Source of the DNA: an uncultured delta proteobacterium
Lineage (GTDB): Bacteria; Desulfobacterota; Desulfobacteria; Desulfobacterales; JAFDCJ01
Direction: 5' to 3'
Length of the DNA: 64,000 nt
Assembly (NCBI GenBank): GCA_963769935.1
Contig: CAVYNY010000013.1
Span: 128,001-192,000 of the forward strand
Shown: positions 1 through 64,000 of the stretch, one piece after another
Position numbering within the stretch: the first letter of the stretch is position 1
How the letters are laid out: every line of letters starts with the position of its first letter
Notes under the pieces: generated by a model
What the model was told of the DNA's origin: nothing
The model's database searches: none
The model's input: the letters and a program-made list of their open reading frames with translations, nothing else
Program-made: the position numbers and the translations under genes

Positions 1-505
1 ATCGATCGCCGAACGGATCGGTGACTTTCTGCCCGTTTGGAAGCGTGAGTTCGCCGGCGACATGGCGGAACCAGACCTTGTCCCGATTGAAGAGAAACGC
101 CATGCGTTCATCGTTTCCGGAGCTGCCTTCGGTCACGTCGGTCGCTATATAGTCCCAGTTGGAACCCAGCAGATTCTTTACGTCGTTGAGCGCGCCGAGG
201 TCACGGCGAATCTCCTGCAGCGCAATCAGGTCAAAATGCGAAAGGATTTCAGCGATGTATGCTTTCGCCTCCTGGCTCCGCAGTCCATAACTCGGCGCAT
301 CGAACTCGCGGAGGTTCCAGGTCGCGATCCGAACATAGCTCGCCGAGTCAGACGGCGGCACTACATCTTGCGGCAGTACGGCAGCGTCAACGTGCGCTTT
401 AAACGCAGCACGCAGCGCTTTTAACTTTTGGGCGGCTCTCCGCTTGGTGTTCAGTGTATCGTTGTTATCGCTCAGACGAGGGCGCAGCCAAGTATAGATC
501 GGCAT
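1..505 (-). CDS. Endonuclease/exonuclease/phosphatase (DNase I-like) family protein; 3' part runs off the window
   Basis: Not in the ORF track. ATG at 505 after GAAAGGAG; own translation MPIYTWLRPRL...VRIATWNLREF...FDLIALQEI...ERMAFLF carries EEP-family motifs; frame open to base 1. Confidence 0.85.
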   Translation of the reverse strand, partial: MPIYTWLRPRLSDNNDTLNTKRRAAQKLKALRAAFKAHVDAAVLPQDVVPPSDSASYVRIATWNLREFDAPSYGLRSQEAKAYIAEILSHFDLIALQEIRRDLGALNDVKNLLGSNWDYIATDVTEGSSGNDERMAFLFNRDKVWFRHVAGELTLPNGQKVTDPFGDR

Positions 506-693
506 CGGAATCTCCTTTCAGTTAAGGGGAAATCTTGCCCCTTCGATTTGATGGGCCTATTTGACTTTTTCCCGATCATTTAGTTTTATGGATATCCTGA
601 ATAAAATTCTGCTAACGCTTAATTTAAGGAGCCGGGAATCTGTGGTCAACAACATTCGGTGAAGCCGGTAAAACCCGACTAAAAATTATGAAC

Positions 694-1095
694 CTAATTT
701 TTCGTGAACCCAAACACTTTATAGAGCCATACGATACAAAAGGCCGCCAACACTAACCAAATTGCGACGATAACGACTGCCGCTACACGGCTCACCGGTT
801 TACCGTTTGATATGATTTTCTGCGCTCGTGCGCGGCACTCCGCCAGAACGGCAGGTGGAATCATTTTTATTGCCAGGGCTATTCCCATAGGAATCAATAT
901 GAAATCGTCCACATAGCCCAGAACCGGCACGAAGTCCGGAATTAGATCAATCGGGCTAAGCGCATAGGCGACTATTCCCGCGACTAAGAGCTTCGCATAC
1001 CACGGTGTACCGGGATGGCGCGCAGCAAGGTAGAGCGCGAATGTTTCCGCTTTCAGAAGACGGGCACGCTGTTTGAGATCAGTCAGAAACGCCAT
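694..1095 (-). CDS. YkvA/DUF1232 family membrane protein
   Basis: YALSPIDLIPDFVPVLGYVDD motif. Confidence 0.9.
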   Translation of the reverse strand: MAFLTDLKQRARLLKAETFALYLAARHPGTPWYAKLLVAGIVAYALSPIDLIPDFVPVLGYVDDFILIPMGIALAIKMIPPAVLAECRARAQKIISNGKPVSRVAAVVIVAIWLVLAAFCIVWLYKVFGFTKN

Positions 1096-1318
1096 TGATT
1101 ATTTTTAAGTAGCTGAATTTATTTAATCAACTTTTTATCTTTTGGTGTATAATAGGCTAATAATTTACGCTCGAAGTCAATAGATATTATTTGTCTTTGG
1201 TAATTTCTGCACCTTGTATTATAATCTTTGGACAACATCACAAGTCGGACCGGCCGGCCGCGGCGCAGCGGAGATCCCGGGCCGGGATACCAATGCCTAA
1301 ATCAGGATATCTGACCAC

Positions 1319-2302
1319 ATGCAAAACAAAGCGTACAGTATATTAACCATTGGCGGCGGCAGCGGACAATTCACACTGCTGTCCGGTTTGAGAGACTTGG
1401 AAGACATCGTTATAACCTCGGTCGTGTCCATGGCCGATAACGGTGGGAGCACCGGCCGCTTGAGGGACGAGCTCGGCATATTGCCGCCCGGCGATGCCCT
1501 GAAATGTCTCATTGCACTTTCGCCCTTTCGTGATGCCGCCCGCAAAATCATGCTTAAAAAACTGAATAACGATAGACGCTTAAAGGGCCACAATGCCGGC
1601 AACATTCTACTGACGATGCTTTCCCGCTACACGGGCGATTTTCCATCAGCCATCAGGGCTTTATCAGAGATTCTGGAGATCAAAGGCCGGGTTTTGCCGG
1701 GAACGATCAGCAAAACAACGCTGGTTGCCGAGTTAAACGACGGGACCCGCATCTATGGTGAATCTGCAATCGATATACCGCAAAGTTCACGAAGGGAGCA
1801 GATCCGGGACCTGTTCCTGGTTCCGCACTATAAAAATTCATTTGCCGCTTACCCGCCTGTGATCGAGGCCATTGAGAACTCGGATTATATCTTTATCGGT
1901 CCCGGAGACTTATATACCAGCATTATCGCAAGCCTCATCATCCCGGGTATTAAGGAAGCCCTTCAGCAAACGGATGCAAAAATCATTTACATACTGAACA
2001 TAATGACCAAATTCGGCGAAACCGATCATTACCAGGCGGTTGATTTTGTTCGTAAGATTGAAGATTATTTAGACCGCCCGGTCAACGGCGTCATCTGCAA
2101 TACCCGCGAGCCGGACAGAAAAATCCTGAGAAAGTATGAAAAAGAAAAAGCTGAATTTGTTGAACTTGGCAAAGTAGAAGGCTGGATCGATAGCCGCACG
2201 ATCTATGCCAGAGATCTGATGGATAGCTCAGAAAATATTGTTCGCCATGATTCAAATAAGCTGGCATCCCTGATACGGGATATCGTTTTTAAGAAAACTT
2301 GA
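1319..2302 (+). CDS. yvcK: YvcK/GlmR (CofD-like) family protein
   Basis: IGGGSG, MADNGGSTGRLRDELGILPPGD, GHNAGN, IGPGDLYTSI, RHD motifs. Confidence 0.9.
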   Translation: MQNKAYSILTIGGGSGQFTLLSGLRDLEDIVITSVVSMADNGGSTGRLRDELGILPPGDALKCLIALSPFRDAARKIMLKKLNNDRRLKGHNAGNILLTMLSRYTGDFPSAIRALSEILEIKGRVLPGTISKTTLVAELNDGTRIYGESAIDIPQSSRREQIRDLFLVPHYKNSFAAYPPVIEAIENSDYIFIGPGDLYTSIIASLIIPGIKEALQQTDAKIIYILNIMTKFGETDHYQAVDFVRKIEDYLDRPVNGVICNTREPDRKILRKYEKEKAEFVELGKVEGWIDSRTIYARDLMDSSENIVRHDSNKLASLIRDIVFKKT

Positions 2303-2334
2303 AAATTTTGTATCAAAAAAGGGGGCAAAAAGGG

Positions 2335-3273
2335 CTACAAAGCGCCTATGCCCATTAAACTTATTTCATTCCGGAAATGCCGCTGGAAAGCCTTTTCGGT
2401 TTGATTCGGGATCTTATCCTGCAATTGAAACAGCGATATTTTATTGATTACTTTCTTGGAAGGAATTCTTACCGGAATAATCGTGCCATTGCTTATTTCT
2501 TGAGTGACAAGATGTGAAACTATGACACCCAGGCCCAAATGGTGTTTTATCGCCGCAATAACCGCTTGCACGTTGTCAACGGTCAGGACGACATTTAATT
2601 GGAGCGGGGACTTCCCGAAATGATATTTGAACCAGCTCAACAGCGCGGAAGCATCGAGCTTATATTCTATAAACTCTGTGGCTGCGAGGTGTTTGAAGGA
2701 ATGGTCCTTCCTGATGTTGCGCTCATAGTACGGTCCGGAACAGGCCATAATAACATCCTCCTCGAGAAACGGCTCGATACTATAGCCGCTGAGCTCACCG
2801 AAAATCTGGCCGTCGTTCGAAAATACATCCATGTAGGCGAAGTCGAGTTCACCATCTCCGACAATGGGCAATAGCGTCGCTGGATCACCCAATTTAAGGA
2901 AAAAAGTCACCTCGGGGTATTTCTTTCTAAACGAGGAAATTATGCCGGGCATATATGCCTTTCCGAATTCAACGGGAGCCCCGATTCTGAGAAGCCCCGA
3001 AGGGGTTCCCTGTGCTTTCTTGATTTTCCCGATCCCGACTTCCAACTCTTTCACAAACGGCTTCAAAACACGAAACAATCTGTCACCCGCGGCCGTGGGC
3101 ACTAATCGTCTATGAAGTCGGGTAAAAAGGGGGGCGTTTATTTCAGATTCAAGCTTTTGAAGATGCTGGCTGACCGCCGATTGCGTAATATGCAGCTCTT
3201 TGGCCGCGGCCACACTGCTTTTTTTTAAATAAATGTAGAAGAAAACCTTTAGACGATTGAAGTCCGGAAGCAT
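2335..3273 (-). CDS. LysR-family transcriptional regulator
   Basis: HTH AAAKELHITQSAVSQHLQKLE, LFTR, PTAAG; start placed at ATG 3273 after GAGAGG. Confidence 0.9.
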   Translation of the reverse strand: MLPDFNRLKVFFYIYLKKSSVAAAKELHITQSAVSQHLQKLESEINAPLFTRLHRRLVPTAAGDRLFRVLKPFVKELEVGIGKIKKAQGTPSGLLRIGAPVEFGKAYMPGIISSFRKKYPEVTFFLKLGDPATLLPIVGDGELDFAYMDVFSNDGQIFGELSGYSIEPFLEEDVIMACSGPYYERNIRKDHSFKHLAATEFIEYKLDASALLSWFKYHFGKSPLQLNVVLTVDNVQAVIAAIKHHLGLGVIVSHLVTQEISNGTIIPVRIPSKKVINKISLFQLQDKIPNQTEKAFQRHFRNEISLMGIGAL

Positions 3274-3418
3274 AGAGAACATCCTCTCTTCGATTCTCCA
3301 GGACCCTGAATCCAAGCCTCAATTCATGCCAACAGCGAAGAAACAAGGACCACCCGCCAAGTCGTTAAGATGGGTCAATTGACAACATGCCGGATTTATT
3401 TATTAAAAGAACTCTTAA

Positions 3419-3431
3419 TAAGCTCAGCTTA
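3419..3431. promoter_or_regulatory. Putative LysR T-N11-A box
   Basis: Palindrome TAAGCTCAGCTTA in the AT-rich region between the LysR gene and the divergent genes. Confidence 0.5.
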
Positions 3432-3533
3432 ATCAAAAGGTTAGATTAATTAATTTGACTTATTTAATAAACCTGCCTTAGGATGTCAATGTAGAATTGA
3501 AAACTTTTCGGTGATCCTACTAGGAGATTCCTC

Positions 3534-3731
3534 ATGTTTTATCCTCTTGAACCACCCCGCGCTACACCTGGAAAAAAGCAAGCGGCGGCTTTGGTGGTTT
3601 TGAATCCTGCGCAGTCGCGCAGACTCGTCGCTAAGGGGGCGGTGGCCATGCCGGACGAGTACAGGATCGCCGATCCGGTTCAATACAATTATGACGCCCA
3701 AGCCCAGTTGGACGTCCTGGGCGGTCTCTGA
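3534..3731 (+). pseudogene. Short ORF, probably a remnant of a longer conserved hypothetical gene
   Basis: RBS AGGAG; N-terminal LNPAQSRRLVAKGAVAMP resembles the start of a longer family, but the ORF is only 65 aa. Confidence 0.4.
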
Positions 3732-3800
3732 GCCAAGGAAACGGCCGAACCAGCTATATCTAAATTACCCAAACCACTTTCAGGATCGAGGGAAAATATT

Positions 3801-4874
3801 ATGCAAATACCAGTCACCAAAGTCATTCCCGCTATGGCACGGCGGAAACCGGACGACGAATCCAAGCTCGGGTTCGGAGTTCTCATGTCCAACCACATGT
3901 TCAAATTGGATTATAATGCCGATCGGGGATGGCACTCCGCCCGCATCGAGCCCTACGCCCCTCTTCAGCTCTATCCCGCCGCCGCAGTTCTCCACTACGC
4001 CCAGGAGGCCTTCGAGGGACTCAAAGCCTACCGGTCCGCCGGGGGTGAACTTCTCCTCTTCCGGCCCAGGGCGAACCTCGCGCGGTTGTCCCGGACTTGC
4101 CAAAGGCTGTGCATCCCGGACTATCCTGAGGATCTGGTCCTGGAGGGGATAAAACAGCTCGTCGCCCTGGACAGGGACTGGGTACCCTCGGCCCCGGGAA
4201 CCTCTCTTTATGTCCGGCCCAACATCATCGCCACCGAACCCTTTCTCGGCGTGAGAGAGGCCCATGAGTATCTCCTCTATGTCATCACCGGCCCCGTTGG
4301 GGCCTACTATCCTGAGGGTTTTGCCCCGGTCAAGATCATGGTCGAGGATACATACACCCGGGCGGCCCCCGGCGGGGTGGGCGAAGCCAAAACCGCCGGC
4401 AACTACGCCTCCAGCCTCAAGGCCCAGATCGAAGCCCATAAAAAGGGATTCACCCAGGTCCTCTGGCTCGACGGGAAAGAGCGCAGGTACGTCGAAGAAG
4501 TGGGGACCATGAACATCTTCTTCAAATTCAAAGGGGAACTGGCCACGGCTCCCCTGGGCGGGACCATCCTGCCGGGTATCACCCGCGATTCGATCATCAC
4601 CCTGGCCAAAGACCTGGGAATCACAGTCCGGGAGCGTCCTATTGCCATCGACGAAGTGATCGACAAGGCCCGGTCAGGCGAATTGGAAGAGGTCTTTGGT
4701 TCGGGGACCGCCGCCGTGGTTTCCCCTGTGTCCACGCTCCGTTACCAGGACGCGGACTATGAGATTTCCGGCGGTCGGACCGGCCCCCTGGCCCAGAAAC
4801 TTTTCGACACGATCGTCGCCATCCAGTATGGTGCAGCCGATGACCCGCACGGCTGGCGGGAGAAAGTCGTTTAG
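3801..4874 (+). CDS. ilvE: Branched-chain amino acid aminotransferase
   Basis: LHYAQEAFEGLKAY, AKTAGNYA (PLP Lys), EEVGTMN, ILPGITR, GSGTAAVVSPV. Confidence 0.95.
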   Translation: MQIPVTKVIPAMARRKPDDESKLGFGVLMSNHMFKLDYNADRGWHSARIEPYAPLQLYPAAAVLHYAQEAFEGLKAYRSAGGELLLFRPRANLARLSRTCQRLCIPDYPEDLVLEGIKQLVALDRDWVPSAPGTSLYVRPNIIATEPFLGVREAHEYLLYVITGPVGAYYPEGFAPVKIMVEDTYTRAAPGGVGEAKTAGNYASSLKAQIEAHKKGFTQVLWLDGKERRYVEEVGTMNIFFKFKGELATAPLGGTILPGITRDSIITLAKDLGITVRERPIAIDEVIDKARSGELEEVFGSGTAAVVSPVSTLRYQDADYEISGGRTGPLAQKLFDTIVAIQYGAADDPHGWREKVV

Positions 4875-4958
4875 ATCGGCCGGAATACGCTACCGGCTGG
4901 ATTTTACCCTGGCAGGGTGAATATCGAGCCAAAACCGATGGAAAGGGAGGTAAGGCAT

Positions 4959-5357
4959 ATGTCGTTGTACAAAACGGTTTCGGAAAACGAGGCCACCGGA
5001 AAAGTGAAAGAGGTATATGACGATCTCAAGGCGACCAAAAAGATCGATTTCGTTCCGAATTTCTGGAAGGCGCTTTCGATCAATCCGGATCACCTGGAAG
5101 CCGTCTGGCAGAAGCTGAAGGCCGTCATGAAACCCGGCAAGCTCGATTTGCGCACCAAGGAGATCATCGCCCTCGCGGTTTCGATCACCAACAATTGTGA
5201 GTACTGAATCCACTCCCACAGCGCCGCCGTGAAGCGGCTTGGACTTGACAACGAGGCCATCGGTGAGATCGTGGCCGTGGTGGACGTGTTTTCCGGCACA
5301 AATTGTATTGCAAATGCCTATCGGGTCGAGCCGGATGTTTCGCCCGCCCCCGAATGA
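4959..5357 (+). CDS. AhpD/carboxymuconolactone-decarboxylase-like selenoprotein (C80-E-Y-U83), 132 aa
   Basis: RBS GGGAGG; KEIIALAVSITNNCEY-UGA(5205-5207)-IHSHSAAVKRLGL continues in frame to TGA 5355-5357, matching the AhpD CxxCxxxH motif. Confidence 0.85.
5223..5238 (+). promoter_or_regulatory. Candidate SECIS hairpin of the AhpD-like gene
   Basis: GCCGC-cgtgaa-GCGGC; loop 20 nt after the UGA. Confidence 0.5.
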
Positions 5358-5568
5358 TCGGCATCCGGTGTAAAATACTTAAATATTGCAAAACCCCGGA
5401 TAATTAATTGTCGACTTTAAAAACTTATGACCAGGGCAGACTTGCTGGATCTCTAAATCCTTGATGTTTTCCATTGCGATTTCGGCGCCGGGAACAAAAT
5501 TATTGCTCAATAATTCGGCGCCAAGCCATCTACAAGAATGCCGGCACAGGTCGGAAAGTATCCAAGAA

Positions 5569-5940
5569 ATGACAAATAGTAAAGTTCAGCGATTCAAATG
5601 GGACGATATGCCCAAAGAGAAACTAAATGATCGCATTGCCAGGAGAATTATCACCGGCGAAAAGGTTATGCTCACGCATGTCTATTTGAAAAAAGGTGCC
5701 GTGGTGCCAATGCATTCGCATTTCAATGAGCAAATCACCTATATCTTAGAGGGAAAGCTCAAGTTTTGGATTGAAAGCGAGGATGCGGATCCTATAACAG
5801 TTGGCCCGGGGGATGTGCTGATTCTGCCGTCTAATCTTTCCCATAAGGCAGAGGCACTTGAGGATACCTTAGACGTCGACATTTTTGCCCCTCCCAGAGA
5901 GGATTGGTTGAAAAAGGAAGATGCTTATTTGAGGGGATAA
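5569..5940 (+). CDS. Cupin domain protein
   Basis: PMHSHFNEQITYILEG and HKAEALED..DIFAPPREDW. Confidence 0.9.
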   Translation: MTNSKVQRFKWDDMPKEKLNDRIARRIITGEKVMLTHVYLKKGAVVPMHSHFNEQITYILEGKLKFWIESEDADPITVGPGDVLILPSNLSHKAEALEDTLDVDIFAPPREDWLKKEDAYLRG

Positions 5941-5942
5941 AA

Positions 5943-6734
5943 ATGGATTTAGGCTTAAAAAATAAAACCGCCTTAGTTTGCGGATCGAGCAAGGGTTTAG
6001 GCAAAGCAACAGCCAAATGCCTTGCGGTAGAAGGCGCCTCCGTTATCCTGTGCTCGTCCAATCCAGATAACCTGCAGAAGGCGAAACAGGATATACAGGA
6101 GGTTTCAAGCACGGAGGTGACGGCAATTTCTGCGAACTTGTCCGAACGTGACGATGTAAGCAGGCTCATCGAAATGCTGTTCAAACGATATAGCCACATT
6201 GATATATTGGTAAACAACACCGGTGGGCCTCCTCCCGGCAAATTCGACGAACTGGGCATCGCTGACTGGCAAGATGCATATGAAGCCATGTTTATAAGCG
6301 CCGTGATGCTGACAAAAAGTGTTTTGCCGGGAATGAAATCACAACGATGGGGACGAATATTGAACATTACCTCCATTGCCGTGAAACAACCAGTGGAAAA
6401 CCTGATTCTTTCGAATAGCATTAGAGCGGGAATTACGGGTTTTGCCCGAACCCTGGCCAACGAAGTGGCACCTTTCGGTATAACAGTGAATAACATATTG
6501 CCTGGATATACCAGAACGGAACGGCTGGAGAATTTGGCCGCAGAAACGGCCGGGAGAAAGGGCGGTTCTGTAGAAGAAGCCTACCAGACCTGGATAAAAG
6601 ACATCCCCATGAATCGGCTGGGGGAGCCGGAGGAATTCGGGAATGTTGTTACGTTTCTGGCTTCAGAAAGAGCCTCATATGTGACTGGCACGTCGATTAC
6701 CGTTGATGGCGGATGGGTTAGAAGTTTGATATAA
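5943..6734 (+). CDS. SDR-family oxidoreductase
   Basis: ALVCGSSKGLG, ILVNNTGGPPPG, SNSIRAG, ITVDGG. Confidence 0.9.
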   Translation: MDLGLKNKTALVCGSSKGLGKATAKCLAVEGASVILCSSNPDNLQKAKQDIQEVSSTEVTAISANLSERDDVSRLIEMLFKRYSHIDILVNNTGGPPPGKFDELGIADWQDAYEAMFISAVMLTKSVLPGMKSQRWGRILNITSIAVKQPVENLILSNSIRAGITGFARTLANEVAPFGITVNNILPGYTRTERLENLAAETAGRKGGSVEEAYQTWIKDIPMNRLGEPEEFGNVVTFLASERASYVTGTSITVDGGWVRSLI

Positions 6735-6791
6735 AAAAGAAGATTAAACCGTAACTTCAAAAAAAAGTTAGCGTGAACTTCCGAATTCCCG

Positions 6792-7505
6792 CTAGATTCC
6801 CAGGTAGGCTTTTCTAACCTGATCGTTGGCCAACAGGTTTGCGGCGGTGTCTGATAAAGTAACGCGGCCGGTCTCCATGACATAGCCCCGGTGAGCCACT
6901 CTGAGCGCCATGTTGGCATTTTGCTCAACCAGAAAAATGGTGGTCTTGTTTTCAGTATTTATTTGGCGGATGATATCGAAAATCCGTTTAACAAAAATCG
7001 GTGCCAGCCCCAGGGAAGGTTCGTCCATCAGCAGAAGACGTGGCCTGGCCATCAAAGCCCGCGATATGGCCAGCATTTGCTGCTCGCCGCCGCTCAGTGT
7101 TCCGCCGGCCTGATGGCGTCGTTCCGCCAGAATTGGAAAAAGCTCGTAGACATATTCAAGGTCGCGTTTGATTTCCTGCTGATCGGACCTCAAAAAGGCT
7201 CCCATGTCCAGATTTTCGTCCACGCTCAGAAATGGAAAAATGCGGCGGCCTTCGGGCACCTGGCAGATGCCGAGGGCGACAATTTCATTGGGCGGCAGGT
7301 CCTGAATCGGCTTGCCCATAAAATTGATTTCACCGGATCTGGGCGGAACGATTCCGCAAATCGACATGAGGGTAGTGGTCTTGCCGGCGCCGTTGGCCCC
7401 AATCAGCGTGATGATCTCGCCCTCGGATATATTAATCGAAACGTCTTTTAAGGCCTGGATGTTGCCGTAATACGTTTTTAAATGTTTTACCTCAAGCATC
7501 GACAT
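6792..7505 (-). CDS. livF: Branched-chain amino acid ABC transporter ATP-binding protein
   Basis: GANGAGKTT, VPEGRRIF, LSGGEQQML. Confidence 0.95.
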   Translation of the reverse strand: MSMLEVKHLKTYYGNIQALKDVSINISEGEIITLIGANGAGKTTTLMSICGIVPPRSGEINFMGKPIQDLPPNEIVALGICQVPEGRRIFPFLSVDENLDMGAFLRSDQQEIKRDLEYVYELFPILAERRHQAGGTLSGGEQQMLAISRALMARPRLLLMDEPSLGLAPIFVKRIFDIIRQINTENKTTIFLVEQNANMALRVAHRGYVMETGRVTLSDTAANLLANDQVRKAYLGI

Positions 7506-8280
7506 CTTCTCCGAGATACGCTTTAATCACCTCGGGATTATTTTTTATTTCCTGCGGAGATCCCTGGGCAATTTTTTTTCCGTAATCCACGACATAAATT
7601 CGATCGGATAAACTCATCACGAGCTTCATGTCATGTTCGATCAAAAGAATGGAAACGCCTTCTTCTTCACGGAGTTTGACGATCAGTTCATCGAGTTCCT
7701 GTGTTTCGTGAGGATTCATGCCGGCGGCCGGTTCATCCAGCAGCAGCAAAAACGGTTCGGTGGCCATGGCCCGCGCAATCTCGAGCCGGCGCTGGGCGCC
7801 ATACGGCAAGTTTTTGGCAAAATCATTGACAAACCGCGCCAGGCCCATTTTTTCCAGGACCAGGTAGCTGTGCTCAACAATTTGCGACTCTTCCTGCCGG
7901 GTCGATGCTCTCTTCAGAACGGCCCCCACGATACCGGATGACGTGCGGCAATGACGACCGATCATGACATTTTCAAGCACGGTCATATTCGGAAACAGCC
8001 GGATATTTTGAAAAGTTCGCGCCAGGCCGTTTTCCGTGACATTGTTGGGTTTTAAGCCGTTCAGCTTCCTGGATTTTTTACCGGGAGGACGAATCAGCAT
8101 AATACCCGACGTCGGCGAATATATACCGGTAATGCAGTTGAAAAAGGTGGTTTTGCCGGCACCGTTCGGACCGATGAGGGCCACAATCTCCCCCCGGCTG
8201 ATCTTCAGATCCAGGTGGTCCAGCGCCCGCAGGCCGCCGAAATCCATTGTTAATTCATTAACTTCCAGTATCGGTTCCAT
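7492..8280 (-). CDS. livG: Branched-chain amino acid ABC transporter ATP-binding protein
   Basis: GPNGAGKTT, RTFQNIRLF, LPYGAQRRLE, DEPAAGMN. Confidence 0.95.
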   Translation of the reverse strand: MEPILEVNELTMDFGGLRALDHLDLKISRGEIVALIGPNGAGKTTFFNCITGIYSPTSGIMLIRPPGKKSRKLNGLKPNNVTENGLARTFQNIRLFPNMTVLENVMIGRHCRTSSGIVGAVLKRASTRQEESQIVEHSYLVLEKMGLARFVNDFAKNLPYGAQRRLEIARAMATEPFLLLLDEPAAGMNPHETQELDELIVKLREEEGVSILLIEHDMKLVMSLSDRIYVVDYGKKIAQGSPQEIKNNPEVIKAYLGEDVDA

Positions 8281-8288
8281 ATCCTAAA

Positions 8289-9545
8289 TTATTTCGTCTT
8301 AGCGGTTGTTGCACCTTTGAACTGGTATGTCCGGCGCACTTCACTGACAATTCCCCCGGGGCGAAAGACCATCATCACAACCAGGACAGCCCCGAAAATC
8401 AGCAGCCGGTATTCGGAAAAAGCCCGGAGGTATTCCGGCAGCAGAATTAGAATCATTGCACCGCAGATAACGCCGAAAATTGAGCCCATGCCGCCCAGCA
8501 CCACCACGCAAAGAATGATGATGGATTCCCAGATCGTAAAACTTGCCGGATTGATAAATGTTGTCTTGGCCGCAAATACGACCCCCGCCATTCCGGCCCA
8601 GGTGGCGCCCATGGCGAATGCCGTCAATTTGGTCTTGGTTTTGTCAATGCCCATGGCCTGGCAGGCTACCTCGTCTTCGCGCAGGGCAATCCAGGCCCGG
8701 CCGATGCGCGAGTTTTGCAGGCGGGCGACGACAAAAATCGTCATCAGCACCAAGCCAATCATCAAAAAATACAGGTACGTGGTAGCCTGGGACAGCGACA
8801 ATTCGATTCCGAATAAACCGGGACGGGGAATATTGGCAATGCCACTGGGGCCGAAGGAAAATTGATTCCAGTTCTCCAGGATCAGCCGGATAATTTCGCC
8901 AAAGCCAAGCGTGACGATGGCCAGGTAATCCCCCCTCAGGCGCAATACGGGAAAACCCAACAGGATGCCGAACGTCATACTCAATCCGGCTCCGATGGGC
9001 AGCGCCAGCCAGAATCCCAGGCCGAAATGGTAGTTTAAAAGCGCATAGCTGTATGCGCCGACGGCATAAAACGCCACATAACCCAGGTCCAGCAGACCGG
9101 CCAGCCCGACCACGATGTTCAATCCAAGACCCGTGATCACGTATATCAGAGCGGTGATCATGATATTGGTTTGATACAGTGAAAAAATAAAGGGAAAGAC
9201 CAGAACAAAAGCGCATAAGGCGATCAGTCCCGGAATGGAAAGCCGGCGATCCCGGTAAATCCGCTGGCTCCAGGAAACGCTTTCGGCTTCAGCCAGATCG
9301 GTCTTTTTCCGGCCAAGCTCCTTGCGTTTAAGCAGATAGCGCCAGACGAACGACAAGAAAAAACTTCCGATCCCGACCAGAAACATTCGTTCCCAGCGCC
9401 ACTCGATAACGTTATTAATCGTGTTGACCCGGATGACCATAATCGGGAAGGTCAAAAACATAAACCATATGGAAGCGAAAAATGATTTTTTGATTTCTGC
9501 AAGAGTGACCAATGGTCCCAAACCTAACCCGGATAAAACCGGCAA
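8289..9545 (-). CDS. livM: Branched-chain amino acid ABC transporter permease (start uncertain)
   Basis: GLNIVVGLAGLLDLGY, LRLRGDYLAIVTLGFGEIIR. Confidence 0.92.
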   Translation of the reverse strand: MPVLSGLGLGPLVTLAEIKKSFFASIWFMFLTFPIMVIRVNTINNVIEWRWERMFLVGIGSFFLSFVWRYLLKRKELGRKKTDLAEAESVSWSQRIYRDRRLSIPGLIALCAFVLVFPFIFSLYQTNIMITALIYVITGLGLNIVVGLAGLLDLGYVAFYAVGAYSYALLNYHFGLGFWLALPIGAGLSMTFGILLGFPVLRLRGDYLAIVTLGFGEIIRLILENWNQFSFGPSGIANIPRPGLFGIELSLSQATTYLYFLMIGLVLMTIFVVARLQNSRIGRAWIALREDEVACQAMGIDKTKTKLTAFAMGATWAGMAGVVFAAKTTFINPASFTIWESIIILCVVVLGGMGSIFGVICGAMILILLPEYLRAFSEYRLLIFGAVLVVMMVFRPGGIVSEVRRTYQFKGATTAKTK

Positions 9546-9574
9546 AACGAGCTAAGGTACGTTGACCCCTTTAG

Positions 9575-9620
9575 CTCAATAAATTCAACAAACTCAATAA
9601 ACTATACAAACTCAACGAAC
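9575..9620. repeat. Degenerate 9-mer tandem repeat (CTCAAYAAA-like)
   Basis: ctcaataaa ttcaacaaa ctcaataaa ctatacaaa ctcaacgaa between livH and livM. Confidence 0.6.
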
Positions 9621-9622
9621 GC

Positions 9623-10525
9623 CTACACCTTCTGCGAATCGGAGCGCCCCAGGAGGCCGGCCGGTCTGAATATCAGGACCAACACCAGGATGACGAATGC
9701 AAAAACATCTTCATAGTCGCTGGATACAAATCCGGTGAAAAACGATTCGGACCAGCCTAAAACCAGGCTTCCCAAAACCGCCCCCGGCATGCTGCCGATC
9801 CCGCCCAGCACGGCGGCCACAAAGGCCTTGATGCCGGCAATAAATCCGATATAAAAATTGATCTGGCCGATATGCGAGGCAATCAGCACACCGCCCAGTG
9901 CCGCCGTGGCGGATCCGACGATAAATGTAAAGGATATGACCTTGTTGACGTCCACCCCCACCAGCAGCGCCATTTCCCTGTCCTGAGCGGTCGCCCGCAT
10001 CGCTTTTCCGACCCGGGTAAATTTGATCAGATAGGTCAGCAACAACATGACGATGGCGGTCGTAATGATAATTACCACCTCCGGCGTGCTGAGGAAAGCG
10101 GAATAAGGTTCGAGAATTTTAAGGTCGGGTATGAGGCTGGGAAACGGCAGGAAGTCCGAGGTCTGGGCCAGCAGCACATAGTTTTGTAAAAACAGAGACA
10201 TGCCGATGGCGCTGATTAAGGCCGACAATCGCGGTGCGTGTCGCAGCGGTTTGTAGGCGACTTTTTCCACCGTATACCCATAGGCCATGGAATAAATAAC
10301 CGCCACAATCGAGGCGATGAAAATGATCGCAATATGGTTCCATCCCATGAAGCTGAGAACCCCGACAACTATTAAGGCGGTGAAGGCGCCGATCATGTAT
10401 ATTTCGCCATGGGCAAAATTAATCAGCTCAATGATTCCGTACACCATCGTGTAGCCCAGGGCAATCAGGGCATATATGCTCCCCCGCACCAAACCGCCGA
10501 TGAAAAGTTCAATAAAATATTCCAT
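9623..10525 (-). CDS. livH: Branched-chain amino acid ABC transporter permease
   Basis: GSIYALIALGYTMVYGIIELINFAHGE, KAFVAAVLGGIGS. Confidence 0.95.
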   Translation of the reverse strand: MEYFIELFIGGLVRGSIYALIALGYTMVYGIIELINFAHGEIYMIGAFTALIVVGVLSFMGWNHIAIIFIASIVAVIYSMAYGYTVEKVAYKPLRHAPRLSALISAIGMSLFLQNYVLLAQTSDFLPFPSLIPDLKILEPYSAFLSTPEVVIIITTAIVMLLLTYLIKFTRVGKAMRATAQDREMALLVGVDVNKVISFTFIVGSATAALGGVLIASHIGQINFYIGFIAGIKAFVAAVLGGIGSMPGAVLGSLVLGWSESFFTGFVSSDYEDVFAFVILVLVLIFRPAGLLGRSDSQKV

Positions 10526-10677
10526 AATATTTACCGTTGCAGGGCGAATCGTTTATTAGCGCTAAAATATAATGAATCCAGGGTTAGGTGGATCCGGGCC
10601 TGGTCGTGCCTCTCGACGAAATCAGTCGGACGCAGCGCTTTAAGGCTTTTTGAGCAAGGAAGGGGGCGCCAATGCAG

Positions 10678-10714
10678 TTGCGGATTTGGGATTTGGGATT
10701 GCGGATTGCGGATT
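10678..10714. repeat. Heptamer tandem repeat (GGATTTG/GGATTGC)
   Basis: cggatttgggatttgggattgcggattgcggattg. Confidence 0.7.
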
Positions 10715-10872
10715 GATGACAAGGATCCTGGTTCGAAAACTTTATTTTAAAATTTTGTTCTAAAATCAAAAATCCGAAATCGAGGCAACTCCCCACCCGC
10801 CTTGCCCTTGTCGACACAGCCGGATATTTTCAGTCCGGACCGAGGAACATACTTTCAAGCAGTTGAATACAA

Positions 10873-10909
10873 ATCAGGGGTCAGGTCCATTAAAGGACCT
10901 GCCCCTGAT
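10873..10909 (-). terminator. Stem-loop downstream of livK
   Basis: ATCAGGGG-t-CAGGTCC...GGACCTG-CCCCTGAT inverted repeat. Confidence 0.6.
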
Positions 10910-10926
10910 GGGTTTAAGTCAACACT

Positions 10927-12057
10927 TTATTTGACCTCGACATATACCCCGTTTTTAACCTGGTACACGGAAAAGCCGACACCCGTGGCATCGCCGCGCT
11001 CGTCAAAATGAATGGATCCGAGGGGGGTATCCACGTTTTTGGTGTGCAGGGCATTGGACAACGCAGCATAATCCGTGGAACCGGCCTGCTGGATCGCATT
11101 CAGCAACGCCAGCGCAGCCGAATAGGCATTCAGATAAAATGCACCGGGATCTTCGCCGTAGGCTTTTTTGTGGGCCTCAATGGCGGCAATCGCCATGGGG
11201 TTTTTAGATACATCTCTGGGTCCGGTGGCATATACGCCTTCGGCGTATTTTTTGGCAACTTTGATAAAGGTGTCGTCCTTGACGCCGTCATCGGAAATAA
11301 AGATGGTTTTCATGCGTTTTTTACGCATCTGGGTCACGATCTTAGAAGCTTCGGGATGATAACCGCCGAAAATGACGGCTTCGGCGCCCGAGCGTTTGAT
11401 TTTTTGAACCACGGCCGAATAATCAACCGCACCGGGTGTAATTCCCTCAAACAGCACCACTTTGGCCCGCGGATCTTGCTCCAGAAATGTTTTGGCGAAC
11501 TCCGCCAGTCCTTTGCCGTAATCACCCTTGTCATGCAGCACCGCGACCTTTTTGAGTTTGAGAACATTCAGCGCAAAGTCGACTTCAAGGCGTGCCTGGG
11601 CGTCGTCGGAGGCGATGGTACGGTAAAAATTGGGGTAGTCGCCGCTCTGGGTCAGAGCCGGATTGGTGGCGGACGGCGACATGGCAATAATGTTTGAATC
11701 TTTGTAAATACCAAGCGCAGCTTTGGTGGCGCCGCTGCAAATATGCCCCAAAACCACATCTACCTTTTCCGATATCAGCTTGGTGGCGGTGTTGGTTGCT
11801 ACCTCGGGTTTGCAGACATCGTCTTCAACCAGCAGCTCAACTTGTTTACCAAGCACTCCGCCTTTGGCATTGATATCCTTGACGACGAGCTCGGCGGCAT
11901 GAACGGTGGGAATTCCGTAGGAAGCCAGATCACCGCTGTGAGGCCCGGCAACGCCCATCTTAATCGTATCCCCGGCCAGGGCAGGGCTAAAGGTACAGAC
12001 GGCCAAAAACAGACCAACCATAGTCAGAACAACCAGTTTTCCGAAATTTCGTTTCAT
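10927..12057 (-). CDS. livK: Branched-chain amino acid ABC transporter substrate-binding protein
   Basis: Signal peptide; GHICSGAT, SPSATNPALT, HDKGDYGKGLA. Confidence 0.93.
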   Translation of the reverse strand: MKRNFGKLVVLTMVGLFLAVCTFSPALAGDTIKMGVAGPHSGDLASYGIPTVHAAELVVKDINAKGGVLGKQVELLVEDDVCKPEVATNTATKLISEKVDVVLGHICSGATKAALGIYKDSNIIAMSPSATNPALTQSGDYPNFYRTIASDDAQARLEVDFALNVLKLKKVAVLHDKGDYGKGLAEFAKTFLEQDPRAKVVLFEGITPGAVDYSAVVQKIKRSGAEAVIFGGYHPEASKIVTQMRKKRMKTIFISDDGVKDDTFIKVAKKYAEGVYATGPRDVSKNPMAIAAIEAHKKAYGEDPGAFYLNAYSAALALLNAIQQAGSTDYAALSNALHTKNVDTPLGSIHFDERGDATGVGFSVYQVKNGVYVEVK

Positions 12058-12094
12058 AATACTTTATTCCTCCTTCAAGTTGCATAATGTAGGG

Positions 12095-12126
12095 CAGATT
12101 CGTCCGAAAACAGATTCGTCCGAAAA
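12095..12126. repeat. Exact 16-bp tandem duplication in the livK leader
   Basis: CAGATTCGTCCGAAAA x2. Confidence 0.85.
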
Positions 12127-12360
12127 CATGTTTTTATAATAAAATGGAAACACTGAGTCAAGATCGAATTTCAATATTCTCAAGTTTTCCAAAGCACAAT
12201 TTACACCCGCCGAAGCGCTGTTTATCAGGGCGGCCTAATTCGCAAAAATTGCTTGCTGTTCAAACCTGATGCTTGTATGAATACACTGTTCCGGATTTAT
12301 GCCTGCCGCAGGTCGATTCGAACCTGCTGGAAATAAGATTAGAAAGATTGGACTGCTATT

Positions 12361-13215
12361 TTGCGCAAAGTCGGATTATTTGTCAAAAAAGATAAAAATG
12401 CCTGCCAGGAAGCCGATAAATTTGAAGCGTGGCTCGCCAACAAAAATATCCAGGTGCTCAGAAAGCAGAGCGCACCGCCGGACATGCATTCATCGGCCGA
12501 TAATCAGATTTCAGCACCGCCGGATCTGTTTTGCTTGTTTGTGCTGGGGGGAGACGGCACCTTTTTGAGCGCCGCTCGCTGGATCGGGGATCTGAATATT
12601 CCGGTGCTGGGAGTTAAATTCGGCGAGATCGGATTTCTGGCGGAAACCGCCGCCGAAAACCTGTTTACAGCCGCCGAAAAAATAATCAGCGGTAATTATT
12701 CCATCAGCCGCCGCATGCGCCTCAATGTGGATGTGGTACGGGAAAATAAGAAGATCGTCAGCGAATCCGTCCTCAATGATATTGTCATAAACAGGGGCGC
12801 ATTGGCCAGACTGGCCGACGTTGAAACCCACATCAACGATCACTATCTGACGACATTCAGATCCGACGGGCTCATTTTGGCGACTCCGACCGGTTCGACG
12901 GCCTATTCCCTGGCGGCCGGCGGTCCGGTCATCCATCCCGATGTTCCCGGTATCATTATCACCCCGATCTGCCCCTTCACTCTGACCAACCGGCCCTTGA
13001 TCATTCCGGATTCAATCCGGATCACACTCAAGCTCGCCCAGGGGGCGTCCGATATCATGTTGACCTTTGACGGCCAGAAAGGCCTCGATATAAGCGATCG
13101 GGATACCATTATCGTCCGCAAAGGTCCCCATCCGCTCAACATGATTACACTGCCCGGCCAGCACTATTTTGACGTGCTGAAAGCGAAGCTGAGGTGGTCG
13201 GGGGGAAGGGCTTGA
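12361..13215 (+). CDS. nadK: NAD(+) kinase
   Basis: LGGDGTFL, LND, DGLILATPTGSTAYSLAAGGP. Confidence 0.95.
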   Translation: MRKVGLFVKKDKNACQEADKFEAWLANKNIQVLRKQSAPPDMHSSADNQISAPPDLFCLFVLGGDGTFLSAARWIGDLNIPVLGVKFGEIGFLAETAAENLFTAAEKIISGNYSISRRMRLNVDVVRENKKIVSESVLNDIVINRGALARLADVETHINDHYLTTFRSDGLILATPTGSTAYSLAAGGPVIHPDVPGIIITPICPFTLTNRPLIIPDSIRITLKLAQGASDIMLTFDGQKGLDISDRDTIIVRKGPHPLNMITLPGQHYFDVLKAKLRWSGGRA

Positions 13216-13241
13216 TAGGTGAGGTGATAGTTGATAGATTA

Positions 13242-13282
13242 TCATAGTTGATAGGTCATAGTTGATAGGTCATAGTTGATAG
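13242..13282. repeat. 14-bp tandem repeat x3, with partly complementary arm downstream
   Basis: TCATAGTTGATAGG x3; AACTATG/AACTATC motifs at about 13337-13400. Confidence 0.75.
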
Positions 13283-13386
13283 TAAAATGGATCTGGCTGC
13301 AGCTTTTTTTGATTTACGGTGAATTATCTGCCAAAAACTATGCCCCATGAACTATCATCCATGCACTATCGACGATGTACCATCAT

Positions 13387-13779
13387 CTATATCCTATCGA
13401 CTGCTTTTATTTCAAATAGGTTCCCGTCGAAATCCTTGATAAAGGTCAGGGTCTTGTCTCCCTTCGGTATTTGGCTGATCTCGACGTTTAAAGTGCGACA
13501 TTTTGCGATAAAATCGGAGAGAGCATCGACTTCAAGGCATTGGTGCGAAATTTGTCTGGATTTATTATCAATCAGGCTGGTAATAAATACCTCGAAGTGG
13601 AGCTTTTCATCCATGTAGTTGATAATTTGCAGTTCGGCCTCGAGGTTGAAAATGGCTTTGGAAAGATCGGACGGTAAAGTTTTAGGCTCCGATTTACTCA
13701 AGCCTAATAGATCCTGATAGAATTTATCCGCCTTGTCTTCAGTACTGCAGGTAAGTCCCACATGTTTTAGCAGCATCAC
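13387..13779 (-). CDS. VOC/glyoxalase family protein
   Basis: LKHVGL..FYQDLLGL, FIKDFDGNLFEI. Confidence 0.85.
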   Translation of the reverse strand: MMLLKHVGLTCSTEDKADKFYQDLLGLSKSEPKTLPSDLSKAIFNLEAELQIINYMDEKLHFEVFITSLIDNKSRQISHQCLEVDALSDFIAKCRTLNVEISQIPKGDKTLTFIKDFDGNLFEIKAVDRI

Positions 13780-13839
13780 GGCCTCTTAAAATGAGCCAAA
13801 ATATTTTTTCCGTATCAGAAGTACTTCCTACCAACCGAC

Positions 13840-14865
13840 TCAGGCATTCGGTTTAATAATCACCTTAATCGATTCGCGCCCATCCAGGACCAGTTGAAAC
13901 CCTTTGGAAATATCCTTTAAAGGCAGCCGGTGGGTGATCATTTCATCCACAACGATGCTTTTCGAATCGATAAGGTTTATCGATTCGACTATATCCGGCG
14001 GTCCGCAGTAATAGGAGGTAAGTATTTTGATTTCCCTGGTCCAGAATTTATTAATCGGTACGGTAACTTTTTTGTCCGGACCGGGGACTGCAAAAAAGAC
14101 GACCGCCCCCCCCTTTTCGACACACTTCCAGGCCTGTTCAACAGCCGACATGGCCGAGGTACACAAAATGACGATATCGGCTTTTCGGCCGGTTTCAGCA
14201 GCCAGTCGTTCCGCAACATTTTCAGCGGCATCAATGGCGACGTCCGCTCCCAAGCCGGAGGCAATTTGCAGCCTTTGCGGGTTGATATCGGTGGCAATAA
14301 TGCGGCATTTTCCGGCTTTGGCAAGCTGGACATGCAGCAGTCCGGACATACCGCAACCCATTACCAGCACCGTCTGATCGCCCCGCACCCCTGCCAGGCG
14401 CTGGGCTCTGACCACACAGGCCAGCGGCTCGATAAACGTACTTTCATCATAGCCGATATTGTCCGGCAGACGATAGGTACCATTTTCGACGAGTGCCGGC
14501 GGTGCGAGAACATATTCGGCAAATCCGCCGGGCAGTCGTTCCGCAATCATAGAACAAACAGGATAGTGCCCCTTTTTACAATAATCGCATTGCATACACG
14601 GCACTTTCGGTGCAATGAAAACCCGGTCTCCGGGCTTATATTTTTTTACCGATTCCCCAACGGCCGCCACCTCAGCGCCGATTTCATGCCCCTGCACCAG
14701 GGGTGCGCGGGGAAGCCGGTACCATTCAACAACATCACTGCCGCATATGCCGCACGAATTTACTTTGACCAGGATCTCATTGGGGCCGGGCGTTGGTCGT
14801 GGAACCTCTTCGATGCGAATATCTTTATTGTTGTACCAGACGGCAACTTTCATTTTGTGATCCAA
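13840..14865 (-). CDS. Zinc-dependent alcohol/polyol dehydrogenase (MDR family)
   Basis: CGICGSD, GHE, CMQCDYCKKGHYPVC, GCGMSG. Confidence 0.92.
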   Translation of the reverse strand: MDHKMKVAVWYNNKDIRIEEVPRPTPGPNEILVKVNSCGICGSDVVEWYRLPRAPLVQGHEIGAEVAAVGESVKKYKPGDRVFIAPKVPCMQCDYCKKGHYPVCSMIAERLPGGFAEYVLAPPALVENGTYRLPDNIGYDESTFIEPLACVVRAQRLAGVRGDQTVLVMGCGMSGLLHVQLAKAGKCRIIATDINPQRLQIASGLGADVAIDAAENVAERLAAETGRKADIVILCTSAMSAVEQAWKCVEKGGAVVFFAVPGPDKKVTVPINKFWTREIKILTSYYCGPPDIVESINLIDSKSIVVDEMITHRLPLKDISKGFQLVLDGRESIKVIIKPNA

Positions 14866-15103
14866 TCAAGCAGGTGAAATCGTTAACAATTCAGCAATTC
14901 AGAGGATGTTTGTATTTTCCAATCAGCCTTTTTTCGGATTGTTGACTTACGTTTTCTCTTACAATATATAGAACCCAATGGTCAACCGAATTAGAATCAG
15001 CGGGGTTAAAACCGGTTCTATCATATACGAAACATCCAAAGGGTGTCGAAAGGCCGCAGAACCGCCTGCAACCTTTCTTTGCTGAAAGAAACAGGGAATT
15101 GCT

Positions 15104-16015
15104 GTGCGCATACATCGAAGTCCGGCAGAAGGGACGAAAGGGCAATTGGCCACGGCATGTCTGATAATTTTGTTTAGTTTCGCGTCTGCCGCCGCCTATG
15201 GCGCCGATCTCCTCTCACTTATCGAATTCAAGGGCCAGGGAAGCATTGATTGGACCGCAGGGGTTGTCACGGCCAGGGGCATCGGCGATCCTTCGACCTA
15301 CAGCTATCCTGCCAGGACCCAGGGAAACCAAGAACAGACTGCAACCGAAGCCATCACCAAAGCCCGTCACAACCTGCTGGAAACTATTGTCGGCATGCGG
15401 ATAAATGCCCAGGACAGGGTGATCGATATTATCGAAAATTACCCTTCCATTATGACCTCTCTGCGGGAGATGGCTTATAAAGCGCCGGAAGTCGAAAATC
15501 TAAGGACGTATCTCTACGACGGCGGGGTGGAGGCGTGGTCCCAGCTGGCATTCAACGGTGGATTTTCACAGCTCATACTCCCCCCTGATATCAGGCAAAT
15601 CGAGTCCATTAAACAGGTTTTACCGCGCCGGGATCCCGCAAATCCGCCCAACAGGAAGCGCTCAACGGATATATACACCGGAATGGTGGTCGATGCCAGG
15701 GGTATTGGGGCCGTCCCGGCAATAGCGCCCAGAATCTTGGATGAAAATCTGGAGGAAGTATTCGGACCGACATATGCCAGTCGTGAATTCGCAGTTCAGC
15801 ATGGCGTCGTGCATTATGCAACCAACATTTGGCAGGCAAAATTCGATCAGAGGGTTTCCGACAATCCCATAATAGTCAAGGCCCTTAAAACCGTCTGGCC
15901 GGGCCGCTGCGACTTTATCATCAGCAATGCCGATGCCGGCAAGCTGCGCCGAGAATCGGAGCATCTGCTGTTTCTGAGAGAGTGCCGGGTGATTATCGTC
16001 CTCGATCCGATGTGA
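15104..16015 (+). CDS. Exported conserved protein (LPP20-like family)
   Basis: Hydrophobic signal; GSIDWTAGVVTARGIG and YTGMVVDARG motifs. Confidence 0.6.
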   Translation: MRIHRSPAEGTKGQLATACLIILFSFASAAAYGADLLSLIEFKGQGSIDWTAGVVTARGIGDPSTYSYPARTQGNQEQTATEAITKARHNLLETIVGMRINAQDRVIDIIENYPSIMTSLREMAYKAPEVENLRTYLYDGGVEAWSQLAFNGGFSQLILPPDIRQIESIKQVLPRRDPANPPNRKRSTDIYTGMVVDARGIGAVPAIAPRILDENLEEVFGPTYASREFAVQHGVVHYATNIWQAKFDQRVSDNPIIVKALKTVWPGRCDFIISNADAGKLRRESEHLLFLRECRVIIVLDPM

Positions 16016-16023
16016 ATGGCCCC

Positions 16024-16214
16024 GCAGACAGAGAACAGACGCGAGGTCAGAAGGTGAGAAGGTGGGAAGGTTAGAAGTTGAGAAGATATGTTTTTTTCCA
16101 TATTCCGACTCAATTTCCTTCCCCCAATTTCCATCCGTGATCTGTCTTCCGCCCACTGTCTTCTTACATCTGACTTCTGCCCTCTGTCCGCTGTCCGCTG
16201 TCCTCTGTCGTCTG
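16024..16214. repeat. Degenerate 7-8-mer repeat tract with complementary arms between convergent genes
   Basis: cagacagagaacaga / gaaggtga runs, then tctgacttctg / ctctgtc runs. Confidence 0.65.
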
Positions 16215-16219
16215 GAACT

Positions 16220-17491
<1,272 letters not shown>

Positions 17492-17546
17492 CTATTTCAA
17501 ATTTATCCGCATCGAGTTAATGCACGTATACGCAAAAAGACCGGGG

Positions 17547-18743
17547 CTAGCCTTTGCAGGCGTCGGCCGGTTTTTCGCCCTTCAACCCTGCCATCTCTCT
17601 GATCATATCGGCCTTGTCTGTTTTTTCCCAAGAAAACTCGGGTTCATTGCGGCCGAAATGACCGTAAGCCGAGGTCTTGCGATATATGGGACGCAGCAGG
17701 TCAAGATATTCGATGATGGCGCGGGGTCGCAGGTCGAATACCTCTTTTACAATTTCTTCAATCCGTTGTTTGGGAACGATACCGGTGCCCATCAGATCGA
17801 CCATTATAGATACGGGTTCGGCCACACCGATGGCATAGGCGATTTGAATTTCGCATTTTTTGGCGACGCCGGCCGCGACGATATTTTTGGCGATATGGCG
17901 TCCCATGTATGAGGCGCTGCGGTCCACCTTGGATGGATCCTTGCCGGAAAAACAGCCCCCACCGTGGCTGCCCTGGCCGCCATAGGTGTCGACGATGATC
18001 TTGCGGCCGGTCAATCCGCAGTCGCCCATGGGGCCGCCGATGACAAATCTGCCGGTGGGATTGATAAAATAGCGGGTGTCACCGTCCGTCATCTCCAGCG
18101 GAATCACTTTTTTGATAACTTCCTCAATAATCGCCTCTCTCAGATCTTCATGGGTCACTTCCTCTTTGTGCTGGGCGGAAACCACCACGGCATCCACGCG
18201 TTTAGGGGTGCCGTTTTCATATTCGATGGTAACCTGGGATTTTCCGTCCGGCCGTAAAAAATCCAGGGAACCGTTTTTGCGAACCGTGGCCAGACGACGA
18301 CAGAGTTTGTGGGCATATGTGATCGGCATCGGCATCAGTTCAGGGGTCTCGGCCGAGGCAAACCCGAACATCAGCCCCTGGTCGCCGGCGCCCTGGTCCT
18401 TAAAGAGTCCTTCGCCTACATTGACGCCCTGGGCGATGTCCGGCGATTGGCGATCGATACTGGTAATGACCGAACAGGTTTGATAGTCAAACCCCATCCG
18501 CGATGAAGAATATCCGATCTCGCGAATGGTTTCCCGGACGATCTGCGGCATATGAACGTAACAGTCAGTCGTAATTTCTCCGGCAATAAACGCCAGACCG
18601 GTCGTAACCATGGTTTCGCAGGCAACCCGGCAATTTTTGTCCTGGGCCATAATGCTGTCCAGAATTGAGTCGGATATGGCATCGGCGATCTTATCCGGGT
18701 GGCCTTCGGTCACTGACTCGGATGTAAAAAAGTATCTATCCAT
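17547..18743 (-). CDS. metK: S-adenosylmethionine synthetase
   Basis: [44 protein letters not shown] 18743 after AAGGAG. Confidence 0.97.
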
Positions 18744-19127
18744 GAATTCTCTCCTTGATCCGGTTATTTGTATTTTACTCTGCCGTTTGGATTGGGCGTT
18801 GCGCGAAATCAAGCAGAAAGATTGCTCACGCGATTGTCACAAAACAGGCGGAAATATTTAAGTTGCGACTAAAATAAATGATCATAAATCATCAAAAAAT
18901 TTCTGTCAATAAGCAGGTTGCCACTTGAATATTTAACCGATTTTTGTTTGACTTTGTTAGTATACCTGTTATTGGCTTCATATGCGCCCAAATGATTGTT
19001 GTCTGATAGATTGGAGGTGATAGGGCTGCCTTCAAATTTTTTCAGCAACAAAGCCGGCATACGTTTTGAGTTAAGAATCCATTGTCAATACTCCAGGCAA
19101 ACAAAAATCAAAAGCGAAGGAGGTATT

Positions 19128-22100
19128 ATGAAAGTAAACCGACGGGAGTTTATCCAGGTTACCGGAGCTGCGGCTGCCGGACTTGCCTTCAGCGGATTGG
19201 GATTTGACCTGCGCCCGGTCAAAGCCCATGCCCAGATGCTGAAAACCAAGTATGCCAAGGAAACCACCACCATCTGCTGCTATTGCGCGGTGGGCTGCGG
19301 TGCCATCGTACATACCAGCCAAAAAGGCGACGGCCGGGTCATCAACATCGAAGGCGATCCGGACCATGTGATCAACCGGGGCTCGCTGTGCTCGAAAGGT
19401 GCGGCCCTGACCCAGTTGGTGGAAAACAGCGAGCGCATCACCGAGCCGATGTACCGGGCGCCGTATTCAAAAGAATGGCAAAAGGTTTCCTGGAACTGGG
19501 CCTTGACGGAAATCGCCCACCGCGTCAAAGCCACGCGCGAGGCTACATTTGAGGCCAAAAACACCAAGGGGCAGCTCGTCAACCGCACCGGGGGCATCGC
19601 CTCGGTGGGCAGTGCCGCTCTGGACAACGAGGAGTGCTGGCTTTACCAGGCACTGATCCGGGCCATCGGGGTGACATATATCGAACACCAGGCTCGTATC
19701 TGACACAGCGCCACAGTTGCGGCTCTGGCAGAGTCGTTCGGACGCGGCGCGATGACCAATCACTGGATCGACATCAAAAACAGTGACTGCATTTTAATCA
19801 TGGGCAGCAATGCTGCCGAAAACCACCCTATTTCCTTCAAATATGTGGCTGCCGCCCAGCAGCGCGGCACCCAGCTGATCAATGTGGATCCCCGTTTCAC
19901 GCGCACTTCTTCCAAAGCAGACATCTACGCGCCCATTCGATCGGGGACGGATATCGCTTTTCTGGGGGGTATGATCAAGTATATCCTGGACAATGACCTC
20001 TATTTCGAGGAATACGTCGCCAATTACACCAATGCGCCTTTTATCGTCGGGCCGGCCTATGATTTTAAGGACGGTCTGTTTTCGGGCTACAATGCGCAAA
20101 CCCGCAAGTACGACCAAAGCAAATGGGCCTTTGAGATGGACGCCAACGGCGTGCCGAAAATGGATCACACCCTGCAGGACAAACGATCTGTGTTTCAGCT
20201 GCTGAAAAATCACTATGCCCGTTACACCCCCGAGCTGGTGTCTGAAATCACCGGAACGCCAAAAGAGAGTCTGTTGGTAATTTACAAGACCTATGCCGCC
20301 ACGGGTGCCAGGGGCAAGGCGGGGACCATCATGTATGCCATGGGCTGGACCCAGCACACCGTAGGGGTTCAAAACATCCGCGCCATGGCGATCATCCAGT
20401 TGCTGCTGGGCAATATGGGGGTTGCCGGCGGCGGCGTCAATGCCCTGCGCGGGGAGTCCAACGTCCAGGGCTCCACCGATCACTGCCTGCTGTGGCACAT
20501 CTGGCCCGGTTATCTGAGAACCCCCCGGGCATCCGACGTGTCACTGGCAGTCTACAATGAGAAGTCGACCCCTAAGAGCAACGACCCACTCAGTGCCAAC
20601 TGGTGGCAGAATTATCCTAAATATTCGATTAGCTTGCTCAAGTCGTTTTTCGGGGATAATGCCACCGCTGCCAACAATTTCGGCTTCAACTGGCTGCCCA
20701 AGGTGGACGACGGCCAAGATTACTCCTGGCTGACGCTGTTTGACGAAATGTACAAGGGCGCCTTCAAGGGATTCTTTGCCTGGGGCCAGAACCCGGCTTG
20801 CAGCGGCGCCAACGCCGGTAAAAACCGCAAGGCGTTTGCCAAACTGGACTGGATGGTCAATGTCAATCTCTTTGCCAATGAGACCGGCTCCTTCTGGAAA
20901 GGACCAGGGGTCGATCCGGCCGAAATCAAGACCGAGGTTTTTTTCCTGCCGGCCGCCGTGTCAGTTGAAAAAGAAGGCAGCATCACCAACAGCGGCCGCT
21001 GGAGCCAGTGGCGCTACCCGGGCCCCAAACCGCTGGGCAACAGCCTGCCGGACGGCCAGATGATCATGGAACTGGGCCACAAAATCAAAGCCGAATATAA
21101 AAAGGGCGGCACCCTGCCGGAACCAATTGTCAATCTCAAGTGGGATTATCTGACCGACGGCAAGTACGATCCCCACAAAGTCGCCAAAGAAATCAACGGC
21201 TACTTTTTAAAAGACGTCACTATCAAAGATAAAACCTACAAACAAGGCACCCTGGTGCCCAGTTTTGCCTTTCTGCAGACCGACGGCTCGACCTCGTCGG
21301 GCAACTGGCTTTATTGCAACAGCTATACCGAAAAAGGCAATATGGCGGCCCGCCGCAGCCAGAAGGATGCCCCCAACAACATCGGACTGTACCCGGAGTT
21401 TGCCTGGTGCTGGCCGGTTAACCGCCGTATCATATACAACCGCGCCTCGGTGGATCTCAAAGGGCAGCCCTGGGACAAGGAACAGCCGGTCATCCAATTC
21501 GCCGGCGATTCCGCCGACGGCAAGTATATTTCGAACAAATGGGTCGGCGATGTTCCCGACGGCGGCTGGTATCCCATGCAGAATCCCGACGGCACCATGC
21601 GCGCGGATTCCAAGTATCCGTTTATCATGCGCAAGCACGGACACGGCCAGATCTTCGGCCCGGGACGGGCCGACGGTCCTTTCCCGGAACACTACGAGCC
21701 GCTGGAATGTCCCATCGAGAAAAACCTGCTGAGCAGCCAGCGGATGAACCCGACCGCACCGGTCTATGGAACCAAGGCTGACGAATGGGCCAGCTGCGAT
21801 CCGCGATATCCCTATGTGGCGACCACCTACCGCGTGACGGAACACTGGCAGACGGGGGTCATGACGCGCTGGCAGCCCTGGCTGCTGGAAATGCAGCCCC
21901 AGGTATTCGTGGAAATGAGCGAGGAACTGGCCCTATTGAAGGGCATTAAAAAGGGTGAGCGGGTCAAAGTTTCATCCCCGCGCGGCTCCCTGATGGCAAC
22001 GGCAATTGTCACCAAACGGTTGCAGCCGTTTAAAATCGGCGGTGCCGTGGTGCACCAGGTCGGGTTGCCGTGGCATTATGGCTGGCGCATGCCGGTCAGC

Positions 22101-22202
22101 GGTCTGGAGGAAAGTGCCAACCTGCTGACGGCGGCCACCGGCGATCCCAACACCCGCATTCCTGAAACCAAAGCCTTTATGGTGAATGTCACCCAAAAAT
22201 AG
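19128..22202 (+). CDS. fdhA: Periplasmic formate dehydrogenase alpha subunit, selenocysteine at codon 192 (1024 aa)
   Basis: RBS AGGAGG; Tat motif NRREFI; CCYCAVGC...CSKG; EHQARI-UGA(19701-19703)-HSATVAALAESFGRGAMTNHW in frame, joining track ORFs 18996..19703 and 19752..22202; LRGESNVQG. Confidence 0.97.
19719..19737 (+). promoter_or_regulatory. SECIS hairpin of fdhA
   Basis: GCGGCTCT-GGC-AGAGTCGT; loop 23 nt after the UGA. Confidence 0.75.
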
Positions 22203-22217
22203 AAGGAGGTGATCGCG

Positions 22218-22937
22218 ATGAGCAAGTCTTTTTTAATTGATACAACCCTGTGCACGGCCTGCCGAGGGTGCCAGGTTGCCTGCAAGCAATGGCATAATCT
22301 GCCGGCTGAAAATACCGTCAACCGGGGTACGTACCAAAACCCGGCCGATCTCTCCTTCGACACCTACAAACTGGTGCGCATGCGTGAAGAGGTCATCGAC
22401 GGTGAACTGAGATGGCTGTTTTTTCAGGATCAGTGCCGGCATTGCATTGACCCGCCCTGCCAGGACACGGCCGGCGACCCGACGGCCATCTTCACCGAAG
22501 AGGTGATCGGGGCCGTGATTTACACGGACAACACCCGTCATCTGGATCCAATCGAAATCCGCGAGTCCTGTCCCTATGACATTCCTCGTCAGGCTGAAGA
22601 CGGCACGCTGGCCAAGTGCGATATGTGCAGCGACCGGGTGCAAAACGGACTGGAACCGGCCTGCGTCAAGGTGTGCCCGACGGGTGCCATGAACTTCGGC
22701 GAAAGAGAGGAAATTGTGGCGCTGGCAAATGAGCGTCTGGCCGCTGCCAAAAAGAAGTATCCCAACGCCCGGTTGCTGGACCCGCAAGATGTCAGAACCA
22801 TTTTCCTGGTCGGGTTTGATCCCATGCATTACCATGACGCAGCGGTAGCGTCTGTCCGCCTTAAAGGCATGACCCGGCAAGCAGCCTTAAGAAAAATGCT
22901 TCGCCCGTTTAGCCGGGCGGCTGCGGGCCTTGGCTGA
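22218..22937 (+). CDS. fdhB: Formate dehydrogenase beta (Fe-S) subunit
   Basis: CTACRGCQVAC, CRHCIDPPC, CDMC..PACVKVCP; RBS AGGAGG. Confidence 0.93.
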   Translation: MSKSFLIDTTLCTACRGCQVACKQWHNLPAENTVNRGTYQNPADLSFDTYKLVRMREEVIDGELRWLFFQDQCRHCIDPPCQDTAGDPTAIFTEEVIGAVIYTDNTRHLDPIEIRESCPYDIPRQAEDGTLAKCDMCSDRVQNGLEPACVKVCPTGAMNFGEREEIVALANERLAAAKKKYPNARLLDPQDVRTIFLVGFDPMHYHDAAVASVRLKGMTRQAALRKMLRPFSRAAAGLG

Positions 22938-22980
22938 AACAGGCCGAGTGGTATATTTAAGCGCTACACAGCGTCAATGT

Positions 22981-23013
22981 AAGGGGAGGAGGAGATTCCT
23001 TTCTCCCCTTTTT
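22981..23013 (+). terminator. Rho-independent terminator after fdhAB
   Basis: AAGGGGAG...CTCCCCTT followed by T run. Confidence 0.7.
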
Positions 23014-23244
23014 AATATCTTATGGATATGGTAATAATTTAATTACTCCACCCTGAAAAATAAGAATACCTGGTGTGTATAAACGTATGGGTCAGATTGA
23101 AACTGATAAGATTGTATTGATATTTTCCGGGCGGATTAATTAAATTATATTTTGAAGTTGTGAGGTTGGATTTTGCTTGAATTCCGATATTGCGAGGTAG
23201 CCATAATTTAAACCCGCTGATTCAAAAATGTAAAAGGAAAGCAA

Positions 23245-24171
23245 ATGAAAGTAAATTTCGCCCTAACCTCCGATCAGGTCAAAAGGGCCGTTGAAGCAGT
23301 AAAAAAAAGCAAACCGGTTTATGAGGAAATCCTGAATTTTTACGGCCGCATGTTTGCCGCCCAGATAGCAAGTATGAGCCGTCTCCATATAGAACCGCTT
23401 CAAATTCCGGCTAAAATTCGATCCGTCAAGACGGGCGAAAAATTCCCCCTCATCAAAATAAAGCAATTTGCTTATGACAAAATTGAGTCCGGTAAACTGT
23501 TTATCTCAATCTGCCGGCTGGCCCACGAAGCCATCCCCAAATTGGCCCGCGCGGCTCGGCGCATCCTGGATGCGGTGGAGGAAACGGTAGCGCCGGATGC
23601 ACTTTTTGGGGCGCTGCTTGCCGGCGACGAAGCCTTATTTGAAAATATAAGCGCCGAGCTTGAAATCGAAAAACAGGTCCTGGGCTTTATCACCTACAAC
23701 AGCTTAAAGCCTTCACTTTGCACCTGCGCTGACCAGCTTGCGGGCTATTTGAATCAGAGCGAGCCCTGGCTGCTGGGGAACTGCCCGGTATGCGGCAGTG
23801 CGCCGATACTTTCCATCCTTGAAGATGAGGGTGCGCGAAGTTTAATCTGCAGTTTCTGCTGGTACAAATGGCCGGTGAAACGGCTCTACTGTCCTTTTTG
23901 TGAAAATTCAGACAGCAAATTGCTGCACTATTTATTCAGTGAAGAGGAAAAAGACGTTCGGGTGGACCTTTGCGATAATTGCAAAAAATACATTAAAACC
24001 GTCGATTCACGCCGGGCAAACCGTTTGATTTATCCGCCCCTTGAACAGATCTCAACACTGCACCTCGACATCAAAGCCCGCGCAGAAGGGTTTGAGGCCG
24101 GGGTGAAACTGTTTATGGAGATGCAGAATCCAAGGTCCCGGGGTTCAGAGGTTCCGGGTTCCGGGGTTTAG
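23245..24171 (+). CDS. fdhE: Formate dehydrogenase accessory protein FdhE
   Basis: CPVCG, CSFC, CPFC, CDNCKKYIK..LHLD; adjacent to fdhAB. Confidence 0.9.
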   Translation: MKVNFALTSDQVKRAVEAVKKSKPVYEEILNFYGRMFAAQIASMSRLHIEPLQIPAKIRSVKTGEKFPLIKIKQFAYDKIESGKLFISICRLAHEAIPKLARAARRILDAVEETVAPDALFGALLAGDEALFENISAELEIEKQVLGFITYNSLKPSLCTCADQLAGYLNQSEPWLLGNCPVCGSAPILSILEDEGARSLICSFCWYKWPVKRLYCPFCENSDSKLLHYLFSEEEKDVRVDLCDNCKKYIKTVDSRRANRLIYPPLEQISTLHLDIKARAEGFEAGVKLFMEMQNPRSRGSEVPGSGV

Positions 24172-24286
24172 GACATAGGGTCAAGGAACAGGTGCACGGC
24201 TCAAGGCGAGGGGAAAAGTAACTTATGAACATCGAACGTCCAACATCGAACGTCGAATGCGGGTACTACCATTGAAGCTGACAGAC

Positions 24287-26152
24287 ATGGAAAAACGCTG
24301 GTTCTGCTTTTTGGTGTTTGCTTTATTTGCCGCAGTAATTTTAATTCCGCCTTGCATAGCGTCAACCGCGCTTGACGAGGCGGTTAAGGTCAGAACGGCA
24401 TGGTCGGCGGACCGGGCACGTCCCGGTGATTCGATCGTCCTGGCAGTGGTGGCGGACATTAAAAAAGGCTACCACATCAATGCCGATGCGCGCCAGGTCA
24501 AATCATCTGAAGATTTCAAACCGTATCCCACGCAAGTGAGCGTTGTTGAAGCCGCTGAGGGGATGACCATCGAGTCCCCCCGCTATCCCAGGGCTGTTGC
24601 CTTGAAGGTGCAGTATGCGGCCGAACCATCCCTGTCTTTTGAAGGGCGGACCGTCATCTACCTGCCCATCAGGCTGGAAGAGACCCTGGCACCGGGCCAA
24701 GCGGGGATGAAACTTCAGTTTGAATATCAGGCCTGCGCCGACAATTACTGCCTGTTCCCCCAAAAGATTAAGATTGAAGAAACCCTTACGGTCGCAAAAG
24801 GCGGAGTCGTTTCAAAAATCAATCCGGAATTGTTTGCCGGCTTTTACGCGGCGCCCGCAGCCGCAGCGCCCCGCAGCGTCGATTTTGACCTGTTCGGCTG
24901 GGGTTTTTCGATCGATGCTTCGTCCGGCCTGGGATTGGTTCTGCTGCTGATCACCGCCGCCTTCGGCGGGCTGCTGCTGAACTTTACGCCCTGCGTGCTG
25001 CCGCTGATTCCGATTAAAATCATCAGTCTGTCGAATGCCGCCCAGAATCGGCGGCGCTGCCTCATGCTCGGGCTGACCATGTTTCTGGGGGTTCTGGCAT
25101 TCTGGCTGGCCCTGGGTGTCATGATCGCTCTGGTCAGCGGTTTCAGCGCGACCAATCAACTGTTCCAGTATCCGGCCTTTACCATCACAATCGGCGTCAT
25201 CATCGCAACGATGGCGACGGGCATGTTCGGTTTCTTTTCCATGCGGCTGCCTAATTTTATTTATATGATCAACCCCGAGCAGGATACCCTGCACGGCTCT
25301 TTCGGACTTGGCATTCTGGCGGCAATCCTTTCCACACCCTGCACGGCGCCGTTTATGGGGGCCGCGGCGGCCTGGGCCGCGACTCAGACCCCGGCCACAA
25401 CCCTTTTAACTTTTGGCGCCATCGGCACGGGAATGGCCCTTCCCTACCTGGTGCTTTCGGCCTCACCGGGGTTGGTCAAAAAGATGCCGAAAACCGGCCC
25501 GGCCAGCGTATTGATAAAGCAGGTGATGGGGCTGTTTATGCTTGCGGCCGCGGCCTATTTTATCGGCGTGGGGGTTGCAGCCCTGTTTAACAGTCCACCG
25601 AATCCGCCCAGCAGATTGTACTGGTGGCCGGTAATGCTGCTGGTCATCGCTGCGGGCGGGTGGCTGGCGTATCGAACACTTCAGATTGCATCCGGTAAAA
25701 AAATAAAGGTATTCTTCGCCGGTGTCGGCGTCATCCTGATCGCCTTGTCCGCCTGGGGATCGGTTCGGCTGACCGACAAGGGGCCGATCGACTGGGTTTA
25801 CTATACCGAAAAACGGTTTCAGGATGCGACCGCTGCCCGCAAAGTGATCGTCATGGTCTTCAGCGCGGAGTGGTGTTTGAACTGCAAAGCCCTGGAAAAG
25901 GGCGTTTTGGACGATTCCCGAATCATTGAACTGTTGGCACGCCGGGAACTCGTGCCGATGAAAGTGGACATCACCGGCAACAATCCCGCCGGCAAGGCCA
26001 AGCTGAGAGAAGTCGGCAATCTGACCATTCCGCTGCTGGTGATCTTCTCCCCGCGCGGCGAGCAGGTGTTTAAAAGTGATTTCTATACGGTCGAGCAGGT
26101 CTTGGATGCCGTGGCCGAAGCCTTGAGTGGCAAAGCGAACCCGGAAAGTTAA
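24287..26152 (+). CDS. dsbD: DsbD-like thiol:disulfide interchange protein
   Basis: N-terminal QACADNYC, TM LNFTPCVLP and STPCTAPF, C-terminal thioredoxin WCLNC. Confidence 0.88.
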   Translation: MEKRWFCFLVFALFAAVILIPPCIASTALDEAVKVRTAWSADRARPGDSIVLAVVADIKKGYHINADARQVKSSEDFKPYPTQVSVVEAAEGMTIESPRYPRAVALKVQYAAEPSLSFEGRTVIYLPIRLEETLAPGQAGMKLQFEYQACADNYCLFPQKIKIEETLTVAKGGVVSKINPELFAGFYAAPAAAAPRSVDFDLFGWGFSIDASSGLGLVLLLITAAFGGLLLNFTPCVLPLIPIKIISLSNAAQNRRRCLMLGLTMFLGVLAFWLALGVMIALVSGFSATNQLFQYPAFTITIGVIIATMATGMFGFFSMRLPNFIYMINPEQDTLHGSFGLGILAAILSTPCTAPFMGAAAAWAATQTPATTLLTFGAIGTGMALPYLVLSASPGLVKKMPKTGPASVLIKQVMGLFMLAAAAYFIGVGVAALFNSPPNPPSRLYWWPVMLLVIAAGGWLAYRTLQIASGKKIKVFFAGVGVILIALSAWGSVRLTDKGPIDWVYYTEKRFQDATAARKVIVMVFSAEWCLNCKALEKGVLDDSRIIELLARRELVPMKVDITGNNPAGKAKLREVGNLTIPLLVIFSPRGEQVFKSDFYTVEQVLDAVAEALSGKANPES

Positions 26153-26219
26153 GCTCTGGTGACTTCCACCGTTCATATTCTTAGCTGATTTATTACATAT
26201 ATTAGCGGACTTGATGTTC

Positions 26220-26511
26220 CTTTGAGTCGCGTTAAGATCGTACAACAAGTTCGCCCGGTCAGGAAATTCATCATCCCGGTCATATAAAATGAGCTGTAGT
26301 GGAATCTGCGGAAGCAAATCAAAAATCAGGCTCACCGCACCCAAACCAGCTTCTCCAGCCTGGCGTCCGCCGTAAGATGCCGCCGCCAAAAATAATTCCG
26401 GGATGCGCCCTTGAAAGCCTTGTTGCCCCAACCCGGTTCCAGTATTGCTCGGAAACCTTGCGGGAGTGTGTCGAGGTGTTCGGCCAATCTTTGATAAACG
26501 TCGCCGGTCAT
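26220..26511 (-). pseudogene. Remnant: Fe-S protein N-terminus joined out of frame to a DUF3786-like fragment
   Basis: RBS GGAGG + MTGDVYQRLAEHLDTLPQGF, then in another frame LLPQIPLQLILYDRDDEFPDRANLLYD, similar to the C-terminus of 35795..36619. Confidence 0.6.
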
Positions 26512-26530
26512 GATGCGTTTTTCCTCCAAA

Positions 26531-28774
26531 CTACGCCGCTTCAACCCGGCAGGGAACATAGCGATGCATAGGGGTTCCGACAAAGTCTCGGTTTGTGTTT
26601 TTTGTTAATCTGTTGACGTTAGCGCCGTATTTAACGCCATCGTAGACCAGACCAAATCCTTGCGGAATGATGACCTGGCCCTTTCTGGCATCTGTCGTCA
26701 CTTCGACCTCGATGGATTCTTCGCCCGCCTCGGTGATAACCTTCACCATTTGTCCGTCGGAGAACCCATATTTCTCTGAGTCCGCTGGATTCATTGCCAG
26801 GGTGCAGGGCCGCCTGCCTTCGTTCCACGCAGGGTTCCGCATAGCTGTATTGGAATTCATGTCCATGTGACGTCCTGCCATTAGGATCAATGGAAATTCA
26901 TTATCAGTTTTCAGTCGTTTCTCTTCCTCATCGGGACTGATTTCCTTTATCCAGTCTTCCGCCTCTGCGGTATGAAGCCGTATCCTGCCGTCCTTTGTGG
27001 CCAATCTACCAAGGTTTTTCACGATATCCTGTACTCCGACCAGCGCGCCTTCCGGATGGTCGATGATGGCCTGGCAGAGGGCCAGCCCCTGGTCCGGTCC
27101 GGCGTCGAATCCCACCCCTGCCGCCGCCGCCTGCTTTGCCGGGGACCTCTGTAAAAGTCCGGTGAAATAGCTGGCCAGGTGGGCGGAACCGATGGTATTA
27201 CCCAGCGTCTTGGCTGCTATGAAGGGTACCCACATCATGTTTTCAGGATGCTCCCTTACATAACCTGTCAGCGCATCACGATATGTCCTCAGGCTGCCGC
27301 TTTCGGCAGCCTGGTAAAGTGAGTCGGGTAGTGCGGGGATCAGCCCCATGGCGTCGGCCAGGAGAGTGAATATCTCACCCGCTTCTTTCTGCTCTCCTTC
27401 TACCTCAACAACAGGCCGGCGCATCCGGCTGTATACGTCCAGGAAACCTTCGTTGGTTTTGGAAGGGATAATAGCGTCGGCCGTTGACCATGATTCGTAA
27501 ATTGACCTGCAGGGCAAAACGTAGTGTGCAAGTGCGGCGGTCTCACTCATTGCAATCTCGGTTACCACCAGCAGATCAAGCCGCCCGAATGCCTCTTCAT
27601 ACGCGGTCGTATCGGCGTAAGACCGCAATGGATTGGATCCCAGGACGAAGGCGGCCCTCAGCCGGTCGGGACGGTCGTTTGCGATCTCTTCCGGCATCAC
27701 ATTGGGGGGGAACATCCCCCCGATAGCCGGGATGTCGGTCACCGCTGTCCTCCACGTCTTGGGGTCATTCGGATCTGAGTACATCTTTCCGCCCACAAGG
27801 TAGTTTCCTCCCGGCACACCGATGCGTCCGCAGATCGCCAGCAGCACAACGAGCAGATAGGATACAAGGGCGCTGTGCCGGTTCATCAGGATGCCAAGAT
27901 CGTCACGCAGGCAGGACTGGCGTCTGGTGAATTCCTGGCAGACCCGGAACACCTGGTCGTACTCCAGTTCGCAGACCTTTAGCGCCGCGTTCACGTCAAA
28001 TCCGGCGAACCAGGGCAGTATCTCCTTGAACCCGTTAACGTGCTTGTCGATGTATTCCTGGTTATGCATTCCTTCTTTGAGGATGATGGCAATCATCGAT
28101 TTTAACAGCAAGGCATCCGTACCCGGCCGAAGGGCCAGGTGAATATTCGCTGTTTTCGCAGTTTTCGAACGCCGCGGGTCGATCGCTACAAGCATCTTGT
28201 CCGGGTCTTTGGAAATCCTGGACAATACTCTCCTGGCCTGGGGTATATGGTGGCTCATCATCCCATTCCAACCGACGGCCATCAGCATCTCTGTATTCTT
28301 GTAATCAGGTGCCAGCTCGAGCAGCTGGCTTCCGAATGTTAGCCCGTGCGCCCAATACCGGCCGGAAAACTCCTGATTGGCGGATGAGTACTGGTATCGC
28401 GACCCAAGAGCCCGAACGAAGCCGACCAAGAACCGGGCCGGGTAGAAGTTGAATTCGCCCCCGCCGGCGACCGAGGCTAGGGACCGCGGCCCATGTTCTT
28501 GAAGTATCTTCTTGAGTATTTCTGCGATCTCGCCGATTGCCTGATCCCAGCTTATGCGTTCAAACTTGCCGCCCGCCTTCTTCATCGGGTAAAGCAACCG
28601 GTCCGCATTGTGCTGGTGATAAACGATATTCAAGCCCTTTCGGCAGACGTATCCTTCGCTGATAGGGCTGTCCTTGTCAGGGCGGACTTTAACAATCCGG
28701 TTGTTTTCAACTTTGACTTCAAGGCCGCAGCAGACAGCGCACATTGAGCAGGTAGTCTTCTTCCATTCTTCCAT
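26531..28774 (-). CDS. Cytoplasmic molybdopterin (bis-MGD) oxidoreductase, substrate unknown
   Basis: CSMCAVCC..CRKG 4Fe-4S motif, RPGTD, SETAALAHYVLP, C-terminal dinucleotide-binding domain; no Tat signal. Confidence 0.9.
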   Translation of the reverse strand: MEEWKKTTCSMCAVCCGLEVKVENNRIVKVRPDKDSPISEGYVCRKGLNIVYHQHNADRLLYPMKKAGGKFERISWDQAIGEIAEILKKILQEHGPRSLASVAGGGEFNFYPARFLVGFVRALGSRYQYSSANQEFSGRYWAHGLTFGSQLLELAPDYKNTEMLMAVGWNGMMSHHIPQARRVLSRISKDPDKMLVAIDPRRSKTAKTANIHLALRPGTDALLLKSMIAIILKEGMHNQEYIDKHVNGFKEILPWFAGFDVNAALKVCELEYDQVFRVCQEFTRRQSCLRDDLGILMNRHSALVSYLLVVLLAICGRIGVPGGNYLVGGKMYSDPNDPKTWRTAVTDIPAIGGMFPPNVMPEEIANDRPDRLRAAFVLGSNPLRSYADTTAYEEAFGRLDLLVVTEIAMSETAALAHYVLPCRSIYESWSTADAIIPSKTNEGFLDVYSRMRRPVVEVEGEQKEAGEIFTLLADAMGLIPALPDSLYQAAESGSLRTYRDALTGYVREHPENMMWVPFIAAKTLGNTIGSAHLASYFTGLLQRSPAKQAAAAGVGFDAGPDQGLALCQAIIDHPEGALVGVQDIVKNLGRLATKDGRIRLHTAEAEDWIKEISPDEEEKRLKTDNEFPLILMAGRHMDMNSNTAMRNPAWNEGRRPCTLAMNPADSEKYGFSDGQMVKVITEAGEESIEVEVTTDARKGQVIIPQGFGLVYDGVKYGANVNRLTKNTNRDFVGTPMHRYVPCRVEAA

Positions 28775-28894
28775 GATACGCTCCTTTCCTAAAATTCTCC
28801 TTACAACATTCTAATGAGAAGCCCTTTCAAAAAGACTATTTTTCAGAGTGCAAATTCGGTAAAAGGTTCTTCATTTCATCATATCCAGTTTGCT

Positions 28895-29455
28895 TTACTT
28901 CGGGGGTGTCCATATCATCCCGGGAACAATTCTTACTTCTTTATTGGGATTGCGTTTTGCCCGCTCTTCCGCTTTGGATCCGGCCGTGACGTAGACCCGT
29001 TCCGTCCGGTCTTTGAAGGGCTTCAATATCCTTTTAACATGATCCTTTTTGTTCTTGAGGTAATCTTGCTTGACGTCTTCGCCGGCAGGACACACGGCCA
29101 TACAGTAGCTGCATCGGTAGCTCATCCGAAACATCAGCGATTGCCACATGAGGGCCGTTTCCCGGTCATCGAAGTGGGTGCGGTATTCAGCCATGTCCTG
29201 AGAGGTGACCATGGCTTCTACCCAATTCTGAAACCCGATATAATTGTCTCTGTAGGTGTGGGTGATGCAAGCCATAGAGTCGAAAGGTTGGCCTTTGGTA
29301 ATGGCCCCGGTGGGGCAGACGGCCGCGCAGAGGTTGCAATCGATGCATGGGTTTTCCGCAAGCGGGCGGTCATATTCACTGAGCACCCCGTTGATCAGGA
29401 TGCTTTCCAGCTGAATGCAGCTGCCGAACTTCGGGTGCAGAACAAGCCGGTTCGG
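28895..29455 (-). pseudogene. C-terminal half of a QueG/reductive-dehalogenase-like 4Fe-4S protein, 5' half missing
   Basis: NRLVLHPKFG, CIDCNLCAAVCPTGAI, CSYCMAVCPAG; no convincing start. Confidence 0.7.
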
Positions 29456-29606
29456 CCACACCGGTTCCCAGAAATATGTTCATTCCGGGTCGAATTTTAT
29501 CCAGCACCTTATCCGGTTTAAGTATTCTATCCTTCCAGGACGGGTTTTCAACCAGACTCATGCCGGACCTTGATGATTTATTGGTCCGCCTAAATTCTAC
29601 AATCAT
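29449..29606 (-). pseudogene. 5' fragment of an acetyl-CoA hydrolase/transferase-like gene
   Basis: RBS GGGAG + ATG; WKDRILKPDKVLDKIRPGMNIFLGTGVAEP, then similarity is lost. Confidence 0.6.
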
Positions 29607-29755
29607 TGTTTTAGTCTCCCGCAGATTGCAGTGTTTACATTACTGTAGCTGACCGGAAAATTCTGTTTTTTACTTCAATCCTGCGAGTCACAGCCTGTAC
29701 AAATGTTGATTTGGCTTTTATGGCTTCTTCTTTTCTAATAAAGCGCTTAAAAACT

Positions 29756-29769
29756 ATACCAATCGGTAT
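29756..29769. promoter_or_regulatory. Putative TetR operator copy 2
   Basis: ATACCAATCGGTAT palindrome, 12/14 identical to the copy at 30412. Confidence 0.7.
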
Positions 29770-29787
29770 TTTAACGGACAAAAAAAT

Positions 29788-30381
29788 TTACAATCGAAGC
29801 TCGGCATTTACCAGGTATATGATTTGATCGATGTTGCGGCTTAAATGAATGGTGTTGCCGGTCGCCTTTGACAGCATAAGTCCACCTTCTATCAGTGAAA
29901 CAAAAACAGATGCGAATTGTTCGGGTTTGGTATTGGCATTTATCTGTTTATGTTTAATACCGTTGTAAACAATCCGTGTGACGGTGCTTATCCAAGTTCC
30001 AATGGCTTCTGCTGCCCTCTCTTTTAAAGGTGGATGTATATGGTCGGAATCAACGACAGCATTTAGTAAGGGACATCCTCCTTTGCGGGTTATTTCCATA
30101 AAGTGGTCCAAATAAAAATTGGCAAATGCAATGAGTTTGTCACAGGCGTTTTCTTCGGAACGGACAACATTTTCAACTTTCTTCGAAATTTCATTAAAAT
30201 TATAGTCGAAAGCCGCAAGGGCAATCTCGTCTTTATCGATGAAATTACCGTAAATCGCGCCTTTGGTCATATTGATGGCCTTGGTCAACTGTGACATCGT
30301 CGTGCCCTTATAACCATGCATGTTGAAGATAGGTGCCGACTTTTTAATAATGAAATTTCTGGTTTCTTCTGCCTTGCTCAT
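29788..30381 (-). CDS. TetR/AcrR-family regulator
   Basis: GYKGTTMSQL..MTKGAIYGNF..K, GGCPLLN. Confidence 0.92.
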   Translation of the reverse strand: MSKAEETRNFIIKKSAPIFNMHGYKGTTMSQLTKAINMTKGAIYGNFIDKDEIALAAFDYNFNEISKKVENVVRSEENACDKLIAFANFYLDHFMEITRKGGCPLLNAVVDSDHIHPPLKERAAEAIGTWISTVTRIVYNGIKHKQINANTKPEQFASVFVSLIEGGLMLSKATGNTIHLSRNIDQIIYLVNAELRL

Positions 30382-30406
30382 TTTTGCATCCTTTCAGATC
30401 GAGCAC

Positions 30407-30435
30407 AAAATATACCATTTGGTATTTATTGTCAA
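30407..30435 (-). promoter_or_regulatory. Sigma70 promoter of tetR overlapped by operator ATACCATTTGGTAT
   Basis: Minus strand TTGACA-N17-TATTTT; palindrome 30412-30425. Confidence 0.7.
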
Positions 30436-30577
30436 GCATTTTATCTCATAAAACATCCGATCACAGATTTGCATACGCAAGCCTTCAATTTTTTGCGGGT
30501 GCCCAAATTGTGTAAATCGTGCCTCAATCAAACCCGGCCATTGGTTTGATTTTATAATATATTTGTTCAGCTAATCC

Positions 30578-31402
30578 TTACTTCCAGTGAATCACGGGTG
30601 CCTTTCTCTCCGGCAATCGATGATACTTAAACTTGGGATACCCTATCATCATCGGGTAGAACCAGGTGTGTCCCTCGGGCAGGCCCATGGATTCCACCAA
30701 CTCGGGGGTGGCCAGCATGGCCCCCCGAAGCAGCCCGGCCCAGCAGGTGCCCACGCCCAGGGGCAGGGCGGCCAGCTCCAGATAAACCAAGGCGATGCTC
30801 AAGTCCACCAAGCCGTTGGCGTTCTCTTTGGGAGCAGAGGCAACAATTAAGGTCTGGGCTGTGCGCAGGATGCCGTCGTAGCCGGTGGCCCAGCGGGTCA
30901 CTACTGGACCGAAGTAGTCGGCCGCCGGCGAGCCGGGCTGGGCTTTGATAACCCTTTCCATCCAGTTGATGGTTTCCTGGGACAACGACTCCAATTTGTC
31001 CCGCCCTTCGATCACCGTCCAATGAAGGTTTTGGGCGTTGCTGGCCGTTGGGGCGTAGCGGGCAGTCTCGATCAACTTTTCCAGAGTTTCCCGGTCCATG
31101 GCCTTGTCTTTGAACAACCGGATGGATCGCCGGGAGCGGAGAAACTGCTCGGTCTGATCCCGGGATAGGACCAGCTTTTTTTCTATCTCCGGGCAGTCTT
31201 CAATGTGCACTCCGGTCACGCTCAAGGCACCGTGGGGGCAGACGGCCACGCAGTGTCCGCAGGCCATGCAATAGGTTTCATCAACCTCGGCAACTTGAGG
31301 GAAACTCGCGTCATCTTGCTGGGTTATAATCTGTCTGGGGCACTCGGCCGCACAGATTCCGTCCTGTTTGCACTTGTTTTCATCAATCGTCAGAAAGGCC
31401 AT
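30578..31402 (-). CDS. Nitroreductase with N-terminal ferredoxin domain
   Basis: CKQDGICAAECP, CMACGHCVAVCP, RRSIRLF, APTASNAQ, GTCWAG. Confidence 0.92.
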   Translation of the reverse strand: MAFLTIDENKCKQDGICAAECPRQIITQQDDASFPQVAEVDETYCMACGHCVAVCPHGALSVTGVHIEDCPEIEKKLVLSRDQTEQFLRSRRSIRLFKDKAMDRETLEKLIETARYAPTASNAQNLHWTVIEGRDKLESLSQETINWMERVIKAQPGSPAADYFGPVVTRWATGYDGILRTAQTLIVASAPKENANGLVDLSIALVYLELAALPLGVGTCWAGLLRGAMLATPELVESMGLPEGHTWFYPMMIGYPKFKYHRLPERKAPVIHWK

Positions 31403-31446
31403 TTTTGTCTCCATGTGTAGTTGTTAAACCCATCGCTGGGGTGTTC

Positions 31447-31683
31447 TTACAAGATAGGATCAACTTTTTTAATTCCAGCTTGTTTTCCTTGTTTTCTGGC
31501 CTTAGCAATGAGGCTATCGAATTCATCGAGAGATGGGGGCGATATGCTTTTTAAAATGACAATGTCATTTTCACCCATAACCACAAATTGGGTGCCGGCC
31601 TTTAACTTCAGTTTTTTCCTTATATTTTCAGGGATTACAACTTGCCCTTTTGAGGACATTTTTGTTGTTGCTATATTTGCCAT
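31447..31683 (-). CDS. AbrB/MazE/SpoVT-family antitoxin-like protein, probably C-terminally truncated, no toxin
   Basis: TKMSSKGQVVIPENIRKKL. Confidence 0.8.
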   Translation of the reverse strand: MANIATTKMSSKGQVVIPENIRKKLKLKAGTQFVVMGENDIVILKSISPPSLDEFDSLIAKARKQGKQAGIKKVDPIL

Positions 31684-32034
31684 GCTTATCCTCCAGATAG
31701 AGAATCAATCTTACTGGTAAGACTATATGGCGCACCTGTTTAAAAAGCAAGCCGTATTTTATTTTCTCAAGCGAACGTTGAGATTAAAAGTGGCGGAGGG
31801 GGCGAAGGAGCCGTTCGTGCAGAGCTTGCAAAAAAAAACTTCCGAAAAATATAAAATATAGATGATGTAAATTATATAATACCATCCAAAGCCGCAGGAT
31901 ATCGGTCGACCGCAAAACCTTTGATATGTCCGACAACTGTGCGGGCTTCAACGTTTTTAATGACCGGTGCTGTCAGGTGTCGGTTGATTAATTTGTTAGC
32001 TTCGTATTGTTTTCACCGGTGTGTCCGGCCTGCA

Positions 32035-32361
32035 TTATTCTATGTTTGCGCCGACAACAGCGGCCATTTGCAGCATGTTGATCGTCTGGCCCACCTTCAG
32101 GTTTGTAAGGTCGGTGAGCTTGCCTGATTTGCTTTTTGATTTTGTGTTTTTGAAGATCGGGAGCAAACGATCATCCGCCACAATGAACTTGCCTGCGTTC
32201 TCGGGCTTTCCATTTTCAGCCTTTGTCTGAAGCTTATTCGCTTTAATATAGTCCCATAGTTTTTTGTTTATCTCTGTCCTGGGAAGTTCGGTTGCACCCA
32301 GAAGCTCCGCCAGCTCCTTTTTCAGCTTTACCGGTTTCATCAATCCTTTTGCTTCTGCCAT
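32035..32361 (-). CDS. Stand-alone SWIB/MDM2-domain protein
   Basis: LMKPVKL..ELAELLG..PRTEINKKLWDYIKANKLQ, IVADDRL; RBS AAGGAG. Confidence 0.85.
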   Translation of the reverse strand: MAEAKGLMKPVKLKKELAELLGATELPRTEINKKLWDYIKANKLQTKAENGKPENAGKFIVADDRLLPIFKNTKSKSKSGKLTDLTNLKVGQTINMLQMAAVVGANIE

Positions 32362-32514
32362 TTTTAACTCCTTCATGTTTAGATTTAGTGGTTTATTTAT
32401 TGCATTTTTTAGGTCACATACGCCCCGGCTTACAGATGATGGTCAAAAAGTAGCTCCAATCCCTGTGCAGCCTGTTGTTATGAGCTTTTACACTCCTCAC
32501 GGCCAATCGCAAAT

Positions 32515-32718
32515 TCATTTATTGTCTGAGGTTTCCTTGCTTTTGTTCGGTGAAGGCTCGTCACTGCCGTACACCTCAACATAGGCGTTATGCGACATGC
32601 AACCTTTTTTCCAGTGATTCCTCACTTTCTTGCCGATAAAGGAATCTGGATATTTGCGCCCAATGTTGCAGCCAGGGCAGATATTGCTCCATCCCGCCAG
32701 CACTTTTTTCATTTCCAT
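32515..32718 (-). CDS. Small Cys/His-rich hypothetical protein
   Basis: RBS AAAGGA; CPGC...HW..GC.SH. Confidence 0.65.
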   Translation of the reverse strand: MEMKKVLAGWSNICPGCNIGRKYPDSFIGKKVRNHWKKGCMSHNAYVEVYGSDEPSPNKSKETSDNK

Positions 32719-33332
32719 TTTCGCATCCTTTCAGCAGGCGCACTCGCCTGCCGTAATTTTTGAACTGGGAAATTATAGCCGTTATGAGCACATTACATTG
32801 GCAAGATTCAAACACAAAATATCTTCATCCAATTAAAAAGCAGGACCATTTCTGACCCTGCCGGATTTTTGCCTCCAAAGGTGCCGTTATTCACAGAGAA
32901 GATGCACGCACACCCAAGAAGAGGCTTAAATGCCGCCCAAACATTCCTTTTTAAAATGTAACCTTTGGCGGCCATTAGCCAGCGCATGGTTTATTAGGGT
33001 TTATCGAAGTTGGGTGGCAATAATTATAATATAAGGTATGCACGAATAATGTAAAGTCAATAAAATACAGTGGATTTCCTAGTAAAGGCTAAAAGCTACT
33101 CCCACCTATCAGTGGCCTAATGTCTAACAATGACCCAAGATTTCATGATGTTTTAGACTAGGTTTCAAGTGTTGCGCCTTGCGCCGTGAACCCTTTGCCG
33201 TGCACCTTACCTTTCGCCCACTCAATCCGCAATCTGCAGTCGGATGATTCCCACTTCTGCATTCCACCTTCCGGATGTTTCTTTACTCTATGCGCTATGC
33301 GCTCTGCCCGATGCGCTTTATTCCACCTTCCA

Positions 33333-34160
33333 TCATCCTTGCTTATGCTCGTAGATATGCACGTCCCGCTGCGGGAACGGGATGCTGACGCCCTGGGCAT
33401 CAAACTGCTTTTTGACATTTTCGATGGTATCGAAGTAAAAAGACCAGTAATCAGCCGCCGAAGTCCAGGCGCGTACCGTGAGGTTGACGCTGCTGTCGGC
33501 CAGTTCTGAAACGACGATTGCCGGCTCCGGCTCTTTCATAACGCGCTCATCCTGATCGATAATCTCTTTGATAATGCCGCGGGCCTTGTCGATATCATCC
33601 CCATAGCTGATACCGAAAACAAAATCCACCCGGCGGGTTCCCTTGACGTTAAAATTCGTAATATTGTCCCCGGTTAGTTTGGCGTTCGGAATGATGATGG
33701 TTTTGTTATCCGGCGTTTTCAGCTGAGTCGTAAATATCTCAATCTTTTCGACGGTTCCGGCCACCCCCCCGCCCTCGATGAAATCTCCCACTTTAAATGG
33801 TTTGAAGATGATCATCAGCACACCGGCCGCAAAATTTCCCAGCGACCCCTGCAAGGCCAGGCCGATAGCGAGGCCGGCGGCGCCCACAACGGCAATAAAG
33901 GATGCGGTTTGAATACCCAGCTGATTTAAGGCGGCGATGACGACAAAAGCCAGCAGGCCGACATAACTCAAATGCCGGACAAATGACACCAGGGTCTCAT
34001 CCAACTTGCTCTTGAGCATGATGCGCTCGATGATCTTGGCCACCATTAGGGCCACCCAGCGCCCCAGGATAAAAATAACGATGGCGGCGATGACTCTTAA
34101 TCCATAAACAGTCAACAAGCCGTAAACGGTATTCAACAATTTGGAAAAATCCAAATCCAT
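33333..34160 (-). CDS. mscS: Small-conductance mechanosensitive channel
   Basis: GAAGLAIGLALQGSLGNFAAG, KPFKVGD, IPFPQRDV. Confidence 0.95.
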   Translation of the reverse strand: MDLDFSKLLNTVYGLLTVYGLRVIAAIVIFILGRWVALMVAKIIERIMLKSKLDETLVSFVRHLSYVGLLAFVVIAALNQLGIQTASFIAVVGAAGLAIGLALQGSLGNFAAGVLMIIFKPFKVGDFIEGGGVAGTVEKIEIFTTQLKTPDNKTIIIPNAKLTGDNITNFNVKGTRRVDFVFGISYGDDIDKARGIIKEIIDQDERVMKEPEPAIVVSELADSSVNLTVRAWTSAADYWSFYFDTIENVKKQFDAQGVSIPFPQRDVHIYEHKQG

Positions 34161-34474
34161 TTTTCAGCCTCCTTTGCTTAAATGTGTGACAGGTGATTTG
34201 CTTCTCATGATGAGATATCGACGAATTTTGAAAGGAACAGCCACCACTCCCAATCTGGCAGATATGTAATTACGTGAAAAATAAATCGCTTCTGAGGAAT
34301 TGCAAGCCATGGTTGAAATTATAATCAAAAACCGCGGCCGTCCATACCGGCATCAACGCAATGCCAATTCAATTTGATTTAAGTAATTTTTAATATTGCC
34401 GATATAAAGAATCAGGTAATCTAACTCGATACTGAATGGGCTATTTTTCAGGGCGGAGTAATTAAGGAAAAAAA

Positions 34475-35590
34475 ATGGGAACAGACCTAATCGGAATAAG
34501 CGCAAATATTGAAAAAATAAAGCAGCAAATTTTACAGGTTGCCCAAACCGGTCTTAACACGATAGTCTGCGGTGAAACCGGGGTCGGTAAAGAGCTTGTG
34601 GTTAAGATGCTGTTCGAACAATCGCCCCGGTTCGGCAAACCCTTTGTGAAAGTCAACTGTGCTGCCCTGCCGGATACGCTGCTGGAAAGCGAAATGTTCG
34701 GCTATGAACAGGGGGCCTTTACCGGGGCGGTTCGAAAGATGCGCGGTAAATTTGAACAGGCCAACGGGGGGCTGCTGTTTCTGGATGAAATCGGCGACAT
34801 GCCTTTTGCACTTCAGGCCAAACTTCTGCACGCTCTGCAGGACGGTGAATTCACCCCGCTGGGCTCTGAAAATATCTTTCGCAGCAATGTGTGGATTATC
34901 GCTGCGACCAACCACGATCTACAAAAGGACCTCAAGGAAGAAAATTTCCGCGCCGATCTTTATTACCGAATAAATGAGACGACCATTTTTATCGAGCCGC
35001 TGCGCAATCGACCGGAGGATATCCCATTTCTAATCAAATACTATGCCGACAAGTACGTCATGCAATTCAACAAAAAGCAGCCGGGCGCCATCAGCTGCGA
35101 AATAATTGACCGCCTTTGCCGATACAACTGGCCGGGCAATGTTCGGGAACTTCAGAATGTGCTCCGAAGGCTCATTCTGCTCAATGAAGACGCAGAGGCC
35201 TTCGAATCGATGCTCGGCGGCAACGTCAATGGCAACCGAAATGGGCGCACGCCTGTCCACGGTGAGCCGGAACCTCACTGGATTAATTTTTTGGGGCTCA
35301 ACGGTGAAGAGCCTAAACTAAAATCCTTGTCTTTGAAAGAGATCGGCAAAAAAACATCGGACTTTGTTGAAAAACAGGTGATTTCTTATGTTCTTGACCG
35401 GACCGGCTGGAACCGCAGCAGAGCCAATAAAATCCTGGGCATCAGCTATAAGACCCTGCTGTCCAAAATTCAAGACCTGGAACTGAAACCCGAACACCCG
35501 CTTAATGACCCATCGATTTTAGATCCAGCCCCCTTAACGGCGGATAAAGCCGGTCTGAAGCACAGTCCCAGGATGTCATCGGTTTGGTGA
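34475..35590 (+). CDS. Sigma-54 enhancer-binding protein lacking an N-terminal sensory domain
   Basis: GETGVGKE, GAFTGA, LFLDEIG, WPGNVRELQN, C-terminal Fis HTH. Confidence 0.92.
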   Translation: MGTDLIGISANIEKIKQQILQVAQTGLNTIVCGETGVGKELVVKMLFEQSPRFGKPFVKVNCAALPDTLLESEMFGYEQGAFTGAVRKMRGKFEQANGGLLFLDEIGDMPFALQAKLLHALQDGEFTPLGSENIFRSNVWIIAATNHDLQKDLKEENFRADLYYRINETTIFIEPLRNRPEDIPFLIKYYADKYVMQFNKKQPGAISCEIIDRLCRYNWPGNVRELQNVLRRLILLNEDAEAFESMLGGNVNGNRNGRTPVHGEPEPHWINFLGLNGEEPKLKSLSLKEIGKKTSDFVEKQVISYVLDRTGWNRSRANKILGISYKTLLSKIQDLELKPEHPLNDPSILDPAPLTADKAGLKHSPRMSSVW

Positions 35591-35794
35591 CATCGGACTC
35601 GGTCCTAAACAGAATGTAATTAATCCACCGGATCATCAATGAACAATTTTCTTCAATTTTCAAAGAAAAATATGCGCAGCATAAAGTAATCAAGCCGCCG
35701 GGGCTTCGATCAAACACATTTCTTCGGTCTTCCGAGAACCAAATCCAACACTGACACTGAATCGCCTATTAACGCTGCTTTGTCATATTACGGA

Positions 35795-36619
35795 TTATTT
35801 ATATGTTTCAGCCGCTGCAAACCCGTGCCGCCGGGCGAGTCTTTCGAACATTTGGGCAAGCCCGGTCCCTAGATTGAAAACGGAGCCGATAGAAAGATTC
35901 TCGTCGGCGGTGTCGTCGAAAAAAACATTAAGAGTAGACGCCAGGCCGTCTTCCGGCAGCCGGTAGCATATCATCATCGGCACTCTGGGCAGGGGATTAA
36001 GAACCACGGAAATATCGGATTCGAACTGTCTTGCCACCTGCTTGCCGCCGAAAATTCGAACCAGGTCGTCAAAAAGTTCGGTATAGGCATCTGCAATCCG
36101 CTTCATTGGCGCTTCACATCGTTTCTGAAAAAGCGGGTAGCGCTCTTGGCCCTCTCTTAGCTCCCGGAACGACATCCAGTGGCCCGACGGCGTCAGCCCT
36201 TTACCGTTAACGATGTAATCAAGAAAGGGAATGGCCACCCAGGGATTGATATGGATGTCTGCGGCCAGGTGGCCCTTGGTATCAACACTGAAGTTCCTGC
36301 CAAGTATCTTGAGGGTCAGCCTTTCGCCCGAGTATTGACCCCCGACTCTCCCGGCGGCCGCCTCAAGGTCAAGACCGGCGATCGCTTTTCTCATCGTTTT
36401 CAGATATTCATCCCGGTTCTGTTCGGCGCTGCGTTTATTTTGCGGTCCGCCTGAAAACCGGTCGATGATGGCCTGCGCCAGTTTCGGGCAGCGATCGATC
36501 TTTTTTTGATCTTTGAAAACCGCGCCGGCAAATGCCAGGCAGGTCTTTTCTCCGCATTCCCGGCAATTGGATTTGTCGAGCAGCAAAAAAATTTCCATGG
36601 CGTTTTTGGGATGCGGCAT
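35795..36619 (-). CDS. Fe-S-binding N-terminal domain + DUF3786-like protein
   Basis: SNCRECGEKTCLAFA..CP; LPRVPMMICY..PEDG. Confidence 0.8.
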   Translation of the reverse strand: MPHPKNAMEIFLLLDKSNCRECGEKTCLAFAGAVFKDQKKIDRCPKLAQAIIDRFSGGPQNKRSAEQNRDEYLKTMRKAIAGLDLEAAAGRVGGQYSGERLTLKILGRNFSVDTKGHLAADIHINPWVAIPFLDYIVNGKGLTPSGHWMSFRELREGQERYPLFQKRCEAPMKRIADAYTELFDDLVRIFGGKQVARQFESDISVVLNPLPRVPMMICYRLPEDGLASTLNVFFDDTADENLSIGSVFNLGTGLAQMFERLARRHGFAAAETYK

Positions 36620-36895
36620 AGAAAAACTTCCCCTTTATTCTTACATTAAAAACCTGGTTCCTTAGCCCAGGTCAGAAAAAATTGGCTGTGCATCATAAGA
36701 TTGTCGTGGAAAGATGAAATATTGGAACGTTGGAATACTGGATTTGGCGGACTGAGATCTATTTTTCTTTAGATGGCAGTGAGCAGCAAATAAAATCAGG
36801 AAATCATCCGCTTTCCACCCCAATATTCCATTATTCCACCATTCCATTCCTGTTATTTTTCATTTTTATTACCCCCCCATGGAGGATCGGATATC

Positions 36896-36954
36896 AAAAA
36901 AAGAGGTGCCCGGTCAAATCAAAAACGAAATTAACCGGGCACCTGATTTTTTTT
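36896..36954. terminator. Likely terminator hairpin downstream of the PA2779-like gene
   Basis: AGGTGCCCGG...CCGGGCACCT flanked by A and T runs. Confidence 0.6.
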
Positions 36955-37046
36955 ACATTATTATTGGGCCGATGGCCTAGTGCCGCCGTTGCCGGGCGTT
37001 TGGATATTTTGCAGGGCGCAGAGAGCGTTATCTCTCAAATCAGCTG

Positions 37047-37421
37047 CTACATTAGTCTTATGATCACCAGCACTAAAATGACGATGACCAAAACAACAAT
37101 GGCCAATCCCAAGATATCCCCCCCGGCGGGCAGTTGATTAATCTGGTCCGCGAGTTGGATAACTTCGGCATCCGTTAGACTGTTAAGCCGGGCGTCCGCC
37201 TCAGCGGGAGCAACGCCCTGGGCCACGATCGCAGACCTCACATCTTCGCGTGCCATGAATTGCCTTAAAGTTTCACGAGCCTCATGGCTGCGGCTCATGT
37301 CCAGCATTGACTCTGTTCCAACCAGCGCAGCGACAGCCGGTTGATAAGGGACCGACAACAGAAGCGTTAAAATTGTCATGAAAATAGCGACTGGTTGGGC
37401 TTTCCTTCTAATTGGATGCAT
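37047..37421 (-). CDS. PA2779-family exported protein
   Basis: Signal peptide; RLNSLTDAEV..LADQINQLPAGGD + C-terminal TM; RBS AGGAGG. Confidence 0.8.
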   Translation of the reverse strand: MHPIRRKAQPVAIFMTILTLLLSVPYQPAVAALVGTESMLDMSRSHEARETLRQFMAREDVRSAIVAQGVAPAEADARLNSLTDAEVIQLADQINQLPAGGDILGLAIVVLVIVILVLVIIRLM

Positions 37422-37707
37422 GCTCTTCCTCCTAAGTAATCCGCCCTGAAAAATCGCACTTTCAAGGCTATTTGGGGTTCTTTGAAAAGGAAACATCGCC
37501 GGTATTAACAAACAGCGACCAAAATCAGCTAAAAAAAGGGCGATGAAACCGTCTTCGAGCCGGACGTTTTTCCACGTTCCGGCAGGGTTTTCACCGCATA
37601 TTTTTACTTATAATCAGAACATAAATTTTGCTAAATTTCAACAAAACTTTTTTATCTAGTTGAATTTAAAAGGAAAGCCTTTAAGATTGAGGAGGCTGCA
37701 GCGAAGG

Positions 37708-38181
37708 TTATTTAAGAAATTCGCGAATTTTTTTGTCCAAATATGCCACCGGAGGTTTTCCGCGCAACCGTTCAGTAATCTTTCCCTGTTTAATAAACAG
37801 CAGCATCGGTATGGCGTTGAGGTTATACTTGGGTATGGCCTTTTCGCCATACCAGTATATAGGGAAATCAATTCTCAGTTGATTTACAATAGGCTGCATA
37901 GCCTCCGGCCCTTCCAGGTCGATGCTGACACCGATTAAATCGAAACCCTGGTTTTTATATTTGTTATGGAGCCTGTTTAAATCCGGCAGTTCCTGAATGC
38001 AGGGTCGGCACCAGGAAGCCATGAAAACAATCACAATTCGATTGTCGCCGGCCCCAATTATCTCATCCAAGGCCGCTTCTTCAATTTTCCTGATGGTGAC
38101 GTTCGTTTCAGCATGAACGGAAAAGGGAGTGAAAAAGACAATCTGCAAAACAGCCATGGCATAAAAAAATGAATATCGCAT
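37708..38181 (-). CDS. Exported TlpA-like thioredoxin
   Basis: Signal peptide; FMASWCRPCIQELP, AIP cis-Pro loop. Confidence 0.88.
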   Translation of the reverse strand: MRYSFFYAMAVLQIVFFTPFSVHAETNVTIRKIEEAALDEIIGAGDNRIVIVFMASWCRPCIQELPDLNRLHNKYKNQGFDLIGVSIDLEGPEAMQPIVNQLRIDFPIYWYGEKAIPKYNLNAIPMLLFIKQGKITERLRGKPPVAYLDKKIREFLK

Positions 38182-38210
38182 ATGATTTTAGTCTTTTAGA
38201 ATATGAGTTT

Positions 38211-38311
38211 GCCACGAATGGACACGGATAACCACGAATTATGGGAATAGGCAAAAGCAGGGTCATTTATACCGAAAAATAAATTCGTGAAAATTCGTGT
38301 TAATTTGTGGC
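38211..38311. repeat. Inverted-repeat element (CCACGAAT.../...ATTCGTG)
   Basis: gccacgaatggacacggataaccacgaatt ... aattcgtgaaaattcgtgttaatttgtggc. Confidence 0.7.
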
Positions 38312-38417
38312 TTTTTCAAACAGCTAAAATGTTACAAAACCGCTAATTTAACTCTAAGCCCTATGCGGCCTGCTCTATGCGCATTGCCTCGCACCCCGCC
38401 CCCCGCAACCCGTAACC

Positions 38418-39017
38418 CTATTTGTTCATCTGCTCCAGGGCCGTCGCACAGTACTCCAAGTCGGGCCGCTTATTAATATCATTGACCTGAATATCTCGGA
38501 TAACACCTTTTTTATCAATGAAAAACAGGGCTCTTTCAGAAACACCATCGGATCGCAAAACGCCGTAGCGGGATGCCACCTGCCCATGCGGCCAGAAATC
38601 CGACAACACCGGAAACCATAGCTTGCCCATCTGACGGGTCCAGGCATACAGCGTTGGAATGTTGTCGACTGTTATGCCGAGCAGAACGGCATCGTTCCTA
38701 TCGAACATATCTTTGACGATGTTGTATCCCGGCCATTGATCGGAGCAAACCGGCGTCCAGGCGGCCGGTACAAATGAAATCACCACATTTTTCTTTCCGC
38801 GATACCGGCTTAAGGCAATTTTCTGCCCGGAAACAGAAGGCAGTTCAAAGTCGGGCGCCGCATCGCCGATTTTAACCTTCAATTTGCTGTCAATGGGTTT
38901 AAGCGGCCCCGGGTTATAGATATTGTCCTTAAAAGCGGCCGATGCACCCCATGCCGGCGTAAACGGTAAGGTCGCCATCAGGCCCGCAAAGATAAATAAA
39001 ACGATTGATGTTTTCAT
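38418..39017 (-). CDS. Exported peroxiredoxin (AhpE/AhpC-like)
   Basis: Signal peptide; PAAWTPVC (PxxxTxxC), LSDFWPHG, SERALF. Confidence 0.88.
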   Translation of the reverse strand: MKTSIVLFIFAGLMATLPFTPAWGASAAFKDNIYNPGPLKPIDSKLKVKIGDAAPDFELPSVSGQKIALSRYRGKKNVVISFVPAAWTPVCSDQWPGYNIVKDMFDRNDAVLLGITVDNIPTLYAWTRQMGKLWFPVLSDFWPHGQVASRYGVLRSDGVSERALFFIDKKGVIRDIQVNDINKRPDLEYCATALEQMNK

Positions 39018-39128
39018 GGATCACCTCCATATCCGGACAAGCCGGAATTGAATATTGAAAATTGAATATCTAATATTTATTGATAGAATTCCTTAAGTCA
39101 TCAATCTTCAATCATCAATAGTCAATCA

Positions 39129-39707
39129 CTACAGCCCCGAACCCGCCAACAGCATCTTCATCAATTCATCGGCACTATTGGCACCGCCGAGTTTCGAATA
39201 GTAGATTTTATAGGCGCCTTCGCCCAAGATCCGAATTCCGATATAATACGGAGTCCTCACCTCTCCCAGTTTTTTATGGATTTCAAAATCACCATCCGGA
39301 AAGAGCGGAAACGGAATATTGTATACTTTTTTAAAGTAGCCGACTTCAAAAGCTGAATTGCCGGCGCCGATGCCGATGAGTTTGACTTTGCCTTTGAGCC
39401 GCTCGCTGCTTTCGATCCGGCGATACATTTCATTGACAGAAGGAGCCTCCTTCTGGCAGAAGGGTCAGTACATGCTGAAAATTTCGATGAGCACGACCTC
39501 GGCTTTGATCTCGGGGATGGTAAAGGTTTCTTGGCCGCCGATCCCCAGATATTGCCGCAGTTCGATGTCCTGGGGTGCAGGAAGAATAATTTCAGGCAGC
39601 TTGCCCCCTGCCGCCGGAGGTTGCGAAGCCGAGTCGGCCAATCCGGCGAAGGCGAATAAAAAAAGGCAGGCTGCCATGCCCAACACCATCTTTGAATACA
39701 ATTTCAT
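39129..39707 (-). CDS. Exported thioredoxin-fold redoxin selenoprotein (U81-P-F-C84), 192 aa
   Basis: EIFSMY-UGA(39467-39465)[16 protein letters not shown] in frame, joining track ORFs 39465..39707 and 39129..39428; signal peptide; RTP cis-Pro loop. Confidence 0.9.
39437..39455 (-). promoter_or_regulatory. SECIS hairpin of the redoxin gene
   Basis: CAGAAGGA-GGC-TCCTTCTG perfect 8-bp stem; loop 17 nt after the UGA. Confidence 0.75.
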
Positions 39708-40107
39708 TGGATTCGGATCTCCTTAATTTTAATTGGAACCTATGCCTCCACCGGGAAAAATTAAGGTGGTGAAAAGGTCACATGATCGTAAGCGGCCGGT
39801 GTTCATAAATATAGGGCGCTATCCACTGCGGGTCAAATAATTTGAAGCGCTGCGAATTAATTTGTGCTTCGACAGGATACCTTAATTATTCCGCCCGGGC
39901 AACATCAAGTATCTGCATCCGTTTCGATTGAACGACTCTGTTTTATCCAAAGCTGGTACCGCTATTTTTCGAGACGGAGTAATTAAATCCTTAAAAAATT
40001 TCTTTTAAACGGCGAAATACTCTGGTAAGGTGCGTCACGTTTTGTCCGAATCCAGGCTGTAAAAGGTCATTCGAAATGGAATAATCAAAGGCTGAGGGAG
40101 CGACTCC

Positions 40108-41673
40108 ATGGCACGGATGAGAATTTCTGCGACGGTTTTTGGGTTGGCAATTCTGGTATTTTCCATAGCGGTTTTCGCCTCCGACAAGACGCCTACCGAG
40201 CAGTCGGCAATAATGCCGGCGGCAACCGATCATCAGAGTGAAACTGCCCCGCCCGATTCAGCACTCCACGGCAACGAGAGCACGGCCGAAGGCCATGGCC
40301 CATCCGGCGAGGGCCAAGCAGCGGGCCATGCGGATCTGGGAGAAATTCTTCCCTTGTGGAGCTGCATTCCATTTGCCGGCATGCTTCTTTCCATTGCCCT
40401 CTGCCCGCTCTTAATGCCGAATTTCTGGCACCATCACTTCGGCAAGGTTTCCGCATTCTGGGCGGCCGCGATCGGTATACCGTTTTTAATCGCTTTCAAA
40501 GGCGACGCCCTCCATGAGATTCTCCACATAATACTGGCGGATTACGTTCCTTTTATAATCCTGTTATGGTCACTTTACACTGTCTCCGGAGGCATTCTGC
40601 TGCGCGGTGCACTGCGCGGCACGCCCGTCGTAAATTTGTGCATTCTGATCATCGGGACAATTCTGGCTTCCTGGATGGGCACCACCGGTGCCGCCATGCT
40701 TCTGATCCGGCCTTTTCTGCGGGCCAACAATTATCGCAAAAACAGAACCTTCATGGTGGTTTTTTTCATCTTTCTGGTGGCCAATGTCGGCGGATCGTTG
40801 ACTCCGCTGGGCGACCCGCCGCTTTTTTTAGGATTTTTGCACGGGGTGTCATTCTTCTGGACCTTGAATATCCTGCCCCTGATGCTGACGGTTGTGGTTA
40901 TTCTTTTGGTGATTTATTTTATTATTGATACTTACTATTACCGCAAGGAAGGTGTTTCGGCTCCCGAGGAGAACGGAGTCAAGGAGCCTTTGAAATTGGA
41001 TGGAGTATACAACTTTATTTTTCTGGCGGGTATTGTGGGTGCCGTTCTGATGAGCGGCATGGTAGACTGGGGCCATTTCAACACTTTCGGCGTACTCCGT
41101 GCCGGCCAGGATTGGGTTCGTGACGGGCTGCTGATTTTTATGGGAATCCTGTCATTGCTGTTCACTCCGGTCAGATTGAGAGAAGACAACGACTTTACCT
41201 GGTTTCCCATCCTCGAAGTAGCCTATCTTTTCGTCGGGATTTTCATCACCATGCTCCCTTGTCTGCTGATTCTCAAGGCCGGACCGAATGGGGAGCTGGC
41301 GTTTTTGATCAACAACGTAACCCGGCCCGCCCATTATTATTGGGTAACCGGCGCCCTATCCAGTTTTCTCGACAATGCACCGACTTATCTTACATTTTTT
41401 AACAGTGCCTTGGGCAGTTTTTATTCCGGATTACCGGAAGTCCAATCCGTCCCGCGGTTGATGGCAGAAAATGCCGCCTATCTCAAGGCGGTTTCCGCCG
41501 GGGCCGTTTTCTTCGGGGCCTGCAGCTATATCGGAAATGCCCCGAATTTTATGGTGCGCTCCATTTCCGAAGAGGCCGGAACACCCATGCCGAGCTTTTT
41601 CGGCTACATCCTGAAGTACTCATTATTATTTTTAATCCCAACCTTTGTGGTGGTTACCCTTATCTTTTTTTAA
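40108..41673 (+). CDS. Ion-transporter superfamily protein, putative Na+/H+ antiporter, with His-rich N-terminal extension
   Basis: Many TM segments; GGSLTPLGDPPLFLGF, SSFLDNAPTY, YIGNAPNFMV. Confidence 0.8.
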   Translation: MARMRISATVFGLAILVFSIAVFASDKTPTEQSAIMPAATDHQSETAPPDSALHGNESTAEGHGPSGEGQAAGHADLGEILPLWSCIPFAGMLLSIALCPLLMPNFWHHHFGKVSAFWAAAIGIPFLIAFKGDALHEILHIILADYVPFIILLWSLYTVSGGILLRGALRGTPVVNLCILIIGTILASWMGTTGAAMLLIRPFLRANNYRKNRTFMVVFFIFLVANVGGSLTPLGDPPLFLGFLHGVSFFWTLNILPLMLTVVVILLVIYFIIDTYYYRKEGVSAPEENGVKEPLKLDGVYNFIFLAGIVGAVLMSGMVDWGHFNTFGVLRAGQDWVRDGLLIFMGILSLLFTPVRLREDNDFTWFPILEVAYLFVGIFITMLPCLLILKAGPNGELAFLINNVTRPAHYYWVTGALSSFLDNAPTYLTFFNSALGSFYSGLPEVQSVPRLMAENAAYLKAVSAGAVFFGACSYIGNAPNFMVRSISEEAGTPMPSFFGYILKYSLLFLIPTFVVVTLIFF

Positions 41674-41691
41674 ATCGAAAGGGATCGATCG

Positions 41692-44217
41692 ATGATTGCC
41701 GAGCTGCTGAAATCCAATATCGCCATTGTAGGCGGGGGGAGATTTTGCAAAAGATTTCTGCAATTGCTCTTCAGCGAGGATTTTGAGGATCAGCATCCGA
41801 AGGTTTTAGGGGTGGCCGATCGGAACAGCTCCGGGCAGGGGATGGTATACGCCCGGGAGATGGAAATATTTACCACGACCGACTTCAACGATCTTCTCAG
41901 CCTCGCTGACCTGCAGGTTGTGGTGGAGCTGACCGGCGATGTGAAACTCGGCAGCATCATCAAAAAAAACGCGCCGGCCGGAATCAAAATAATTAATCAC
42001 ATCGAGGCGCGGTCGCTATGGAGTTCCCTCCAGGTCGAAAAAGAAAAGCGAAAAGCATTAAAGGAATTACGGCAGAACAGTTTTAAGGCCGGCGAATTAG
42101 ACACTCTATTTGAAAAATTTGCCGACCGCTTGGGCGAAGTTGTTAAAGAGCGCAGTGACCGGTACGTGGAAATCGAAAGGGAACTGGTAGAAAGCGAAAG
42201 GGCCCTGTCCCAGATAATAGGGGGCAGTACGATACCGACATTTGTCATCAACAAAGACCATATCGTAACCCATTGGAACAAAGCCATGGAGCGGCTTACG
42301 GGCGCTCCGGTCGAGGAGATGGTGAACACCAACCGCCAGTCGACGCCTTTTTGGGGTGAAGAACGCCCCACGATGGCCGATGTTATCCTGGATCAAATTG
42401 ATGAAGACGAAATTCAGAAATTGTACGGCGAAAAATGGCGCAAATCGGCATTGATTGAAGAAGCTTATGAAGCCGAAGTGTTTTTCCCCCGGCTGGGCGA
42501 AAACGGAAAATGGTGCTGGTTTACGGCCGCTCCCATAAAAGCACCGGACGGCACCATCGTCGGCGCCATCGAAACCCTCTGGGACAAAACCGAGGACAAA
42601 AAAGCTGAAGAAGAACGGGAGCGCTACAACCGGGAACTGAGCACGATGTGCACCATTTACAGTGCCTTGAATGTTCCCGCCGATCTGGATTCGCGCATCA
42701 ACCAGACCGTGGATGAATTGTTACGGTTTTTATCGGCCGACGCCGTTGGTATCTATTTGCGGGAACAGGACGGCAACTACTATCTGCGCAATTGCCGGGG
42801 GCTATCGGCGGCAGGCTGTGAAAAGGTGAGCGTTCTTGACCAAGACAGCGCGATTCACCGTGTTGCCCAGATGAATGCATACACCATCAATGATTCCTCG
42901 CTCAAAAGGTGTTCGGATGAAGTCTTCCTCCTGCAGGAAGAAGGGATCGCTTCCATTGCCTATATTCCCATCAGCAGCAAAGAAAAGAAAACGTTCGGCG
43001 TCATCCGCATCGGCAGTAAAAAGCCGAAGTATTTCAATCATGAGCTGAAAAGCGTTCTTGAATTGATCGGCAATCGTATCGGGGTGGCCATCGAAAATGC
43101 CATGCTGCAGGATCAGTACATTAAATCGGAAAAAAAATATCGCACACTGTTTAACAGCGATCCCCATCCTATATTCATTCTTGACAGCCGGACATTTGAG
43201 ATTCTGGACATGAATCAACGGGCTCAGGTCAGCTACGGATATACCCGGGAGGAATTGCTGGGCCTGCAGTTTCTTGAGATCGGGGTAGAAGACGATAAAG
43301 AGCTGGCCCAGGCGCTGGCGAATCTTACCGAAGATCAATCGCTTCTATTCACCAAGAAACGGCACTACCGCAAGGGCCGCAAGCCGTTTTACGTCAATAT
43401 CAACATAAGCTATGCAAAATACGGCGAAGGCAATGTTATCATGGTTTCCACCACCGATATCACTGAAGTGGTCGAGAAAGAAACCCAGCTGATACAAGCC
43501 GGCAAAATGACCACGCTGGGCGTGATGGCCGCCGGCATGGCCCATGAAATCAACCAGCCTTTGAACGTCATCCAGGTGTGCGCCGACTTTTTCTTGAAGA
43601 TGCTGAAAAGGGGTGCCAAGATTGACGACGAAGACCTGCGGACCATGGCCAACGACATCGTCGCCAATGTGGAGCGGGCCACCGGTGTTATCAAACACGT
43701 CCGGGATTTTGCCAGACAATCCGAACCTATTCGCAGCAGGGTGAACATCAACGATCCAATCCGGGATGTTTTCAAAGTCCTCGGTCATCAGCTCAAAGTC
43801 CATGATATTGAGGTGCATCTGGATCTGGACCCGGATTTGCCGGATATTATGGCCGAGCACAACCGTCTGGAGCAGGTGTTTATCAACCTGGTTTCCAATG
43901 CCATCGATGCCATGGATCAAAAAAGCAGCGAGCCCGGTTCCGGGGGGGATGCGCTCAAGCGGCTATCCATTAAATCGTTCGGGAAAGACGGCCAGGTCGC
44001 AGTGCATGTCACTGATACGGGTACCGGGATGTCGGAAGAGGTTAGAAACAAGATTTTCGAACCCTTCTATACGACTAAAAAAGTCGGCAAGGGCACCGGG
44101 TTGGGAGTGAGTATCAGCTACGGAATTGTCAAAGACTACGGCGGCAGCATTGATATCGACAGTGAAATCGGCCAGGGCACGTCGTTTAAGCTGATGTTTC
44201 CGGTGGCCGGTGTTTAG
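41692..44217 (+). CDS. Cytoplasmic histidine kinase (Rossmann-like N-terminus, PAS-GAF-PAS-HisKA-HATPase)
   Basis: NIAIVGGG; AHEINQPL H-box, NLVSNAIDA, DTGTG, GTGLG. Confidence 0.92.
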   Translation: MIAELLKSNIAIVGGGRFCKRFLQLLFSEDFEDQHPKVLGVADRNSSGQGMVYAREMEIFTTTDFNDLLSLADLQVVVELTGDVKLGSIIKKNAPAGIKIINHIEARSLWSSLQVEKEKRKALKELRQNSFKAGELDTLFEKFADRLGEVVKERSDRYVEIERELVESERALSQIIGGSTIPTFVINKDHIVTHWNKAMERLTGAPVEEMVNTNRQSTPFWGEERPTMADVILDQIDEDEIQKLYGEKWRKSALIEEAYEAEVFFPRLGENGKWCWFTAAPIKAPDGTIVGAIETLWDKTEDKKAEEERERYNRELSTMCTIYSALNVPADLDSRINQTVDELLRFLSADAVGIYLREQDGNYYLRNCRGLSAAGCEKVSVLDQDSAIHRVAQMNAYTINDSSLKRCSDEVFLLQEEGIASIAYIPISSKEKKTFGVIRIGSKKPKYFNHELKSVLELIGNRIGVAIENAMLQDQYIKSEKKYRTLFNSDPHPIFILDSRTFEILDMNQRAQVSYGYTREELLGLQFLEIGVEDDKELAQALANLTEDQSLLFTKKRHYRKGRKPFYVNINISYAKYGEGNVIMVSTTDITEVVEKETQLIQAGKMTTLGVMAAGMAHEINQPLNVIQVCADFFLKMLKRGAKIDDEDLRTMANDIVANVERATGVIKHVRDFARQSEPIRSRVNINDPIRDVFKVLGHQLKVHDIEVHLDLDPDLPDIMAEHNRLEQVFINLVSNAIDAMDQKSSEPGSGGDALKRLSIKSFGKDGQVAVHVTDTGTGMSEEVRNKIFEPFYTTKKVGKGTGLGVSISYGIVKDYGGSIDIDSEIGQGTSFKLMFPVAGV

Positions 44218-44238
44218 GGTTGATTGGGCTTGACTTTT

Positions 44239-44290
44239 AGGTGTCAGGTGTCAGCACTGCCGCTGCCCGTTCTGACACCTGAACACTGAA
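44239..44290. repeat. Heptamer inverted-repeat element
   Basis: aggtgtcaggtgtcag ... ctgacacctgaacactga. Confidence 0.7.
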
Positions 44291-44336
44291 GCCTTTAACC
44301 TTTAGCCATTAACCTTGAACCAATCATTTTAAAATT

Positions 44337-45857
44337 ATGGACAAACTATTACTCATAGATGATGAGCCCGACATTCTGAGGGTTCTTGGCATATCGCTGA
44401 AAGCAGACGGATATCATGTCATCCCGGCCCTCAATGGCGCTGAGGGCCTGGAGGCATTTTCCCGGGATAGGCCTTCCATTGTTATCACCGACATCAAAAT
44501 GCCGGGTATGGATGGTATCGAAGTTCTGGAAAAAATAAAAGAAATTGATCCCGATACGGAAGTGATTATCATAACCGGCCACGGTGATATAGACAATGCC
44601 ATCGAATCGCTTAAATATGGGGCCTCGGATTTCATCAACAAACCTGTGCGGGACGAAGCGCTGTCAATCGCCCTGGCAAGAGCCAAAGAAAAACTCGATA
44701 TCAAACGCCGGTTAAAGGAATATACGACTGATCTCGAAAAAAAAATCGAGCTTGCCACCAGTGAATTAAGAAGACAGACCAATTTTCAAATCAAACTCAT
44801 TCGAAGCTCAAATGATGGAATTGTCGCTACCGATCAGGAGTTGAAGATTGTTATTTATAATCCCGGCGCGGAGAAAATTTTCGGGTATTTCCAGTCCGAG
44901 GTCATATATAAGATGCAGTTGGAGGCGCTTTACCCGGCTGAAATCACGGGCTTGTTTCACGAGGCCTTGCGGGCGGATACCAGCCTGAAGGAAATTGCCT
45001 GGCGGGAAACCGAGATAACTTGCAAGGACGGCGAACAGATTCCGGTCAGGTTTTCGGGCACGATTTTAACGGAAAATGAACGGGAAATGGGCACGGTTGC
45101 TTTTTTTCAGGATTTGAGAGAAATTAAACGGTTGGAAAAAGAACTGGTCAAATCTGAGCGGCTGGCCGCCGTCGGGCAAACCGTGGCCGGTCTGGCGCAC
45201 GGCATTAAAAATATTTTGCACGGACTCAAGGGCGGCAGCTATCTGGTGGATATCGGAATCCAACGCAATGACACCGAAAAGCTAAAAAAGGGATGGGAAA
45301 CGATAAAAAGAAACATCGGCCGGACCTCTAATCTTGTGATGGATCTGCTGTCGTATTCCAAAGAACGCACGCCGGAATACGAAGTGTGCCGGCCCAATGA
45401 AATCATAAATGATGTTTGCGAACTGCTCAAAGCTAAAGCCGAGGAGAACAACATTGAAATCCTCACTGAATTTGACGACGCCGTCGGTGAAGTGGTTATG
45501 GATGGCAGCATAATTCATGAAGCCTTGCTGAACCTGGCGTCAAATGCCGTGGATGCCTGCCTGTTCGATGAGGACGTCGGCAAAAAATGGCAAGTCAGAC
45601 TGAAAACCGTGATGGAACCGGAAAATATCATCAAATTTGAAGTCACGGACAACGGGGCCGGCATGGACCAGGAGGTATTGCAGAAGCTCTTTACCTCATT
45701 TTTCAGCACCAAAGGGCATAGAGGCACCGGTCTGGGTCTGATGGTCACTCGCAAAATCATCGAAGAACACCAGGGCCGGATAGAAGTGGCATCCCAACTG
45801 GGCCAGGGAACCACTTTTACCGTCCGGTTGCCGTATAAGGTGGCTGATGCGGCCTAG
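44337..45857 (+). CDS. Hybrid kinase: receiver-PAS-HisKA-HATPase
   Basis: LLIDDE, ITDIKMPG; AHGIKNIL, DNGAG, GTGLG. Confidence 0.92.
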   Translation: MDKLLLIDDEPDILRVLGISLKADGYHVIPALNGAEGLEAFSRDRPSIVITDIKMPGMDGIEVLEKIKEIDPDTEVIIITGHGDIDNAIESLKYGASDFINKPVRDEALSIALARAKEKLDIKRRLKEYTTDLEKKIELATSELRRQTNFQIKLIRSSNDGIVATDQELKIVIYNPGAEKIFGYFQSEVIYKMQLEALYPAEITGLFHEALRADTSLKEIAWRETEITCKDGEQIPVRFSGTILTENEREMGTVAFFQDLREIKRLEKELVKSERLAAVGQTVAGLAHGIKNILHGLKGGSYLVDIGIQRNDTEKLKKGWETIKRNIGRTSNLVMDLLSYSKERTPEYEVCRPNEIINDVCELLKAKAEENNIEILTEFDDAVGEVVMDGSIIHEALLNLASNAVDACLFDEDVGKKWQVRLKTVMEPENIIKFEVTDNGAGMDQEVLQKLFTSFFSTKGHRGTGLGLMVTRKIIEEHQGRIEVASQLGQGTTFTVRLPYKVADAA

Positions 45858-45934
45858 TAATGGCTAAGATATAGTTTTGGTTAAAATCAATTTTTAAGAT
45901 ATATTGCTGAGTATTTTCATAAGGAGGATGCATC

Positions 45935-46327
45935 ATGGGTAAAAAAGTACTGGTTGTTGATGATGATCCGGATGTCCGGCTGTTCAGCGTTGCGGTTCTG
46001 GAAGAAAACGGCTACACCCCCCTGGAGGCGACCAACGGTGAAGAAGGCCTTACGATGATCAAAGCAGAAAAACCGGATTTGGTTATTCTGGATATTCTGA
46101 TGCCGAGGCAAAGCGGAATCCGACTATACCGCGAACTGAAGACTGACAAATCGCTGAGGACTGTTAAAGTTATCATTCTATCCGGCATCGCCAAAAAGAC
46201 GTTTCTGCGTTCCCAGAAGGCTCTGACCGAATTCGGCGGCGAGGAGGTTCCGGAACCCGAGATTTATTTGGAAAAACCGGTCGAACCTGAGGTGCTGGCA
46301 GATAATATTAAGAAAATTTTGGCCTGA
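45935..46327 (+). CDS. Single-domain response regulator
   Basis: VLVVDDD, LDILMP, EKP. Confidence 0.92.
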   Translation: MGKKVLVVDDDPDVRLFSVAVLEENGYTPLEATNGEEGLTMIKAEKPDLVILDILMPRQSGIRLYRELKTDKSLRTVKVIILSGIAKKTFLRSQKALTEFGGEEVPEPEIYLEKPVEPEVLADNIKKILA

Positions 46328-46365
46328 TGCCGTAAAAATCAAACAGCAAAACGCAGTGGAGAGCA

Positions 46366-47250
46366 ATGGAAACCATGAAGATTACGCGACTACTTTTCGT
46401 CACCAAGTTCGAGGAACTGGGATACGATGCCGTGCAGTCATTGCTGAGCCTGACAAAAGCCGACTTGAACCACATTGTCTTTTTAAACGTCATCGAAAGG
46501 GAACGCTTCGCCATGAGCCGGGTGGGCTACCGCAAGGATGAGGAAATAAGACTGCGGGAAGCGGCCAATATTCGGTTTATAGACTGGTCCGAAAACCTGT
46601 TTGAGCAGGGCTTGGAGGTCGGCGTCTATATCGTGGTCGGCAGCCTGGTTCCGCAAGTCATCAAAGCCGCGCAAAAAGAGGAAGCCGATCTTATTGTCAT
46701 CGGGCGTTCGCCCAAAGGTGTGCTGGAGCATCTGTACACAGGCTCGGACATCACGGAATTATTGCGCAGGGCGGAAACTCCGGTTCTGGTGTATAAACAT
46801 TTATCGGAGACGGTGATTTCCATCGCGAAACCCTTTGAAAGACCTCTACTGGCAATGGACTGGTCAGCTGCCAGTATGAAAGCGGTAGGGTATCTAAAGG
46901 AGCTTAAAGATGTGATTCAGGAGATAAGTGTCGTTCATGTGGTCAGTGAAAAGGACTTGAAAGCCACATCGGCCATGTCCGTCCAGAAAACGCGCAAACA
47001 GGCAAGGAAGAAGCTTGAGGAGATCAGCGCCATATTCGCAGCCGAGGGCATTGAGGCCAGAGAGCATGTTTACATCGGCGAGCCGGAGGAGGAGCTTGAA
47101 AAGGCGGCCCGGGAGTGCCAGTCGACCATGATTGTGATGGGCTCGTCTGCCAAGGCGGCCTGGGTTGAAAGATGGCTGGGCAGCATACCGCAGACGATAG
47201 CCGAAAAGTCAATGTATCCGAGCCTGTTGATACCGCCGGAGAAAAAGTGA
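46366..47250 (+). CDS. Tandem universal stress protein
   Basis: Two USP domains: ADLIVIGRS..GSD..PVLV; MIVMGS..LGS..PSLLI. Confidence 0.88.
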   Translation: METMKITRLLFVTKFEELGYDAVQSLLSLTKADLNHIVFLNVIERERFAMSRVGYRKDEEIRLREAANIRFIDWSENLFEQGLEVGVYIVVGSLVPQVIKAAQKEEADLIVIGRSPKGVLEHLYTGSDITELLRRAETPVLVYKHLSETVISIAKPFERPLLAMDWSAASMKAVGYLKELKDVIQEISVVHVVSEKDLKATSAMSVQKTRKQARKKLEEISAIFAAEGIEAREHVYIGEPEEELEKAARECQSTMIVMGSSAKAAWVERWLGSIPQTIAEKSMYPSLLIPPEKK

Positions 47251-47334
47251 TAACCGTTCTGCCGGCACCAAAGTACATCGATAACATTGCAATTCAATTT
47301 AACGTATAAAAGGTGACAGTTAATGGAGGATTTA

Positions 47335-47946
47335 ATGGCGGTAATCACCATTTCAAGACAATTCGGGGCCGGTGGTATCACCCTCGGGAAAATGGTTGCG
47401 AAAAGACTAGGCTATTCATTCGTCGACACGGAAATCATCAAAATGGTCGCCGAGATGGCCAACGTTTCTACCGATTTTGTCGAGACGGTGGAAAAGGAGG
47501 CCGGCGGCAAGTTTTCGAAGTTTGTTGCCAAATTGGTTTCAAAGCCCTTGCTGGAGCGAGTGCTGAAAGATGAGCGCGGCTATATCGACGAAGAAATATA
47601 TCTGGATTACCTGGTTTTGACCATTGCTCAAATGGCTGATGAGGGCAACGTTGTCATTCTGGGTCGAGGCAGCCAGTACATCTTGGGCGACCATCCCGAC
47701 GCCTATCACTTCCTGCTGATTGATGAGTTCGCGAACCGGGTGCGGTTCATTCAGGAGCGCTATGCCCTTTCAAAAAGCCGGGCGGAGCAGGTTGTAAAAA
47801 GCGAAGACAAGCGCCGATTAAATCTTTATCGAAAATTGCATAAAACCGACTATGACAGATCCAGTCTGTATCATCTGGTGCTGAATATGCACAGGATCAG
47901 CCTGGATCAGGCGCAGGAAATGATGTGCGGTCTGGTGGCGCCATGA
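47335..47946 (+). CDS. Cytidylate kinase-like family protein
   Basis: VITISRQFGAGG, VILGRGSQ, YHLVLN; RBS GGAGGA. Confidence 0.88.
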   Translation: MAVITISRQFGAGGITLGKMVAKRLGYSFVDTEIIKMVAEMANVSTDFVETVEKEAGGKFSKFVAKLVSKPLLERVLKDERGYIDEEIYLDYLVLTIAQMADEGNVVILGRGSQYILGDHPDAYHFLLIDEFANRVRFIQERYALSKSRAEQVVKSEDKRRLNLYRKLHKTDYDRSSLYHLVLNMHRISLDQAQEMMCGLVAP

Positions 47947-47972
47947 ATTTGAAATGAATTCGATTTTCACCC

Positions 47973-48000
47973 TTGACAGATTCAAGGAATGTCTGATAAT
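47973..48000 (+). promoter_or_regulatory. Putative sigma70 promoter of the Fo operon
   Basis: TTGACA-N16-GATAAT, about 60 nt upstream of atpZ. Confidence 0.5.
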
Positions 48001-48059
48001 AAAAAAAGCTTTATTAACTTTGCTGTCACACGTGCACCAACCAATTCCAATTCAGGCGA

Positions 48060-48332
48060 ATGTTTTTTGATTTTAAAAAAAACCGCGCCTGGGCCGAAAA
48101 CCTCTCCATTGTGATGCAGATCGGCCTTACCATGGCCGGTTGTATCGTCTTTTGCTTCTTTGTAGGGCTATACATAGACAAGTGGATCGGCACAAAAGGC
48201 ATTTTTGTGGCGATTTTCACCGTGCTGGGGGTTGTCGGTGGGGCGGTAACGGTATACCGGCAAATTTTAAGTATCACCCAGGACGGGACAGGGAAAAGCA
48301 AGCCGGGAGATAAAGATCATGGAAAAAGTTAG
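48060..48332 (+). CDS. atpZ: AtpZ/AtpI-family small membrane protein
   Basis: Two TM segments with GLYIDKWIGT; first gene of the atp cluster. Confidence 0.8.
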   Translation: MFFDFKKNRAWAENLSIVMQIGLTMAGCIVFCFFVGLYIDKWIGTKGIFVAIFTVLGVVGGAVTVYRQILSITQDGTGKSKPGDKDHGKS

Positions 48333-48708
48333 GGAAACCCAGAAAAAGTATTGCTCACGGGCCATGATGGCGGCAATTCTCATAGGACTTTTTTTTATGC
48401 TCGCCGGATATCTTCCGATTACCAAAGGGCTGATATTGGGAACCCTTTTCAGTGTGATCAATTTTGTCCTCATCGGCGAAACGCTGCCGCTCAGACTTGG
48501 AAAACCAAAACGGAAGACCTTTTTTATTTCTCTGGGCTCGATTCTTTTCAGGTACGCACTATTATCTATTCCTCTGATTTTGGCTGTAAAATTTGAGCAG
48601 TTTAACCTGATTGCCGCTGTTGGCGGTCTTTTTGCGGTTCAGCTCGTCATTCTTGCGGACCACTTGTTCTCCTTGCTGCTTTCCCCCCAGAGAAAGCAAA
48701 TATTCTAA
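48319..48708 (+). CDS. atpI: ATP synthase subunit I
   Basis: Four TM segments, LFSVINF..FRY; directly upstream of atpB. Confidence 0.8.
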   Translation: MEKVRETQKKYCSRAMMAAILIGLFFMLAGYLPITKGLILGTLFSVINFVLIGETLPLRLGKPKRKTFFISLGSILFRYALLSIPLILAVKFEQFNLIAAVGGLFAVQLVILADHLFSLLLSPQRKQIF

Positions 48709-48735
48709 CCCATTTTTAAAGATGATTGAGTCACA

Positions 48736-49410
48736 ATGGAACAATTAGGCAGGATACATCAGCTGATAATTTCGGTCTGGGGGTATCACGTCACCCTTAA
48801 TCTTGAAGTCATCTTGATGACATGGATCGTCATTGTTATATTGCTGGTCTTTGGATTCTTGGCCGGCAGAAAAAAAAGCCGTCTGCCCGGCCCGCTTCAA
48901 AACGTCGGTGAATTGCTCGTTTCCAGTCTGTACGGCCTGACCGAAGATGCTATGGAAAAAAAATTGGCGCAAAAGTATGCCCCGCTTATCTGCGCGCTAT
49001 TCATGTTTCTCGTGTTATCCAACTGGTTGGGAATCCTGCCGCATCTCGAAGAGCCGACAAAAGATCTAAACACACCGCTAAGCCTGGGACTGCTGGGATT
49101 TGCAATCGCCCATTTCGCCGGTATTCGATCCAAAGGATTTAAACCTTATATCAAGGCCTATTTTGAACCCATTTTCTTTATGATGCCGCTGAATTTGATC
49201 GGAGAACTGGCGAAGGTGGTATCCATATCCTTTCGTCTTTTTGGCAACATTATGGGGGGGTCAATCATTATCATGGTAGTTTCCTATTTGACCTACAATT
49301 TGATTCTGCCGCCTGTTCTCAATGCATTTTTCGGGTTATTCGTCGGCACCATTCAGGCGTTTGTATTTACTATGCTCACGGTAGTTTACATTTCGGTTCA
49401 GGTAAAATAA
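48736..49410 (+). CDS. atpB: Fo subunit a
   Basis: PTKDLN, SISFRLFGN (essential Arg), IQAFVF. Confidence 0.95.
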   Translation: MEQLGRIHQLIISVWGYHVTLNLEVILMTWIVIVILLVFGFLAGRKKSRLPGPLQNVGELLVSSLYGLTEDAMEKKLAQKYAPLICALFMFLVLSNWLGILPHLEEPTKDLNTPLSLGLLGFAIAHFAGIRSKGFKPYIKAYFEPIFFMMPLNLIGELAKVVSISFRLFGNIMGGSIIIMVVSYLTYNLILPPVLNAFFGLFVGTIQAFVFTMLTVVYISVQVK

Positions 49411-49414
49411 TCAA

Positions 49415-50389
49415 ATGACAGCTGATATTCAGACGTGGATCAAGGCAGCGGCATTTGCAGGAGGCGGTTTGGCCATGGGATTCGGTGCCATCGGCGCCGC
49501 CATTGGGGAAGGTTATACAGCCGCAGAAGCCAATGAGGCCATCTCCAGAAACCCCCTGATCTCCGGAGATATTTTCAAAACCATGCTGATCGGCCAGGCA
49601 ATTGCCGAATCCGCTTCAATATTCGCCCTGGTCATTGCCATGATACTCTTGTTTACCGATTACGCCCCGACCTCCATTTTAACGGCTTGCGTACTGTTGT
49701 CCGCGGGACTATCTATGGGTCTTGGTGCCATCGGTTCCGGTATTGGTTCCGGGTTTCCGGCTGGGGCTGCCTGCCGCGGCATGTCCCGTCAGCCGGCCAT
49801 GGGCGGACGCCTCACCACCAACATGCTGATCGGATCAGCGGTTTGTCAGACACCGGCAATTTTCGCGCTGGTGACGTCGTTCATTCTGCTGTTCACCGAT
49901 TTTACACAGCGTTCGATTTCCCCGACCTGGGCCGCTATCCTGGGCGCCGGTTTGTCGTCGGGACTATCGGCCATCGGTTCGGGGTTGGGGGGGGGGCTTG
50001 TTGCCGAAGCAAGTTGTGAGGGCGCGGCCCGGCAGCCGGCCGCGGTAACAGCTGTTACCAATGTCATGCTGCTGGGACAGGCCGTTACCCAAACCACCGC
50101 AATATATGGACTTTTGATCAGCTTTATCTTGATATTCAAAAGTTTTCCGGAAACACAGGCTCTCGCTCCGGCCGCAGCACTTCTCGGCGCGGGCGTGTGC
50201 ATGGGCATCGGGGCGATCGGCCCCGGCATCGGAGAAGGGTTTACGGCCAAAAGTGCCGTAAGTTGGATAGCACGCAATTCAAACGCTGCGGCCGATATTA
50301 CCAGAGTCATGCTCGTCGGGCAGGCCGTTGCCGAATCGACCGGTATATATTCATTGGTAATTGCATTTATTTTGATATTCGTTGTGTGA
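49415..50389 (+). CDS. atpE: Fo subunit c, four fused hairpins (324 aa); carboxylate retained only in hairpins 1 and 4
   Basis: Four repeats ending GQAIAESASIF / GSAVCQTPAIF / GQAVTQTTAIY / GQAVAESTGIY. Confidence 0.92.
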   Translation: MTADIQTWIKAAAFAGGGLAMGFGAIGAAIGEGYTAAEANEAISRNPLISGDIFKTMLIGQAIAESASIFALVIAMILLFTDYAPTSILTACVLLSAGLSMGLGAIGSGIGSGFPAGAACRGMSRQPAMGGRLTTNMLIGSAVCQTPAIFALVTSFILLFTDFTQRSISPTWAAILGAGLSSGLSAIGSGLGGGLVAEASCEGAARQPAAVTAVTNVMLLGQAVTQTTAIYGLLISFILIFKSFPETQALAPAAALLGAGVCMGIGAIGPGIGEGFTAKSAVSWIARNSNAAADITRVMLVGQAVAESTGIYSLVIAFILIFVV

Positions 50390-50435
50390 TTTCAAATTCT
50401 TCCAGGGAAAAAATTAAAAATTCAGGAGGTTACAA

Positions 50436-50684
50436 ATGGCTATTGAAGGTGTAGATATTGTAAAAGCGGCAGCGTTTTTGGGCGCAGGAATCTCAATGGG
50501 ACTGGGTGCAATCGGACCCGGCGTCGGGGAGGGCATGGCAGCGGCCAAAGCGTGCGAAGCCATCGGCAAAAATCCGAAGGAAGCCGGTCTTTTAACCCGA
50601 ACCATGCTGGTCGGACAGGCGGTGACCGAGTCCACCGGAATTTATTCGCTGGTAATCGCGCTACTTCTGTTGTTTGTCGTCTAA
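50436..50684 (+). CDS. atpE: Fo subunit c, single hairpin, Na+-type
   Basis: P28, E32, V63, E65, S66, T67, Y70; RBS AGGAGG. Confidence 0.95.
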   Translation: MAIEGVDIVKAAAFLGAGISMGLGAIGPGVGEGMAAAKACEAIGKNPKEAGLLTRTMLVGQAVTESTGIYSLVIALLLLFVV

Positions 50685-50896
50685 TTTATCCGCTCTGAAA
50701 AATGGCATATTCAGGATGTTCAGTTATTTTATGGATTCTGAAGCATGTTGTTTGATTATCGGTCCGGCCGATCAATTAATTTATGCTGTGCCTGTTTGAT
50801 TTTATTTTTTTAAGTTAATTCATTTCAGCGACTTGTGTATCAAGTTAAATGGTTTCGCAGCTTAACCGTGAAACCGGCGCCGATGGAATACGTCTT

Positions 50897-51352
50897 ATGC
50901 AAATCGTCAGCAATATCGCTCTCATTACCATCAATGAAACGTTGATTGTGCAGTTGATTTCCTTTCTGCTGTTTTTATACCTCATCAATCGGGTGATGTT
51001 TCGTCCGTTACGCGAGGCAATGTCCGAGCGCGACAGTTACATCGAAAATCTGCGGCGCGAAATCTCCGATCAGCAAAAAGAGCTTCAAAAACTTTCAGCC
51101 CGGATGAAGGAAAGCGAGCAGGCCGTCGTTCGGGAAGCACACCATTTGAGCAATGTGCACGAAGAAACCGGCAGCCGCGAAGCTGCTCAGCTTATAGCCA
51201 CAACCCGGACCGAACTCCACGCACTTAAGGTAAAAACCGGCCAAGAAGTCGAAAACAGGATTGTAGAGGCTCGTGAACAATTGAGAACGGAGACACATGT
51301 CCTGGCAATGAATATCATGGAAAAGATTCTTGAACGGAGATTGGCTTCATGA
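50897..51352 (+). CDS. atpF: Fo subunit b'
   Basis: TLIVQLISFLLFLYLINRVMFRPL..ERD, then coiled coil. Confidence 0.88.
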   Translation: MQIVSNIALITINETLIVQLISFLLFLYLINRVMFRPLREAMSERDSYIENLRREISDQQKELQKLSARMKESEQAVVREAHHLSNVHEETGSREAAQLIATTRTELHALKVKTGQEVENRIVEAREQLRTETHVLAMNIMEKILERRLAS

Positions 51353-51936
51353 AAATTGTCAAAAATATACGTATCCTCTGCATCTTTCTGTTTGCGGGCA
51401 CCACCGCTTTCCACTTATTCGAAACTGCGGCCCTGGCGGCTGAAAGCGGAAGCAGCTGGCGTTCGAATTTCGATCTGATTATGATGTGGCTGAATTTCGC
51501 GATCCTGGCAATCGTGCTGATCAAATACGCCAAAAATCCGATCAAGGGGTTTTTCCGGGACCAGAAGGAAAGCATTGCCAAAGCCATAAGCGATATTGAA
51601 GCGCAAAAAGAAGCCAATGACATCGAAATCCGTAAGGCCCAGCAATTAATGCAGGAAAGCAGTGCTCGTTTTGAAGAAATAAGGGGAAAAATTATCGCCG
51701 AAGGTGAACGCAAGAAACAAGCCATCATCGAAGGCGCCCAGCGGGAAAGCAGACTGATGATCGAACATGCCGAGTTTTGGATAGAGCGCCACATCCAGCA
51801 GGCCAAAGAAAGGCTCAGATCCGAATTGATAGACGAATCCATTGAGCAGGCCCTGCAGCGGCTGCCGCAGGTGCTTACCCCGGAAGACAACCGGAAATTC
51901 ATAAGCCGCTACCTGACCGAGATCAAGACGCCTTGA
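51349..51936 (+). CDS. atpF: Fo subunit b
   Basis: MWLNFAILAIVLIKYAKNPIKGFF, then coiled coil. Confidence 0.88.
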   Translation: MKIVKNIRILCIFLFAGTTAFHLFETAALAAESGSSWRSNFDLIMMWLNFAILAIVLIKYAKNPIKGFFRDQKESIAKAISDIEAQKEANDIEIRKAQQLMQESSARFEEIRGKIIAEGERKKQAIIEGAQRESRLMIEHAEFWIERHIQQAKERLRSELIDESIEQALQRLPQVLTPEDNRKFISRYLTEIKTP

Positions 51937-51956
51937 CCAAGTAAAGAACAAATACG

Positions 51957-52650
51957 ATGGCTAAAGAAAAAATTTCAATCAAACAGTTTGTCGGCAACCA
52001 GGTGAAGAAGTGGGAGCGGATGTACTCCCAGGCGGCGAAGACAAGCCGAACCGCGCCTGCCGACCATAACCCTTAATATGGAACCCGGCAGCGGCGGCAG
52101 CATCCTGGCGCAAAAAATAGCGGATCGACTGGATTTCGACCTCTTTAATCGGGAAATAGTTGAAGCGATAGCCAAAAGTTCCGAAATCAGAGAAACCGTT
52201 ATTGAAACCTTGGAAAAAGACCGTCTGTCCGGGATGGAAGATTTCATCGCCTCCCTGGTCAAGGATTATTACATCCATCCCGATCTTTATCTCGAGCATC
52301 TTCTCAAAGTCATCAACACGATTGCCAAGCACGGTCGGGCGGTGATCGTCGGCCGGGGCGCCAATTTTATCCTGCCGGCGCATGAAATATTTTCCGTACG
52401 CGTCATAGCGCCTCTGGAAATCAGGATCCGCAACGTGGCCCTCAATTACAAGGTTGCTGAAGAGGAAGCCAAGCGGCGGATCATCCAGCGGGAATCGCGC
52501 CGCAAAGCTTTTGTAAGACATTCCTTCAATGCCGATATATCCGATCCCCTCCATTACGACATGGTCATCAACACCGGCAAGATGAATATTGACGCCGCCG
52601 TGGAGGCGGTTATCGCGGCCGTTATGGCCTCCCTGGTGGGCAATCCTTAA
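51957..52650 (+). CDS. Cytidylate kinase-like family protein, apparent frameshift near the 5' end
   Basis: PTITLNMEPGSGG, VIVGRGANF, YDMVINT; upstream MAKEKISIKQFV..KKW is in a different frame. Confidence 0.75.
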
Positions 52651-52668
52651 ATCGAACAAAAATTCCGG

Positions 52669-53556
52669 TTAAGCTTTGCGCTGGATCTTGGGATTCATTT
52701 CTTCTCTGAGCCAGTCGGCAAACAGATTGATGCCCACCACCAGCAAAATCAAGGCGGCCCCCGGAAAGACGATCATCCACCACATGCCGGCGTAAATATA
52801 ATTTTTGCCGATGGAGATCATCATCCCCAGCGAGGGCTCGGTGAGGGGAACGCCGACACCCAGAAAACTCAGGGTCGCCTCCAGCATGATCACCACTGCC
52901 AGATCGACGGCAATCACCACAAAAATCGGCGCCACCGCATTCGGCAGAATATGTTTGGCCAAAAGCCTGAAATCACCGGCCCCGCTGGCCCTGGCCGCCA
53001 GTATATAAGCTTCCTCTTTGACCTGCAGGACGCTGCCGCGCATGGTGCGGGCGTATCGAACCCAGTCGGCAATGCAGATCGCAATAATCACAATAAAGAT
53101 ACTGCTGCGGCCGAAGACACCGAGAAATAAAATCGCCAGGAGCGTGGTGGAAAACGAAAAAACCGTGTCGGCCAATCGCATGGTAACGGCATCCAGCCAA
53201 CCGCCGTAGAAGCCGGCCAGCAGACCGATGACAATTCCAAAGCTTCCGGCGATCAACACAACCCCGAATCCCACGATCAGCGAGGTGCGGCAGCCATAGA
53301 CGATCGTGCTGTAAATCCCGCGCCCCTGATCGTCGGTTCCCAGGATGAACGGCGCCTGCCCCCCCTCGATCCAAATCGGCGGCGTTAAAAAATGCTCCAG
53401 GCTGACCTTTTCCAGGTCATAGGGGTTCTGGGGGGTGATCCAGGGGGCCAGCACGGCCATGGCCAGGAATGCCAGCAGAATAACGCTGCCGGCAATGGCG
53501 GAAGGATCGTTCAGATAGCTGTAAAGCATTCTGGATTTGATGCGGTGCTCAGTCAT
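52669..53556 (-). CDS. Peptide/nickel ABC transporter permease (DppC-like)
   Basis: LGTDDQGR, EAA motif, EATLSFLG. Confidence 0.92.
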   Translation of the reverse strand: MTEHRIKSRMLYSYLNDPSAIAGSVILLAFLAMAVLAPWITPQNPYDLEKVSLEHFLTPPIWIEGGQAPFILGTDDQGRGIYSTIVYGCRTSLIVGFGVVLIAGSFGIVIGLLAGFYGGWLDAVTMRLADTVFSFSTTLLAILFLGVFGRSSIFIVIIAICIADWVRYARTMRGSVLQVKEEAYILAARASGAGDFRLLAKHILPNAVAPIFVVIAVDLAVVIMLEATLSFLGVGVPLTEPSLGMMISIGKNYIYAGMWWMIVFPGAALILLVVGINLFADWLREEMNPKIQRKA

Positions 53557-54514
53557 AGCGAATCTTCGGATTTATGATTCCGTAAAGAATATCGACGACC
53601 ATATTCAGGGTAATAATGATCATCGCGGCCAGCATGATATAGGTGATCACGACCGGCTGATCCGTCTCATAGATCGATGTCAGGAGCAGATTGCCCATCC
53701 CCGGCCATTGGAAGATCGTTTCGGTGACAATCGAAAAGGCGATGACTTCGCCGAACTGAAGGCCGGTGATGGTAATCACGGGAATCAGGGCATTGCGCAG
53801 GGCATGCTTGAAGATCACTTTCAGGGGCGGCAGCCCTTTGGCCCAAGCGGTTTTGATGTACTCTTCGGTCATGACCTCGCGCATGCCGGCCCGGGTCAGC
53901 CGCAGCAGCACGGCCAGCTGATACATGGCCAGGGTCAACGCCGGCAGGATCAGATGCTTGAGGCCGTCCAGGGTCAGGAACCCGCTGCGCCAGAATCCCA
54001 CCTGCACGGTTTCCCCGCGGCCGAAGGGCGGCAGAATCCTCAGATAGACCGCAAAGACCATGATGAGCAAAATTCCCATCAAAAATGTCGGTATGGAAAT
54101 GCCGCCCAAAGACCCGGCCATGATCAGCCGGTTGCGCCAGGCATAGGGCTTCAGGGCCACCAGGACCCCGAGCCCCACGCCGATCACAAAGGCCAGGCAG
54201 ACGGCTGTGGAGGCCAGCTCGAAGGTGGCGGGAAAGCGCTCCAGGATCAGCCCCAGGGCCGGCACCCGCGTAACATAGGACACCCCGAAATGGCCGTGGA
54301 CGGCGTTCCACAAAAACCGCCCGTACTGGACGTACATGGGCTTGTCCAATCCCAGGGCATGCCGCACCTCTTCCCGCTCCTGGAAGGTGGCATATCGTCC
54401 GGCCATGGTGATGACGGGATCCCCCATGTAGCGGAAGATAAAAAAACATATCATCGACGCCGCCAGCAGGACGACAACCCCTTGAAGCAGTCTGCGTGCA
54501 ATGTATGTAACCAT
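53549..54514 (-). CDS. Peptide/nickel ABC transporter permease (DppB-like)
   Basis: LGLDKP, HLILPA, KHALRNALIP, ETIFQWPG. Confidence 0.92.
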   Translation of the reverse strand: MVTYIARRLLQGVVVLLAASMICFFIFRYMGDPVITMAGRYATFQEREEVRHALGLDKPMYVQYGRFLWNAVHGHFGVSYVTRVPALGLILERFPATFELASTAVCLAFVIGVGLGVLVALKPYAWRNRLIMAGSLGGISIPTFLMGILLIMVFAVYLRILPPFGRGETVQVGFWRSGFLTLDGLKHLILPALTLAMYQLAVLLRLTRAGMREVMTEEYIKTAWAKGLPPLKVIFKHALRNALIPVITITGLQFGEVIAFSIVTETIFQWPGMGNLLLTSIYETDQPVVITYIMLAAMIIITLNMVVDILYGIINPKIRYD

Positions 54515-54538
54515 ATACTTAAAGATACCGGTGCAATG

Positions 54539-56074
54539 TTATTTCAGCGAAATTTCCTTGTACACCATCCAGCGATCCGGACGGGGCTGGAAGTCGATCC
54601 CCTTTCCTTTTTGGAGGGCATACAGGTCCACCTGATAGTGCAGGGGGATCCACACGATCTTGTCCACCATGGCCATCTTGTTGAGTTTCTGCAGAACCTG
54701 GCCCCGCTGCTGGGGGTCGATGATGGCAGCGGTGGACTCCAGCAACCGGTCGATTTCAGCATCGCTGTAATCGGCCCCGTTCAGCTCGCCGTAGCCTTTG
54801 GCTTCATCCCGGGTATGGGCCAGCTTAAAATAGGTTCGCCCCATGTCGAAGGTGCCGTCGAACCATCCGATCAGGTAGAATTCCAGCTTGCCCGCACTGA
54901 CTTCCGGGAAAAAGATAGACTTCGGCTTCACGTCCAGCTCGGCTTTGATGCCCACCTTGGCCAGGTATCTGGCCACCGCCTCGGCAATTTTAGCGTCCTG
55001 AATGTAGCGGTCGTTGGGCCCGGTCAGTTTGATATTAAACCCATTGCCGTACCCGGCTTCCTGCAGCAGCTGCTTGGCCATCTCGGGATTATAGGGCAGC
55101 CGTGTCAGTTCGCTGTTGTAGCCGATGGTCGGCGGGTCCGGAATCTGGGCGGCCGGTGCGGCATGGCCCCGCATCACCTTGGCGATAATTTCATCTTCGT
55201 TGATTGCCATATAGATCGCCTTGCGAACCCGGATGTCCGCCATGGGCGAACCGGGCTTATTGCCCAGCGCCAGAAAGATCGAGCGTCGCGCCGGGCGGCT
55301 GATGATTTCCAGTTTGGGATTTTTACGGATCTGCTCGTACAATTCCACCGGCACGCCGGTAGCCAGGTCGACCTGGCCGGAGGCCAAGGCCGCAAAACGG
55401 GTGGAGGACTCCGAAATCGGGCGGATGTCCACCTTTTTGATCGGTGGCGCACCTTCCCAGTAGTCCTCGTTGGCTTCCATTTTGATATAGGAGCCTTTGA
55501 CCCATTCCTCCAGTTTATAGGCCCCGGTGCCGATAGGATGAACCATCACATCACCCGGATCCCGGGACTCGGTGGATTCCTTGTCCATGATGAAAATCTG
55601 GTGCATGTTGTTGGCAAACCAGGGAATCGGTTCCTTGGTCCTGATAATGACGGTGTAGTCATCCGGGGTTTCAATAGACTCAATCGATTTGCCGGTGTTG
55701 ATGAATTCCGAAACTTCCGGATTGCTGAGCCGTTCAAAGGTAAACTTGACGTCGGCCGCCGTAAACGGATTGCCGTTGTGAAACTTGACCCCTTGACGCA
55801 GATAAAACTTCCAGGTCAGCAGGTCCGGGTGCTCCCAGCGCAGCGCCAGGGCCGGTGCCAGAGTGCCGTCGGGACCTTTGCGCTGCAGCATTCCGTCAAA
55901 AAAATTGGCCATGTACTGCAGCCCGGCATCAGAGTCGTCTCCTTGCGGGTTCATCATGCGCGGCGAGTCGTCCTGGGCCACGACGATGGACGAAGCCGCC
56001 AGGGCCGGCGCATCATATCCGGCCAGGATAACCAGCGCCAATAGAATAAACGGCAGTAACTTGATCTTTCTCAT
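54539..56074 (-). CDS. Peptide ABC transporter substrate-binding protein (DppA-like)
   Basis: Signal peptide; LRQGVKFHNG, IGTGAYK; RBS AAAGGAGG. Confidence 0.92.
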   Translation of the reverse strand: MRKIKLLPFILLALVILAGYDAPALAASSIVVAQDDSPRMMNPQGDDSDAGLQYMANFFDGMLQRKGPDGTLAPALALRWEHPDLLTWKFYLRQGVKFHNGNPFTAADVKFTFERLSNPEVSEFINTGKSIESIETPDDYTVIIRTKEPIPWFANNMHQIFIMDKESTESRDPGDVMVHPIGTGAYKLEEWVKGSYIKMEANEDYWEGAPPIKKVDIRPISESSTRFAALASGQVDLATGVPVELYEQIRKNPKLEIISRPARRSIFLALGNKPGSPMADIRVRKAIYMAINEDEIIAKVMRGHAAPAAQIPDPPTIGYNSELTRLPYNPEMAKQLLQEAGYGNGFNIKLTGPNDRYIQDAKIAEAVARYLAKVGIKAELDVKPKSIFFPEVSAGKLEFYLIGWFDGTFDMGRTYFKLAHTRDEAKGYGELNGADYSDAEIDRLLESTAAIIDPQQRGQVLQKLNKMAMVDKIVWIPLHYQVDLYALQKGKGIDFQPRPDRWMVYKEISLK

Positions 56075-56180
56075 TTTTCCCTCCTTTGGTTGATGGTGAG
56101 ACAATTCGGATTACATCCGGCAGATGTGATCCATCAGCAACATTTTTTCCTGATTGAATACCTTGCATCCCCTGCCGGCG

Positions 56181-57143
56181 TCAATACAAATAGCAGGCCA
56201 CGTAATGCCGACCGCCCAGATCTTTCAACACCGGCACCTCTTTGTCGCAAACCTCCATCCGGTGGGGACACCGGGGATGAAAGGAGCAGCCTGGCGGCGG
56301 ATTGATCGGACTGGGCACATCGCCTTTGAGAATGACTCTCTTTTTCCTGGTTTTCGGATCGGGCAGCGGAATGGCCGAAAGCAGTGCCTGGGTATAGGGA
56401 TGTTTGGGGGCGTCATACAGTTCGCGAAAGGAGGCCATCTCCACCACCTTTCCCAGATACATGACCGCGATGCGATCACAGACATGTTCCACCACCCCCA
56501 GATCATGGGCTATGATGATGTATGACAGATTGAAATCCTGCTGCAGGTCGATCAGCAGGTTGATGATCTGGGCCTGGATGGAAACATCCAGGGCCGACAC
56601 GGGTTCATCGCCGATGATAAGCTGCGGGTTAAGGGCCAGGGCCCGGGCAACCCCGATCCGCTGGCGCTGCCCGCCGCTGAATTCGTGCGGATAACGGCGT
56701 CCCTGCTCGGGTGTCAGGCCGACTTTTTCCAGCAGGTATGCGATCCGTTCGCTCCTCTCGCGTCCGGCATAAACATCGTGGATCTCCATGGGATCAGCGA
56801 GGATCTGACTTACCGTCAGGCGGGGGTTGAGGGACGAATATGGATCCTGAAAGATCATCTGGATATTCCGCTTCAGAGACCGCAGCTGGGACTTATTCAT
56901 GCGGGTGACGCTTTGCCCGTTGAACGCAACCTCTCCGCCGGTGGATTCGATCAAACGCATGATCGCCAGCCCGGTGGTGGTCTTGCCGCATCCGCTTTCT
57001 CCCACCAACCCCAGGGTTTCGCCTTTTTGCAGGGTCAAGGATACCCCGTCAACCGCGTAGACGTAGCCGACGGTCTTGGACCACAGACCTTTTTTAATCG
57101 GAAAATGAACTTTTAAGTTATCGACCGTCAGCAGGTTTTGCAA
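56181..57143 (-). CDS. Peptide ABC transporter ATP-binding protein (DppF-like)
   Basis: GESGCGKTT, FSGGQRQR, DEPVSALD, GCSFHPRC. Confidence 0.93.
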   Translation of the reverse strand: MQNLLTVDNLKVHFPIKKGLWSKTVGYVYAVDGVSLTLQKGETLGLVGESGCGKTTTGLAIMRLIESTGGEVAFNGQSVTRMNKSQLRSLKRNIQMIFQDPYSSLNPRLTVSQILADPMEIHDVYAGRERSERIAYLLEKVGLTPEQGRRYPHEFSGGQRQRIGVARALALNPQLIIGDEPVSALDVSIQAQIINLLIDLQQDFNLSYIIIAHDLGVVEHVCDRIAVMYLGKVVEMASFRELYDAPKHPYTQALLSAIPLPDPKTRKKRVILKGDVPSPINPPPGCSFHPRCPHRMEVCDKEVPVLKDLGGRHYVACYLY

Positions 57144-57184
57144 AGCGAATATACCAATTTGTAGGGGAACTAAAAAATAGATTA

Positions 57185-57265
57185 ATCACGAAATCACGAA
57201 AGGACGAAAACACGAAAGGCAGACAAGGCAAATTTCGTGTTTTCCAGATTTCGTGTTTTCGTGAT
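57185..57265. repeat. Octamer inverted-repeat element (CACGAAA.../TTTCGTG)
   Basis: atcacgaaatcacgaaaggacgaaaacacgaaa ... tttcgtgttttcgtgat. Confidence 0.75.
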
Positions 57266-57308
57266 GAAATCCGTGAATCATAAAATTGGAAGAAATCCAT
57301 ATAACCCT

Positions 57309-58307
57309 TTAATATAAAAAGCAGCGAACCCGATGAGATTCGCCGGCTTCGATCAACTCCGGAATGCGCTGGTTGCAGACTTCCATTGCGTGCGGGCACC
57401 TGGGGTAAAACCGGCATCCGGCCGGCAGATCATAAAGGCTGGGAACGATACCCGTTATTTCCTGAAGCCTCCGGCGGCCGGTTCGCGCCCGCTCGCCAAG
57501 CTTGGGAATCGATTTCAACAGTCCCCAGGTATAGGGATGTTTGGGTTCATCAAAAATGGCGACCGTAGGGCCCTCTTCCACCACTTTGCCGGCATACATC
57601 ACCTCAGTCCGCCCGGCGATCTCGGCGATTACTCCCAGGTCGTGGGTGATCATCATGATGGCCGAACCATAGTCTTCCTGCAACTGCATCATCAGGTCAA
57701 GAATCTGGGCCTGGATGGTCACATCCAGCGCGGTGGTGGGCTCGTCCGCGATCAGGATTTCCGGGTTGCAGGCCAGGGCCATGGCGATCATGGCCCGCTG
57801 CCGCATGCCGCCGGAAAGCTGATGGGGGTACTCGTGCACTCTTTTTTCCGGTGCCGGAATCTGGACTTTTTTGAGCATTTCAATGGATCGGTGCCGGCTT
57901 TCGCGCTTGGAGCAATTTTCATGCAGCATGAACATCTCAGAAATTTGATTACCGATGGTATACACCGGGTTGAGCGAGGTCATCGGCTCCTGAAATATCA
58001 TGGAAATTCGATTCCCCCGAATCGATCGCATATCGGCTATGGGCAACCTGGTGATATCGATTCCGTCAAATAGGATCTTGCCGTCTACGATCTTGCCCGG
58101 CGGCTCCGGAATGAGGCGCATGATTGATTGGGCGGTAACACTCTTGCCGCAGCCGGATTCGCCGACAATGCCGAGAACCTCGCCCTTTGCAAGGGTAAAA
58201 CTCACATCATCAACTGCTTTGGCAATGCCTTCAAAGGTGTAAAAGTAGGTCTTAAGCCCTTCAATCTGAAGCAGGTAAGTGGCGCTGGTCATAATATCAT
58301 TTTTCAA
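57309..58307 (-). CDS. Peptide ABC transporter ATP-binding protein (DppD-like); start may be ATG 58292
   Basis: [25 protein letters not shown]. Confidence 0.93.
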
Positions 58308-58324
58308 TTTTAGATTGGGCTGAT

Positions 58325-59212
58325 TTATCCATCTTTAACAAACGGTTCCGGAACCCGGCCGACATAGATCAACAGACCGGAAGCGGTGGGAAAGGAAAAA
58401 TATTGCGGTAGAAACTCCGGCTCCGTGTCGAGCACCAGGCGAACCTTGTCCGGGTAGGCCAGGTAGCGAATTTGCTTCACCCATCTGGACGCAACGGGGA
58501 TGATTTGCTCTTTTTCATAAGGACTTTTAAGGTTGTAAATGTCGAAAACGATACGGGCCGGATTTTCAATTGCAAACGATTTGTAATCGCCGATGGTGCC
58601 GTCGGCATTGACATTGACAATAAAATGATCTTTAAGGGATGTCGTCGTAACAGTTTCCAACACAGTTGCGACGGCAGAATCTTTATCAGCCGGGCCGGTT
58701 TCGTTTTCTGCGGCTGCGGGATTAATCGCGGCGTCCGTGTCCGCCCCGCGATGGGTTGTCTTGGGAAAGGAAACCCTGACGCCGTCTTCGTCCGGGGAGA
58801 AGGCGTAAGGCCGCTCTACCTGCAGGACAATTAACAGGCGCGCATCTTTTATATCCCCATCGATAACTTCGTCGGCTTCAAGGGACTTAAAAATTTCATT
58901 ATCCGGCGGGATAAAAATTGTCCGGCCGGCATCGAGGGCGGTATCGGGAAAATACAGCAAAAGTCCGGCCGGAGCAACCTGGTTGACGGCGGTAAAGGTT
59001 AAGGGCCCCTCGCCTTTTATGGTGCAATACCAGGATTTATCGTCTTCGCTGACCCGGATTTCGGTGATGCGCTTGGGCACGGAGGACTTTACCGCGGTGG
59101 ACTGGTTGGAAGGGCAGCCGGTCCAAAGTACAAGCAGGGACGCCGTCAGGACGATTGCCGCAATTGTTGGGCCTGCCTCTGCCGTCTGATAGAAAATGCC
59201 TCGGTTTTTCAT
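58325..59212 (-). CDS. AMIN-domain lipoprotein
   Basis: WTGC lipobox-like; NPARIVFDI and VKQIR..PDKVRLVLD. Confidence 0.75.
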   Translation of the reverse strand: MKNRGIFYQTAEAGPTIAAIVLTASLLVLWTGCPSNQSTAVKSSVPKRITEIRVSEDDKSWYCTIKGEGPLTFTAVNQVAPAGLLLYFPDTALDAGRTIFIPPDNEIFKSLEADEVIDGDIKDARLLIVLQVERPYAFSPDEDGVRVSFPKTTHRGADTDAAINPAAAENETGPADKDSAVATVLETVTTTSLKDHFIVNVNADGTIGDYKSFAIENPARIVFDIYNLKSPYEKEQIIPVASRWVKQIRYLAYPDKVRLVLDTEPEFLPQYFSFPTASGLLIYVGRVPEPFVKDG

Positions 59213-59290
59213 GACTCGTAAACGTACTCCCGGCGCATCCTGTGAATCATCGGTTCAGGCTTTTCATCAATCCTGAGCCTTCCTTTTCGT

Positions 59291-60064
59291 TCAAACCGGC
59301 CGCTTTTCAGGCCAGGGGCTGAGCTGAAACTTGAACGGGTACGCTTTTTTTCTTTCGCGTTTTTGAATGATCACCAAATTACCATCATAGGTTAATATGC
59401 CCAACATAATGGCACAAACCAGGCGGTAAATACTGACTGAGTAGTATCGACTATCCGCCACCGGGTTTGTTTTGAGCGGATCGGCAACCGACACGCTGCG
59501 ATTTTTGCTGTCATAACCGGTCAGAACCACGAAATGGCCCACCGAATCGCCGCGGACGTCGTCATATTTTAATTCGTCGCCATTACCAAATTCGCGGGCG
59601 GAATTATAAAGATAAGTGGCACTCAATCCCGTCAGAATTGGAATCGATTTTTTCAGATAGCGCCGAACCAGAGCCGCCGTCATCACCTCGAACCGCAGCC
59701 GGCCGCCGAGTTCCAGATACTCGAGGTATGCATTGGTAACGACCTCAATTCCCGGAATATGTTTTTTAAAAGTCACTTGACGCTGCAGCTTGACGGCAAT
59801 TTCATTGCTCCGGATGGCAGACCAGGTTGGGTCGAAAATTTGCAGGTTATAGGGAAAAATGGTGGCTTTGTAACCGCGCCGCAGCGCATGACAGGCCAGA
59901 TAGACATCAAGCGTGCCGCCTTCCGCGATGCTGGGAACTTCAGCCGTCACCTTTTGCAGAGGAATCTGATCATTGTAATAACGGTAGATGGCATGCAGAC
60001 ATGTTGGCCCGCAGGTCGTATTGTCCGGCTGCCAGTTTATGTCAAAATGCAGTTTAGAATCCAT
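59291..60064 (-). CDS. Peptidase C39-like family protein
   Basis: QPDNTTCGPTCL, GHFVVLTGY, VADP (Cys-His-Asp). Confidence 0.8.
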   Translation of the reverse strand: MDSKLHFDINWQPDNTTCGPTCLHAIYRYYNDQIPLQKVTAEVPSIAEGGTLDVYLACHALRRGYKATIFPYNLQIFDPTWSAIRSNEIAVKLQRQVTFKKHIPGIEVVTNAYLEYLELGGRLRFEVMTAALVRRYLKKSIPILTGLSATYLYNSAREFGNGDELKYDDVRGDSVGHFVVLTGYDSKNRSVSVADPLKTNPVADSRYYSVSIYRLVCAIMLGILTYDGNLVIIQKRERKKAYPFKFQLSPWPEKRPV

Positions 60065-60410
60065 GGTCGGTTCGCTATGTGTCAGGAATCCCGGCCCTGA
60101 GGGTTCGGCTTTGACTTCATCACCCCAGCTTCCGGCTCGTAGAGCCTACAGCTCGGTGAGAGGGGTGGTGTTGGAAGTCACATAATCCCTGGAATATTGA
60201 AATAGTGGAAAAGATGATGAGCGCAATTGAATTCAAGGGTCCGTGAATACCTGTCCGCTAAAAGATATCTGAAAACTAGGCTAAATGTCAATACTTGTCT
60301 GGCTGGATCAAAATCCCTCTCGTACCATTGGGCGAATCAGCGGAAATGCAGGCGGGACCGCCCCTTTTGCAGCCGAGTGGCCCCGGTTCCTATTGATTAT
60401 GATTTCACGT

Positions 60411-61220
60411 TTATCTTGCAATCGGTATCATGCCATACTTGCGGATAATTTTCTGACCGTCTTCGGAAAAGGTGTAATCGATAAATTTCTTTAAGTTTCC
60501 GGTCGGCTCCCCCTTGGTAACATAATAGAATATCTGATAATAGGGATAATCGGCATCGGTCGGCAACAGGCCGTCGATCTTTAACGTCTTTAACTCCTTG
60601 TGGTGCACGGCAGCCCCCTGGGAGATAAAGGACACGGCGCCACAGGGAAAATGTTTTATCGCTTCGATCACCATGGTGGAATCATAGGCCATAAAATCAT
60701 AGTTAATATCTTTGAGCTTCATTATCTGGCGTCTGAAGTTCTTATGGGCCGCCGTATCCTTGTCCGGTACGACGATCATAATCGGCAGATCGGCGCCACC
60801 GACTTCCTTCCAGTTGGTAATGTCACCTGCGAATATGTCCTGAAGTTGTTCTTCCGTCAAAGTATCAACTCCGCATTCAGCTCTGGCAATCACGGCAATA
60901 GGATCTTGGCAGAAAGGCGTTTCCTTGAAACCGTAAACTTCATGGCGGTTATACAGTTTCCGGGCACTGCTGGCGATATCACAATTGCCGGTCGTCAGGC
61001 GATAGGCGCAGGAACCGGAGGAAGCGGTCTTCACATCCACCTGGATGCCGGTCGCCTCGGTAAATGCTGCTATTTTTTCCTTTTCAAAGGCCGCATACAC
61101 TTGATTGGAACAACTGTACTTCAATACATCCTGGGCCGCGGCCTTGATCGCGGGCGCAGCAATCCAGGCCCCTGCCAGAAGAGATATCAACGCAATTTTT
61201 AAAAAAGATTTGAGTTTCAT
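60411..61220 (-). CDS. PstS-like periplasmic substrate-binding protein
   Basis: Signal peptide; DIASSAR, IFAGDITNWKEVGG, YPY. Confidence 0.8.
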   Translation of the reverse strand: MKLKSFLKIALISLLAGAWIAAPAIKAAAQDVLKYSCSNQVYAAFEKEKIAAFTEATGIQVDVKTASSGSCAYRLTTGNCDIASSARKLYNRHEVYGFKETPFCQDPIAVIARAECGVDTLTEEQLQDIFAGDITNWKEVGGADLPIMIVVPDKDTAAHKNFRRQIMKLKDINYDFMAYDSTMVIEAIKHFPCGAVSFISQGAAVHHKELKTLKIDGLLPTDADYPYYQIFYYVTKGEPTGNLKKFIDYTFSEDGQKIIRKYGMIPIAR

Positions 61221-61238
61221 TTTTTCCCTCCTTGCTTT

Positions 61239-61916
61239 TCAAAAAATTTCACGTATATTCTCGCGCTGGTCTACCATGTAAATCAGCGCGACCATCCGGC
61301 TGAGATCTAACTGGAGTTGTTTGAGCCTGGAGCGATCGATGCTGTGCATTCGAATAAAAACCTTGCGGTACCCGTCCGGGACTTTGTCGTAAGATGAGAG
61401 GATGCTTACCATCCGCCCGCCGTATTTCCGAATGACATCAGCCACCTCCTTAATGGAACCTGTCCGGTCTTCAAGTTGAAAAGCAAACTGAATACCGCCC
61501 TTGCCCACGCCGGTGAGCGCTATGAGAACCCGAAACAAATCCGTCTGGGTGATGATTCCGACAAGTCCCCCGTTCTGATCCACAACCGGAACGCCGGATA
61601 TTTTATTTTCGAGCAGCACCTGGGCGCTTTCCTCAACCGTATAATTGTAGGGGACCGTGACAGGGTCTTTAGACATGATGCTGCCGACCTTGATCTTTGA
61701 AATCAGGTACAGCAGTTCATGAATATCCAGGGTCGTGGCATCTGAAGCAGAGGCCCTTTTCAAATCACGATCGGTGACCACCCCGACCAGTTTTCCCTTT
61801 TTTAAAACCGGCAGGATGCGAATGCCGTTTTCCTTCATCAATTTCAGCGCATCCTGCATGGAATCATCGACATCGACGGTGATCACATTTTTGCTCATCC
61901 AATTGCTTACTAACAT
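61239..61916 (-). CDS. CBS-pair + ACT domain protein (AcuB-like)
   Basis: LVGVVTDRDL, LVGIITQTD, EDRTGSI ACT loop. Confidence 0.9.
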   Translation of the reverse strand: MLVSNWMSKNVITVDVDDSMQDALKLMKENGIRILPVLKKGKLVGVVTDRDLKRASASDATTLDIHELLYLISKIKVGSIMSKDPVTVPYNYTVEESAQVLLENKISGVPVVDQNGGLVGIITQTDLFRVLIALTGVGKGGIQFAFQLEDRTGSIKEVADVIRKYGGRMVSILSSYDKVPDGYRKVFIRMHSIDRSRLKQLQLDLSRMVALIYMVDQRENIREIF

Positions 61917-62037
61917 GATTTTACCTCCCTTTAGTCAGCCATTTATGTCATTGACAAGCCAACATGAACGACAACGAAATTACGCCCTAACCTCTGATCC
62001 GTAAATGCCTGCATCCAGGCTTTTCCAACAATCATAA

Positions 62038-62053
62038 AGCAAGGGATATGCCA
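62038..62053 (-). promoter_or_regulatory. Sigma-54 (-24/-12) promoter
   Basis: Minus strand TGGCATATCCCTTGCT (GG-N10-GC) upstream of the CBS-ACT gene. Confidence 0.75.
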
Positions 62054-62363
62054 GAATAAGAAATCCCGCCGGGTGCTTGTAAGTTGTTGGATTTTTGAGC
62101 GATAAAATCTGGCGTTGAAGAAAACGCAGGCAAGGTCTTCTCAACGGTGTCGAAATTTTTTACAGGATGTAAACGCTTGACCAGGAGTTATCAGGTGCCC
62201 CTGCTTCGCCTTCCAGGCTTCCGACTTCGTCACGCCTGCAGCGTGACTATGACGGGAGTAGAGTAGAGACGAGCTCCATGTTCAATGGCCAAGGCGGGAT
62301 CTTCGACATGCCCAGGGTCCTCTGCGAAGATGGATAAATCCCAAATGAGGGTTACCAGCCGTT

Positions 62364-62686
62364 TTAAAACAATTTGACGGCCCGGCACAGAAGATCAACG
62401 GCGGCATTTATTTCTACAGCATTTCCCGCATGCTTCGCCTTCTCGGTAAACAACCACCTGGTAACCATGTGGCTGAATATTCCCATGAAAAGGTTTACAA
62501 AAATGCGATTGTTGATTTCAGGTCGAATGCTGCCGTCTCGCTTTCCCTCTTCCAGGATGTCGTAAATACTTTCCAGATAATTTTTAAACGGCTGATAAGC
62601 CCTGGAAGCATAGAACCGGGGATTATAAATGGCGTCGAACAAAAAAACCTTCGTGAAAACCGGCTTATTCACCGGATTACCGCCTT
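62364..62686 (-). pseudogene. C-terminal fragment of a TetR-family regulator
   Basis: ILEEGKRDGSIRPEIN..FMG..HMVTRW; no HTH or start. Confidence 0.6.
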
Positions 62687-62920
62687 CCCATTCAATCGGG
62701 AGCCACCCGGCTGTTTGGCGCACTAAAGCCCTGGGCGCCCTCTTTTTCTTACGGTCTCATCATGATTCTGGATTCGGATTTCATGCCGATGGCCAGCGCC
62801 CAGTCAAGGGCCAACGGCCGGCGCCACGGCATTACCGCTGCGTTGGAATGGCGGGGCGATTTAATCGCCGTCAGCAAGGGAAGCAATGAACTGCTTAAGC
62901 TCAGTATGAAGGGACTGTAA
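62687..62920 (+). pseudogene. C-terminal fragment of a strictosidine-synthase-like protein associated with sugar ABC operons
   Basis: Own translation PIQSGATRLFGALKPWAPSFSYGLIMILD..SRANGRRHGIT; TAATG overlap with the next gene. Confidence 0.5.
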
Positions 62921-63461
62921 TGACCGCCAACGCCCTCCTGGAAACCAGAAAAGTCACTAAAACCTACGGCGGCATTCCCGCCATTGATGCCGGGGACTTT
63001 GATTTGCAGCAGGGGGAGGTCCACGCCCTGGTGGGTGAAAACGGGGCCGGCAAGTAACCCTGTGCAAGGTTATCGCCGGCGTTGTCGCCATGGACCAAGG
63101 TGAAATGCTGCTCGAAGGAAAACCGCTGACCATTGCAAGCCCACGTGATTCATTTAAGCAGGGCATCTCGATGGTTTTTCAGGAAACCAGCCTTGTGCCC
63201 CAGCTCACGGTCGCTCAAAATATGGTTATTATTTTTGACGAACCCACGCGCGGGGTAGATGTCGGGGCCATTGCCGAAATTCGCAGCATCATCAGGAAGT
63301 TAGCCGACGGTGGTGCCGGTGTCGTCGTGATATCTTCTTATCTTCCGGAAATCCTGGATATTTCAGATCGAATCCTGGTGGCCCGCGGCGGGACGATTGT
63401 GGCGGAATTTTCCAAGGATGAAGCCACGCCCGAAAAAATACTGCACGCCGCAATTCACTAA
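62920..63461 (+). pseudogene. Sugar (CUT2) ABC ATPase pseudogene with frameshift and large internal deletion
   Basis: VHALVGENGAGK then TAA/frameshift; VFQETSLVPQLTVAQNM joined directly to VIIFDEPTRGVDVGA of the second ABC domain. Confidence 0.85.
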
Positions 63462-63767
63462 TTATGGATTGGACTCCTTCTTGATAATTCGATAGGTTTC
63501 TTCGTAGATAGTTTTGCGAGGTCCGACAGCTACAATATCGATGGTTTGTTTTGAAGATATGCGATAAATTATTCTAAACCTGCTGATTCGGCAGCTCCTT
63601 AACCCCTCCAACTCATCTTTGAGAGACTTGCCGGACTCAGGTTCAGTTATGATGTGTCGCAATCCAGCCTTGATTTTTCTTTTTAACTGCGGATGACACC
63701 CCCTGATTAAAGCAACGATCTCGTCGGGCACCCTGAGCTTTCTTCGAATACGGTCCTGCGGAGCCAT
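63462..63767 (-). CDS. RelE/ParE-family toxin
   Basis: GKSLKDELEGLRS.RISRFRIIY, VAVGPRKTIY; directly downstream of antitoxin. Confidence 0.85.
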   Translation of the reverse strand: MAPQDRIRRKLRVPDEIVALIRGCHPQLKRKIKAGLRHIITEPESGKSLKDELEGLRSCRISRFRIIYRISSKQTIDIVAVGPRKTIYEETYRIIKKESNP

Positions 63768-63770
63768 GAT

Positions 63771-64000
63771 TTATTTGAAAAGCTCCTCTAAGGTATACAC
63801 GCTTGCATTCTTCTTTAGCGCGGCGATGCCTTTTTTTACCTCGCTCATCAAGTCTGCATCGGCTTTTATTGTAATGGTTTCACGCCAGCCCTCAAATTCA
63901 TCCGGACTTATCAGAACAGCCGCGGGTCGTCCATTTTTGGTTATAACGATCTCTGCATCGGTTGATTGAACCTTCTCGATAAGTTCGCTCAGTTTCATTT
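63771..64000 (-). CDS. Phd/YefM-family antitoxin; 5' end probably outside the window
   Basis: KLSELIEKV, IVITKNGRPAAVLIS..E. Confidence 0.88.
   Translation of the reverse strand, partial: MKLSELIEKVQSTDAEIVITKNGRPAAVLISPDEFEGWRETITIKADADLMSEVKKGIAALKKNASVYTLEELFK

What the first reader, a model, noticed from the sequence alone, without database searches (positions are those of the whole stretch)
47973..51936. Stand-alone Fo-only ATP synthase operon: a possible exchangeable Na+ motor
Seen: atpZ-atpI-a-c1-c2-b'-b has its own promoter-like sequence and is followed directly by a cytidylate-kinase-like gene and a convergent dpp operon. No delta, alpha, gamma, beta or epsilon gene occurs in the window. 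Known: deltaproteobacteria usually split atp as (Z,I,B,E) and (F',F,H,A,G,D,C), so b'/b travel with F1; N-ATPase operons carry their own F1. Inference: this is a complete second membrane sector with its own stator. It could dock onto an F1 encoded elsewhere, letting the cell swap coupling ion or stoichiometry without a second F1.
Basis: partly seen in the sequence, partly recalled or inferred. Interest (0 to 1): 0.85.

Follow-up and report, generated by a model that had tools for sequence, protein, structure and literature searches.

The report
Second sodium motor, one shared head
This sulfate-reducer-type bacterium encodes two different membrane motors for ATP synthase but only one catalytic head; the extra motor carries a sodium-type signature and a fused rotor protein with two of four ion sites blanked, so the cell likely builds both a proton-driven and a sodium-driven enzyme on the same head.

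Summary
Observation confirmed. The window holds atpZ-atpI-a-c1-c2-b'-b with no F1 gene. The genome has one F1 set, one canonical a/c operon with an H+-type c (Leu67) and this second, Na+-type Fo (c2: E32/E65/S66/T67/Y70). c1 is a four-hairpin fusion (E-Q-Q-E). In 301 Desulfobacterales genomes, 177 carry this a; 148 of them have exactly one more a than gamma, against parity in 113 of 124 without it. In 10 distant relatives the same motor sits inside the only ordinary F1 operon. In one (G641) the ordinary F1 locus has lost its own b'/b, leaving this motor's pair. A published Desulfococcus biacutus proteome lists the matching proteins beside one F1. Best reading: two holoenzymes on one F1. Ion, ring size, direction and regulated switching are untested. 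The extra Fo was noted once in print (D. oleovorans, 2014), without a sodium or shared-F1 reading in the passages I saw. This scan found the same system before on other DNA. New variant of a known kind.

The parts
47973..48000 (+). sigma-70-type promoter-like site (TTGACA-16-GATAAT) ahead of atpZ
   Evidence: 11/12 match, best of 9 sites; enriched ahead of atpZ in relatives, 30 of 80 vs 6 of 80 shuffled; function untested
48060..48332 (+). atpZ (ATPase_gene1 family), 90 aa
   Evidence: PF09527, 57 bits; found in 80 of 80 related loci
48319..48708 (+). atpI, 129 aa; likely the assembly factor for this motor's mixed c ring
   Evidence: PF03899, 31 bits; A. woodii's hybrid ring needs its own AtpI (PMC8904574 passage)
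48736..49410 (+). subunit a (a2), 224 aa, with the conserved RLFGN arginine; a lineage separate from canonical and N-type a
   Evidence: PF00119 and TIGR01131; 50 such a proteins form one side of a branch, SH-aLRT 100
49415..50389 (+). c1, 324 aa: four fused c hairpins with E, Q, Q, E at position 65; two predicted complete Na+ sites and two blank ones
   Evidence: four PF00137 domains; motifs; AlphaFold pLDDT 95.8; top fold and sequence match 4BEM_J
50436..50684 (+). c2, 82 aa: single hairpin with the two-carboxylate Na+ signature E32, E65, S66, T67, Y70
   Evidence: same signature in 74 of 74 complete c2; rule from PMC3692424 and PMC2359735 passages
50897..51352 (+). b' (151 aa from ATG 50897), first peripheral-stalk subunit
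   Evidence: PF00430, 56 bits; length
51349..51936 (+). b (195 aa), full length, with the conserved C-terminal helix predicted to bind delta
   Evidence: PF00430; C-terminal Asp in 96% and Tyr/Phe in 91% of 98 Fo2 b; complex model

Best explanation
The operon encodes a complete second membrane sector (a, two c types, b', b and two assembly genes) in a genome with a single F1, and this sector likely assembles with that F1 into a second, predicted Na+-coupled ATP synthase beside the predicted H+-coupled one. Shown: gene content, copy numbers, conservation, ion-site residues. Inferred step 1: c2 copies and c1 form one mixed ring, as in A. woodii, with two neighbouring blank sites; this would lower Na+ per turn (an assumed 11-hairpin ring with one c1 gives 9 Na+, 3.0 per ATP). 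Inferred step 2: the b'/b pair binds the ordinary delta and the ring binds the ordinary gamma/epsilon, so a newly made F1 is captured by either Fo and the two operons' expression sets the mix. This is choice at assembly, not necessarily exchange on a working enzyme. Inferred step 3: the Na+ enzyme mainly makes ATP from the Na+ gradient of the Rnf complex (about 55% within this explanation); ATP-driven Na+ export is the alternative direction.
For: One F1, two a, four b-family genes in this genome. Order survey: a minus gamma = 1 in 148 of 177 genomes with this a, and = 0 in 113 of 124 without; among 24 genomes of at most 10 contigs, 17 of 19 and 5 of 5. No F1 gene in any of 80 related loci, 61 of which run at least 1 kb past b. 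Outside the order, 34 of 35 carriers have exactly one high-scoring gamma and none has two. In 10 of the 35 the same a-c1-c2 block runs on into b'-b-delta and, where the contig allows, the F1 genes; in 4 of these checked, only that b'/b pair passes the Pfam cut-off while a canonical a/c stands elsewhere. In G641 bactofilin is followed directly by delta inside a contig and the only b'/b pair besides an N-type b is this motor's. c2 has the full Na+ set; the canonical c has Leu67 in 287 of 301 genomes, the H+-type mark in PMC2359735. All 111 multi-hairpin c1 keep E65 in hairpin 1 and S-T-x-x-Y in the last hairpin, the half-sites a neighbouring c2 would complete. b-b'-delta model: score 0.67, best control 0.00; mark reached by 116 of 157 solved complexes and 2 of 215 mismatched pairs; runs agree in 100% of contacts, partner pLDDT at least 84; a textbook pair, so it may pass by likeness. 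D. biacutus proteome tables list a 323-aa c, a 151-aa b and a 198-aa b from one locus besides the canonical b pair and one F1 set. Rnf/Nqr-type genes in 176 of 177 carriers vs 109 of 124 others.
Against: No binding, transport or ring-size experiment exists for this motor. The canonical c keeps Q32, S66 and Y70, so its H+ label rests on one residue and a 2008 sequence rule; PMC13343851 could not resolve the ion for related c subunits. In 11 of 55 internal c1 junctions an E65 hairpin lacks T67/Y70 on its neighbour, and 1 junction has the reverse. 29 of 177 carriers depart from a minus gamma = 1: 13 at parity and 16 with a larger excess, most not inspected. The commonest c1 has three blank sites in a row (46 of 111) and two have five; it is unclear how an ion gradient drives a rotor across such a gap, and fewer ions per ATP need a higher driving force (173-194 mV for 9 or 8 Na+ at an assumed 50 kJ/mol). 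The D. biacutus c1 hit is one peptide, score 150, matched to this operon by length and adjacency only, in cells grown in freshwater medium. G641 is a single 95%-complete assembly. Kin are not independent in any count.
Confidence: 0.78

Rival explanations
1. Same partnership with the single F1, but the second enzyme is mainly an ATP-driven Na+ pump (Na+ export, or building a Na+ gradient for sulfate symport or reverse Rnf). Blank sites lower Na+ per ATP so that it pumps against a steeper gradient.
For: Runs of two to five blank sites are easier to cross when F1 drives the rotor (inference). The order's DASS sulfate transporters are Na+-driven (PMC11887813 passage). The number of live sites changes often: about 12 changes of the last hairpin on the a tree, at least 5 forced.
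Against: A. woodii and C. aceticum enzymes with a blanked c1 are described as the synthases of a Na+ respiratory chain (PMC7911925 passages). In G641 this is the only Fo found apart from an N-type set. This rival shares most of the anatomy with the best explanation and is a variant of its last step.
Confidence: 0.3
2. The second Fo works without F1, as a gated Na+ channel or a way to vent the Na+ gradient.
For: It is transcribed from its own position, far from F1, in Desulfobacterales. Its b'/b are only 30-62% identical among orthologues.
Against: b is full length and keeps the C-terminal helix of the F1-operon b. c loops keep R-Q-P even in blank hairpins (119 of 197). The same motor is encoded with F1 in 10 relatives and supplies the only b'/b pair in G641. 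An open Fo would short-circuit the membrane (established knowledge).
Confidence: 0.05
3. c1 is not a working part of the rotor. It serves as a seed or scaffold for ring assembly, or is a minor species, and the working ring is c2 alone, an ordinary Na+ c ring.
For: Up to five blank sites in a row look hard to rotate through. c1 is less conserved than c2 (about 48-81% vs 79-99%).
Against: The end hairpins of all 111 c1 keep exactly the half-sites needed next to c2, and T67/Y70 go with a live neighbour at 44 of 55 live junctions and 1 of 276 blank ones. A seed that stays in the ring is still a rotor part. A. woodii c1 follows the same rule and sits in its ring at 9:1.
Confidence: 0.12
4. A dedicated second F1 exists but is missing from the assembly, or the operon is a decaying relic or bin contamination.
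For: The genome is 96.7% complete with 5.4% contamination in 41 contigs. One of 80 loci (L059) has c1 cut off by unrelated sequence.
Against: The one-extra-a pattern holds in all 6 single-contig carriers. The reading frames are intact in the window; c2 differs from its near relative L070 at 36 synonymous and 5 non-synonymous codons. The operon lies on a 650-kb contig, with the same neighbours as in L070 and L020.
Confidence: 0.02

Closest known systems
Acetobacterium woodii / Clostridium aceticum Na+ F1Fo with F/V-hybrid rotor (c1 plus c2/3; PDB 4BEM)
   Same: Two c genes, one fused with a Glu-to-Gln blank; 4BEM_J is the top sequence and fold match of c1; its first hairpin keeps Glu with Phe70 and its last has Gln with Thr-Thr-x-x-Tyr, the same rule as here; own atpI.
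   Different: There c1 has two hairpins and one blank site and lies in a complete operon with F1 (PMC7911925). Here c1 has four hairpins (two to six in relatives) with runs of blank sites, position 32 is Glu, the stalk is b'+b, and the motor coexists with a second, H+-type Fo on one F1.
Fusobacterium nucleatum two-carboxylate Na+ c11 ring (PDB 3ZK1)
   Same: c2 carries E32, E65, S66, T67, Y70.
   Different: That ring is made of one c type; here c2 is accompanied by the fused c1 and no F1 genes are linked.
Duplicated ectopic Fo of Desulfococcus oleovorans (Koumandou and Kossida 2014, PMC4154653)
   Same: Very likely the same operon: 'double 0A-0C-0B'-0B', no extra F1; a and c group with Thermotogae, b within deltaproteobacteria.
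   Different: Reported for one species as a duplication or possible transfer. The passages I saw give no ion assignment, no fused c and no shared-F1 idea. Here it is in 177 of 301 genomes of the order, and its b'/b are not copies of the order's own b'/b (AU p = 1e-6).
N-ATPase (atpDCQRBEFAG)
   Same: An accessory rotary system next to the ordinary synthase, described as Na+-translocating (PMC3543383 passage).
   Different: N-ATPases bring their own F1, have atpR, no delta and a long b extension. This operon has no F1, scores far below the N-type model cut-offs, and its a falls outside the N-type clade.
Multiple atpE copies in Desulfatiglandales (PMC13343851)
   Same: Two to four atpE copies noted in relatives, with the remark that they may modulate ion binding.
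   Different: The authors did not resolve the ion; the passage does not describe a second a/b set or fused hairpins.

Membership tests
F-type ATP synthase Fo sector | subunit a with the conserved arginine, c with the Glu65 carboxylate, full-length b-type stalk | tested here: met
   TIGR01131 and TIGR01260 above cut-off, two PF00430 genes; RLFGN in a
Na+-coupled F-type rotor (F. nucleatum / I. tartaricus type) | Gln/Glu32, Glu65, Ser66, polar 67, Tyr70 in c | tested here: met
   c2 has E32-E65-S66-T67-Y70, the same in 74 of 74 c2; rule
Na+-coupled F-type rotor (F. nucleatum / I. tartaricus type) | Na+-dependent activity or Na+ transport | not testable with these tools
   needs an enzyme assay
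A. woodii-type F/V-hybrid rotor | a fused c1 with a Glu-to-Gln blank encoded next to a normal c2 | tested here: met
A. woodii-type F/V-hybrid rotor | c1 of two hairpins with one site | tested here: not met
   four hairpins here; 2 of 111 relatives have two hairpins
A. woodii-type F/V-hybrid rotor | encoded in one operon with its own F1 | tested here: not met
   no F1 gene in the window or in 80 related loci; met in 10 of 35 carriers outside the order
A. woodii-type F/V-hybrid rotor | c1 built into the ring (9:1) | not testable with these tools
   only indirect: end half-sites conserved in 111 of 111
N-ATPase | own F1 genes in the operon (beta-epsilon first, alpha-gamma last) | tested here: not met
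N-ATPase | N-type a and long b | tested here: not met
   TIGR03306 130 bits vs cut-off 302; TIGR03321 34 and 16 bits vs 225; a outside the N-type clade
Canonical deltaproteobacterial split atp locus (Z-I-a-c plus b'-b-delta-alpha-gamma-beta-epsilon) | a/c of the canonical lineage, c with E-S-L-x-I-Y, no b in the a/c operon | tested here: not met
   the canonical set lies elsewhere in this genome; this a is a separate lineage

The most novel reading that the evidence does not exclude
A major group of sulfate reducers runs one F1 head on two alternative motors that differ in both ion (H+ vs Na+) and gearing, and tunes the mix by expression. The Na+ motor's gear ratio is set by a fused rotor segment of two to six hairpins that leaves up to five ion sites in a row empty, more than in any solved F-type ring my PDB searches returned.
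Probability: 0.5. Interest if true: 0.87.

Novelty: new variant of a known kind. Interest (0 to 1): 0.72.

Why it matters
Coupling ion and ion-per-ATP ratio are normally treated as fixed for a given ATP synthase. A single F1 on two motors would make both adjustable, and would give Rnf-using sulfate reducers a direct Na+ route to ATP. Energy budgets that use only the canonical atpB/atpE would miss it in about 59% of the Desulfobacterales genomes sampled (177 of 301). Rotors with two to five neighbouring blank sites test how torque is carried across gaps in a c ring. Cultured carriers exist: the Desulfonema magnum locus L038 holds the operon, and D. biacutus appears to make the proteins.

Tried and rejected
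Second F1 in this genome: the extra alpha/beta-family hits are FliI, a V/A-type pair and a weak hit read as Rho. Second gamma in three carriers at parity (G066, G174, G238): contig-end fragments or below cut-off; the extra gammas of G128 and G277 score like N-type. Recent duplication of the host's b'/b: rejected; so the side-by-side pairs in L096 are not a recent tandem copy. Whether the F1 in the 10 full operons is the host's own or came with the motor is not settled: their beta lies outside the other betas, which distance alone could explain; bactofilin precedes the operon in L117 and L118, as at the canonical locus. A Thermotogae origin was not tested; no such sequences were in my trees. 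A first regex count of hairpins dropped 36 of 193 proteins and gave a perfect covariation; it was replaced by HMM counts that show the exceptions. The first b'/b tree did not finish. RNA contigs cover neighbouring genes too, so they rank nothing and DNA carry-over is not excluded; their common start at 48098 lies inside atpZ and is not a transcription start. Docking on the genome's V1 was considered and dropped because the stalk is b-type (established knowledge; not tested). The D. multivorans paper's main text has no 'ATP synthase' passage and its supplement lists only a canonical set; the one supplement held for PMC11887813 had no hit. Not held, so not read: Brandt and Mueller 2015, Matthies et al. 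2014, the Desulfonema proteogenomics paper.
Full report
What is in the window. The + strand holds atpZ (48060-48332), atpI (48319-48708), a (48736-49410), c1 (49415-50389), c2 (50436-50684), b' (50897-51352) and b (51349-51936), between two cytidylate-kinase-like genes. c1 is one 324-aa protein with four c domains; AlphaFold folds it as four helical hairpins (pLDDT 95.8, 62-row alignment), and its best solved match by sequence and by fold is A. woodii c1, 4BEM_J. A promoter-like site at 47973-48000 scores 11 of 12; similar sites lie ahead of atpZ in 30 of 80 relatives against 6 of 80 shuffles.

The genome. It is 96.7% complete, 5.4% contaminated, in 41 contigs. It has one F1 operon, b'-b-delta-alpha-gamma-beta-epsilon (C11:563639-570012), one canonical Z-I-a-c operon (C32:231117-233053), a V/A-type operon (C35) and FliI. 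Counts: gamma 1, delta 1, epsilon 1, a 2, b-family 4. One Rnf cluster was found. So there are two Fo sets and one F1.

Relatives in the order. The best 80 of 512 loci returned for this a were all read; their titles, where they name an order, family or genus, point to Desulfobacterales. All 80 have Z-I-a and none has an F1 gene; 70 have a complete b, 61 with at least 1 kb beyond it; 9 end at a contig edge and L059 has c1 cut off by other sequence. In a sample of 301 genomes at least 92% complete I counted a matches and gamma matches; my transcription reproduces the tools' totals, 557 and 373. 177 genomes carry this a type (E at most 1e-80). Of these, 148 have one more a than gamma, 13 are at parity and 16 have a larger excess (7 of the 16 have no gamma match). 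Of 124 without it, 113 are at parity. Among genomes of at most 10 contigs the figures are 17 of 19 and 5 of 5. Of the 13 at parity, 4 lack the canonical a and its c motif, 3 have a fragment or sub-threshold second gamma, 5 have weak best scores that suggest a split gene (not inspected) and 1 is 15% contaminated.

Relatives outside the order. 40 of 351 phylum genomes matched at E at most 1e-40, 35 of them outside the order; all 35 loci were fetched. 23 are Fo-only like the window, 2 end inside c1, and 10 continue into b'-b-delta and, where the contig allows, alpha-gamma-beta-epsilon. 34 of the 35 have exactly one high-scoring gamma, none has two, and 1 has none. All 35 have a further a; in the 20 I fetched it is canonical, its c reads Q or M at 32 and E-S-L-x-I-Y, and no b lies nearby. 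In four full-operon genomes checked, one of them a single contig, only two b-family genes pass the cut-off. These are mirror images: the Na+-type motor sits with the only ordinary F1 and the canonical a/c stand alone. G641 is a third arrangement: rodA and bactofilin are followed directly by delta with no b'/b, this motor's operon follows epsilon, its b'/b fall among the Fo2 pairs, and no canonical a or c was found (95% complete). There the ordinary F1 has no other b'/b pair to use, apart from an N-type b. This is the strongest genomic sign that the motor works with the ordinary head.

History. The 50 a proteins of this type form one side of a branch (SH-aLRT 100), apart from 21 canonical and 4 N-type a; the tool warns of long branches at the root. 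In b'+b trees the Fo2 pairs are one side of a branch (88 in 96 rows; 93/92 in a 48-row subset), and holding them with the order's canonical pairs is rejected (p-AU 1e-6). Only 25 of the order's Fo2 pairs went into the larger tree. The second stalk is therefore old and not a recent copy.

Ion sites. In solved Na+ rings, residues 32 and 65 come from one subunit and 63, 66 and 70 from its neighbour; a polar residue at 67 marks predicted Na+ enzymes and Leu, Ile or Val marks H+ ones (PMC3692424 and PMC2359735, passages). c2 has E32-E65-S66-T67-Y70 in 74 of 74 complete copies. The canonical c motif with Leu67 occurs in 287 of 301 genomes, with 0 control hits. Among 111 multi-hairpin c (78 from the order's loci including the window, 33 from outside), patterns at position 65 are EQQQ 46, EQQE 31, EQE 8, EQQQE 7, EQQ 6, EQQQQ 5, EQEE 4, EQQQQQ 2, EE 1, EQ 1. 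Hairpin 1 has E65 in 111 but Y70 in 1; the last hairpin has S-T-x-x-Y in 111. At internal junctions T67/Y70 accompany a following E65 in 44 cases, both are absent in 275, and 11 plus 1 break the rule. This is what is expected if c1 sits between c2 copies in a ring. In the window, hairpins 1 and 4 are predicted live and 2 and 3 blank. A protein search found at least 2458 relatives, including six-hairpin forms.

F1 contacts. b keeps the C-terminal helix of the F1-operon b (Asp in 96% of 98 vs 100% of 40; Tyr/Phe in 91% vs 99%), and blank hairpins keep the R-Q-P loop in 119 of 197. A model of the soluble b and b' with this genome's delta scored 0.67 against a best control of 0.00; the mark was reached by 116 of 157 solved complexes and 2 of 215 mismatched pairs; the runs agree in 100% of contacts and partner pLDDT is at least 84. 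The contacts fall on that C-terminal helix. b-delta is a textbook pair, so the pass may reflect likeness to solved structures.

Expression. Contigs from 4 sediment metatranscriptomes of one study, about 98-99% identical, cover this operon and the canonical Fo operon; they show presence only. In the D. biacutus proteome supplements (PMC4103992; search passages of both PDFs, columns inferred) DebiaDRAFT_02757 (b, 151 aa) appears in both tables, 02756 (b, 198 aa) in the first and 02759 (c, 323 aa, one peptide) in the second, besides 03349/03350 and one F1 set, 03344-03348. I match these to this operon by size and adjacency, not by sequence. Rnf/Nqr-type genes occur in 176 of 177 carriers and 109 of 124 others; 10 of the 16 genomes lacking them come from two families.

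How it most likely works. F1 assembles apart from Fo (PMC8904574 passage), so a free F1 can be captured by either membrane sector. I infer two holoenzymes, H+-coupled and Na+-coupled, with the mix set by the two Fo operons. With an assumed 11-hairpin ring and one c1 the Na+ enzyme would move 9 Na+ per turn, 3.0 per ATP; ring size is unknown, and 10 to 14 hairpins give 2.7 to 4.0. ATP synthesis from the Rnf gradient is my first choice and Na+ pumping the second, because long blank runs are easier to cross under F1 drive. Exchange on an assembled enzyme is not supported by anything here.

What is in print. Ten full-text searches turned up no description of two ion-distinct Fo on one F1 or of a four-hairpin F-type c in these bacteria; I saw listings and abstract openings for most hits. 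Passages read: PMC4154653 reports a fully duplicated ectopic Fo in D. oleovorans; PMC13343851 notes two to four atpE copies in Desulfatiglandales without resolving the ion; also PMC3543383, PMC11887813, PMC5109826, PMC7911925 and PMC7594442. The review on hybrid rotors (Brandt and Mueller 2015) and two other papers were not held and may describe more; unseen data tables of PMC11887813 may bear on expression. This scan's earlier notes reached the same reading on other genomes; they are not independent evidence.

Verdict. The feature is real, conserved and likely functional. It is a new variant of the Na+ hybrid-rotor F1Fo: noted once as a duplication, but not, in what I could read, as a second motor on a shared head. 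Interest 0.72.

Noticed in passing
window 51957-52650: The downstream cytidylate-kinase-like gene probably starts near 51957. All four RNA runs show one letter fewer at 52036-52038 than the window, which points to an assembly error or a strain frameshift.
   Followed up: partly
window 41692-47946: Two sensor kinases, a response regulator, a universal stress protein and a cytidylate-kinase-like gene lie upstream. Parts of this cluster sit beside the operon in many relatives, in either orientation; a possible regulatory link was not tested.
   Followed up: partly
G000 C35:10858-19778: The genome also has a complete V/A-type ATPase operon with a single-hairpin K subunit, a third rotary system.
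   Followed up: no
G000 C11:560030-561468: The rny-like gene near the F1 operon is split over two frames, another likely assembly error.
   Followed up: no
L119:3708-4462 (oriented): A variant with the single c first and then a two-hairpin c in which both hairpins keep the full Na+ set.
   Followed up: no
L121, L123 and P0008-P0072: Six-hairpin c1 of 481-490 aa, mostly with one Glu and five blank hairpins in a row.
   Followed up: partly
L096:2345-13398: The Na+-type Fo operon lies directly ahead of bactofilin and the canonical b'-b-delta-F1 operon, so both b'/b pairs are within 3.2 kb.
   Followed up: yes
L059:10679-11311: c1 breaks off in its third hairpin into unrelated transporter-like sequence; misassembly or a disrupted operon.
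   Followed up: partly
L200 (G527): A divergent, N-type-scoring gamma with no a or c found in the 11 kb fetched.
   Followed up: no
L166, L172, L174: Canonical c subunits with Met in place of Gln at position 32, one Na+ ligand fewer than in the other canonical c.
   Followed up: no

What the first reader, a model, noticed from the sequence alone, without database searches (positions are those of the whole stretch)
49415..50684. Hybrid c-ring: a four-hairpin c subunit with two adjacent ion-dead hairpins beside a normal c
Seen: atpE1 (324 aa) is four tandem c repeats. Hairpin 1 keeps E32/E65/S66 (T67 to A, Y70 to F). Hairpins 2 and 3 have Gln at the essential Glu (AVCQT, AVTQT) and lose the helix-1 ligand (GSG, GGG). 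Hairpin 4 has the full site (GEG...AESTGIY). atpE2 is a normal 82-aa c. Known: Acetobacterium woodii builds a mixed ring from a two-hairpin c with one site plus single c subunits; V-type c subunits alternate live and dead hairpins. Inference: a heteromeric ring with a two-position carboxylate gap. That would lower the Na+/ATP ratio, favouring ATP-driven Na+ export or allowing tuning through the E1:E2 ratio. I do not know of a characterised F-type rotor with this live-dead-dead-live pattern.
Basis: partly seen in the sequence, partly recalled or inferred. Interest (0 to 1): 0.9.

Follow-up and report, generated by a model that had tools for sequence, protein, structure and literature searches.

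The report
Four-hairpin sodium rotor, two blank sites
A sulfate-reducer-type bacterium encodes, in a spare membrane-motor operon of its ATP synthase, a conserved rotor protein of four fused units whose middle two lack the ion-binding acid; it likely sits in the rotor beside normal units and would lower the number of sodium ions moved per ATP.

Summary
atpE1 (49415-50389) has four F-type c hairpins, pattern E-Q-Q-E, beside a plain Na+-type c. It is conserved: 156 of 228 distinct multi-hairpin relatives are E-Q-Q-E, the rest carry one to five Gln hairpins, and dN/dS is 0.03-0.11 in all four hairpins. Ion sites lie between hairpins, and the ligand losses follow that geometry: donor residues of hairpin i match the Glu of hairpin i+1 at 710 of 727 junctions. 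Both ends of the protein keep half-sites that only another subunit can complete. So hairpin 1's T67A/Y70F belongs to the dead site, and ring incorporation is likely. The genome holds one F1 gamma gene and two Fo sets, so F1 is likely shared with an ordinary, probably H+-type motor. Co-assembly, ring size and direction (synthesis or pumping) are untested. It works like Acetobacterium woodii c1 but has four hairpins, not two. Ten literature searches found no description; Brandt and Muller 2015, the likeliest prior report, was not readable. This scan found the same family before on other genomes. Verdict: new variant of a known kind.

The parts
47973..48000 (+). Sigma-70-like promoter candidate (TTGACA-16-GATAAT, 11 of 12 consensus) upstream of atpZ
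   Evidence: 9 sites found against 7.0 +/- 3.1 in shuffles, so only its position and score single it out
48060..48332 (+). atpZ-like gene (ATPase_gene1), 90 aa
   Evidence: PF09527
48319..48708 (+). atpI, 129 aa
   Evidence: PF03899
48736..49410 (+). atpB, subunit a, 224 aa; keeps the Arg in SFRLFGN
   Evidence: PF00119
49415..50389 (+). atpE1, four-hairpin fused c subunit, 324 aa, E-Q-Q-E
49415..49660 (+). Hairpin 1: live acceptor (E32, E65), dead donor half (A67, F70)
49661..49900 (+). Hairpin 2: dead on both sides (S112, Q145; P147, F150)
49901..50143 (+). Hairpin 3: dead acceptor (G193, Q226), live donor half (T227, T228, Y231)
50144..50389 (+). Hairpin 4: full site (E274, E307, S308, T309, Y312)
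50436..50684 (+). atpE2, plain 82-aa c subunit with two-carboxylate Na+ motif; strong ribosome site (CAGGAGG) upstream
50849..51352 (+). atpF' (b'), up to 167 aa; start codon uncertain
   Evidence: PF00430
51349..51936 (+). atpF (b), 195 aa; last ATP synthase gene, no F1 genes follow
   Evidence: PF00430

Best explanation
atpE1 is a conserved four-hairpin F-type c subunit that likely co-assembles with plain atpE2 subunits into a Na+ rotor ring, where it would leave two adjacent positions unable to carry an ion and so lower the Na+ moved per ATP. Shown: the four hairpins, the residues, their conservation, and an operon with its own a, b' and b but no F1. Inferred from solved Na+ rings: each site uses E32/E65 of one hairpin plus S66/T67/Y70 of the one before, so E1 offers a live acceptor at its start, a complete internal site between hairpins 3 and 4, a live donor at its end, and two dead junctions. 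Inferred: this Fo is an accessory motor that uses the cell's single F1, in alternation with an ordinary, probably H+-type Fo. With one E1 in a ring of 11-15 hairpins (ring size assumed) there would be 9-13 sites, 3.0-4.3 Na+/ATP instead of 3.7-5.0. I judge it a reversible enzyme able to make ATP from the Na+ gradient (about 55% synthesis as main use, 35% pumping, 10% other); direction is untested.
For: Junction rule: donor [ST][ST]xxY in hairpin i agrees with Glu in hairpin i+1 at 710 of 727 junctions, against 514 of 955 for the same hairpin and 121 of 727 for hairpin i-1. First hairpin has E65 in 228 of 228 proteins, last hairpin has S-T-Y in 228 of 228, and every non-Glu position is Gln (554 of 554) (relatives are not independent). 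The direction of the rule is published (PMC11738941 supplement; PMC3692424 passages). A. woodii c1 shows the same offset in its sequence. dN/dS over 13 disjoint close pairs: hairpins 1-4 0.069, 0.051, 0.028, 0.113; E2 0.018. The loop Arg is kept in the commonest loop motifs of all four hairpins. AlphaFold model: four helical hairpins, pLDDT 94.6; best sequence and fold match is 4BEM chain J. Own genome: one gamma, two a, four b-type genes, a V/A-type ATPase and FliI, Rnf and an NCBIfam 'sodium-translocating' pyrophosphatase. No F1 hit in any of 80 related loci, 54 of them with 3 kb or more read past b. All 40 E1-bearing genomes of 81 have two or more subunit-a matches; 26 of the other 41 have one.
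Against: No protein-level evidence that E1 enters the ring. 17 of 727 junctions break the rule, 12 of them E-Q-Q-E proteins whose hairpin 3 lacks T67 or both T67 and Y70. The same Fo-only operon occurs without E1 in three genomes (L158, L159, L162; the L162 genome has an E1 gene elsewhere), and E1 occurs alone (L012, L038, L039), so E1 is not required for the module. Crossing a two-site gap (83-98 degrees for 11-13 hairpins) against a synthesis load costs roughly 21-41 kJ/mol against 14.5 kJ/mol from one Na+ at 150 mV (my arithmetic); synthesis would need elastic storage. Five-dead forms (166-196 degrees) strain a synthesis reading further.
Confidence: 0.72

Rival explanations
1. Same ring, but used mainly as an ATP-driven Na+ pump: F1 drives the rotor across the gap and fewer sites allow a steeper Na+ gradient.
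For: The module is accessory in 40 of 40 E1-bearing genomes of the order; forms with three to five consecutive dead hairpins are common (57 of 228) and imply gaps of 111-196 degrees; two-carboxylate c subunits are typical of pumping N-ATPases (recalled).
Against: Enzymes with dead hairpins synthesise ATP from about 90 mV (PMC9171764). In G077, G098 and G267 the fused c lies in an operon that runs on into F1 genes, and each has one alpha/beta pair. The genome also has other Na+ exporters (Rnf, pyrophosphatase) and a V/A-type ATPase.
Confidence: 0.35
2. E1 is mainly structural or regulatory: a nucleus or size-setting arc for ring assembly, or a parking position where the rotor stalls with no ion site facing subunit a, limiting leak or futile ATP hydrolysis. 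The change in Na+/ATP is a side effect.
For: Dead hairpins are as constrained as live ones; the dead position is always Gln, never a random residue; the number of dead hairpins varies from one to five without loss of the gene.
Against: The operon exists without E1, so assembly does not need it. In the hairpin tree, Glu and Gln versions of the same hairpin position group together (weak support), which fits selection on site number.
Confidence: 0.2
3. The Gln hairpins still bind an ion weakly, so there is no true gap.
For: Gln is invariant and Thr66 is kept at both dead junctions' donor side or acceptor side.
Against: The helix-1 ligand is replaced by S, G, A, N, C or V in all 554 Gln hairpins and the matching T67/Y70 are lost in step. 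The E-to-Q hairpin of A. woodii c1 is described as leaving one site in two hairpins.
Confidence: 0.06
4. E1 is a decaying duplicate or is never built into rings.
For: Orphan copies and E1-less operons exist.
Against: dN/dS 0.03-0.11, intact frames in 40 of 81 genomes of the order and 34 of 301 of the phylum, and terminal half-sites kept in 228 of 228.
Confidence: 0.05

Closest known systems
Acetobacterium woodii F1Fo subunit c1 in the F/V-hybrid Na+ ring (PDB 4BEM chain J); also Clostridium aceticum c1/c2
   Same: Fused c gene before a plain c gene in an F-type operon; Na+ motif; Glu-to-Gln dead hairpin; same offset (first hairpin has Phe at 70, dead hairpin keeps T-T-Y). Best sequence (E 4e-24) and fold (E 6e-7) match.
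   Different: Four hairpins and two adjacent dead sites instead of two hairpins and one; Glu, not Gln, at position 32; Fo-only operon beside a second ordinary Fo. c1 is shown in a 9:1 ring; nothing is shown here.
Fusobacterium nucleatum c11 two-carboxylate Na+ ring (PDB 3ZK1; PMC3692424)
   Same: E32, E65, S66, T67, Y70 site as in E2 and hairpin 4; sites at subunit interfaces.
   Different: Homomeric ring of single hairpins, no dead sites.
V/A-type K subunits and multi-hairpin archaeal rotors (Enterococcus hirae K, Methanopyrus kandleri 13 hairpins)
   Same: Fused hairpins with fewer ion sites.
   Different: Different ATPase type; E1 scores below every V-type K cut-off and above several F-type c cut-offs; two-hairpin K subunits space sites evenly (recalled).
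Duplicated, ectopic Fo set of Desulfococcus oleovorans (PMC4154653)
   Same: A second Fo gene set without F1 in a related sulfate reducer (passages).
   Different: The passages seen mention no fused c, ion type or shared-F1 model.
N-ATPase
   Same: Accessory ATPase beside a main one.
   Different: N-ATPase clusters carry their own beta, epsilon, alpha and gamma; none here; a and E2 score far below the N-type cut-offs.

Membership tests
F-type c subunit (PF00137, TIGR01260) | Helical hairpin domain matching the family, in an Fo operon with a and b | tested here: met
   Four PF00137 stretches; atpB and two atpF genes adjacent
Na+-type c subunit | [Q/E]...E in a hairpin with [S/T][S/T/Q]xxY in the previous hairpin | tested here: met
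   E2, the hairpin 3-4 junction and both ends of E1 (rule)
Na+-type c subunit | Measured Na+ dependence or transport | not testable with these tools
   Needs biochemistry
A. woodii-type F/V hybrid rotor | Fused and plain c genes in one atp operon | tested here: met
A. woodii-type F/V hybrid rotor | Fused subunit has two hairpins and one ion site | tested here: not met
   Four hairpins, two Glu, two adjacent Gln
A. woodii-type F/V hybrid rotor | Dead site made by Glu-to-Gln with donor residues lost in the hairpin before | tested here: met
A. woodii-type F/V hybrid rotor | Complete operon including F1 genes | tested here: not met
   No F1 genes here or in 80 of 80 related loci; met in distant relatives G077 and G098
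A. woodii-type F/V hybrid rotor | Fused and plain subunits co-assemble in one ring | not testable with these tools
   Only indirect support from terminal half-sites
N-ATPase | Single cluster beta-epsilon-X-X-a-c-(b delta)-alpha-gamma | tested here: not met
V/A-type K subunit | Scores above K-family cut-offs; lies in a V/A operon | tested here: not met
   PRK06271 88 bits against cut-off 211; the V/A operon is on another contig

The most novel reading that the evidence does not exclude
These bacteria run an ATP synthase with swappable motors: one F1 docks on either an H+ Fo or a Na+ Fo whose rotor carries an evolvable blank arc of one to five consecutive ion-free positions, and the enzyme makes ATP while coasting about 90 degrees or more with no ion-binding step, which would test how far elastic coupling can carry the rotor.
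Probability: 0.3. Interest if true: 0.85.

Novelty: new variant of a known kind. Interest (0 to 1): 0.63.

Why it matters
The ion-to-ATP ratio sets the energy budget of anaerobes, and the F-type hybrid rotors found described here skip a single site. A natural series with one to five consecutive dead sites, present in about half of the Desulfobacterales-type genomes sampled and in cultured species (Desulfosarcina variabilis, Desulfatibacillum alkenivorans), makes two open questions testable: how long an ion-free arc a rotor can cross during synthesis, and whether one F1 serves two Fo motors of different ion type. Energy models of marine sulfate reducers that assume a uniform H+ ring would need revision.

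Tried and rejected
Complex prediction of E1 with E2 was not available, so there is no model of the ring. A second structural alignment (pdb_via) was not available. No model coordinates reach the script box, so arc curvature and ligand distances were not measured (listing). A single-sequence fold of the six-hairpin P0010 gave pLDDT 55.7 and was not used. Four metatranscriptome runs of one study hold contigs over the operon, one spanning 48098-50697, but also over all flanking genes; they are contigs and may include DNA, so expression is not shown. The search for forms over 567 aa gave 17 proteins at 23-30% identity, those named being archaeal or V/A-type K; no long F-type relative was found, which is weak evidence. 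Pattern letters printed were one column off; counts come from the corrected, which dropped 2 incomplete proteins. dN/dS skipped 17 of 110 four-hairpin loci whose motif anchors failed and used 13 pairs from the 66 E-Q-Q-E loci. The hairpin tree is a quick tree on 80 columns and no clade test was run. The PF00006 hit on contig C21, first thought to be a spare beta, is FliI. Rejected: frameshift or mis-assembly, decay, N-ATPase, V-type K.

Full report
Observation. The window carries atpZ, atpI, atpB, atpE1, atpE2, atpF' and atpF on the + strand from 48060 to 51936. atpE1 is 324 aa with four PF00137 stretches; atpE2 is 82 aa with one. The repeats align without gaps to E2, whose numbering matches the F. 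nucleatum ring paper (E32, E65, S66, T67, Y70). The best solved match by sequence and by fold is A. woodii c1, 4BEM chain J. Close relatives are titled Desulfobacterales, so the organism is likely of that order (inference).

Conservation. A protein search found 2487 hits among 8000 scored candidates and listed 120. A scan of GTDB genomes found 334 stretches and kept 80 loci. The fused gene is in 40 of 81 genomes of the order at 95% completeness or more and 34 of 301 of the phylum, own genome included. Pooling hits and loci gave 228 distinct multi-hairpin proteins after dropping 2 incomplete ones: E-Q-Q-E 156, E-Q-Q-Q 26, E plus five Q 14, E plus four Q 11, E-Q-Q 8, E-Q-Q-Q-E 6, E-Q-E-E 4, E-Q-Q-Q-Q-E 3. 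The pool is biased towards the query. dN/dS over 13 disjoint close pairs is 0.069, 0.051, 0.028 and 0.113 for hairpins 1-4 and 0.018 for E2.

Half-site geometry. In solved Na+ rings, E32 and E65 come from one subunit and S66 and V63 from the adjacent one (PMC3692424 passages). The ProAD supplement states the direction for fused subunits: the S/T-S/T/Q-x-x-Y donor is in the previous hairpin (read whole). Tested on the 228 proteins, donor state in hairpin i agrees with Glu in hairpin i+1 at 710 of 727 junctions. The controls give 514 of 955 (same hairpin) and 121 of 727 (hairpin i-1). Relatives are not independent, so these are descriptions, not statistics. Every protein starts with a Glu hairpin and ends with an S-T-Y donor. 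Those two half-sites can only be completed by another subunit, which is the best indirect evidence for ring incorporation. It also explains hairpin 1's T67A/Y70F, which face the dead hairpin 2. A. woodii c1 shows the same offset. Against: 17 junctions break the rule, 12 in E-Q-Q-E proteins whose fourth site may be degraded or H+-like. A quick tree groups hairpins by position, with Glu and Gln versions together and hairpin 4 apart from E2; support is weak, so in-place gain or loss of sites is a hint only.

An Fo without its own F1. No F1 gene follows atpF in the window or lies in any of 80 related loci, 54 of which were read 3 kb or more past b. The genome (96.7% complete, 5.4% contaminated) has one gamma, two a and four b-type genes. 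F1 with b' and b is on C11; a second a-c pair is on C32, with c lacking T67 (Q-E-S-L-Y), H+-type by the ProAD rule. There is also a V/A-type ATPase, Rnf and a membrane pyrophosphatase. All 40 E1-bearing genomes have two or more subunit-a matches (one, G374, as contig-end pieces), against 15 of the 41 others. 33 of the 40 have three or fewer PF00006 matches, leaving room for one alpha/beta pair (at most 32 candidates per genome were scored). In distant relatives G077 and G098 the fused c sits in a complete operon holding the only alpha/beta pair, with a plain a-c pair elsewhere. A shared F1 is the simplest reading; it is inferred. The module also occurs without E1 (L158, L159, L162) and E1 occurs alone, so E1 looks like an optional part.

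Mechanism. Inferred: a ring of mostly E2 with about one E1. E2 has a strong ribosome site and E1 a weak one, and A. woodii uses 9:1. Ring size is unknown. For 11-15 hairpins one E1 gives 3.0-4.3 Na+/ATP instead of 3.7-5.0, with a gap of 72-98 degrees and thresholds of 72-173 mV at 30-50 kJ/mol. Subunit a would meet two neutral Gln positions in a row; the invariant Gln may give its Arg a polar partner (inference). Fewer sites does not mean a pump: A. woodii and E. callanderi enzymes make ATP from about 90 mV (PMC9171764, passages and Discussion). A two-site gap is shorter than one 120-degree F1 step, so synthesis through elastic storage is plausible. Five-site gaps are not, unless rings are large or E1 is in only some rings. 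I therefore commit to a low-gear, reversible Na+ motor (0.72) and leave direction open (about 55:35).

Comparison with what is known. It works like A. woodii c1 but is not a member in the strict sense: hairpin number and operon completeness fail. It is not an N-ATPase or a V-type K. Ten full-text searches gave no description of a three- to six-hairpin F-type c in the listings or passages read. A 2026 preprint on rotary ATPase evolution has no 'Desulf' term and, in the passages seen, cites A. woodii for mixed rings (supplements closed). ProAD's logos show one- and two-hairpin c only (its data tables were not seen). A ring-size survey filtered out sequences over 250 aa (passages). PMC4154653 notes a duplicated Fo set in D. 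oleovorans (passages), and PMC13343851 notes two to four atpE copies in Desulfatiglandales without resolving them (passages). Passages of PMC7911925, PMC5109826, PMC2702500, PMC8805022 and PMC5129741 added nothing on this protein. Brandt and Muller 2015, a genome survey of hybrid rotors, was not held and was seen only as a citation; from recall its abstract lists twelve species with one F- and one V-type c gene, and it may include sulfate reducers. Matthies 2014 was not held. Most subscription journals are outside the library.

Earlier scan notes. The scan reported this family on other genomes many times, including E-Q-Q-E. They are unchecked AI notes and were not counted as support; my reading was on record before the first look-up.

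Verdict. A real, conserved, apparently uncharacterised extension of the hybrid rotor, in an accessory Na+ Fo. New variant of a known kind; interest 0.63.

Noticed in passing
window 44337-47946 and 52078-52650: A sensor kinase, response regulator, tandem USP gene and Cytidylate_kin2-domain gene lie upstream of the operon, and a second Cytidylate_kin2 gene follows it. The upstream block recurs in L035, L091 and L103 (3 of 80) and reversed in L094; such kinase-like genes flank the operon in several more loci. Possible regulators.
   Followed up: partly
L038:9998-10975, L039:9998-10975, L012: Stand-alone intact E-Q-Q-E genes with no neighbouring atp genes; one genome (G060) has both an operon copy and an orphan.
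   Followed up: partly
L158, L159, L162: The same Fo-only operon with only the plain Na+-type c: a natural control without E1. L159 has a gap of about 360 bp between a and c.
   Followed up: partly
L164, L165 (G377): Two separate operons each with an E-Q-Q-Q fused c in one genome.
   Followed up: no
proteins P0216-P0289: A separate group of about 318-aa four-hairpin c-like proteins at about 30% identity, typical pattern E-Q-E-D, with Pro67/Phe70 in the inner hairpins. An earlier scan note mentions Babelota for such proteins; not checked.
   Followed up: no
proteins P0123-P0139, P0166, P0172: Fused rotor proteins of 6-15 hairpins, those named archaeal or V/A-type; many begin with a Gln hairpin and end in a Phe70 donor.
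   Followed up: no
L166:1723-12835 (G000 C22): Rnf cluster with a long 712-aa RnfB-like frame near a membrane pyrophosphatase gene.
   Followed up: partly
L001:2948-3816: A tyrosyl-tRNA-synthetase-like gene (named from recall of its motifs) appears as two overlapping frames, possibly a sequencing frameshift.
   Followed up: no
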